A stretch of DNA of 10,701 nucleotides from a virus (Duplodnaviria; Heunggongvirae; Uroviricota; Caudoviricetes): positions 64,001 through 74,701 of the IMG/VR virus record IMGVR_UViG_3300027917_003468; one strand, written 5' to 3'. Shown here piece after piece: positions 1 through 10,701 of the stretch. Within the stretch, counting starts at the first letter, position 1. The number at the start of each line of letters is the position of its first letter. The translations under genes and the position numbers were made by a program. The notes beneath the pieces are model-generated. The model made no database searches, was not told the DNA's origin, and was given only the letters and a program-made list of their open reading frames with translations.

Positions 1-1
1 G

Positions 2-346
2 GCAGCGGTTGCTAACGACGTGGCGAATCCCAGACAGGTATATCAACTGTTAAAGGATGAGTTCTACGTCGACCCTGATAGATTAGTTCCTCTATACAAG
101 GCCGAGGATGGTGAGATGTCACTTGATGAAAGAGTAAAAGTATTTTTAGATGATCCTGACAACTGGAACCTTGTAAGATCAAAAATACCTATGGGTAGTG
201 GATCACAGGGTTCGGTTGGAGGCGGTGGAAAACACATGTTTACAAAAGCGGAGTTAACAGACATGAGGCAAAACCGCCCAGATGAATATAAAGAAAGACA
301 AAAAGAAATCCTTAAGGCCTATGCAGAGGGACGTGTAAAACCGTAA
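2..346 (+). CDS. 5'-truncated probable capsid scaffolding protein (C-terminal part)
   Basis: Frame is open from position 2 (AAVANDV...), so the track start at GTG 20 is probably internal. It has a Gly/Ser linker (GSGSQGSVGGGG), a short charged C-terminal helix ending ...KAYAEGRVKP, and lies directly upstream of the major capsid gene, the usual scaffold position. Confidence 0.6.
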   Translation, partial: AAVANDVANPRQVYQLLKDEFYVDPDRLVPLYKAEDGEMSLDERVKVFLDDPDNWNLVRSKIPMGSGSQGSVGGGGKHMFTKAELTDMRQNRPDEYKERQKEILKAYAEGRVKP

Positions 347-368
347 CTCTGTCTTAAGGAGATATCCC

Positions 369-422
369 ATGCCACTAGGTACAGATTTTGTAACAACAAG
401 CGAAGTCGATTGTTTTATCCCT
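369..422 (+). CDS. Major capsid protein, exon 1 (MPLGTDFVTTSEVDCFIP)
   Basis: AAGGAG RBS at 356-361 and ATG at 369. Eighteen codons end in CCT (U422), and an in-frame stop follows one codon later if unspliced. Joined to 958 it gives FIP|ELWSDEI, the typical N-terminal motif of P22-coat-like capsid proteins. Not in the ORF track. Confidence 0.88.
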
Positions 423-957
423 AAATAAGCTTGGGGCTTATGTGGGTGACCACATAAGAAAACGCTATAAATTCAGGGGAACCCCTAACGTAAAGTCGAG
501 GGCAATCCTGAGGCAAGCAAGGAGAGGTAAGGTGCAAAGACAAGAGGTGGATAGCAAGATAGTTAACAGTATATGTAATGACTATACTGTTAATATGCTG
601 ACACAGCGTGATATCGCAAAAAAATATGGTATAAAACGAGGGGTTATTATAAGAATACTCAAAGAATCCCACATTGCGTCTCGTTCACGCCACTATAGAA
701 GAACTCCTCAGCACCGCACTTTTACCTGTAATTATTGTGGTAGAGAATTTAATGATCTTGTTGCTTACTGTAACAGATGTCACCCTAAACACTACAATGA
801 TTATATAAAAATCCTTGAAGCTGCAACGACTATAATTAGCGGGACTCTTTTTACAAGGAGTTCATGGGATAGTCTGAACTGTGCGGAAACGCACAGAGGT
901 AATGAGAAATCATTACCCGCCTAGCAATTAGCACTAGGTCACAAAAGTAACAGCTAG
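423..957 (+). mobile_element. Group I self-splicing intron (535 nt) in the major capsid gene
   Basis: P1: CCCUAA 419-424 / UUGGGG 431-436 with U422.G433 wobble. P10: AAGCUU 427-432 pairs with 3' exon GAGCUU 958-963. P2: 437-445/450-458 with GUGA loop. P3: CGCUA 463-467/UAGCG 837-841. P4: UCAGG 473-477/CCUGA 507-511. P5: CCCU 483-486/AGGG 499-502. P6a: CAAGGA 518-523/UCCUUG 812-817. P7: GACUAU 828-833/AUAGUC 869-874. P8 at about 842-863. P9: 879-885/890-896 with GAAA loop. Extra hairpin 898-905/910-917 with GAAA loop. Terminal G957. Excision restores the reading frame. Confidence 0.93.
532..924 (+). CDS. Intron-encoded ORF (130 aa): HTH plus zinc-finger, probably a degenerate homing endonuclease
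   Basis: AAGGAG at 519-524 precedes GTG 532, a better start than the track's GTG 442. HTH-like segment TQRDIAKKYGIKRGVIIRILK and CNYC-x10-CNRCHPKH. It begins in the P6 loop and reads through P7-P9 to TAG 922-924. No intact HNH, GIY-YIG or LAGLIDADG motif is visible. Confidence 0.6.
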   Translation: MQRQEVDSKIVNSICNDYTVNMLTQRDIAKKYGIKRGVIIRILKESHIASRSRHYRRTPQHRTFTCNYCGREFNDLVAYCNRCHPKHYNDYIKILEAATTIISGTLFTRSSWDSLNCAETHRGNEKSLPA

Positions 958-1794
958 GAGCTTTGGTCCGATGAAATACTCGACGCTTTGGAACATGCAC
1001 TTGTTATGGCCAAATTGGTCAACACGGACTTTTCCGATCTAGTTCAAGGAAAGGGTGATGTGGTTAATATCCCAACGGTAACAAATTTAACAGCCAACGA
1101 CAAGGTTATTAAAACGCCTGTTACCGTACAATCCCCTGACGAGACATGCATTAGTATCACCGTTGACAAGCACAAAGAAGTAAGCTTCCTGGTAGAGGAC
1201 TTCGTTGAGATTCAAACTTCTGTGAATCTTAGAAGCATCTATACTAGGAGAGCTGGATATGCAATTGCCAAAGTTATTGACGATGACCTGATCACACAGG
1301 CAGGAACATGCTTTGACTGCATTGACAGTACTTCCACAGGTAATACCAGTACTCTTAACGAGGACGACATCCTTCTGGCAAAAACATTGCTGGATGAGAA
1401 TGACTGCCCAATGGAAGATCGTCATATTGTTGTAGCCCCACAGCAGTATAACAGGCTGCTTGCTATTGATCGATTCACAGAACATCGTATCCTCAATAAC
1501 GATGGTCGGCCAATCGAGAGAGGTGTTATCGGTACAATTCATGGATTTACTGTATGGATGACCCAACAGCTTGCTGCCACTGGAACGGCGACAACGGATA
1601 CAGTGGATACACTTGTATTCCATCGAGATGCGATGGCGATGTTGCTGCAGCTCCGTCCAAGAGTACAGGCTAACTATGTGCCTGAGTATCTTGGCTGGCT
1701 TGTAACAACTGATGTTATGTATGGTCTCGGATGTTTAAGGGATGATTGGGGATACATCATCCAAAATGATGCTATCACATACGACACATGCTAA
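958..1794 (+). CDS. Major capsid protein, exon 2 (spliced product 296 aa; HK97 fold, P22-coat-like)
   Basis: Frame is open from 958, just after TAG 955-957: ELWSDEILDALEHALVMAKLVN...GKGDVVNIP...ITVDKHKEVSFLVED...AGYAIAKVIDDDL...P.EDRHIVV...G.IGTIHGFTV...D..YG. The motif order matches phage coat proteins. A terminator follows. Confidence 0.88.
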   Translation, partial: ELWSDEILDALEHALVMAKLVNTDFSDLVQGKGDVVNIPTVTNLTANDKVIKTPVTVQSPDETCISITVDKHKEVSFLVEDFVEIQTSVNLRSIYTRRAGYAIAKVIDDDLITQAGTCFDCIDSTSTGNTSTLNEDDILLAKTLLDENDCPMEDRHIVVAPQQYNRLLAIDRFTEHRILNNDGRPIERGVIGTIHGFTVWMTQQLAATGTATTDTVDTLVFHRDAMAMLLQLRPRVQANYVPEYLGWLVTTDVMYGLGCLRDDWGYIIQNDAITYDTC

Positions 1795-1805
1795 GCTAGT
1801 GAAAC

Positions 1806-1843
1806 TGGAGGGGGGAGGTTTAGGCCTCCTCCTTCTACTTTTT
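1806..1843 (+). terminator. Rho-independent terminator after the capsid gene
   Basis: 14-bp stem TGGAGGGGGGAGGT (1806-1819) / GCCTCCTCCTTCTA (1824-1837) with G.U pairs, 4-nt loop, then CTTTTT. Confidence 0.75.
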
Positions 1844-1868
1844 AGTAAAGCCTTTAAAGGAGAATATC

Positions 1869-2318
1869 ATGCCCCTACCTACCAGAACAGTCAAAAGATT
1901 AAAAGACGGCGCAATAAAGAGGATGCAAAGTGGTTCAGCAGCAAAACTCGTTGCTAGAGGAGGCTACGAATATATAGATGGTGGTGTAGATGAAAGTGAG
2001 AAGATGAAAGTGGAACAAGCACAAAGAAAAAGCTACAAGAAAATTTCAAATACTGATTCTGATAAAATTGTTACTAGAGACTTGAAGATTGGCCCGTCTG
2101 AACTCGCACCGGAACAAGTAAGAAAGCTACGAGGACCCAGGAAAATTATAAAGAAAAAAGATGAAGTGCCTGAATCGGTAATGAAACAGATTCGAGCAGC
2201 AAACAGTGCAAATATCCCCGCCACTACCACATTAGGAAAAGGAGCCGATGCCCTGAAGTCCCTTATTGAAGAGACGAAAGCAAAACGGAAAAGAGCTAGA
2301 CGGACGGGGACAGGTTAA
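1869..2318 (+). CDS. Lys/Arg-rich hypothetical protein (149 aa)
   Basis: AAAGGAGA RBS upstream. The stop overlaps the next start (TAATG at 2316-2320). No family recognised. Confidence 0.75.
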   Translation: MPLPTRTVKRLKDGAIKRMQSGSAAKLVARGGYEYIDGGVDESEKMKVEQAQRKSYKKISNTDSDKIVTRDLKIGPSELAPEQVRKLRGPRKIIKKKDEVPESVMKQIRAANSANIPATTTLGKGADALKSLIEETKAKRKRARRTGTG

Positions 2319-3190
2319 TGGGGAAAAGAAAATCTTCGGAACAGGGCCAAATTCGTAATGCGATATTGAAAGGCTCCCTGAAAAAATCCCTGTCTCTACC
2401 ACCGACAGGGATTGTAGGACTTGATGGCAAAGTAATTGAACGCCCTATCAAACGTCTACCTAAACTGGATAAGGAAGAGAAGATTTTAGATATATATGCT
2501 CCCTGTTCTTGGCCTTTTGTATACAGAAAATTCATGGTCAATTTCTGTCGAATTATACATCCAAAAATGATGGTGCCTCTAAGGAAATTTGGTATTACAG
2601 ACTATTTTTGGGATATCAACTCAAAATTTCCAGTCTGTAAAAATAGAAATACAGCTGTCTTGAAAGCTAGAAAATACAATGCTGACTATATGATGTTTAT
2701 TGATGCTGATATGCAACATCCACCAGATATTGTATACAGACTGGCAAAACATGAACTTCCTATTGTTAGTGGTATGTATTTCCATCAAGCACCTCCACAT
2801 CTGCCAGTTTGTTATCGACACAAAGAAGCTCATAATTACGTTCATTGTTGGGATTATCCAAAAGACAAGTTATTTGAAGTTGATCTGATTGGAATGGGAT
2901 GTGTACTTGTGGATATGAGAGTGTTTGATGATATTGATATGCCTTATTTCAAGTATGATTCGAGTCGTGAGGATGGAATTGTTGATGTGACTGAAGATGT
3001 AGAATTTTGCAAAAAGGTTCGAGCTGCTGGATATAATATTATGGTTGATCCTAGTGTTCAATGTACTCATATAAATATTGATGACGTCGCACAAACACAT
3101 TTCGAAGCCTATATGGAACAGTATCAAACTTATACTGCGTTAATGGAGAAATTTGGAGATGGAACAATTAGCAATATTAGTGATGAATAG
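2318..3190 (+). CDS. GT-A fold glycosyltransferase (GT2-like)
   Basis: DxD motif in YMMFIDADMQHPPD, then SGMYF, IGMGCVLVDMRVF and TEDVEFC, a motif series typical of GT2-like enzymes. Basic N-terminal extension. Confidence 0.82.
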   Translation: MGKRKSSEQGQIRNAILKGSLKKSLSLPPTGIVGLDGKVIERPIKRLPKLDKEEKILDIYAPCSWPFVYRKFMVNFCRIIHPKMMVPLRKFGITDYFWDINSKFPVCKNRNTAVLKARKYNADYMMFIDADMQHPPDIVYRLAKHELPIVSGMYFHQAPPHLPVCYRHKEAHNYVHCWDYPKDKLFEVDLIGMGCVLVDMRVFDDIDMPYFKYDSSREDGIVDVTEDVEFCKKVRAAGYNIMVDPSVQCTHINIDDVAQTHFEAYMEQYQTYTALMEKFGDGTISNISDE

Positions 3191-3455
3191 CATGTTTTTA
3201 GACCTGCTGTTTTTCCTGTCAGTGTATGGAATAGCAACCATTATTTCTTCTGAATACATCTTTATGCCAGTAATTGATAAATTTAAAAGATTTGAAAAAC
3301 TACACTATCTTCTCACCTGTAATAAATGTATGTCAGTCTGGGTTGGAGGATTAGTATCTTTCTTCTACTGGTCAGTTCTCACTCCGGTCCTTGATGCTGC
3401 AATCTGTTATGTCGTTACATCTGCACTCAATAAATTCCTTGACGATCCAGAATAA
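3183..3455 (+). CDS. Small membrane protein, DUF1360-like
   Basis: Hydrophobic helices flank LLTCNKCMSVWVGG, which resembles the DUF1360 LLxCxxCxSVW motif. The start is more likely ATG 3183 or 3192, coupled to the GT2 stop at 3190, than 3153. Confidence 0.55.
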   Translation: MNSMFLDLLFFLSVYGIATIISSEYIFMPVIDKFKRFEKLHYLLTCNKCMSVWVGGLVSFFYWSVLTPVLDAAICYVVTSALNKFLDDPE

Positions 3456-3462
3456 TTAGGGA

Positions 3463-3491
3463 TTGACTTGCGTATAGACTAATGATATTAT
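3463..3491 (+). promoter_or_regulatory. Sigma70-type promoter upstream of the protease gene
   Basis: TTGACT (3463-3468), 17-nt spacer, TATTAT (3486-3491), with an extended -10 TG at 3483-3484. Confidence 0.7.
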
Positions 3492-3524
3492 AGGATGTAA
3501 AATAGTGGATTAGCACCAAAGACT

Positions 3525-4955
3525 ATGCGGAGTTTAGAGGAGACGGTAGCGATGGTACGAAAAGCACTTACATTCACCGAAGAGGAGATCACAGCTTTTC
3601 ACGAAGAGATGCTATACCCCGTAGTAAGGATACAAGCAAAAAGCGCACTTGGATCTGGTTCTATTATTTACAGTAAGCCAAAACAAGATATCCCATCAGA
3701 GTATGAAACCTATATTCTGACGAATCACCATGTAATTGATTCGGCCATTACACAGGTTGAAAAGTGGTCGAGCCTTCTCCAAAGAAAATATAAGGGAGAT
3801 GTCTTTGCTGATGTTGATGTGGAAATTTTCGAGTACCAGTATGAATCTTGGGAACCCACCCACCATACTATTCCAGGTGAGATTGTAACCTACGACCAGG
3901 ACCAGGATTTAGGATTGGTTCGCCTAAAGACGGTAAAGCCAATGAAATATGTCGCCAGGATGCTGCCAAAAGGTGAATCAAAAAATAGACTGCGTATGTT
4001 TATGACAACGCTTACAGTCGGATCCGGTCTTGGTGAAGAGCCTTTCCCCTCTATCCCAGGTATGTTAGCCAACTTGAATCGGAGAATTGCAAACACAGAT
4101 GGGAAAGGTTACACATTCCACCTGAGTAGTTCACCCTCAATTTTTGGGAATTGTTTAGTAGGAGATTCGTTGGTCTCTATGTCAGATAATACGGTCAAAC
4201 CCATAAAAGAAATAAAAGAAGGTGACTTTGTATGGTCATGTTCAAAGGGAGGTGTGAGTTCTGATAACAAAGTCGAAAGATTTATTGAGTCTGGAGAAAA
4301 AGATATATATGAAGTAAAAACTAGAACTTGTTTATTAAGAGCATCTGATAATCATCCAGTTCTAAAGTTCAGCAAGCGCCCTGCACAATATAATCATCCT
4401 CCTGTTGATATATGGTTTAAATGGGCGAAAGTAGAAGATTTAGCAGATGGAGATTTAATCGCTGTTTTTGATGGGCAGATTGGTTGCTCTGGGAAGATGC
4501 AAAAACAAGAATTAAATATTGAGGGATTTGACAACAAAAACATTCCAACTGGACTGCATCTAGAGAAGGTCGAAAAAATGAAGGTAGTGGGTAAAGAAAA
4601 AACTTATGATATTAAACTGGATCACCCCCACAACTTCTTTGCAGATGGAGTTCTAGTACATAATAGTGGTGGGGCCTGTTTCCTTACAGACACGCATGAG
4701 ATGATTGGGATCCCTTCTAGAATCGCAGTTACTGGCAGATTAGGTAGTGATGCAATTACACATATGGGCTACATTATTCCTATTGAACGTGTATATCGAT
4801 TCTTCAAAGCCGAACTATTATATTTCCTCTACGATTCAAATTACACATCTGATCAGTGTTTTGATCTACGGAAAAAGAAGCGGGAGGAAGATGAGAAACG
4901 AATGGCAATAGATATTAGTAGGAATGGTGAGGTAGATACAAGTAATAACAGTTAA
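3525..4955 (+). CDS. Trypsin-like (S1/Trypsin_2) serine protease precursor containing an intein
   Basis: GSGSII; triad His in YILTNHHVI (CAT 3729-3731); Asp in YDQDQDLGLVRL; nucleophile motif IFGN|SGG is restored after intein removal. Followed by E.IGI....A.....GY.IPIE, typical of this fold. The start may be ATG 3552 (AGGAG at 3538-3542). Confidence 0.87.
   Translation: MRSLEETVAMVRKALTFTEEEITAFHEEMLYPVVRIQAKSALGSGSIIYSKPKQDIPSEYETYILTNHHVIDSAITQVEKWSSLLQRKYKGDVFADVDVEIFEYQYESWEPTHHTIPGEIVTYDQDQDLGLVRLKTVKPMKYVARMLPKGESKNRLRMFMTTLTVGSGLGEEPFPSIPGMLANLNRRIANTDGKGYTFHLSSSPSIFGNCLVGDSLVSMSDNTVKPIKEIKEGDFVWSCSKGGVSSDNKVERFIESGEKDIYEVKTRTCLLRASDNHPVLKFSKRPAQYNHPPVDIWFKWAKVEDLADGDLIAVFDGQIGCSGKMQKQELNIEGFDNKNIPTGLHLEKVEKMKVVGKEKTYDIKLDHPHNFFADGVLVHNSGGACFLTDTHEMIGIPSRIAVTGRLGSDAITHMGYIIPIERVYRFFKAELLYFLYDSNYTSDQCFDLRKKKREEDEKRMAIDISRNGEVDTSNNS
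4152..4664 (+). mobile_element. Mini-intein (Hint domain, 171 aa, no endonuclease)
   Basis: Block A CLVGDSLVSMSDNTVKPIKEIKEGDFV starts at TGT 4152. Block B LRASDNHPVL. Blocks F/G KTYDIKLDHPHNFFADGVLVHN end at AAT 4662-4664. The +1 residue is Ser (AGT 4665-4667). No LAGLIDADG blocks. Confidence 0.93.
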
Positions 4956-5004
4956 TTGGTATAAGGTATGGATAACCAATATCTTTGTTCAAAGGTTACT
5001 ACTA

Positions 5005-5589
5005 ATGAGGGTAGCACTTCTCAATGCGCACACGAGCTATGCAGTAGGAGCGTCCGAAACGCTTGGCGGAGTAGTATATTCTGAGTATAAGCTATCTTCT
5101 CGAATAAATAAAGAACTACAGAATAAATTACTAAATACTGGCAACGATGCTTATATTGTGGATGGATCAAGTGAGAAGCCTTATAGTCGATCATTACGCT
5201 ATAAGGCTTCTTTTGTTAATATGACAGGTGCTGATATAGCTATCGAAACGCACTTCAACTCTGCGTTTAGTTTGGCTTTAGCAAAACATAGTAGTGGTTT
5301 AGAGGTACTTTACAGTGATAAGAAAGAAGGAAATAAAGCCCTAGCCGAAAAAATGGTGGAGGGTTTGAGTGCTTATTTACCTTTTAAGCTTCGTAGAGGA
5401 GGTACAGGACTGTATGTGAGGAATAAACTTTACATCCTTACCAATATTGATTGCCCTACTATAATCAACGAGATTTGTTTTTTATCCCACCCTATTGATC
5501 GATTGTATCTACTCCACCCCAATTCAACTAGAGTGATAGCCAATGCAATATTAAATGGAATATCAAAATATCAGTCAGTTTCCAATTAG
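5005..5589 (+). CDS. N-acetylmuramoyl-L-alanine amidase (Amidase_3), probable endolysin
   Basis: Zn-ligand and catalytic pattern: LLNAH, SEY, ADIAIETHFNS, SGLEVLY, LYIL...PTIINEICFLSHPID. Catalytic domain only, no cell-wall-binding domain. Confidence 0.85.
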   Translation: MRVALLNAHTSYAVGASETLGGVVYSEYKLSSRINKELQNKLLNTGNDAYIVDGSSEKPYSRSLRYKASFVNMTGADIAIETHFNSAFSLALAKHSSGLEVLYSDKKEGNKALAEKMVEGLSAYLPFKLRRGGTGLYVRNKLYILTNIDCPTIINEICFLSHPIDRLYLLHPNSTRVIANAILNGISKYQSVSN

Positions 5590-5603
5590 GGGAAGGAGAA
5601 TCA

Positions 5604-6011
5604 ATGGGCGGTGATGGAATATTAAGTAGAGACGATCTTTTTCTTCTAATGGAAGCATATCGAAATAATATCGAACTCAGTACTACATTATTGCAACAAC
5701 AAAATCAAATAACTGAACAGCTCAAAAAAACAACAATGCAACAAGAAAAGATATGCACTTCAATAGATAAAGTAGCCAATAAGTTAGATACATGTACAGA
5801 TGAGCTACATAAGGCGCACCAGGAAATGGTAGTAGAAAAAACAAGGTGCCAAGCACAATCATCAAAAGAACATGGATCAATTATTCATCGGGTTAACCTT
5901 GTCTATGTTGGAATTGGTGCCTTACTCGTCCAATTTTTAGCATTTGTTATAGATGTATTTGCTAAACTAGAACTTATCCGTAAAATTGCCGATCATTTGG
6001 GAGTTGGATGA
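5604..6011 (+). CDS. Coiled-coil protein with C-terminal transmembrane helix, holin-like
   Basis: GGAAGGAG RBS. Gln/Leu-rich coiled coil, then hydrophobic LVYVGIGALLVQFLAFVIDVF. Directly follows the amidase. The holin call rests on position and topology only. Confidence 0.5.
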   Translation: MGGDGILSRDDLFLLMEAYRNNIELSTTLLQQQNQITEQLKKTTMQQEKICTSIDKVANKLDTCTDELHKAHQEMVVEKTRCQAQSSKEHGSIIHRVNLVYVGIGALLVQFLAFVIDVFAKLELIRKIADHLGVG

Positions 6012-6856
6012 TGCCGCCTGAGCTTACAATATTCAATAACATTCCAGAGCTTTTATTTTACAAAGCTATCGAACATAGCCCGAGTACTGTGGTAATAACA
6101 GATATAGAAGGAAATATTATCTATGTAAACCCAAAATTTTCTGAAGTAACCGGCTATCATTACAAAGAGGTTCTAGGTAAAAATCCACGCCTATTAAAAT
6201 CAGGTAAAATGCCAAAACAACAATACCAAAAAATGTGGGAAACGATCTCAAAAGGAGGTATTTGGCGAGGAGAATTTCTAAACTGTGCGAAAGATGGCTC
6301 ATACTATTGGGAAGTAGCATCTATTGCCCCTGTAAAAGAAGGCAACAAGATAACTAATTATATAAAAGTTGCAGAGGTAGTTACAGATCTTAAACAGACA
6401 ATTATCAACTTGTGGAATATCTTAGATTATTCAAATTATTTTGTAGTTGTGTTGGATAAGAGTCTTGAAATTAGGCTCTGTAACCGCATGCTGGCTAAAA
6501 CACTTGGATTCGAGAAGGAAAATGAGTTGATAGGAAGAAAGTGGTTTGAATTTATACCAGAGACTACACAAGATATTATCAAAATTGTACATAGAGAAAC
6601 AACAGATAGAGAAGGACAAATAATGGAATCTATCAGTGAAGTTATAGCTGCCAATGGAAAAGTTGTAACAGCCAAATGGTTTAATTCTTTCGTAAATAGT
6701 GAATTGGATTGGGTCTTTAGTTTGGGCGTCCCACTTAAGATAGATGCCCAAAAAAATATTGATAATGTCAGAGAATTTTACAAACAGGTACTGGCCAAAG
6801 ATAGAACCACAATCGATGCAATAAAGAAGTATATTAACAATGAGGAAACTGGATAA
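6008..6856 (+). CDS. Tandem PAS-domain protein without an output domain
   Basis: PAS1: AIEHSPSTVVITDIEGNIIYVNPKFSEVTGY...EVLGKNPRLLKSG...MWETI..G.IWRGEFLNCAKDGSYYW...IAPV. PAS2: ILDYSNYFVVVLD...IRLCN...TLGF...ELIGRKWFEFIP. Short helical C-terminus. ATGA overlap with the upstream gene. Confidence 0.9.
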   Translation: MMPPELTIFNNIPELLFYKAIEHSPSTVVITDIEGNIIYVNPKFSEVTGYHYKEVLGKNPRLLKSGKMPKQQYQKMWETISKGGIWRGEFLNCAKDGSYYWEVASIAPVKEGNKITNYIKVAEVVTDLKQTIINLWNILDYSNYFVVVLDKSLEIRLCNRMLAKTLGFEKENELIGRKWFEFIPETTQDIIKIVHRETTDREGQIMESISEVIAANGKVVTAKWFNSFVNSELDWVFSLGVPLKIDAQKNIDNVREFYKQVLAKDRTTIDAIKKYINNEETG

Positions 6857-7175
6857 AATTGAAGTTTTTACTAATGCATTACGTTATAGCGATCCATACT
6901 ATGAATGGCGAGATGATGTTATTAAAGAACAGGGAAAACGCTGCCAAATATGCGGATCAGATATAAAAGTGCATGTACATCACCTCAAGTATTTTAAATC
7001 TATAGTAAAAGAATTCCTGTCTCACTACGATCATTTAGATGCAATAAAAGATAAGGACGAACTACTGGATTGCGCTGAGTGGTATGAAGATTTTTGGGAT
7101 CCTAATAATGGTTTAGTGCTATGTAATAACTGCCATGAGTTTGAACATCCTAATATACTACTGGAGGATGAGTAG
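6840..7175 (+). CDS. HNH endonuclease
   Basis: WRDDVI...RCQICG...VHVHHLK...NNGLVLCNNCHEFEH, a complete Zn-binding HNH motif set. Confidence 0.88.
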   Translation: MRKLDKIEVFTNALRYSDPYYEWRDDVIKEQGKRCQICGSDIKVHVHHLKYFKSIVKEFLSHYDHLDAIKDKDELLDCAEWYEDFWDPNNGLVLCNNCHEFEHPNILLEDE

Positions 7176-7364
7176 GTGCCAACACTTCGTAAAGGGGAAA
7201 AACGGTCTAGTTATATCTCTCGCTGAATATCCCAATCAGTGAGGGAAGGTATTCCTCAGAAACAAGCTATAGGGCGCTGCCATGGAATGTATAAAAGTGG
7301 GCTGAAAAAACGTAGAAGGAAAACAACTAAAAAATCCAGACGTAAAAGAGCTAGACGGAGATAG
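7176..7364 (+). CDS. Small basic protein (62 aa) with in-frame TGA at codon 17; candidate selenoprotein, alternatively a pseudogene
   Basis: GGAGG RBS at 7163-7167 and GTG at 7176. Translation MPTLRKGEKRSSYISR(TGA 7224-7226)ISQSVREGIPQKQAIGRCHGMYKSGLKKRRRKTTKKSRRKRARRR, TAG 7362-7364. It fills the gap between neighbouring genes exactly. Absent from the ORF track. Confidence 0.65.
7240..7258 (+). promoter_or_regulatory. Bacterial SECIS-like hairpin downstream of the in-frame UGA
   Basis: UGAGG-(G bulge)-AA [GGUA] UU-CCUCA. The apical loop starts 21 nt after the UGA and is A-U closed with GGU, similar to the E. coli fdhF SECIS loop A[GGUC]U. Confidence 0.45.
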
Positions 7365-7366
7365 AA

Positions 7367-7492
7367 GTGCCTACGAATAAAAATTTTGTAACCAAAAATA
7401 AAGTGGCTTGTTATGTCCCTACACTATGGCCAGGAAGAAAAAAGAGGACGAAAAGGAAACGTTATTTAGTGAAAAGATCGACAAGAAGATAG
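7367..7492 (+). CDS. Small basic peptide (41 aa)
   Basis: GGAG at 7357-7360 and GTG at 7367. MPTNKNFVTKNKVACYVPTLWPGRKKRTKRKRYLVKRSTRR, TAG 7490-7492. Same MPT start and basic tail as the upstream gene. Too short to be sure. Confidence 0.45.
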   Translation: MPTNKNFVTKNKVACYVPTLWPGRKKRTKRKRYLVKRSTRR

Positions 7493-7502
7493 TAAAAATC
7501 AT

Positions 7503-7531
7503 TTGTAAACTAGAGATGATTAGAGTATAAT
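7503..7531 (+). promoter_or_regulatory. Sigma70-type promoter upstream of 7575
   Basis: TTGTAA (7503-7508), 17-nt spacer, TATAAT (7526-7531), in an intergenic gap. Confidence 0.6.
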
Positions 7532-7574
7532 TGTAACTAGTATAACATCTAACAGAAGAGGTGAAGAGCTGATC

Positions 7575-7967
7575 ATGCAGACTAAAATACCCAAAACCCA
7601 AAAGCGCTTCGTATACAACACTTCAACGGGTGAATATGAAAGTAATATTACAGGTTGTGGAGTACCTTCCGTTCCGTACATCATAAATCTAGCCAGTGTC
7701 TCTACGAGTAATTGGAACTCTTCTTGGCAAATTCCATTAGGATGTAGAGCTGTACGAATCTCCAAAAGAGGAAAAAATAACTCGTATCGAGTATCAGCAG
7801 ATGCAGCGGGGGCTACTTACATTACAGTAGGTGGTACGGAAGTTTTTGACCTTGGAGAAATGTTTGGACCAGAAGATCCAACGGTACTCTATTTTCAGTG
7901 CGTAACTGCACCGGATACGATTGAAATTATGTATTGGCTAGATGGTTCAGAATGTCATACACCTTAA
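7575..7967 (+). CDS. Hypothetical beta-rich protein, paralog A
   Basis: GAGGTG RBS. Colinear similarity to 8020-8586: TGCGVPSV, W.IP.GCRA.RI, R.SADAAGATYIT, FGPE....LYFQC, YW.DG.ECHTP. Confidence 0.8.
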   Translation: MQTKIPKTQKRFVYNTSTGEYESNITGCGVPSVPYIINLASVSTSNWNSSWQIPLGCRAVRISKRGKNNSYRVSADAAGATYITVGGTEVFDLGEMFGPEDPTVLYFQCVTAPDTIEIMYWLDGSECHTP

Positions 7968-8019
7968 TACAATTCATACACAACCTAGTACTTTACAACA
8001 ATACTGAAAGCACATACTA

Positions 8020-8586
8020 GTGGTAATATATAAAGATACGAAGTCTATCAAAGTTATGCGTAGAGCTGCGGGATCTTGCGCTTATACTAGCTATCTTACT
8101 GGTTGTGGCGTTCCTTCAGTTGCTTACTGTGTACAACTACTTACAGTTTCTACCTCTGATTGGGGTGCAGCTTGGGAAATTCCTTTTGGGTGTAGGGCAT
8201 TCAGGATTCGTAGAGAATCCGCTTCTGCTGGATTTAGAATTTCCGCCGATGCTGCTGGTGCTACATATATAACAATGGGAAATGGAGAATTCTATAACCT
8301 AGACGAGTATTTTGGTCCCGAAAACACGGTCACCTTATACTTCCAATGTTTAAGTAGTGAAGGAGATATACGTATAATTTATTGGATGGATGGCCAAGAA
8401 TGTCACACTCCTACTGGTACTGTATATTCTAGTTCAAGTTCAAAATCAAGTAGCAGCTTGAGCAGCAGTTCTTCATCTTCAAGCTCTAGTTCAAGATCTA
8501 GTTCTAGTTCTAGTTCGAGTTCCAGTTCCAGTTCTAGTTCGAGATCCAGTTCTTGCTCATCTAGTTCAAGTAGTAATCCTGTGTAG
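8020..8586 (+). CDS. Hypothetical protein, paralog B, with poly-Ser tail
   Basis: Paralog of 7575-7967 plus a C-terminal Ser tract. The start is uncertain (GTG 8020 or the later ATG of MRRAAG). Confidence 0.78.
   Translation: MVIYKDTKSIKVMRRAAGSCAYTSYLTGCGVPSVAYCVQLLTVSTSDWGAAWEIPFGCRAFRIRRESASAGFRISADAAGATYITMGNGEFYNLDEYFGPENTVTLYFQCLSSEGDIRIIYWMDGQECHTPTGTVYSSSSSKSSSSLSSSSSSSSSSSRSSSSSSSSSSSSSSSRSSSCSSSSSSNPV
8428..8574 (+). repeat. Poly-serine tract, 44 of 49 codons Ser, partly (AGTTCN)n
   Basis: Direct count from the translation. AGY and TCN codons are mixed and often alternate. Confidence 0.95.
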
Positions 8587-8596
8587 GTATGAGTGG

Positions 8597-8625
8597 TTGA
8601 GTTTAAAATAGTTTTTTGTTACAGT
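8597..8625 (+). promoter_or_regulatory. Possible sigma70-type promoter upstream of 8650
   Basis: TTGAGT (8597-8602), 17-nt spacer, TACAGT (8620-8625), with TG at 8617-8618. Weaker match than the other two. Confidence 0.35.
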
Positions 8626-8649
8626 ATAACCTATAAGTGAGAAGGTAAA

Positions 8650-8856
8650 ATGGCTAAAAAGAAAAAGAAGTGGATTCAAAAGGCCATAAAGCATCCCAAC
8701 GCTCTCAGAAGATCACTAAAAACAAAAAAGGGCAAGAGAATTCCAGCTAAGAGATTGACAAAAGCAACTAAGAGCAAAAACCCGACATTGAGACGCCGAG
8801 CCTTTCTAGCTAAAACCCTAAGGAAACTAGCTGCCAAAAGAAAAAAGAAGAGATAG
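8650..8856 (+). CDS. Small, very basic phage protein (68 aa), possibly DNA-condensing
   Basis: MAKKKKKWIQKAIKHPNALRRSL...IPAKRL.KA...RRRAFLAKTL resembles a recurrent small phage protein pattern (WIQxAIKxPxAL...RAxLAxTL). GAAGG RBS. Confidence 0.75.
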   Translation: MAKKKKKWIQKAIKHPNALRRSLKTKKGKRIPAKRLTKATKSKNPTLRRRAFLAKTLRKLAAKRKKKR

Positions 8857-8889
8857 TGAGAACACTATTAGTTTTTAGTTGCATTTCTG

Positions 8890-8931
8890 ATAGCTTGGAT
8901 TCCGAAGGGAGAATCCAGGCTATATTTATTT
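8890..8931 (+). terminator. Hairpin, probable terminator
   Basis: 13-bp stem ATAGCTTGGATTC (8890-8902) / GAATCCAGGCTAT (8911-8923), followed by ATTTATTT, in an intergenic gap. Confidence 0.55.
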
Positions 8932-8949
8932 CTATAGGAGAATCCTGCT

Positions 8950-9450
8950 ATGGTTAGAGAAATTTATATCGGTCAATCCGTCCGTATCTACGTTACAATT
9001 TACGATGCAGATGGAATCACTCCTCTTAGTGGGGATGATTATACTGACTTCTCTGCTGTTCTAATCAAAGACGGTCAAGTACAAGCTTTGACTCTCACTC
9101 CCGGCAATTTTGACGAATGTGGAACTTCTGGAACCTATACTTTTATCTATACACCAACACAGGCAGGAACTTATTATGTCCGACTAAAGGGGAATAATGA
9201 TTATTATAATGCTTGGAACGGTGAGACATTTATAGTCAAACTTTCTACTACAGGTCTTTCTCTTATAGAAAAAGCTTTAAAAAATAGAATCACAATAGAG
9301 CTAGGCGGAGACGGACACTACTATCAAGTTGTGTATGCAGATAACGGAACAAGTGTATTTATGAAGTGGAGACTCTACGATAAAGATGGGAATGATATAT
9401 CCCTAACCGGAAGAGGACCGGCTTCTCGTGGCACTCCAATTACCTCATAA
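8950..9450 (+). CDS. Probable virion structural protein, Ig-like beta-sandwich N-terminus
   Basis: AGGAG RBS. Alternating beta-strand pattern YIGQSVRIYVTIYDADG...GTYTFIYTPTQAGTYYVRL. The fold call is inference. Confidence 0.55.
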   Translation: MVREIYIGQSVRIYVTIYDADGITPLSGDDYTDFSAVLIKDGQVQALTLTPGNFDECGTSGTYTFIYTPTQAGTYYVRLKGNNDYYNAWNGETFIVKLSTTGLSLIEKALKNRITIELGGDGHYYQVVYADNGTSVFMKWRLYDKDGNDISLTGRGPASRGTPITS

Positions 9451-9460
9451 GGGATAAAGC

Positions 9461-9718
9461 ATGCTTGTAGTAGGCGGATTCATTTCAGGAACAATGAGTA
9501 CTCGTGGCTTCGGGTCATACGCAGCTATTGAAGAATTTATGGTTGCTAGCATGACACTAAAACAATTGGGTATAGATTTTGCATTGGCTAGACCGTTATC
9601 TACGCAGTTCTCATTATCGGTCGCTGAAGGAGAAATACAGATTAGCACTCTTGATATTGAATGGGAAGCACCTAAACAACCCTATGCTCGTATATATATG
9701 AAATATACCTCGAATTAA
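9461..9718 (+). CDS. Hypothetical protein (85 aa)
   Basis: AAGGGA RBS; fills the gap between two co-oriented genes. Confidence 0.65.
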   Translation: MLVVGGFISGTMSTRGFGSYAAIEEFMVASMTLKQLGIDFALARPLSTQFSLSVAEGEIQISTLDIEWEAPKQPYARIYMKYTSN

Positions 9719-9734
9719 ATAAGGAGAGTTTCCA

Positions 9735-10046
9735 ATGGAAGAGATCAACGAGGAAACTACATGTGTTATTACAATTGATTTTCTAGATGAGAATGATGCT
9801 GCTATTACCCCAGATACAGCCAACTGGATTCTTTATGATTCTTTCAGTGGAACAAACCGGAGAACGGGAACTATCTCTTCTCCTACTTCTTCATATGATC
9901 TTGAATTGACACCAGATGATAACCAGATATTAAGCATCAATAACCGGTATGAGGTGGCCACTCTGTATGTAAACTTCACTTATGGAGGAAGGACAGGTAA
10001 GGGGGAATATTCGTATAAAATCATGAACCTAGCAAAAGTTGAGTAA
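9735..10046 (+). CDS. Probable virion structural protein (acidic, beta-sandwich-like)
   Basis: AAGGAG RBS. Pattern ITIDFLDENDAAITP.TA.W.LYD...YDLELTP.DN.IL...L.V.FTYG resembles phage baseplate/adaptor-type beta-sandwich proteins. Confidence 0.55.
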   Translation: MEEINEETTCVITIDFLDENDAAITPDTANWILYDSFSGTNRRTGTISSPTSSYDLELTPDDNQILSINNRYEVATLYVNFTYGGRTGKGEYSYKIMNLAKVE

Positions 10047-10183
10047 AATTTAAGGAGAGCAAAAGATAAGGATCCTGTATAAGCTAAAGTCACATCTTGC
10101 AAGAAATCCAAAAGGAGAAGGTGGCTTATATAGGAATCCTTCAAATAATTCACAAATAGGAACTGTAATGAAAGGAGATGAAG

Positions 10184-10701
10184 ATGCGCTGTCCATTTTG
10201 TAAAGATAAGAGGAAAGCAGATAATAAAGAGTGGGACAAGAAAATTGACGAGCATATGGTAGTTACGAAGGATATGAACGGTTATATCCACGTACATGCC
10301 CCAACCGCAGATTTTCATGGCAAAGCCCAAATTCGACAGTTCATTGATACAATAGCCAGTCAAACAGGAATCAAAGATCTCAGTGATTCAGGTCAAGTAA
10401 TGTCTGGTAATATATGTTATTACTGCTCTCCACCGGAAACAATCGGTGACGGCGATCAGACTATTATGGAGCATCTAGTTGTTACTAGAGATTCGCATAA
10501 TCATATACATGTCCATGGGCCGCTTGAAAAGAAAAATATTATGGAAGAGATGGTTGATGCTGTCTGCCAACATGCTGAGATAGATAATCCTAACATCAAA
10601 ACTGGACTAGAACAACCTCACGTAGCAGTAGTCAGTAAGAAAGCACCTGAGCAAATCGTTTTTAAGAACCGACAAGCAATTGGTGATATTCTAACGATGA
10701 C
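10184..10701 (+). CDS. 3'-truncated protein: two CxxC/HxH modules, then the start of a GT9-like (heptosyltransferase-fold) domain
   Basis: AAGGAG at 10172-10177 and ATG at 10184; open to the window end and not in the ORF track. MRCPFC...EHMVVTKDMNGYIHVHAP and CYYC...EHLVVTRDSHNHIHVHGP, then IVFKNRQAIGDILTM, which resembles the GT9 N-terminal xGIGDxL motif. Confidence 0.7.
   Translation, partial: MRCPFCKDKRKADNKEWDKKIDEHMVVTKDMNGYIHVHAPTADFHGKAQIRQFIDTIASQTGIKDLSDSGQVMSGNICYYCSPPETIGDGDQTIMEHLVVTRDSHNHIHVHGPLEKKNIMEEMVDAVCQHAEIDNPNIKTGLEQPHVAVVSKKAPEQIVFKNRQAIGDILTM

Follow-up and report, generated by a model that had tools for sequence, protein, structure and literature searches.

We read positions 369-1794 of the window, the 10,701-nt stretch of DNA analyzed here, as the gene for the major capsid protein of an uncultured tailed phage, split behind codon 18 by a group I intron of 535 nt at 423-957. 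We give this reading a probability of about 93%. Excision of 423-957 joins 369-422 to 958-1794 in frame and yields a predicted protein of 296 aa. The features of the gene, the intron and its relatives at the same site are collected in Table 1.

Table 1. Features of the interrupted capsid gene in window coordinates, and introns at the same site in coordinates of their own records
Feature	Positions	Strand	Basis or remark
Ribosome-binding site AAGGAG	355-360	+	8 nt 5' of ATG 369; direct sequence reading
Capsid exon 1, 18 codons, MPLGTDFVTTSEVDCFIP	369-422	+	translation
Group I intron, 535 nt, A423 to omega-G957	423-957	+	RF00028; same-site introns L001, L002, L006, L007; helix table
P1, CCCU|AA 419-424 with guide UUGGGG 431-436	419-436	+	conserved in 5/5 same-site copies
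P2 hairpin, 9 bp, GUGA loop	437-458	+	second pair type at 6/9 pairs, five copies
P3 5' strand 463-467; P4 473-478 with 506-511; P5 483-486 with 499-502	463-511	+	helix table
P6 5' strand, pairs with 812-821	513-523	+	G513-C821 compensatory
Intron ORF, 130 aa, HTH and zinc-ribbon HNH-type endonuclease remnant, in P6 loop	532-924	+	
P6 3' strand 812-821; J6/7; P7 5' strand 828-832; P3 3' strand 837-841	812-841	+	
P8 hairpin	844-861	+	helix table
P7 3' strand UAGUC	870-874	+	covaries with 828-832 in 32 sequences
P9 879-896 (GAAA loop); P9.1 898-917 (GAAA loop); P9.2 919-939	879-939	+	
Capsid exon 2, 278 codons and stop	958-1794	+	Phage_capsid_2 (PF19821) 49.3 bits, cut-off 25; PHROG 267 (phrog_267) E 9.5e-53
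Terminator-like hairpin and T-run	1806-1837	+	just 3' of capsid stop; consensus match only
L001 intron, 284 nt	2637-2920		no ORF
L007 intron, 323 nt	5-327		short ORF remnant
L006 intron, 843 nt	988-1830		227-aa ORF
L002 intron, 982 nt	1971-2952		LAGLIDADG_2 ORF, Pfam E 4.6e-20

Exon structure and the splice junction

Past codon 18, the exon 1 frame runs into a lysine codon and a stop at 423-428, inside the intron. The exon 2 frame opens with ELWSDE (ELWSDEILDALEH) at 958 and ends with the stop codon at 1792-1794. A homolog search among 5.8 billion proteins returned an intron-less homolog, P0003, that has 296 aa, exactly the length of exon 1 plus exon 2, and is 96% identical to exon 2. The P0003 amino terminus reads MPLGTDFVTQNEVDCFIPELWSDE (MPLGTDFVTQNEVDCFIPELWSDEILDALEH), and the protein continues across the junction as ...EVDCFIPELWSDEILDALEH with CFIP|ELWSDE uninterrupted, as do most other close homologs. 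The pattern F(I/L/V)P(E/M)(L/I/V)W(S/A/T) is kept at the junction in most other homologs down to ~40% identity. The reference for intron-less DNA was L008/L009 (P0004), and the insertion site in L008 reads TTCATCCCT|GAAATATGG. With proline-glutamate at the junction, U422 next to the 5' splice site and G957 at the end of the intron, only 423-957 can be excised in frame. G953, which ends the AACAG used by family member L085, was rejected as a 3' splice site; it breaks the frame and loses the match to the homologs.

An earlier note on this DNA had placed the start of the gene at ATG 369, behind a ribosome-binding site and within an 18-codon exon, and had predicted that removal of 423-957 would join FIP to ELWS in frame. 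The upstream AAGGAG, the lysine-stop after codon 18 and the continuous FIPELWS of P0003, seen in the alignment of the 296-aa product with intron-less homologs that the note had proposed as a check, bear out both points.

The profile matches of exon 2 identify the host gene. In addition to Phage_capsid_2, the P22_CoatProtein family of Pfam was matched, and PHROG 267 is annotated as 'major head protein'. The PHROG match begins at profile position 43, which indicates that an amino-terminal piece is absent from exon 2 alone. The ORF upstream of the capsid gene matched head-scaffolding PHROGs, and the JGI names of the homologs are 'N4-gp56 family major capsid protein'. The predicted spliced product is assigned to the N4-gp56/Phage_capsid_2 type of major capsid proteins (HK97 fold), with its gene placed after the scaffold gene.

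Ribozyme fold and its kinship

The Rfam covariance model RF00028 matched 413-896 on the + strand over the full model (1-253) with E 4.1e-12 and 55.4 bits, against a curated gathering score of 50 bits, and this score rests mainly on P1-P5 and P7'-P9 because the model misplaces J6/7-P7. Neither the window nor the 14-kb viral record of which it is a part matched any other Rfam family. The Rfam alignment puts J6/7-P7 at 530-543 (GGUGCAAAGACAAG), at the start of the ORF. The true J6/7-P7 is the similar segment at 818-833 (GAAGCUGCAACGACUAU), as shown by ORF-less relatives and by the pairing. The Rfam placement also loops the ORF out of P8; this was rejected, and on the evidence of the same relatives and helices the ORF lies in the loop of P6.

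Four relatives (L001, L002, L006 and L007) carry an insert at the same capsid codon. RF00028 gave no match in L001, L002 or L007. A helix model was drawn by hand in window coordinates and mapped onto an alignment of five same-site introns, which are alignable throughout the ribozyme core; the 5' half of the intron is supported by these five sequences only. The U422.G433 wobble at the 5' splice site is kept in all five. Variant pairs in P2 are mostly changed on both sides, and P3, P4, P5, P6 and P7 each have at least one pair that changes with pairing retained. Changes that keep the pairing occur at five of the seven pairs of P9 and at seven of the eight pairs of P9.1. The G513-C821 pair of the window is C-G in three relatives, a compensatory change in P6. 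P10 consists of 6 bp between GAGCUU at 958-963 and AAGCUU at 427-432 and tracks the codons of exon 2, reading GAGCUU/AAGCUU in the window, GAGAUU/AAUCUU in L002 and GAAAU/AUUUU in L001. P9.2 does not vary, in part because the search pattern fixed one of its strands, and P8 shows little covariation and aligns poorly across the wide set of 32 sequences. By eye, no P7.1/P7.2 extension was seen between P7 and P3' in the window intron.

The 3' domain was analyzed separately in 32 diverse members of the family to which the intron belongs. RNAalifold recovered P7, P9, P9.1 and P9.2, with double changes at 17 of the 26 pairs. The proposed partners were paired in 94.2% of cells versus 30-50% when the partners were slid, and the covariation score of 0.572 (control, ~0.1) was reached by none of 500 shuffles. 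The complete helix set, P1-P9, P9.1, P9.2 and P10, is present. The earlier note had found nearly all of the core helices P1-P10 drawable by eye and had rested the splice sites on the P1 U.G, a 6-bp P10 and the terminal G. The fold agrees with that drawing, including G957 as the last base and a covarying P10, the five copies add compensatory changes in P2-P7, P9, P9.1 and P10, and the RF00028 search that the note had called for gave the match described above.

The segment at 500-516 (GGGCAATCCTGAGGCAA) matches a trnL-type 17-mer at 16 of 17 positions, as the earlier note had reported, and the corresponding segment of L001 matches at all 17. The kinship with tRNA-type introns that the note saw hinted at in this match does not follow. 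The segment is the generic P5'/J5-4/P4'/P6 core element. The exact 17-mer occurs in >120 prokaryotic genomes from many bacterial and archaeal phyla (cyanobacteria, and also Omnitrophota, Planctomycetia, Bacteroidota, Bacillus, Pseudomonas, actinobacteria and DPANN archaea). Viral contigs with an exact copy number >114, giant-virus bins included, and the RF00028 consensus holds a nearly identical string. A string found in so many unrelated genomes and viruses is a generic core element and is uninformative on specific kinship. A blastn search with 411-530 against isolate phages matched 135 records; the matched sequences are introns that interrupt genes for DNA polymerase, terminase, lysin and other proteins, including the head gene of Tuc2009, in phages of Staphylococcus, Vibrio, Bacillus, Escherichia, Ralstonia and Lactococcus. 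Many phage introns share 82-98% identity with the window at 463-511. When 1-2400 was compared with isolate phages by megablast, the only match was of 43 nt, to a lysin-region intron of a Staphylococcus phage, and blastn with the 3' domain (810-957) gave no match in isolate phages.

A specific kinship of the window intron with the compact bacterial tRNA-Leu(UAA) introns of the IC3 type is very unlikely. Such a relationship would account for the 17-mer in the window and in L001, and cyanobacterial genomes are among the holders of the exact string. Against it stand the ubiquity of the string and its near identity to the Rfam consensus, the phage introns that are the best isolate-phage DNA matches of P3-P5, the lone mismatch at G513 that is compensated by C821 in P6, the P9.1 and P9.2 extensions, and a protein gene as host. 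Neither anticodon-loop insertion nor specific sequence kinship, the marks of the tRNA-Leu(UAA) type, was found. The likeness to these introns consists of the generic core string GGGCAAUCCUGAGCCAA and the compact size; the difference is that they lie in a tRNA anticodon loop and have no ORF.

Intron ORF, homing and predicted splicing

The intron ORF starts at GTG 532 and ends with the stop codon at 922-924. It is 56% identical to the 227-aa ORF of L006 with a single in-frame gap of 101 aa. The 101 residues absent from the window hold the CQEC...NVHHKLP of L006, the front half of the HNH motif, and the window ORF retains only NDLVAYCNRCHPKH of that motif, fused to an upstream CNYCG. Pfam gave no HNH match in the window ORF, and the complete catalytic motif (CxxC ... 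HH ... N ... CxxCH) was not found in it. The L006 ORF scored 16.3 bits against Pfam HNH, under the cut-off of 21.4; the motif is nonetheless visible. The amino-terminal HTH part of the window ORF matched PHROGs annotated as 'DNA binding protein' and 'HNH endonuclease' (phrog_1303 and phrog_7545). The window ORF is, judged by its sequence, an in-frame deletion derivative of an HNH-type endonuclease that has lost the catalytic core. With this core lost and the DNA-binding parts kept, the window copy could probably not home alone, and the intron is probably immobile by its own means. The AAGGAG at 519-524 is the likely ribosome-binding site of the ORF and lies inside the 5' strand of P6, so folding of the intron and translation of the ORF should compete or be mutually exclusive.

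By eye, the P6 loops of L007 and L002 open with ATG CAA CAA..., remnants of the same ORF, and the LAGLIDADG gene of L002 follows the P7 5' strand and precedes the P3 3' strand. The intact (L006), deleted (window), nearly lost and LAGLIDADG re-invaded (L002) states look like stages of the homing cycle and fit the established model of it. Four stages at one site, invasion, decay, near-loss and re-invasion, would form a convenient natural series for the study of the homing cycle.

In the predicted splicing reaction, the CCCU at the end of exon 1 of the late transcript would pair with the guide UUGGGG to form P1, and a free guanosine bound at P7 would attack after U422. P10 (427-432 with 958-963) would position the 3' exon, G957 would enter the G site, and ligation of the exons would give ...AUCCCU|GAGCUU..., the mRNA for the 296-aa capsid protein. 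We infer these steps from group I chemistry, and splicing is predicted. Unspliced RNA would give only a 19-residue peptide because of the stop at 426-428. Each virion needs hundreds of copies of the product of the host gene, and it is reasonable to expect that every capsid subunit depends on splicing.

A real intron that self-splices poorly, either as part of a dead capsid gene in a defective phage or with the help of a protein (for example a host factor, or the ORF product as a maturase), has a small chance of being the right description. The degenerate endonuclease ORF is still open for 130 codons, which could reflect a retained role other than that of a nuclease. All core helices are intact, though, and the differences from the relatives are compensatory rather than disruptive. 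The ORF-less L001 and L007 keep the same core, which indicates that the ORF is dispensable for persistence of the intron, and the exons are 96% identical to the intron-less allele and show no frame damage.

In the mechanical ORF list the capsid frame opens at TTG 988 (988-1794), and the database calls for four intron-bearing relatives (P0005, P0008, P0009 and P0014) are likewise truncated at the amino terminus and start at such internal codons; the earlier note was right that ORF callers hide the structure of the gene. To accept these calls as they stand, with 369-428 as a meaningless mini-ORF, a capsid that starts internally at TTG 988 or ATG 1006, and 442-924 or 532-924 as a free-standing small gene for a DNA-binding protein or endonuclease, has next to no probability in view of the 18 exon 1 residues fused in frame in the intron-less homologs, the FIPE(L/I)WS kept down to 40% identity, the covariance-model match with covarying ribozyme helices, and the lack of a ribosome-binding site upstream of TTG 988 on inspection of the sequence. 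Under the split-gene reading, gene callers shorten the capsid protein here and in several relatives by 18-34 residues. Virome capsid phylogenies and protein clusters inherit this truncation error, and RF00028 missed the same-site relatives tested.

A wider family and known phage introns

The 3' tail of the intron, CTAGGTCA(N1-2)AAAGTAACAG, was found in 81 viral stretches and in at least 119 from metagenomes, at 152 distinct occurrences. The 140 nt upstream of each tail were scored with an HMM of the 3' domain (nhmmer), and the translations of the downstream exons were clustered. Family members share a near-invariant 3' end composed of P7' GAUAGUCUGAAC, P9, P9.1 and CGCCUAG...CUAGGUCAyAAAAGUAACAG. 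Tail matches in DnaK, GroEL, ABC-transporter, oxidoreductase, phosphatase and epimerase genes had an upstream nhmmer score of 0 and were set aside as chance matches of the kind that arises in a search of a very large database. RF00028 did not reach its gathering score in any of twelve family loci outside the window, and at E<=0.01 it gave one match in ten family loci (31 bits, L029).

Genuine introns precede one large exon cluster of 89 sequences, in which they occupy at least eight different positions. They also precede the capsid family of the window and exons that match the head-protein PHROGs 283, 371, 1328, 2522 and 1357. The major-capsid host genes of the family fall into at least seven different sequence families. 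Three copies of the tail lie within 2 kb on a single contig (L057).

Two side observations concern the host genes. Protein-language-model neighbours of the 89-sequence cluster belong to Phage_capsid_4/N4-gp56 clusters (score 0.98), a lead to a capsid-like protein. Hosts of another kind may comprise two families at three loci, tail-tube-like at two loci and possibly tape-measure-like, both weak leads.

The bias toward capsid genes looks real, but it was seen with a search pattern that was derived from capsid introns and in a sample that is dominated by one phage group. The chances are about even that the window intron belongs to a large, compact group I lineage spread almost exclusively among virion structural genes. 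No description of a large compact lineage with this near-invariant 3' end was found in the literature searched. If such a lineage exists, some mechanism of targeting or retention would link it to capsid genes, which are late and highly expressed, and capsid genes in viromes would be systematically mis-annotated.

The classical group I introns of phages (T4 td, nrdB and nrdD; SPO1; Twort) reside in DNA-metabolism genes. The window intron would share their splicing chemistry and has an in-frame stop soon after the 5' splice site, an endonuclease ORF looped out of a peripheral helix, and a homing-cycle degeneration like that known from the literature. It differs from them in its capsid-gene host and in having no P7.1/P7.2 visible by eye. 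The earlier note had regarded a capsid gene as an unusual host for this reason, a view that is at odds with the capsid introns published for Tuc2009, LittleE (PMC3706429) and crAss-like phages (PMC7886860).

The GenBank record of Lactococcus phage Tuc2009 (AF109874.2) describes the major head protein as orf37 and orf39 'linked after excision of group I intron'. As in the window, the intron of this gene, mp4 (orf37-orf38-orf39), lies near the 5' end of the head gene, follows a short first exon (55 codons in Tuc2009) and carries an ORF, and over 54 nt its P3-P5 region shares 81.5% identity with 454-507 of the window. Tuc2009 differs in its capsid family and host, in its larger intron ORF (310 aa) and in a 3' domain that has no detectable DNA similarity to the window. 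In mycobacteriophage LittleE, splicing of the capsid-gene intron was proven by RT-PCR and amino-terminal sequencing in a study that cites Tuc2009 (Pope et al. 2013; PMC3706429), and efficient splicing of capsid mRNA is compatible with growth of the phage (PMC3706429). Both introns interrupt the gene for the major capsid subunit, are preceded by a U and end in G, and contain an HNH-type endonuclease gene, intact or as a remnant; in LittleE this gene is oppositely transcribed and the intron type was left uncertain (PMC3706429), whereas the window has a well-defined ribozyme and its splicing is predicted.

Group I introns in major capsid protein (MCP) genes have also been described in the Delta and Zeta groups of crAss-like phages (Yutin et al. 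2021; PMC7886860), and a 2026 paper on gut jumbo phages reports ~18 compact group I introns in each genome, with metatranscriptome confirmation for half (PMC12880540). In these metagenomic phages, as in the window, group I introns break up core genes, MCP among them, HNH or LAGLIDADG genes accompany the introns, and the fragments are mis-called by annotation pipelines (PMC7886860, PMC12880540). They differ in phage lineage and habitat and in having many introns per genome or gene, compared with the one found in the window. The window intron leaves the general knowledge of group I introns unchanged and is a well-documented new example of an arrangement already described in several phages.

Endonuclease genes within the capsid intron

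The L002 intron, which occupies the same capsid codon as the window intron in a relative's contig, carries a LAGLIDADG ORF that seems to be placed between the 5' strand of P7 and the 3' strand of P3. Complementary GGCUGG and CCAGC segments lie on either side of this ORF, and P7 contains an A.C mismatch. A remnant of an HNH-type ORF persists in the P6 loop, so that two endonuclease families occupy two places in one intron. The start of the window intron ORF (530-543, AAGGUGCAAAGAC) resembles the true J6/7-P7 segment at 818-833 (GAAGCUGCAACGAC), and this likeness misled the Rfam alignment. The intron of L006, a second relative's contig, shows the same resemblance, which may be a trace of endonuclease gene insertion.

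Coordinates of features in the window and in matched loci
Feature	Locus and positions	Description
LAGLIDADG ORF region	L002 2158-2840	contig IMGVR_UViG_3300005077_000010
Glycosyltransferase-like gene	window 2318-3190; L002 4314-5153; L006 3186-4034	weak Glycos_transf_2/Anp1 matches, phrog_1574
Trypsin-like peptidase gene with intein	window 3525-4955 (+)	476 aa
Isolate-phage match to P4-P5	L010, KY653124.1 40531-40579	Staphylococcus phage IME1367_01
Examples of the 3'-domain family	L085 1188-1403; L133; L203; L025; L029; L144	

Genes downstream of the capsid gene

Synteny is conserved in the window, L002 and L006, with the glycosyltransferase-like gene located two genes after the capsid gene. 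The window also encodes an intein-bearing peptidase. Residues 217-380 of this protein are assigned to Pfam Intein_splicing with an E-value of 9.8e-11, and Trypsin_2 matches N-terminal to them.

A wider intron family

The intron 3' terminal domain marks a large family, with matches at 81 viral and at least 119 metagenome loci. Nearly all genuine members interrupt major capsid genes, which belong to at least seven sequence families; the others are in tail-tube-like genes. None of the members tested reached the RF00028 threshold. In the matched locus L057 (2700-4800) the intron 3' tail occurs three times within 2 kb. The copies separate small Cys-rich ORFs and capsid-like exons of short length, an arrangement that looks like a capsid gene with multiple introns. 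The top isolate-phage DNA match to the window P4-P5 is 95% over 43 nt and is flanked by two amidase (lysin) CDS fragments; this staphylococcal phage segment looks like an unannotated intron of a lysin gene.

Follow-up and report, generated by a model that had tools for sequence, protein, structure and literature searches.

A class-1 intein was found to interrupt a putative HtrA-like serine protease of a tailed phage exactly before its catalytic serine (Table 1). The gene encoding it, P0001, lies in a window of 10,701 nucleotides, the whole stretch of viral DNA that was analysed (IMG/VR record IMGVR_UViG_3300027917_003468). Altogether, the data make it very likely that this cytoplasmic phage protease is split by a selfish mini-intein whose ancestor was a homing intein of the LAGLIDADG type with specificity for the GN/SGG codons (the slash marks the insertion point, between Asn209 and Ser381 of P0001), and that its splicing is most likely constitutive. 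The intein looks like an ordinary selfish element and not like a regulatory switch.

Table 1. Features of the precursor gene, its exteins and its intein (positions in the window; residues of P0001)
Feature	Position	Strand	Basis
Precursor gene P0001	3525..4955	+	single open frame, 476 aa
N-extein, residues 1-209: first beta-barrel and most of the second, predicted HtrA-like S1C protease	3525..4151	+	motif alignment to solved HtrA/Do proteases
Catalytic His69 in TNHHV	3729-3731	+	invariant in alignments A1, A2, A3
Catalytic Asp128 in DQDLGL	3906-3908	+	invariant in alignments A1, A2, A3
Class-1 mini-intein, residues 210-380 (171 aa)	4152..4664	+	Pfam PF14890, TIGR01443, invariant block residues, AF2 fold match
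Block A, Cys210	4152-4154	+	Cys in 31/31 inteins of the GN/SGG allele
Block B, Ser274-x-x-His277-Pro278	4344-4358	+	invariant in 33 intein-bearing homologs
Scar left by deletion of the homing-endonuclease domain (residues 317-335, approximately)	4473..4529	+	break in the P0001/P0002 alignment
Block F, Asp362	4608-4610	+	invariant in 33 intein-bearing homologs
Block G, His379-Asn380 (Asn380 at 4662-4664)	4659-4664	+	invariant in 33 intein-bearing homologs
Ser381, intein +1 nucleophile and protease catalytic serine	4665-4667	+	S381, G382, G383 invariant
C-extein, residues 381-476: end of barrel 2, ITHMGY motif, long charged C-terminal helix	4665..4955	+	

The sequence of the precursor gene was supported by several independent assemblies. 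Across the two intein junctions its translation reads SPSIFGN/CLVGDSLV and FFADGVLVHN/SGGACF. An independent Logan contig and a 78-kb ENA contig encode a protein identical to P0001, and the junction between N-extein and intein (4061-4302) is bridged, with zero differences, by a contig from a second marine-sediment study; therefore, the intein of P0001 did not arise as an artefact of assembly. At 3400-5100, the assembled contigs of three marine-sediment runs showed no joint that skips the intein, although rare alleles are beyond the reach of such material. The true start of the gene is probably the ATG at 3552 (Met10) rather than 3525, because the homologs begin at Met10 and a GAGGAG sequence is found 9 nt upstream. 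The GC content at third codon positions was 0.27 in the intein vs 0.42 and 0.33 in the exteins.

The original prediction had placed an intein of 171 residues directly before the nucleophile of a trypsin-like protease, with this serine serving also as the +1 residue of the intein, and profile searches together with a survey of homologs agreed with it on each of these points. The Pfam profile Intein_splicing (PF14890) matched residues 217-380 of P0001 with a score of 42.1 bits (gathering cut-off 35.8), and the NCBIfam profile TIGR01443 (intein_Cterm) scored 28.3 against 15.6, while TIGR01445 (intein_Nterm) fell just under its cut-off (22.1 vs 24.5). The residues C210, S274, H277, P278, D362, H379, N380, and S381 were all invariant in the 33 intein-bearing homologs and all intact in P0001. 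Among the 120 best matches to the protein, 86 carry an unbroken GNSGG motif at the same point, 25 carry full inteins, and six carry mini-inteins, all of the inteins being located at GN/SGG. The insertion is precise and in-frame, as the intein-free homolog P0003 aligns on both sides of the site with zero residues missing. An AF2 model of the precursor (pLDDT 84.3) showed the HINT domain with high confidence except at the deletion scar. The intein part of this model matched the structures 1mi8, 4o1r, 6frh, and 2in0 with a probability of 1.0 and TM values of 0.85-0.87 by target (0.87 for the Ssp DnaB mini-intein 1mi8). The HINT fold matches recovered in the fold search include the Ssp and Npu DnaB and Mtu RecA mini-inteins.

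The regions flanking the intein had been described as a trypsin-like protease of chymotrypsin fold with a His/Asp/Ser triad, and this description could be sharpened: as judged from motifs and models, the exteins are a PDZ-less protease domain of the HtrA/DegP-like type (S1C), not a canonical HtrA. A profile of the protease family matched HtrA/Do proteases at E 5.6e-14, aligning H69, D128, and S381 with the TNSHV, DIALI, and GNSGG motifs of the solved enzymes; an aligned S-to-A mutant of HtrA shows GNAGG at the position of Ser381. The histidine named in the original prediction corresponds to His69, one of the invariant residues of the family. The N-extein also contributes Gly208-Asn209 to the GNSGG loop, and the ITHMGY motif of the C-extein is conserved. 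The Trypsin_2 profile scored 23.6 on the precursor, below its cut-off of 27.6, vs 35.8 on the intein-free P0003, which also exceeded the cut-off of the Pfam Trypsin profile (22.1 vs 20.6). The AF2 model of P0003 reached a pLDDT of 92.8, and in a Foldseek search its top matches were the protease domains of Deg8, DegQ, HtrA, and DegS, with E values of about 1e-12. The likeness to HtrA, DegP, DegQ, and DegS (MEROPS S1C) covers the double beta-barrel, the order of the catalytic residues (His-Asp-Ser), and the TNxHV, D(I/L)ALL, and GNSGG motifs. On the other hand, the phage protein differs from these enzymes in several respects. It scores far under the NCBIfam HtrA cut-offs (38.5 vs 416.2 for TIGR02037, degP_htrA_DO); no Pfam match to a PDZ domain was obtained in P0001 or P0003, the C-terminus of the P0003 model being a single long helix; and inspection by eye did not reveal a signal peptide. 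Its N-terminal helix is specific to the family, its C-terminal helix is long and charged (residues 442-467 in the AF2 model of P0001), and the family is almost entirely viral (clusters 93-100% viral).

Comparison with close relatives revealed how the intein reached its present size. The exteins of P0002 and P0003 are 94.6% and 88% identical, respectively, to those of P0001, and three states of the GN/SGG site occur among these proteins: empty in P0003, occupied by a 368-aa LAGLIDADG intein in P0002, and occupied by an endonuclease-deleted intein in P0001. The proposed loss of the endonuclease was confirmed by this comparison. P0002 matches PF14528 (LAGLIDADG) at 42.9 bits and has about 195 additional residues with LAGLIDADG motifs at the position of the scar in P0001, where the pairwise alignment breaks (316/321 vs 309/508) and the pLDDT of the AF2 model falls below 50 (residues 323-325). 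No nested endonuclease domain was detected in P0001 by the Pfam search, which makes its insert a mini-intein. The splicing domains of P0001 and P0002 are about 70% identical, although their exteins are 94.6% identical.

The same pattern extends to the rest of the family. On the extein tree the intein must have changed state 15 times, and well-supported branches force at least 12 of these changes; the mini forms have five separate origins. In three cases a mini form has a full intein as its closest sister (P0001/P0002, P0004/P0005, and P0011/P0012). Inteins of distant lineages share 54-56% identity vs 39-41% for their exteins. These scattered empty, full, and mini alleles, with inteins more alike than exteins, are by the sequence evidence a classical homing cycle, and they are what a selfish homing element would produce even in the absence of a regulatory role. 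Inteins occur in about one-seventh of the 50%-identity cluster representatives of the family, at three different sites; at least two insertion sites besides GN/SGG were found among the 150 representatives listed of the 431 with E no greater than 1e-30. When about 50,000 deposited phage genomes were searched by tblastn with P0001 and P0033, only intein-to-intein matches and one weak match to an unannotated metagenomic phage were obtained, and no cultured phage with this protease was found among these genomes.

In the proposed mechanism, which follows the standard class-1 pathway, the HINT domain would fold after translation of the precursor, and Cys210 would then undergo an N-S acyl shift. The hydroxyl of Ser381 would attack the resulting thioester, cyclisation of Asn380 would free the 171-aa intein, and an O-N shift would establish a normal peptide bond between Asn209 and Ser381. 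The expected product is a protease of 305 aa (296 aa with the Met10 start) with an intact GNSGG loop. We infer that splicing of P0001 occurs and is unconditional. The unspliced precursor is most likely inactive, because 171 residues separate the nucleophile from the oxyanion-hole loop in its sequence. The idea of a splicing-activated zymogen, put forward in the original prediction, therefore holds insofar as splicing is required before an active site can exist, but only in a trivial sense that is common to any active-site intein. The intein has probably been retained after loss of its endonuclease because an imprecise deletion would destroy the protease at its catalytic serine; this would correspond to a late stage of the homing cycle.

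The genomic surroundings of the gene do not yield any functional inference. In this phage the head module has the order terminase, portal, scaffold, capsid, and the protease gene is located four genes further on, beside the endolysin gene; in relatives it sits among replication genes. A role as prohead (capsid-maturation) protease was not adopted, given both of these locations. No conserved genomic partner was found over 80 IMG/VR loci, where the commonest neighbour was a family-A DNA polymerase gene (12/80), followed by rarer exonuclease, terminase, RecA, DnaB, and clamp genes. Other self-splicing or homing elements of the same phage are a group I intron in the region of the capsid gene, a LAGLIDADG domain within a 951-aa terminase gene, and a free HNH gene.

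The original prediction had further suggested that the intein may act as a conditional switch. On this reading it would have been kept because Cys1-dependent splicing responds to redox state, Zn2+, or temperature, which would set the moment in infection at which a potentially harmful protease becomes active. Conditional splicing has been documented for other inteins (PMC7360933, PMC4513877, PMC5790916), with inhibition by Zn in the case of the Mycobacterium DnaB intein (PMC7360933) and conditional splicing of the RadA intein (PMC4513877, PMC5790916), and the marine sediment inhabited by the host is an environment of varying redox. Besides, the P0001 intein contains three extra cysteines (239, 269, and 321), extein Cys386 lies at +6, and copies without endonuclease persist in five lineages. 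The distribution of these residues and alleles, however, gives no support to such a role. Only Cys1 is conserved among the 31 inteins, C239 being present in 3/31 and C269 and C321 in 1/31 each; these cysteines are lineage-specific, and no conserved partner for Cys1, either a second Cys or metal ligands, was found in these inteins or in the adjoining part of the extein. The intein-free P0003 and P0053 have Cys386 as well, so that it is not coupled to the intein. Most members of the family, including the 88%-identical P0003, are intein-free; the scattered gain and loss, with inteins more alike than exteins, fit selfish spread; and mini-inteins are expected to persist at a catalytic codon without any benefit. 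The inteins of Pyrococcus horikoshii RadA and Mycobacterium smegmatis DnaB, on which the idea of a switch is modelled, resemble the one described here in being class-1 elements whose Cys1 lies in the active-site region of an important host protein. Their responses have been demonstrated experimentally and depend on particular contacts between intein and extein or on metal ligands. In the phage inteins, in contrast, no candidate partner residue is conserved. We consequently regard the switch as a very unlikely explanation. A more elaborate version holds that the mini-intein was domesticated to serve as a timer or sensor: Cys1 chemistry would delay splicing in the reduced or metal-rich cytoplasm of the sediment host, and the protease, encoded beside the lysis cassette, would become active only late in infection. 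This version is also very unlikely; if true, it would represent a viral protease zymogen that is naturally gated by splicing. A regulatory role is not needed to explain the data.

Two further readings deny the element its splicing function. According to one of them, splicing competence was lost after the endonuclease, and the insert is a decaying remnant in a protease gene that is effectively a pseudogene in which stops have not yet appeared. The splicing domain has indeed diverged much faster than the exteins relative to P0002, which could mean relaxed constraint and the onset of decay, and a protease gene without a conserved genomic partner may be dispensable. But all residues invariant in the 33 intein-bearing homologs are intact in P0001, the frame of 476 codons is uninterrupted and does not differ between three assemblies, the triad is preserved in the exteins along with their high identity to those of relatives, and the HINT domain is confidently modelled outside the scar, so that such decay appears highly unlikely. 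The other reading, in which the insert is a Hint or bacterial intein-like (BIL) domain that performs cleavage only and either frees two protease fragments or tethers the protein, has a practically negligible probability. BIL2 and hedgehog Hint structures do appear lower down the fold-search list, but the best structural matches are true mini-inteins; the termini are the canonical Cys1, His-Asn, and Ser+1 of inteins; the insertion is exact at one conserved codon boundary when compared with the 86 uninterrupted homologs; and sister alleles nest a LAGLIDADG endonuclease. The reading that we retain is a selfish mini-intein with constitutive splicing.

With this element, the list of intein hosts gains a chymotrypsin-fold (HtrA-like) viral protease. 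All stages of the homing cycle are represented at one codon boundary, through empty sites, endonuclease-bearing inteins, and mini-inteins shortened repeatedly and independently, and the family offers a compact natural data set on intein gain, endonuclease loss, and horizontal spread in uncultivated phages. From a practical point of view, its members are predicted to provide Cys1/Ser+1 inteins that have been minimised in nature and accept a Gly-Asn / Ser-Gly-Gly junction, as well as a ready-made design for a protease that would be inert until spliced. The understanding of inteins in general is unchanged by these results.

As for the novelty of the host, an intein in an S1/HtrA/trypsin-like protease was not found in a literature search that left out InBase and most subscription journals and is weak evidence in this respect. 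In the intein surveys searched, ClpP and Lon are the only protease hosts. The view of this protease as an atypical host was accordingly upheld in one respect, the absence of S1-type proteases from the surveyed host lists, but not within the family itself, where the site is occupied in about one-seventh of the cluster representatives. The ClpP intein is that of the Chlamydomonas eugametos chloroplast (Wang & Liu 1997, as cited in PMC4760082 and PMC5784728). ClpP is likewise a serine protease in which splicing must precede activity. However, ClpP (S14) and Lon/LonB (S16; archaeal) are cellular or organellar hosts of unrelated folds, whereas the phage host is a predicted chymotrypsin-fold S1C domain of tailed phages.

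The closest structural counterparts of the phage intein are the DnaB mini-inteins of Synechocystis (1mi8, 6frh) and Npu (4o1r), with which it shares the HINT fold (TM 0.86-0.87 by target), the N-terminal Cys, penultimate His, terminal Asn, and +1 Ser, a length of about 150-170 aa without endonuclease, and a location within an active-site motif that is conserved in the host protein. It differs from them in residing in a serine protease instead of a replicative helicase, in a sequence identity of only about 20%, and in the presence of Ser in Block B (S-x-x-H), where Thr is usual. Furthermore, its mini form is natural and arose through deletion of a LAGLIDADG domain that a sister allele still carries.

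The insert in the phage protease gene was confirmed as a genuine class-1 mini-intein; the protease is HtrA-like, and the intein sits at its catalytic serine. Recomputation from the window sequence showed that all the coordinates in the original prediction, including the 171-aa insert and the residue positions, were correct, and the junctions of the precursor protein (P0001) read ...SSSPSIFGN/CLVGDSLV ... HNFFADGVLVHN/SGGACFL..., with the GN/SGG motif interrupted between Asn209 and Ser381. Pfam Intein_splicing matched residues 217-380 (42.1 bits; gathering cut-off 35.8) and NCBIfam intein_Cterm scored 28.3 against a cut-off of 15.6, with intein_Nterm slightly below its own (22.1 vs 24.5). When 33 intein-bearing homologs were aligned, the invariant positions coincided exactly with the splicing residues, Ser occupying the block B position where Thr is usual. 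In addition, the intein part of the AlphaFold2 model of the precursor (mean pLDDT 84.3; low-confidence internal stretches 323-325 and 402-412 only) matched three known mini-inteins, Synechocystis DnaB, Nostoc DnaB and M. tuberculosis RecA (TM 0.85-0.87 by target, probability 1.0). These profile matches, invariant residues and predicted fold agree with the earlier identification of the insert as an intein.

The window covers part of the late genes of an uncultivated tailed phage of marine sediment origin. It belongs to a 14-kb IMG/VR record and also occurs on a 78-kb ENA contig. A protein identical to P0001 was found on a separate Logan contig as well as on that ENA contig, and the N-terminal junction was spanned with zero differences by a contig of a second sediment study. 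The longest ORF opens at ATG 3525, and the equivalent of Met10 (ATG 3552) is the start of both close homologs. Because these homologs begin at Met10 and a GAGGAG Shine-Dalgarno sequence lies 9 nt upstream of its codon, the true start is probably 3552, not 3525.

Coordinates and residues of the protease gene, its intein and other features (window positions unless a contig or protein is named)
Feature	Position	Strand	Details
P0001 gene	3525..4955	+	stop-free translation, 476 aa
Block A	Cys210 (codon start 4152)		invariant in 33 intein-bearing homologs
Block B	Ser274-x-x-His277-Pro278		invariant in 33
Block F	Asp362		invariant in 33
Block G	His379-Asn380 (Asn codon start 4662)		invariant in 33
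+1 residue	Ser381 (codon start 4665)		invariant in 33
P0169 insert (protease homolog)	YWM/C...THN/S		~8 residues before GNSGG; LAGLIDADG-containing, intein-like termini
P0160 insert (protease homolog)	PI/C...GN/THMGY		in conserved ITHMGY motif; LAGLIDADG-containing, intein-like termini
Group I intron RF00028	413-896	+	Rfam 55.4 bits, gathering cut-off 50, E 4e-12, full-length; inside capsid gene region 369-1794, overlapping ORF 442-924, just upstream of major capsid ORF 988-1794
Terminase large subunit (phrog_38)	viral contig L084:13252-14151	-	C-terminal 299 aa, 3 kb upstream of window; 951 aa on 78-kb contig
Protease, Amidase_3 endolysin, 135-aa protein, tandem-PAS order	5005-6856	+	kept in P0002 contig
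Two paralogous small proteins	8020-8586 and 7575-7967	+	no family match for either
Intein-free protease gene directly upstream of RecA gene	viral contig L003:10852-13230	+	jumbo-phage relative, 327-kb contig

Regarding the exteins, the precursor scored 23.6 bits with Pfam Trypsin_2, below the cut-off of 27.6, because the domain is split. P0003, a natural relative of 294 aa that lacks the intein and whose exteins are 88% identical to those of P0001, exceeded that cut-off (35.8) and passed that of Pfam Trypsin (22.1 vs 20.6). The His, Asp and Ser equivalent to P0001 His69, Asp128 and Ser381 were among the invariant residues of 74 intein-free homologs. A profile of intein-free homologs matched solved HtrA/Do/DegP/DegQ proteases (best E 5.6e-14), with TNhHV aligned to TNSHV, DlALL to DIALI, and GNSGG to GNSGG; since an S-to-A mutant entry of the same HtrA/Do protein shows GNAGG at that position, the aligned serine is the nucleophile. 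The top structural matches of the AF2 model of P0003 (pLDDT 92.8) were the protease domains of Deg8, DegQ, HtrA, DegS and DegP (E ~1e-12), and Atlas clusters of the family were 93-100% viral. Altogether, these results identify the exteins as an HtrA-like S1C protease domain belonging to a family specific to phages. The proposals that the flanks are a trypsin-like protease and that the intein lies directly before its catalytic Ser were upheld by the predicted chymotrypsin-type fold, the invariant triad and the position of Ser381.

In a search against 5.8 billion proteins, 430 matches were obtained. Because the query itself carried an intein, the best 120 are skewed towards intein carriers; GNSGG was uninterrupted in 86 of these 120, with inserts of 323-376 aa in 25 and of 147-171 aa in 6, all of them between Asn and Ser. 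Both empty (86) and occupied (31) sites were therefore found. At E ≤ 1e-30, an intein-free profile, unbiased by the intein, retrieved 431 cluster representatives, and 19 of the 150 listed carried an intein at GN/SGG. The best IMG/VR loci included 7 occupied ones (6 full inteins and 1 mini-intein). Within the best 120 of 430 matches, P0001 was bracketed by its two nearest relatives, the empty P0003 and P0002, whose exteins are 94.6% identical and whose 368-aa intein contains LAGLIDADG_3 (42.9 bits). No endonuclease domain was found in P0001 by Pfam search, in agreement with the predicted endonuclease loss. Since ~195 residues of P0002 (310-507) correspond to ~4 residues of P0001 in pairwise alignment, the window mini-intein is an endonuclease-deletion derivative; the scar includes the low-confidence stretch 323-325. 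Two other representatives among the 150 listed of 431 (P0169 and P0160) had inserts at different conserved points, neither of which was matched by the Pfam intein model.

On a maximum-likelihood tree built from 114 exteins after the inteins had been removed, intein presence must change 15 times, and well-supported branches impose at least 12 of these changes. Each of the five mini-inteins fell in a different place, and in three of the five the closest sister was a full-length intein (P0001/P0002, P0004/P0005, P0011/P0012). In sister pairs, splicing domains were 70-85% identical vs 95-98% for exteins. Across distant lineages, the P0001 intein shared 54-56% identity with the inteins of P0011, P0019 and P0012, whose exteins were only 39-41% identical, a pattern characteristic of horizontal spread through homing. 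Third-position GC was 0.27 in the intein vs 0.42 and 0.33 in the exteins. The window intein has been caught at the endonuclease-loss stage, other stages of the homing cycle being visible in close relatives.

It had also been proposed that splicing may be conditional on redox state, metals or temperature and may act as a switch for the protease. Conditional splicing is documented for some other Cys1 inteins (PMC7360933, PMC4513877, PMC5790916). However, a conserved partner for Cys1, sought as a requirement of a Cys1-dependent switch, was absent from the 31 inteins of the GN/SGG allele, in which Cys1 was the sole conserved Cys (C239 occurred in 3/31, C269 in 1/31 and C321 in 1/31). Extein Cys386 (+6) was also found in the intein-free homologs P0003 and P0053 and is therefore not tied to the intein. 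Furthermore, most members of the protease family, the nearest empty allele included, do without an intein. A regulatory interpretation of the mini-intein is thus unsupported, and no such role is needed. As is established for the homing cycle, an intein lacking its endonuclease is expected to persist at a catalytic codon, because function is restored by precise deletion only. As for the splicing-activated zymogen, it is trivially true that the GNSGG loop becomes contiguous only on splicing; its regulatory meaning is what lacks support.

The genes upstream of the protease encode terminase large subunit, portal, scaffold and capsid, and those downstream an Amidase_3 endolysin, a 135-aa protein, a tandem-PAS protein and a free-standing HNH protein. 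The 951-aa terminase gene had a LAGLIDADG_3 match, which probably marks another intein or homing-endonuclease insertion of this phage. Given this match, the group I intron and the HNH gene, the late region holds several self-splicing or homing elements, which fits a selfish reading of the intein. The RecA gene of the jumbo-phage relative has an intein with a LAGLIDADG domain. A prohead protease position was rejected, the gene lying among replication genes in relatives; no neighbour was constant, any one being common to at most 12 of 80 loci. It is unusual for a lysis cassette to include a PAS sensor that lacks an output domain; that of the P0002 contig (P0002 is 86% identical to P0001) is longer (398 aa). 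The second of the paralogous small proteins ends in a ~45-residue serine run.

The published surveys consulted give only ClpP and Lon/LonB as protease hosts of inteins (PMC4760082, PMC5784728). Mycobacteriophage and actinobacteriophage intein surveys mention no protease host, and no HtrA or trypsin-like host was found in the literature searched, relative to which an HtrA-like host is new. The mechanism and evolutionary behaviour of the intein are standard. In comparison with canonical HtrA, the phage protease has no PDZ domain (Pfam, P0001 and P0003), scores far below NCBIfam HtrA thresholds and, as the AF2 model of P0003 shows, finishes with one long charged helix.

What the first reader, a model, noticed from the sequence alone, without database searches (positions are those of the whole stretch)
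5005..6856. Output-less tandem PAS sensor translationally coupled to the lysis cassette
Amidase, holin-like gene and PAS-PAS gene are contiguous, with an ATGA overlap at 6008-6011. PAS1 resembles, by eye, the FAD-binding PAS of NifL-type redox sensors (EH.P....ITD....I.Y.N..F...TGY...EVLGKN...L..G......Y..MW..I.....W.G...N..KD). There is no kinase, GGDEF, EAL or HTH domain, only a roughly 35-aa helical tail. NifL itself signals by protein-protein contact. Inference: this could be a redox- or ligand-sensing lysis-timing regulator acting on the membrane protein, or a decoy for host two-component signalling.
Basis: partly seen in the sequence, partly recalled or inferred. Interest (0 to 1): 0.7.

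Follow-up and report, generated by a model that had tools for sequence, protein, structure and literature searches.

The report
Phage sensor paired with membrane-anchor protein
This uncultured phage carries, next to its cell-wall-cutting enzyme, a conserved two-gene unit: a tail-anchored membrane protein and a sensor protein. The sensor's front end is a flavin-type PAS domain here and a phospho-receiver, a GAF domain or nothing in related phages, so these phages probably tune host lysis to a signal from inside the cell, though nothing has been tested at the bench.

Summary
Amidase (5005-5589), a one-TM coiled-coil gene (5604-6011) and a PAS-PAS gene (6008-6856) are contiguous, with ATGA at 6008-6011. 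PAS1 is closest to the FAD-binding PAS domains of MmoS, NifL and Aer.

The interpretation needs revising in three ways.
- The conserved unit is not amidase plus sensor. It is the pair of tail-anchored membrane protein and second PAS plus C-terminal helix. This pair was adjacent in all 27 or more phage loci examined, whichever gene was used as the query.
- The second PAS plus helix is the family-defining core, so it is in effect the output. The part in front of it varies: about 58 of 110 representatives have a receiver-like domain (REC), 35 have none, 11 have PAS, and 5 have GAF. None has a kinase, GGDEF, EAL or HTH domain. The window copy lost one PAS by an in-frame deletion.
- A better canonical holin candidate is the 2-TM gene at 3153-3455. 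The tail-anchored protein has the architecture of SPP1 gp24.1 / PBSX XhlA, but no sequence homology to them.

In different lineages the pair abuts different lysis-type genes: Amidase_3, DUF5675, DUF1353, or a holin. This supports a role in lysis, but the mechanism is inferred.

It is not a recent kinase fragment: dN/dS is 0.18-0.37. No paper describing it was found. Earlier notes of this scan describe the same kind of module on other DNA.

The parts
3153..3455 (+). Small 2-TM membrane protein (100 aa), the candidate canonical holin of the cassette
   Evidence: Two hydrophobic segments and an acidic C-terminus. Matches phrog_781, function unknown. Its orthologue lies directly upstream of the amidase in all relatives. 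No similarity to SPP1 gp26.
5005..5589 (+). N-acetylmuramoyl-L-alanine amidase (endolysin)
   Evidence: Pfam Amidase_3 E 2.8e-20; phrog_435 endolysin E 3e-24. Orthologues at 46-50% identity lie at the same place in 11 loci.
5604..6011 (+). Tail-anchored coiled-coil membrane protein (135 aa), the invariant partner of the sensor
   Evidence: No Pfam or PHROG family. A profile search found 46 relatives, all 'hypothetical'. One long helix 9-132, pLDDT 86.5. Followed by a PAS-C gene in every locus examined.
5622..5702 (+). Conserved N-terminal motif of the membrane protein (residues 7-33: L.R.DLFLLMEAYRN.IELSTTLL.QQ)
   Evidence: The only strongly conserved stretch across 20 diverse family members. 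Proposed, not shown, to be the docking site for the sensor.
5892..5963 (+). C-terminal transmembrane segment (residues ~97-120)
   Evidence: Kyte-Doolittle peak of 2.27. In several relatives the protein ends 2-4 residues after this segment.
6008..6011 (+). ATGA stop/start overlap between the membrane-protein gene and the sensor gene
   Evidence: Read directly. The same junction is ATGA, TAATG, TAAATG or a gap of 25 nt or less in all 18 loci checked.
6008..6064 (+). Remnant N-cap of a lost first PAS domain (residues 1-19)
   Evidence: Aligns best to residues 1-24 of the three-PAS homologues. At most 4 of 1000 shuffles reach the score. The closest relatives, at 77%, 68% and 66% identity, all carry the extra PAS.
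6053..6388 (+). PAS1: flavin-type (NifL/MmoS/Aer-like) input domain (residues 16-127)
   Evidence: PAS_9 E 2.2e-21. PDB sequence hits 3ewk, 2gj3 and 8dik. Foldseek to 2gj3: TM 0.91. Trp77 and Asn92 are invariant.
6389..6742 (+). PAS-C: divergent second PAS, the first part of the family-defining core (residues 128-245)
   Evidence: Conserved in all partners of the membrane protein, whatever lies N-terminal to it. Only weak PDB sequence hits (PAS kinase 1ll8, E 0.001).
6746..6850 (+). C-terminal helix, the second part of the core (residues 247-281; motif R..Y/F....I...DR..I)
   Evidence: Helix in the model. Arg255, Asp265 and Ile269 are at least 90% conserved in 110 representatives. Generic multi-PAS kinases match the profile only up to position ~135, that is, without this tail.
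6840..7175 (+). HNH endonuclease overlapping the sensor gene by 17 nt. A neighbour specific to this clade, not part of the wider module.
   Evidence: HNH_2 E 7.5e-5; phrog_8048 E 4.9e-9. Present after the PAS gene in the window's clade only.

Best explanation
Positions 5604-6856 encode a phage-specific two-gene signalling module that sits in the lysis cassette.

Gene 1 is a tail-anchored protein: a long cytoplasmic coiled coil with a highly conserved N-terminal motif and a single C-terminal membrane helix. This is the architecture of the SPP1 gp24.1 / PBSX XhlA holin partner.

Gene 2 is a cytoplasmic sensor. Its invariant C-terminal half (a divergent PAS plus a long helix) is proposed to bind the cytoplasmic coil of gene 1. 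Its N-terminal half is a swappable input domain, here a flavin-type PAS.

In the proposed model, the state of the input (redox state of a flavin here, phosphorylation or a small ligand in relatives) changes how the sensor holds the membrane protein. That would advance or delay the point at which the membrane protein cooperates with the 2-TM holin candidate (3153-3455) to let the amidase reach the wall.

Shown:
- the gene pair, its strict adjacency and tight coupling;
- the modular inputs;
- purifying selection;
- adjacency to lysis-type genes in several lineages;
- flavin-PAS affinity of PAS1.

Inferred:
- physical binding of the two proteins;
- membrane topology;
- flavin binding;
- any effect on lysis, and its direction.
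For: 1. Pairing. A search of IMG/VR with the membrane protein alone gave 14 loci. In all of them the next gene is homologous to residues ~130-275 of the window's sensor. Searches with the PAS core gave 14 rows in two scans. Two of these were new contigs (L105, L106), and both have the membrane gene upstream. The only hit in 185,579 species genomes, a MAG contig, also has the pair. The same holds in 10 or more loci of the window's clade.

2. Junctions. The two genes overlap or lie 25 nt or less apart everywhere.

3. Modularity. Of 110 representative clusters that carry core plus tail, Pfam finds Response_reg in 34, GAF in 5 and extra PAS in others, and never a kinase, GGDEF, EAL or HTH domain. 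Local jackhmmer classes are REC-like 58, none 35, PAS 11, GAF 5. 36 of 58 REC-likes keep the phospho-Asp, an acidic residue and the Lys. Well-supported branches force at least 6 changes of input class.

4. Lysis context. The pair sits next to non-homologous genes:
   - Amidase_3 directly upstream in the window's clade;
   - DUF5675 directly downstream in L095, L105 and L106, proposed to be C82-peptidase-like lysins in bioRxiv 10.64898/2026.04.11.717860;
   - DUF1353 directly downstream in L086, L087 and L090, the family of the PLA2 TtaP (PMC11525133);
   - a holin (phrog_36209, 608, 13712) four genes downstream in L089 and L094;
   - a sub-threshold Peptidase_C92 match three genes upstream in L099.

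5. Precedent. SPP1 gp24.1 / PBSX XhlA has a single C-terminal TM helix, acts only together with a 2-TM holin, and in SPP1 the two genes flank the endolysin (PMC6316719, PMC5589764). The window has the same layout.

6. PAS1. It matches MmoS, NifL and Aer. It keeps the F-alpha Trp (W77) and the flavin-binding Asn (N92), both invariant in 20 relatives. Residue roles are taken from PMC9668731 and bioRxiv 10.1101/2023.04.23.537977.

7. Selection. dN/dS is 0.09-0.37 for both genes.
Against: - No experiment exists, and no interaction model could be run because the tools offer no multimer prediction.
- The membrane protein has no detectable homology to XhlA/gp24.1. PF10779 finds nothing in the record at E<=10, and hhalign gives probability 0.3%. 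The resemblance is architectural only.
- In about five lineages (L085, L088, L093, L096, L098) no lytic enzyme was recognised nearby. There the pair lies among tail-fibre or tail-spike genes or unknown genes.
- DUF5675 and DUF1353 are not proven lysis enzymes in phages.
- The flavin N5-proximal residues of Aer/MmoS (His53, Arg115) are Pro60 and Ala122 here, and NifL Glu70 is Pro60. So flavin binding and any redox switch are unproven.
- The charges flanking the TM helix do not by themselves settle the topology.
- Many phage genes are tightly packed, so coupling alone is weak evidence.
Confidence: 0.45

Rival explanations
1. The pair is a membrane-tethered signalling switch for something other than lysis. 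The tail-anchored protein would hold the sensor at the membrane, like an anti-sigma factor holding its partner. A signal would release the sensor to act on another phage or host target, for example late gene expression, superinfection exclusion or envelope modification.
For: The strict pairing and the swappable inputs fit any partner-switch design. In several lineages the neighbours are tail-fibre genes, glycosyltransferases or unknown genes, not lysis enzymes. The window's phage carries many glycan-modifying genes.
Against: The sensor has no DNA-binding or enzymatic part in any of 110 representatives. The repeated adjacency to four unrelated lysis-type genes would then be a coincidence.
Confidence: 0.22
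2. The sensor is a decoy or phosphate sink that interferes with host two-component signalling. PAS1 would heterodimerise with a host kinase, and REC versions would drain phosphate. The membrane protein next door would be an unrelated lysis gene.
For: PAS1 is 55-60% identical to PAS domains of cellular kinases and cyclases. Cellular multi-PAS kinases align to residues 20-275 at 32-36%, with HisKA following about 20 residues after the aligned part in one case. Most REC versions keep the phospho-acceptor residues.
Against: The invariant part is not the input domain. It is the phage-specific PAS-C plus helix, and a third of the family has no input domain at all. The membrane partner co-occurs in every locus.
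Confidence: 0.1
3. The tail-anchored protein is an ordinary lysis component (holin partner or spanin-like). The PAS protein would be a non-sensing scaffold or chaperone for it, using PAS folds only for dimerisation and binding no cofactor or signal.
For: PAS-C has no recognisable cofactor motif and only weak PDB sequence hits. Some REC-likes are degenerate: 22 of 58 lack a key residue. 35 of 110 have no input domain.
Against: Repeated acquisition of bona fide sensor domains (REC with intact pocket, GAF, flavin-type PAS with invariant Trp/Asn) argues that input matters.
Confidence: 0.13
4. The PAS gene is a recently captured, truncated fragment of a host sensor kinase with no function of its own.
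For: There is no output domain, and the tail resembles a PAS-to-DHp linker helix.
Against: The family is diverse and conserved: core identity 27-39% across 17 loci, about 110 clusters at 50% identity, and dN/dS 0.18-0.37. It has a fixed phage partner gene.
Confidence: 0.02

Closest known systems
SPP1 gp24.1/gp26 and PBSX XhlA/XhlB two-component holins (PMC6316719, PMC5589764)
   Same: A coiled-coil protein with a single C-terminal TM helix, together with a 2-TM holin-type protein, encoded around the endolysin gene. In the window's relatives the order is 2-TM gene, amidase, tail-anchored gene.
   Different: No sequence homology. The window's protein is longer and has its own conserved N-terminal motif. 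XhlA/gp24.1 has no sensor partner. Cooperation with the 2-TM protein is untested here.
T4 lysis inhibition: holin T with antiholins RI (periplasmic) and RIII (cytoplasmic) (PMC8385771, PMC11413866)
   Same: A one-TM holin-type protein whose activity is set by a separate phage protein that responds to a signal. RIII acts from the cytoplasmic side.
   Different: RI and RIII have no PAS, REC or GAF domains, and the signal is superinfection. Here the regulator is built from classical bacterial sensor domains and would read an intracellular state. No homology was tested or expected.
FAD-binding PAS domains of NifL, MmoS and Aer (2gj3, 3ewk, 8dik; PMC9668731)
   Same: PAS1 is their closest solved relative by sequence and fold. 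It keeps the adenine-stacking Trp and the Asn that bonds flavin N3/O4. NifL also signals by protein contact.
   Different: The residues next to flavin N5 differ (Pro60 and Ala122, against His/Arg in Aer and MmoS, and Glu in NifL). The domain feeds a phage-specific PAS-C/helix module, not a kinase, HAMP domain or NifA-binding domain.
Output-less PAS proteins and single-domain response regulators that act by protein contact (short LOV proteins, CheY; from general knowledge)
   Same: Sensor domains plus a terminal helix, with no enzymatic or DNA-binding output.
   Different: Those have no dedicated, co-encoded membrane partner and are cellular, not phage, proteins.
Phage VP882-type VqmA-Phi (PAS plus HTH) quorum-sensing receptor (PMC12802170)
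   Same: A phage-encoded PAS sensor that ties the timing of host killing to a signal.
   Different: VqmA-Phi is a transcription factor of temperate phages controlling the lysogeny-to-lysis switch. Here there is no HTH, and the module sits in the late lysis cassette.

Membership tests
PAS domain superfamily | Significant match to Pfam PAS models and a PAS fold | tested here: met
   PAS_9 E 2.2e-21 and PAS E 4.2e-20 for residues 18-127. The model shows two five-stranded PAS folds. Foldseek top hits are tandem-PAS structures.
Flavin (FAD)-binding PAS (NifL / MmoS / Aer clusters) | Conserved Trp on helix F-alpha that stacks on the adenine, described as the key FAD residue in bioRxiv 10.1101/2023.04.23.537977 | tested here: met
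   Trp77 aligns with Aer W70 and NifL W87 (alignments). It is invariant in 20 relatives.
Flavin (FAD)-binding PAS (NifL / MmoS / Aer clusters) | Asn that hydrogen-bonds flavin N3/O4 (Aer N85, MmoS N164; PMC9668731) | tested here: met
   Asn92, in GEFLN, aligns with it. It is invariant.
Flavin (FAD)-binding PAS (NifL / MmoS / Aer clusters) | N5-proximal signalling residues (Aer H53 and R115, MmoS H132 and R195; NifL Glu70 from my own knowledge) | tested here: not met
   The aligned positions are Pro60 and Ala122 (alignments, translation). PMC9668731 calls the His/Arg pair uncommon among flavin PAS domains, so this does not exclude flavin binding.
Flavin (FAD)-binding PAS (NifL / MmoS / Aer clusters) | Flavin actually bound | not testable with these tools
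   Needs purified protein and a UV-visible spectrum.
XhlA / gp24.1 holin partner (PF10779) | Sequence match to the family model | tested here: not met
   PF10779 finds nothing in the whole record at E<=10. hhalign of the family profile against SPP1 gp24.1 gives probability 0.3%. The only lead is an Atlas feature score of 0.90.
XhlA / gp24.1 holin partner (PF10779) | N-terminal coiled coil, a single C-terminal TM helix, and a gene beside the endolysin and a 2-TM holin | tested here: met
   Searches (architecture; layout), compared with SPP1 genes 24.1-25-26 (PMC6316719).
XhlA / gp24.1 holin partner (PF10779) | Lethal and lytic only when co-produced with the 2-TM holin | not testable with these tools
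   Needs co-expression in a laboratory strain.
Sensor histidine kinase (or a fragment of one) | HisKA/DHp and HATPase_c domains | tested here: not met
   Absent from the window protein and from all 110 family representatives.
Response regulator receiver (applies to relatives, not to the window copy) | Receiver fold with the phospho-acceptor Asp, the acidic pair and the conserved Lys | tested here: met
   Pfam Response_reg in 34 of 110 members, best E 2.7e-23. 36 of 58 REC-like N-termini keep Asp57, an acidic residue and Lys109. The window protein has PAS instead.
New family proposed here: PAS-C/helix sensor with tail-anchored partner | C-terminal divergent PAS plus helix (W224, F225, G240, R255, D265, I269 at least 90% conserved), encoded directly after a tail-anchored protein with the DLFLLMEAYRN-type motif | tested here: met
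   Window. Pairing in all loci.
Known anti-phage defence or abortive-infection systems (PADLOC) | Match to a PADLOC model | not tested

The most novel reading that the evidence does not exclude
A widespread, undescribed class of phage lysis regulator. A cytoplasmic sensor protein with plug-in input domains (flavin PAS, phospho-receiver, GAF) would directly grip the cytoplasmic coil of a tail-anchored holin component. Uncultured phages would then set the moment of host lysis post-translationally, according to the host's redox or energy state or the output of its own kinases.
Probability: 0.4. Interest if true: 0.85.

Novelty: new variant of a known kind. Interest (0 to 1): 0.7.

Why it matters
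Lysis timing is a main determinant of phage fitness. So far it is known to be set by holin-intrinsic clocks and, in T4-like and a few other phages, by antiholins that respond to superinfection.

A sensor built from classical bacterial signalling domains and wired directly to a holin-type membrane protein would mean that many environmental phages read the host's physiological state before lysing it. That state could be redox or energy level through a flavin, or the activity of host kinases through a receiver.

The interchangeable inputs on one conserved output also make the module a natural test bed for how PAS and REC domains transmit signals by protein contact. It could serve as a compact part for signal-controlled lysis in laboratory strains.

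Even if lysis is not the target, this is a new conserved phage protein pair, about 110 clusters at 50% identity, with no family assignment.

Tried and rejected
The contexts of the closest homologues (P0005, P0008) therefore could not be fetched by identity, and loci came from pattern scans instead.
- GenBank/INPHARED phages hold no relative. The full sensor hits only Aer-type PAS genes in P1/SJ46-like records. A short-form sensor and a membrane-protein relative give no match. No cultured phage is available as a model.
- The first viral scan, with the single protein, found nothing. Alignments were needed.
- The broad core alignment A6 was too diverse for pattern scanning, so sub-alignments A8 and A9 were used.
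- XhlA homology was tested and rejected. Homology of the 2-TM protein to SPP1 gp26 was rejected.
- A profile of PAS-C against PDB sequences gave only weak generic PAS hits. The Atlas search on PAS-C gave generic PAS clusters.
- The promoter and terminator scan was uninformative: no terminators in 2900-7700.
- The maximum-likelihood tree of the core did not finish its careful search. The quick tree is poorly resolved, so only the minimum numbers of changes forced by well-supported branches are used.
- The MmoS structure paper (PMC2707821) is not held, so residue roles come from the Aer paper.
- Literature searches for a phage PAS/holin or tail-anchored module found nothing relevant.
- The 'recent kinase fragment' reading is rejected (see rivals).
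- The HNH gene is rejected as part of the module, because it follows the sensor only in the window's clade.
Full report
**What is in the window**

The window is most of a 14,152-base IMG/VR virus record, estimated 18% complete. All long ORFs are on the + strand. Between a major capsid gene (988-1794) and later structural-looking genes lie, in order:
- a 100-aa protein with two hydrophobic segments (3153-3455);
- a protease gene carrying an intein (3525-4955);
- an Amidase_3 endolysin (5005-5589);
- a 135-aa protein with a single C-terminal hydrophobic segment (5604-6011);
- a 282-aa PAS-PAS protein (6008-6856);
- an HNH endonuclease (6840-7175).

The ATGA overlap at 6008-6011 is there. No terminator-like site occurs between 2900 and 7700.

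**The sensor protein**

Pfam finds a strong PAS at residues 18-127 and only a weak second PAS, with no catalogued output domain. The AlphaFold2 model (mean pLDDT 76.5) gives PAS (27-124), a linker helix, PAS (145-242) and a 35-residue helix, 247-281.

PAS1's best solved relatives by sequence are the FAD-binding PAS-A of MmoS (1.7e-31), NifL PAS1 (1.3e-19) and Aer PAS (6e-16). Foldseek aligns it to NifL PAS1 with TM 0.91 and rmsd 1.3 A.

According to the Aer structure paper (PMC9668731) and a PAS census (bioRxiv 10.1101/2023.04.23.537977), the hallmark of FAD-binding PAS domains is a Trp on helix F-alpha that stacks on the adenine, plus an Asn that bonds flavin N3/O4. The aligned residues here, Trp77 and Asn92, are invariant in 20 relatives.

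The residues next to flavin N5 are different. Aer His53/MmoS His132 is Pro60 here, and Aer Arg115/MmoS Arg195 is Ala122. As I recall, NifL Glu70 also aligns with Pro60. A flavin is therefore likely but unproven, and the switching chemistry cannot be copied from NifL or Aer.

**A lost domain**

The nearest homologues (77%, 68% and 52-47% identical) are about 398 aa long and carry one more PAS in front. A partial relative at 66% identity also has the extra 125 residues.

The first 19 residues of the window protein align best to the very N-terminus of these three-PAS forms (IFNNIPELLFYK against IFDNVPILLFYK). At most 4 of 1000 shuffles reach that score. They then run straight into the cap of the next PAS. 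The window copy is thus an in-frame deletion derivative, so the first PAS is dispensable.

**The real conserved unit**

In the window's own clade (12-13 metagenomic or viral loci) the order is fixed: 2-TM gene, amidase, one-TM gene, PAS gene, HNH. The only interruptions are mobile:
- the intein-bearing protease in the window;
- an RRXRR-HNH homing endonuclease between the amidase and the one-TM gene in three loci.

The one-TM protein has 46 relatives. All are unannotated. They share a striking N-terminal motif (L.R.DLFLLMEAYRN.IELSTTLLEQQ), a variable coiled coil and a TM helix at or within 2-15 residues of the C-terminus.

Scanning IMG/VR with this protein alone gave 14 loci from otherwise unrelated phages. 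In every one the next gene is a homologue of the window's sensor. The homology, however, is to residues ~130-275, the second PAS plus the terminal helix, and not to PAS1.

The reverse scans, with the PAS core, brought two further contigs. Both have the membrane gene upstream, even though their motif is too divergent for the first scan to have found them. The single hit among 185,579 species-representative genomes, a MAG contig, has the pair as well. The stop-to-start distance is an overlap or at most 25 nt in all 18 junctions inspected.

**Swappable inputs**

A profile of the core, searched against 1.84 billion representative proteins, found about 110 clusters in which core plus tail lies at the C-terminus. 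Generic multi-PAS kinases match only the PAS part, without the tail.
- Pfam, on the 110 members: Response_reg in 34, GAF in 5, additional PAS in others, and no kinase, GGDEF, EAL or HTH domain in any.
- Local iterative searches: 53 REC-like (plus 5 REC+PAS), 35 with no input domain (some may be truncated ORFs, but seven complete loci confirm the class), 11 PAS, 4 GAF (plus 1 GAF+PAS).
- 36 of 58 REC-likes keep the phospho-acceptor Asp, an acidic pocket residue and the conserved Lys.
- On a quick, weakly resolved tree of the core, the well-supported branches alone force at least six changes of the REC label, six of the short label and three of the PAS label.

The protein is therefore not so much output-less as built on a family-specific output (PAS-C plus helix) fed by interchangeable inputs. 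Both genes are under purifying selection: dN/dS is 0.18-0.37 for the sensor gene and 0.09-0.33 for the membrane-protein gene. This, together with the depth of the family, rules out a recent kinase fragment.

Cellular multi-PAS kinases align to residues 20-275 at 32-36% identity. In one of them HisKA follows about 20 residues after the aligned part. An old origin from the sensor part of a kinase is plausible.

**Is it a lysis module?**

The amidase adjoins the pair only in the window's clade. In other lineages the pair abuts other lysis-type genes:
- DUF5675 directly downstream in three contigs (E 1e-28 to 5e-31). A 2026 preprint classes this domain with C82 peptidases among candidate lysins (10.64898/2026.04.11.717860).
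- DUF1353 directly downstream in three contigs. This is the family of the phospholipase A2 TtaP, which sits beside a muramidase in the typhoid-toxin islet (PMC11525133).
- A holin matched by three PHROG holin families four genes downstream in two contigs, with several N-terminally anchored proteins in between.
- A sub-threshold Peptidase_C92 match three genes upstream in the MAG contig.

In about five lineages nothing lytic was recognised. There the pair follows tail-spike or tail-fibre genes. That is a common place for lysis genes, but it proves nothing.

**What the membrane protein resembles**

The Atlas search gave an XhlA-type cluster as a lead (score 0.90). Tested directly, there is no homology. 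PF10779 finds nothing in the record at E<=10, and hhalign against SPP1 gp24.1 gives probability 0.3%.

The architecture and layout, however, match the documented two-component holins of SPP1 and PBSX. There, gp24.1/XhlA has a single C-terminal TM helix, gp26/XhlB is a 2-TM holin, each is harmless alone, and together they kill. In SPP1 the two genes flank the endolysin (PMC6316719, PMC5589764). In the window's relatives the 2-TM gene, the amidase and the tail-anchored gene are arranged in just this way. The membrane protein is modelled as one continuous helix, 9-132 (pLDDT 86.5), as expected for a coiled-coil-forming tail anchor.

**Most likely mechanism**

I propose that the tail-anchored protein is a holin component or holin modulator whose long cytoplasmic coil is bound by the PAS-C/helix half of the sensor. 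The input domain (a flavin PAS here) would then alter that grip, shifting the time of membrane permeabilisation and amidase release.

The cytoplasmic orientation is inferred from three points:
- the tail-anchor design;
- the absence of a signal peptide;
- the cytoplasmic nature of REC, GAF and flavin-PAS partners.

The closest functional precedent is T4 lysis inhibition, where antiholins RI and RIII bind holin T in response to superinfection (PMC8385771, PMC11413866). Those proteins have no sensor domains of this kind.

I put this reading at about 0.45. The rivals are a partner switch aimed at another target (0.22), a non-sensing scaffold (0.13), a decoy for host signalling (0.10) and a dead kinase fragment (0.02).

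**Novelty**

I found no relative in 50,697 GenBank phage records, no Pfam or PHROG family for the membrane protein or for the core as such, and no paper describing a phage PAS or REC protein paired with a tail-anchored or holin-type protein.

Earlier notes of this scan describe the same kind of module on other DNA. One reports a receiver-PAS protein 'always co-inherited with a new membrane-anchored helical protein' in a lysis cassette. Another is a note on the very contig I reached as L098. These are AI notes, not independent evidence. They agree with what I derived from the sequence data.

**Limits**

- There is no interaction model, no experiment and no host assignment.
- The neighbour census is based on about 30 loci.
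- The 'short' class may include fragments.

Noticed in passing
L002:5778-7136 (also L014:1105-2463, L015:313-1671): A 452-aa RRXRR-HNH homing-type endonuclease (PF14239 E 7e-56, phrog_119) is inserted exactly between the amidase and the tail-anchored gene in three related contigs. It is absent from the window and the other relatives.
   Followed up: partly
window 3525-4955: The intein-bearing trypsin-like protease gene has no counterpart in any of the ~12 syntenic relatives. In those, the 2-TM gene abuts the amidase. The protease gene is therefore an insertion into the lysis cassette of this phage only.
   Followed up: partly
L086:5891-6472, L088:6372-6872, L089, L091, L094, L095, L105, L106 (C-termini): Short-form sensors end in a conserved Cys motif (T-C-x-P, for example STCNP, RTCDP, KTCKP, DTCKP) a few residues from the C-terminus. 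The window's clade lacks it. Its meaning is unknown.
   Followed up: no
window 6840-7175: A small HNH endonuclease gene overlaps the sensor gene by 17 nt (about 50 nt in L005-L009). It follows the sensor in every member of the window's clade but not in other lineages.
   Followed up: partly
L105:3447-4172 and L106:5962-6687: A 241-aa protein with an N-terminal Gly-rich hydrophobic segment followed by a coiled coil lies right after the DUF5675 gene. No Pfam family. It could be a holin or a spanin-like protein.
   Followed up: no
L099 (MAG contig CAYYIP010000005.1, labelled Hyphomicrobiales): The only hit for the module in species-representative genomes lies among phage-like genes whose products are unusually rich in Asn, Lys and Ile. 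It may be a prophage or a mis-binned viral contig, so the label is not a safe host assignment.
   Followed up: no
P0166 (570 aa), P0167 (510 aa), P0186 (543 aa): Some family members stack three sensor domains (for example GAF plus PAS plus PAS) in front of the same core. The number of inputs therefore ranges from 0 to 3.
   Followed up: partly
L089:6315-6890 and L094:5997-6572: A 191-aa protein with a weak enoyl-CoA hydratase/ClpP-fold PHROG match (phrog_1128, E 5e-10) sits between the sensor and the holin in two contigs.
   Followed up: no

Follow-up and report, generated by a model that had tools for sequence, protein, structure and literature searches.

Can a bacteriophage encode a selenoprotein? 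The question is raised by a small gene with a UGA codon in its reading frame, found on a stretch of 10,701 nucleotides from a virus of the Caudoviricetes (IMG/VR virus record IMGVR_UViG_3300027917_003468, positions 64,001 to 74,701 of that record). We call this whole stretch the window.

A preliminary description of the window, made from sequence alone, had read the UGA as a candidate selenocysteine (Sec) codon at a probable cysteine position, served by a downstream hairpin that resembles a bacterial SECIS element. It had named a single mutation or sequencing error (TGY to TGA) as the simple alternative. We followed up these claims computationally. The observation is confirmed, and the interpretation, overall, is supported: the 62-codon gene likely encodes a small phage selenoprotein, which would be read by SelB of the host via a hairpin of the bacterial SECIS (bSECIS) type. 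Selenium incorporation and the dependence on SelB are inferred.

The gene and its product

The gene itself is as the preliminary description had claimed: it has 62 codons and a strong ribosome-binding site (GGAGGA), and it sits directly against its neighbours (Table 1). Its frame contains a single TGA. The GTG start abuts the stop codon (7173-7175) of an HNH endonuclease gene (6840-7175, Pfam HNH_2), and the next open reading frame (ORF) starts at 7367, two bases beyond the TAG stop.

Table 1. Features of the 62-codon gene, positions counted from the first letter of the window.
Feature	Position	Strand	Basis
Small gene, 62 codons, GTG start at 7176, TAG stop	7176-7364	+	translation
Ribosome-binding site GGAGGA, 7 nt 5' of the GTG start	7163-7168	+	sequence read directly
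Proposed selenocysteine codon UGA, codon 17, in the nearly invariant first-Cys column	7224-7226	+	translation, alignment
SECIS-like hairpin, over codons Arg23-Glu24-Gly25 and 26-28	7240-7258	+	folding, allele comparison, subfamily covariation
Cys35 codon TGC, partner of residue 17	7278-7280	+	Cys17/Cys35 covariation; facing helices in model
Polybasic C-terminal tail, residues 44-62, 15 of 19 Lys or Arg	7305-7361	+	translation

For the protein, AlphaFold2 predicts two helices (residues 10-23 and 28-61) with a mean pLDDT of 89.8. Residues 17 and 35 lie on facing helices of the model, at a similar distance from the turn. A contact between the two residues is inferred from this arrangement alone. 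A comparison with the PDB returned nothing by sequence and no meaningful fold match. Tails similar to the polybasic tail are found in many free-standing homologs.

The ORF that follows the gene (7367-7492, 41 codons, GTG start) is also extremely basic. It repeats the letters VPTL from the N-terminus of the 62-codon gene and has no family match.

An unnamed family with a pair of cysteines

An exhaustive phmmer search of 1.84 billion representatives recovers 144 relatives of the window protein (E <= 1e-3). A word-indexed protein search gave no match, neither for the window protein nor for the protein of another TGA allele (L127, introduced below) read with Cys. Related-locus searches with the single protein and with its HNH neighbour gave no relatives. 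Pfam, PHROGs and NCBIfam hold no model for the family. A hit to TSCPD (E = 0.036) is below threshold and was disregarded.

Family members are proteins of 50-70 amino acids, or the N-termini of longer ones, with the consensus MP.P.KGE....Y.SRC[IV]..V..EG..Q.QA.GKC.GM. In an alignment of 48 homologs drawn from the 144 hits, seven positions are at least 90% conserved (R16, C17, E24, G25, A31, C35 and M38). The TGA falls in the C17 column. The window protein matches every motif position (P2, E8, R16, E24-G25, A31, C35, M38), with the UGA replacing C17. The motif given in the preliminary description is real: there are 144 relatives, the TGA is in the column of the first Cys and the second Cys is retained.

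The two cysteines are strictly paired. About 114 homologs have Cys at both positions 17 and 35, about ten have Ala at both and one has Ser/Ala, while not a single homolog has only one Cys. The two cysteines act, and can be dispensed with, together. The roughly ten homologs in which both cysteines are replaced by alanine are P0026, P0038, P0060, P0066, P0068, P0071, P0127, P0128, P0131 and P0140.

Viral contigs with a Cys codon mostly have the domain as an N-terminal module in proteins of about 300 or 620-780 amino acids. The four long proteins that were scanned match PHROGs of head maturation proteases or the unnamed phrog_24921, and one homolog carries an S49 peptidase domain. Most of these loci have an ORF of 550-750 amino acids just upstream; the one that was scanned and has a PHROG match is a portal protein. 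Together this describes an unnamed phage head-module family that is predicted to fold as a two-cysteine helical hairpin.

The window protein shares the motif and the predicted two-helix hairpin with the Cys-containing members, and the basic tail with many of them. It differs in residue 17, which is encoded by TGC or TGT in those members, and in its location. Cys-containing members are either free-standing proteins of 50-70 amino acids or N-terminal modules of proteins resembling head maturation proteases, encoded after the portal gene. The window gene instead follows lysis and HNH genes and is not beside the portal gene.

Further TGA alleles

We searched for further alleles with a 93-nt degenerate DNA pattern for the family in which codon 17 was fixed as TGA; the pattern has no chance match in the window. 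It found L003 among viral contigs, and L124, L125, L127 and L126 (identical to L003) among metagenome contigs, but nothing among genome contigs. The same pattern with TGY at codon 17 found at least 120 matches in viral contigs. Allowing one extra codon in the TGA pattern yielded L130 among viral contigs, a variant with one extra residue. Anchoring the TGA pattern on ATG-CCN yielded L148 together with chance hits outside the family in viral contigs, and only such chance hits in genome contigs.

In total there are seven distinct TGA alleles, the window and six others. They are not seven independent observations: they form only about four lineages (the window; L003, L124, L125 and L127; L130; L148), and two sister samples account for four of the seven. 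L003, L124, L125 and L127 make up a groundwater subfamily that is about 45% identical to the window. Thus the column that holds Cys in at least 90% of homologs also holds TGA in six further alleles from at least three further lineages.

Both TGA patterns failed to find one in 185,579 species genomes, where all hits were out of frame or chance matches outside the family. When 401 genomes from the phylum to which one deltaproteobacterial MAG belongs were searched with a profile, a single match was clearly significant, and it has no internal stop. No prophage copy with a TGA was found in the genomes searched.

Two of the subfamily genes follow a portal gene (L003, L124) and a third precedes a major head protein gene (L127). 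In L003 (3-473, - strand) and L124 (4546-5199, + strand) a sulfotransferase-like gene (Pfam Sulfotransfer_3; phrog_3347) comes after the TGA-containing gene, which is unusual for a head module.

One contig shows the reverse arrangement. In L129 (3135-3227, - strand; IMGVR_UViG_3300030613_000001) the first Cys codon is TGC and the second is TGA (...AAGQ*YGMY...). It is the only contig returned when, as a control, the TGA of the pattern was placed at the second Cys, and only a weak 4-bp hairpin (CGCC/GGCG) lies 17 nt downstream. It may be a second-position Sec site or a broken copy. Its existence means that isolated TGA-for-Cys alleles can occur in this family. Therefore a single such allele is insufficient as evidence.

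According to the run labels, the window DNA comes from a marine sediment metagenome and L003 from groundwater metagenomes of several studies. Two separately sequenced and independently assembled runs of the probable source sample have identical letters across 7224-7226. These are contigs and not raw reads, the two runs do not amount to an independent sample, and the depth is about 6-9x. Two more runs (X3 and X4) contain parts of the phage without covering the gene, and no RNA run is listed for the window. Part of the L003 contig recurs in groundwater runs of several studies; this match does not extend to a confirmation of the TGA site.

Translation continues past the UGA

Within the groundwater subfamily, synonymous sites of codons 18-44 are saturated (pS 0.53-1.0), while amino-acid changes are few (pN 0.10-0.18). 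Where dN/dS can be computed for these codons it is about 0.07-0.19. Therefore translation continues past the UGA: the selection pattern shows that the sequence 3' of the UGA is translated as a continuation of the 5' part.

Two other ways to translate the downstream sequence were rejected. Reinitiation after the UGA would cut helix 1 in two, and L003 has no in-frame ATG, GTG or TTG between the UGA and Met38. Frameshifting does not apply since the same frame continues.

The hairpin is restricted to TGA alleles

The hairpin that had been claimed downstream of the UGA is present. It can be drawn in two registers: a 7-bp stem (7240-7246/7252-7258) with the loop AGGUA, or a 5-bp stem (7243-7247/7252-7256) with the loop GGUA. 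The bulged form given in the preliminary description pairs this hairpin in yet another, third register. From the UGA to the start of the loop there are 20-21 nt, and the fold has an energy of -7.6 kcal/mol. Taken alone, the hairpin stands out only modestly (z = -2.05, with 5 of 200 shuffles folding equally well).

All seven TGA alleles have a hairpin of 5-12 bp with a G-first loop 18-21 nt past the UGA. In the groundwater subfamily the stem has 5-6 bp, with the loop GGUC(N) beginning 21 nt past the UGA, at the GGU codon of Gly25. L130 has a 7-bp stem 11 nt past the UGA with the loop AGGGAAG. In L148 the hairpin has 12 bp, a bulged U and the loop GGG (-14.5 to -15.4 kcal/mol). By themselves the hairpins are weak, with energies of -6.2 to -11.5 kcal/mol and z between -0.7 and -2.6. 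Since each hairpin is unremarkable on its own, the case rests on the comparison between alleles.

In this comparison a hairpin counted if it had 5 or more contiguous pairs, if G stood in the first two positions of its 3-8 nt loop, and if that loop began 16-24 nt beyond codon 17. Such a hairpin is found in 7/7 TGA alleles and in 0/99 distinct TGY alleles (Fisher p = 4e-9). The script scored only six of the seven, missing L148 solely because its 12-bp stem holds two G-U pairs. Counted per lineage instead of per allele, the result is 4/4 TGA against 0/99 TGY. Even the closest Cys alleles (43-55% identity) have no fold at the hairpin site. The expectation that the hairpin would be confined to TGA alleles is thus met.

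The stems are also maintained by selection within the subfamily, where compensatory synonymous changes at codon third positions preserve two stem pairs. First, the Glu24 codon GAA goes with CTT or CGT at codon 26, and GAG with CTC or CGC. Second, a change from AGG to AGC at codon 23 goes with a change from TCC to TCG at codon 27.

Searched against Rfam, neither the window nor four TGA loci match a SECIS family. The minimum-free-energy fold of 7215-7290 is an alternative 11-bp stem (7216-7226/7236-7246, + strand) that includes the UGA, overlaps the 5' arm of the SECIS-like hairpin and competes with this hairpin. It is seen in the window only and not in the other alleles.

The genetic code is standard elsewhere

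The window is the minus strand of an IMG/VR virus record of 14,152 bases, whose genes come in this order: large terminase, portal, scaffold, major head gene with a group I intron, glycosyltransferase, intein-bearing protease-like gene, amidase, PAS protein, HNH, and finally the 62-codon gene. The latter lies about 7 kb from the portal gene, beyond the amidase (lysis region), PAS and HNH genes. Members of its domain family have their gene immediately downstream of the portal gene or fused to that of a head maturation protease; L003, L124, L127 and the sampled TGY loci conform to this, whereas the window gene does not. A blastn search of deposited phages with window positions 6800-7600 gave no match.

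TGA is still used as a stop codon. It ends window gene 5604-6011 and other genes on the window, L003, L124, L127 and L130, among them several long ORFs. The small subfamily genes of L003, L124 and L125 even terminate in TGA themselves. None of the roughly 19 other + strand ORFs of the window contains a TGA in frame, and no other interrupted ORF was found on the contigs with TGA alleles. Because TGA is still a stop elsewhere on the same contigs, the recoding is site-specific and not a change of the code, as the preliminary description had stated.

There is no tRNA-Sec on the 14-kb viral record, and no tRNA of any kind on the contigs with TGA alleles. A scan of these contigs for other candidates that combine a UGA with a hairpin gave out-of-frame noise only.

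Three further features of the window concern other genes. A group I intron match (413-896; Rfam RF00028, 55.4 bits against a gathering score of 50) is flanked by the scaffold gene and the ORF of the major head protein; it overlaps an HNH/DNA-binding-like ORF (442-924). In the protein encoded at 3525-4955 (476 amino acids), an intein splicing domain (Pfam Intein_splicing, E = 9.8e-11) interrupts a trypsin-like peptidase N-terminus. Directly after the Amidase_3 lysin, positions 6008-6856 encode a protein with tandem PAS domains and no output domain; its gene has an ATGA overlap with the preceding coiled-coil gene.

Comparison with known systems

The consensus for bacterial SECIS elements (bSECIS, Zhang and Gladyshev; 2026 review PMC13188914) demands an apical loop of 3-9 nt, an upper stem of 4-16 bp, a G in the first two loop positions, a distance of 16-37 nt from the UGA and a minimum free energy of at most -7.5 kcal/mol. 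The window hairpin satisfies every one of these constraints (loop GGUA or AGGUA, stem of 5 or 7 bp, 20-21 nt, -7.6 kcal/mol). L003 (-6.2 kcal/mol) and L125 (-6.3 to -7.3 kcal/mol) fall short in energy alone, by 0.2-1.3 kcal/mol.

The window gene shares several properties with bacterial selenoprotein genes that contain an intragenic SECIS: the UGA stands where homologs have Cys, the hairpin lies directly downstream within the coding sequence and has a loop that opens with G and then G or U, and the family has both Cys and Sec forms. The window gene differs in being carried by a phage, in the absence of Sec machinery on the contigs, and in encoding a tiny head-module domain without any sign of an enzyme. 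Without Sec machinery on the contigs, that of the host must be borrowed.

The claimed likeness to E. coli fdhF, the prototype of these genes, held only in part. The minimal SECIS of fdhF (PMC8659212) is an upper stem-loop of 17 nt, set 11 nt after the UGA; its U17 is bulged and its loop contains G23 and U24. The window has the GGU-type loop in common with it, but its spacer is 14-17 nt instead of 11 and there is no bulged U. Therefore we describe the window hairpin as bSECIS-like and do not class it as fdhF-type. The missing features do occur elsewhere in the family: the 11-nt spacer is present in L130, and in L148 the U at position 17 is bulged. The loop of four TGA alleles, GGUC, is also that of fdhF.

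Viral selenoproteins are known from poxviruses, as glutathione peroxidase homologs in molluscum contagiosum virus and fowlpox virus (PMC8310308). There too, the UGA of a virus gene is read as Sec by the host, and in fowlpox virus the SECIS lies inside the coding region. However, poxviruses are eukaryotic viruses that captured a cellular enzyme and use a eukaryotic-type SECIS, whereas here a bacterial virus has a phage-specific protein with a bacterial-type hairpin.

Phages with recoded stop codons (TAG or TGA, read via suppressor tRNAs) likewise have in-frame stops read as sense in late-region genes. In contrast to these phages, our contigs have one site each, always in the Cys column and with a local hairpin, TGA is still a stop, and no suppressor tRNA is present on the contigs. 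The marks of an alternative code or a stop-recoded phage (many in-frame TGAs, TGA unused as stop) are not met.

Proposed explanation and its rivals

We propose that the UGA at 7224-7226 is read as selenocysteine by the Sec machinery of the host (SelB with Sec-tRNA). The hairpin would direct the insertion, as intragenic SECIS elements do in bacteria. The product is predicted to form a hairpin of two helices that carries a polybasic tail, and Sec17 on helix 1 would face Cys35 on helix 2. The two residues would probably form a selenylsulfide bond or share a ligand site where relatives have Cys-Cys.

The data show four parts of this explanation: the UGA is in the Cys column, translation continues past it, a covarying hairpin is specific to TGA alleles, and the code is standard elsewhere. 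Inferred are the identity of the residue as Sec, the involvement of SelB, the bond between Sec17 and Cys35, any role in the capsid, and the supply of SelA, SelB, SelC and SelD by the host. The earlier proposal of a Sec/Cys redox pair on a DNA-binding peptide that depends on host SelABC is accordingly borne out for the pairing, which the Cys/Cys and Ala/Ala covariation supports. Sec identity, dependence on SelA, SelB and SelC, and the redox and DNA-binding functions remain inference.

The main rival is UGA readthrough without Sec. In that case termination would be slowed by the hairpin, and a standard residue such as Trp, Cys or Arg would come from a near-cognate tRNA or a suppressor tRNA. Some phages are known to carry suppressor tRNAs. 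In favour of this rival, translation past the UGA is shown but the inserted residue is not, the hairpins are short, and the Sec machinery of the host is untested. Nevertheless, we consider it unlikely. The site is one of two strictly paired cysteines, and Trp or Arg would break the pair. The position of the hairpin and its G-first loop fit bSECIS, and four alleles have the loop GGUC. Furthermore, each genome segment has a single UGA where suppressor recoding would place many stops in late genes, and there is no tRNA on the contigs.

Alternatively, the gene could be a pseudogene or the product of a sequencing or assembly error, that is, of one TGY to TGA change in a Cys gene. TGA is indeed one step from TGC or TGT, the metagenome assembly is of low depth (about 6-9x), and L129 has a TGA at the other Cys. 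However, seven diverged alleles keep the TGA, and purifying selection constrains the downstream frame in spite of saturated synonymous sites. The hairpin is TGA-specific and has compensatory changes, and the two runs agree. A codon that is one mutation away from TGC and TGT and is still kept over such long divergence makes an error or a pseudogene very unlikely, and with it the simple alternative of the preliminary description.

A reassignment of TGA, either throughout the genome (code 4 or 25) or for the late genes through a suppressor tRNA of the phage, is all but excluded: stop-codon-recoded phages do exist and groundwater also holds bacteria that read UGA as sense, but TGA ends 5604-6011, long ORFs in L003, L124, L127 and L130 and the small genes of L003, L124 and L125 themselves, about 19 window ORFs lack an internal TGA, and neither Gly nor Trp would suit a column of paired cysteines.

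Significance

In the literature and databases that we searched there is no report of a phage-encoded selenoprotein. Atkins et al. 2021 (PMC8310308) name molluscum contagiosum virus and fowlpox virus as the only viruses with selenoprotein genes. The 2026 review of the prokaryotic selenoproteome (PMC13188914), BSepDB and deep-Sep do not mention phages or viruses. If the gene is a selenoprotein gene, as we think likely, then the mechanism is the known bacterial one; new are the phage as its carrier and the kind of protein.

A bolder reading goes further than the selenoprotein reading. In this reading the head-module family switched between Cys and Sec in several lineages of anoxic habitats (marine sediment and groundwater), and Sec17 and Cys35 form a selenylsulfide cross-link inside the capsid that would be stable under reducing conditions where a disulfide would not be. 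Marine sediment and groundwater are habitats rich in Sec-using bacteria. We offer this reading tentatively and lean against it. If it were true, there would be a structural selenoprotein in a virus particle, and phage assembly would depend directly on the selenium metabolism of the host.

The selenoprotein reading itself, if true, has several consequences. Gene callers would systematically truncate or miss such phage genes. Selenoproteins are nearly all redox enzymes, yet here is a small domain without any sign of an enzyme, which would raise the question of the role that selenium has in a virus-particle protein. Cys, Sec and Ala/Ala versions of a single small domain occur naturally in the family, which makes it suited to comparison at the bench. 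Finally, phages would use the SelB/SECIS system of their hosts for their own late proteins, and their host range and fitness would be tied to the selenium trait of the host.
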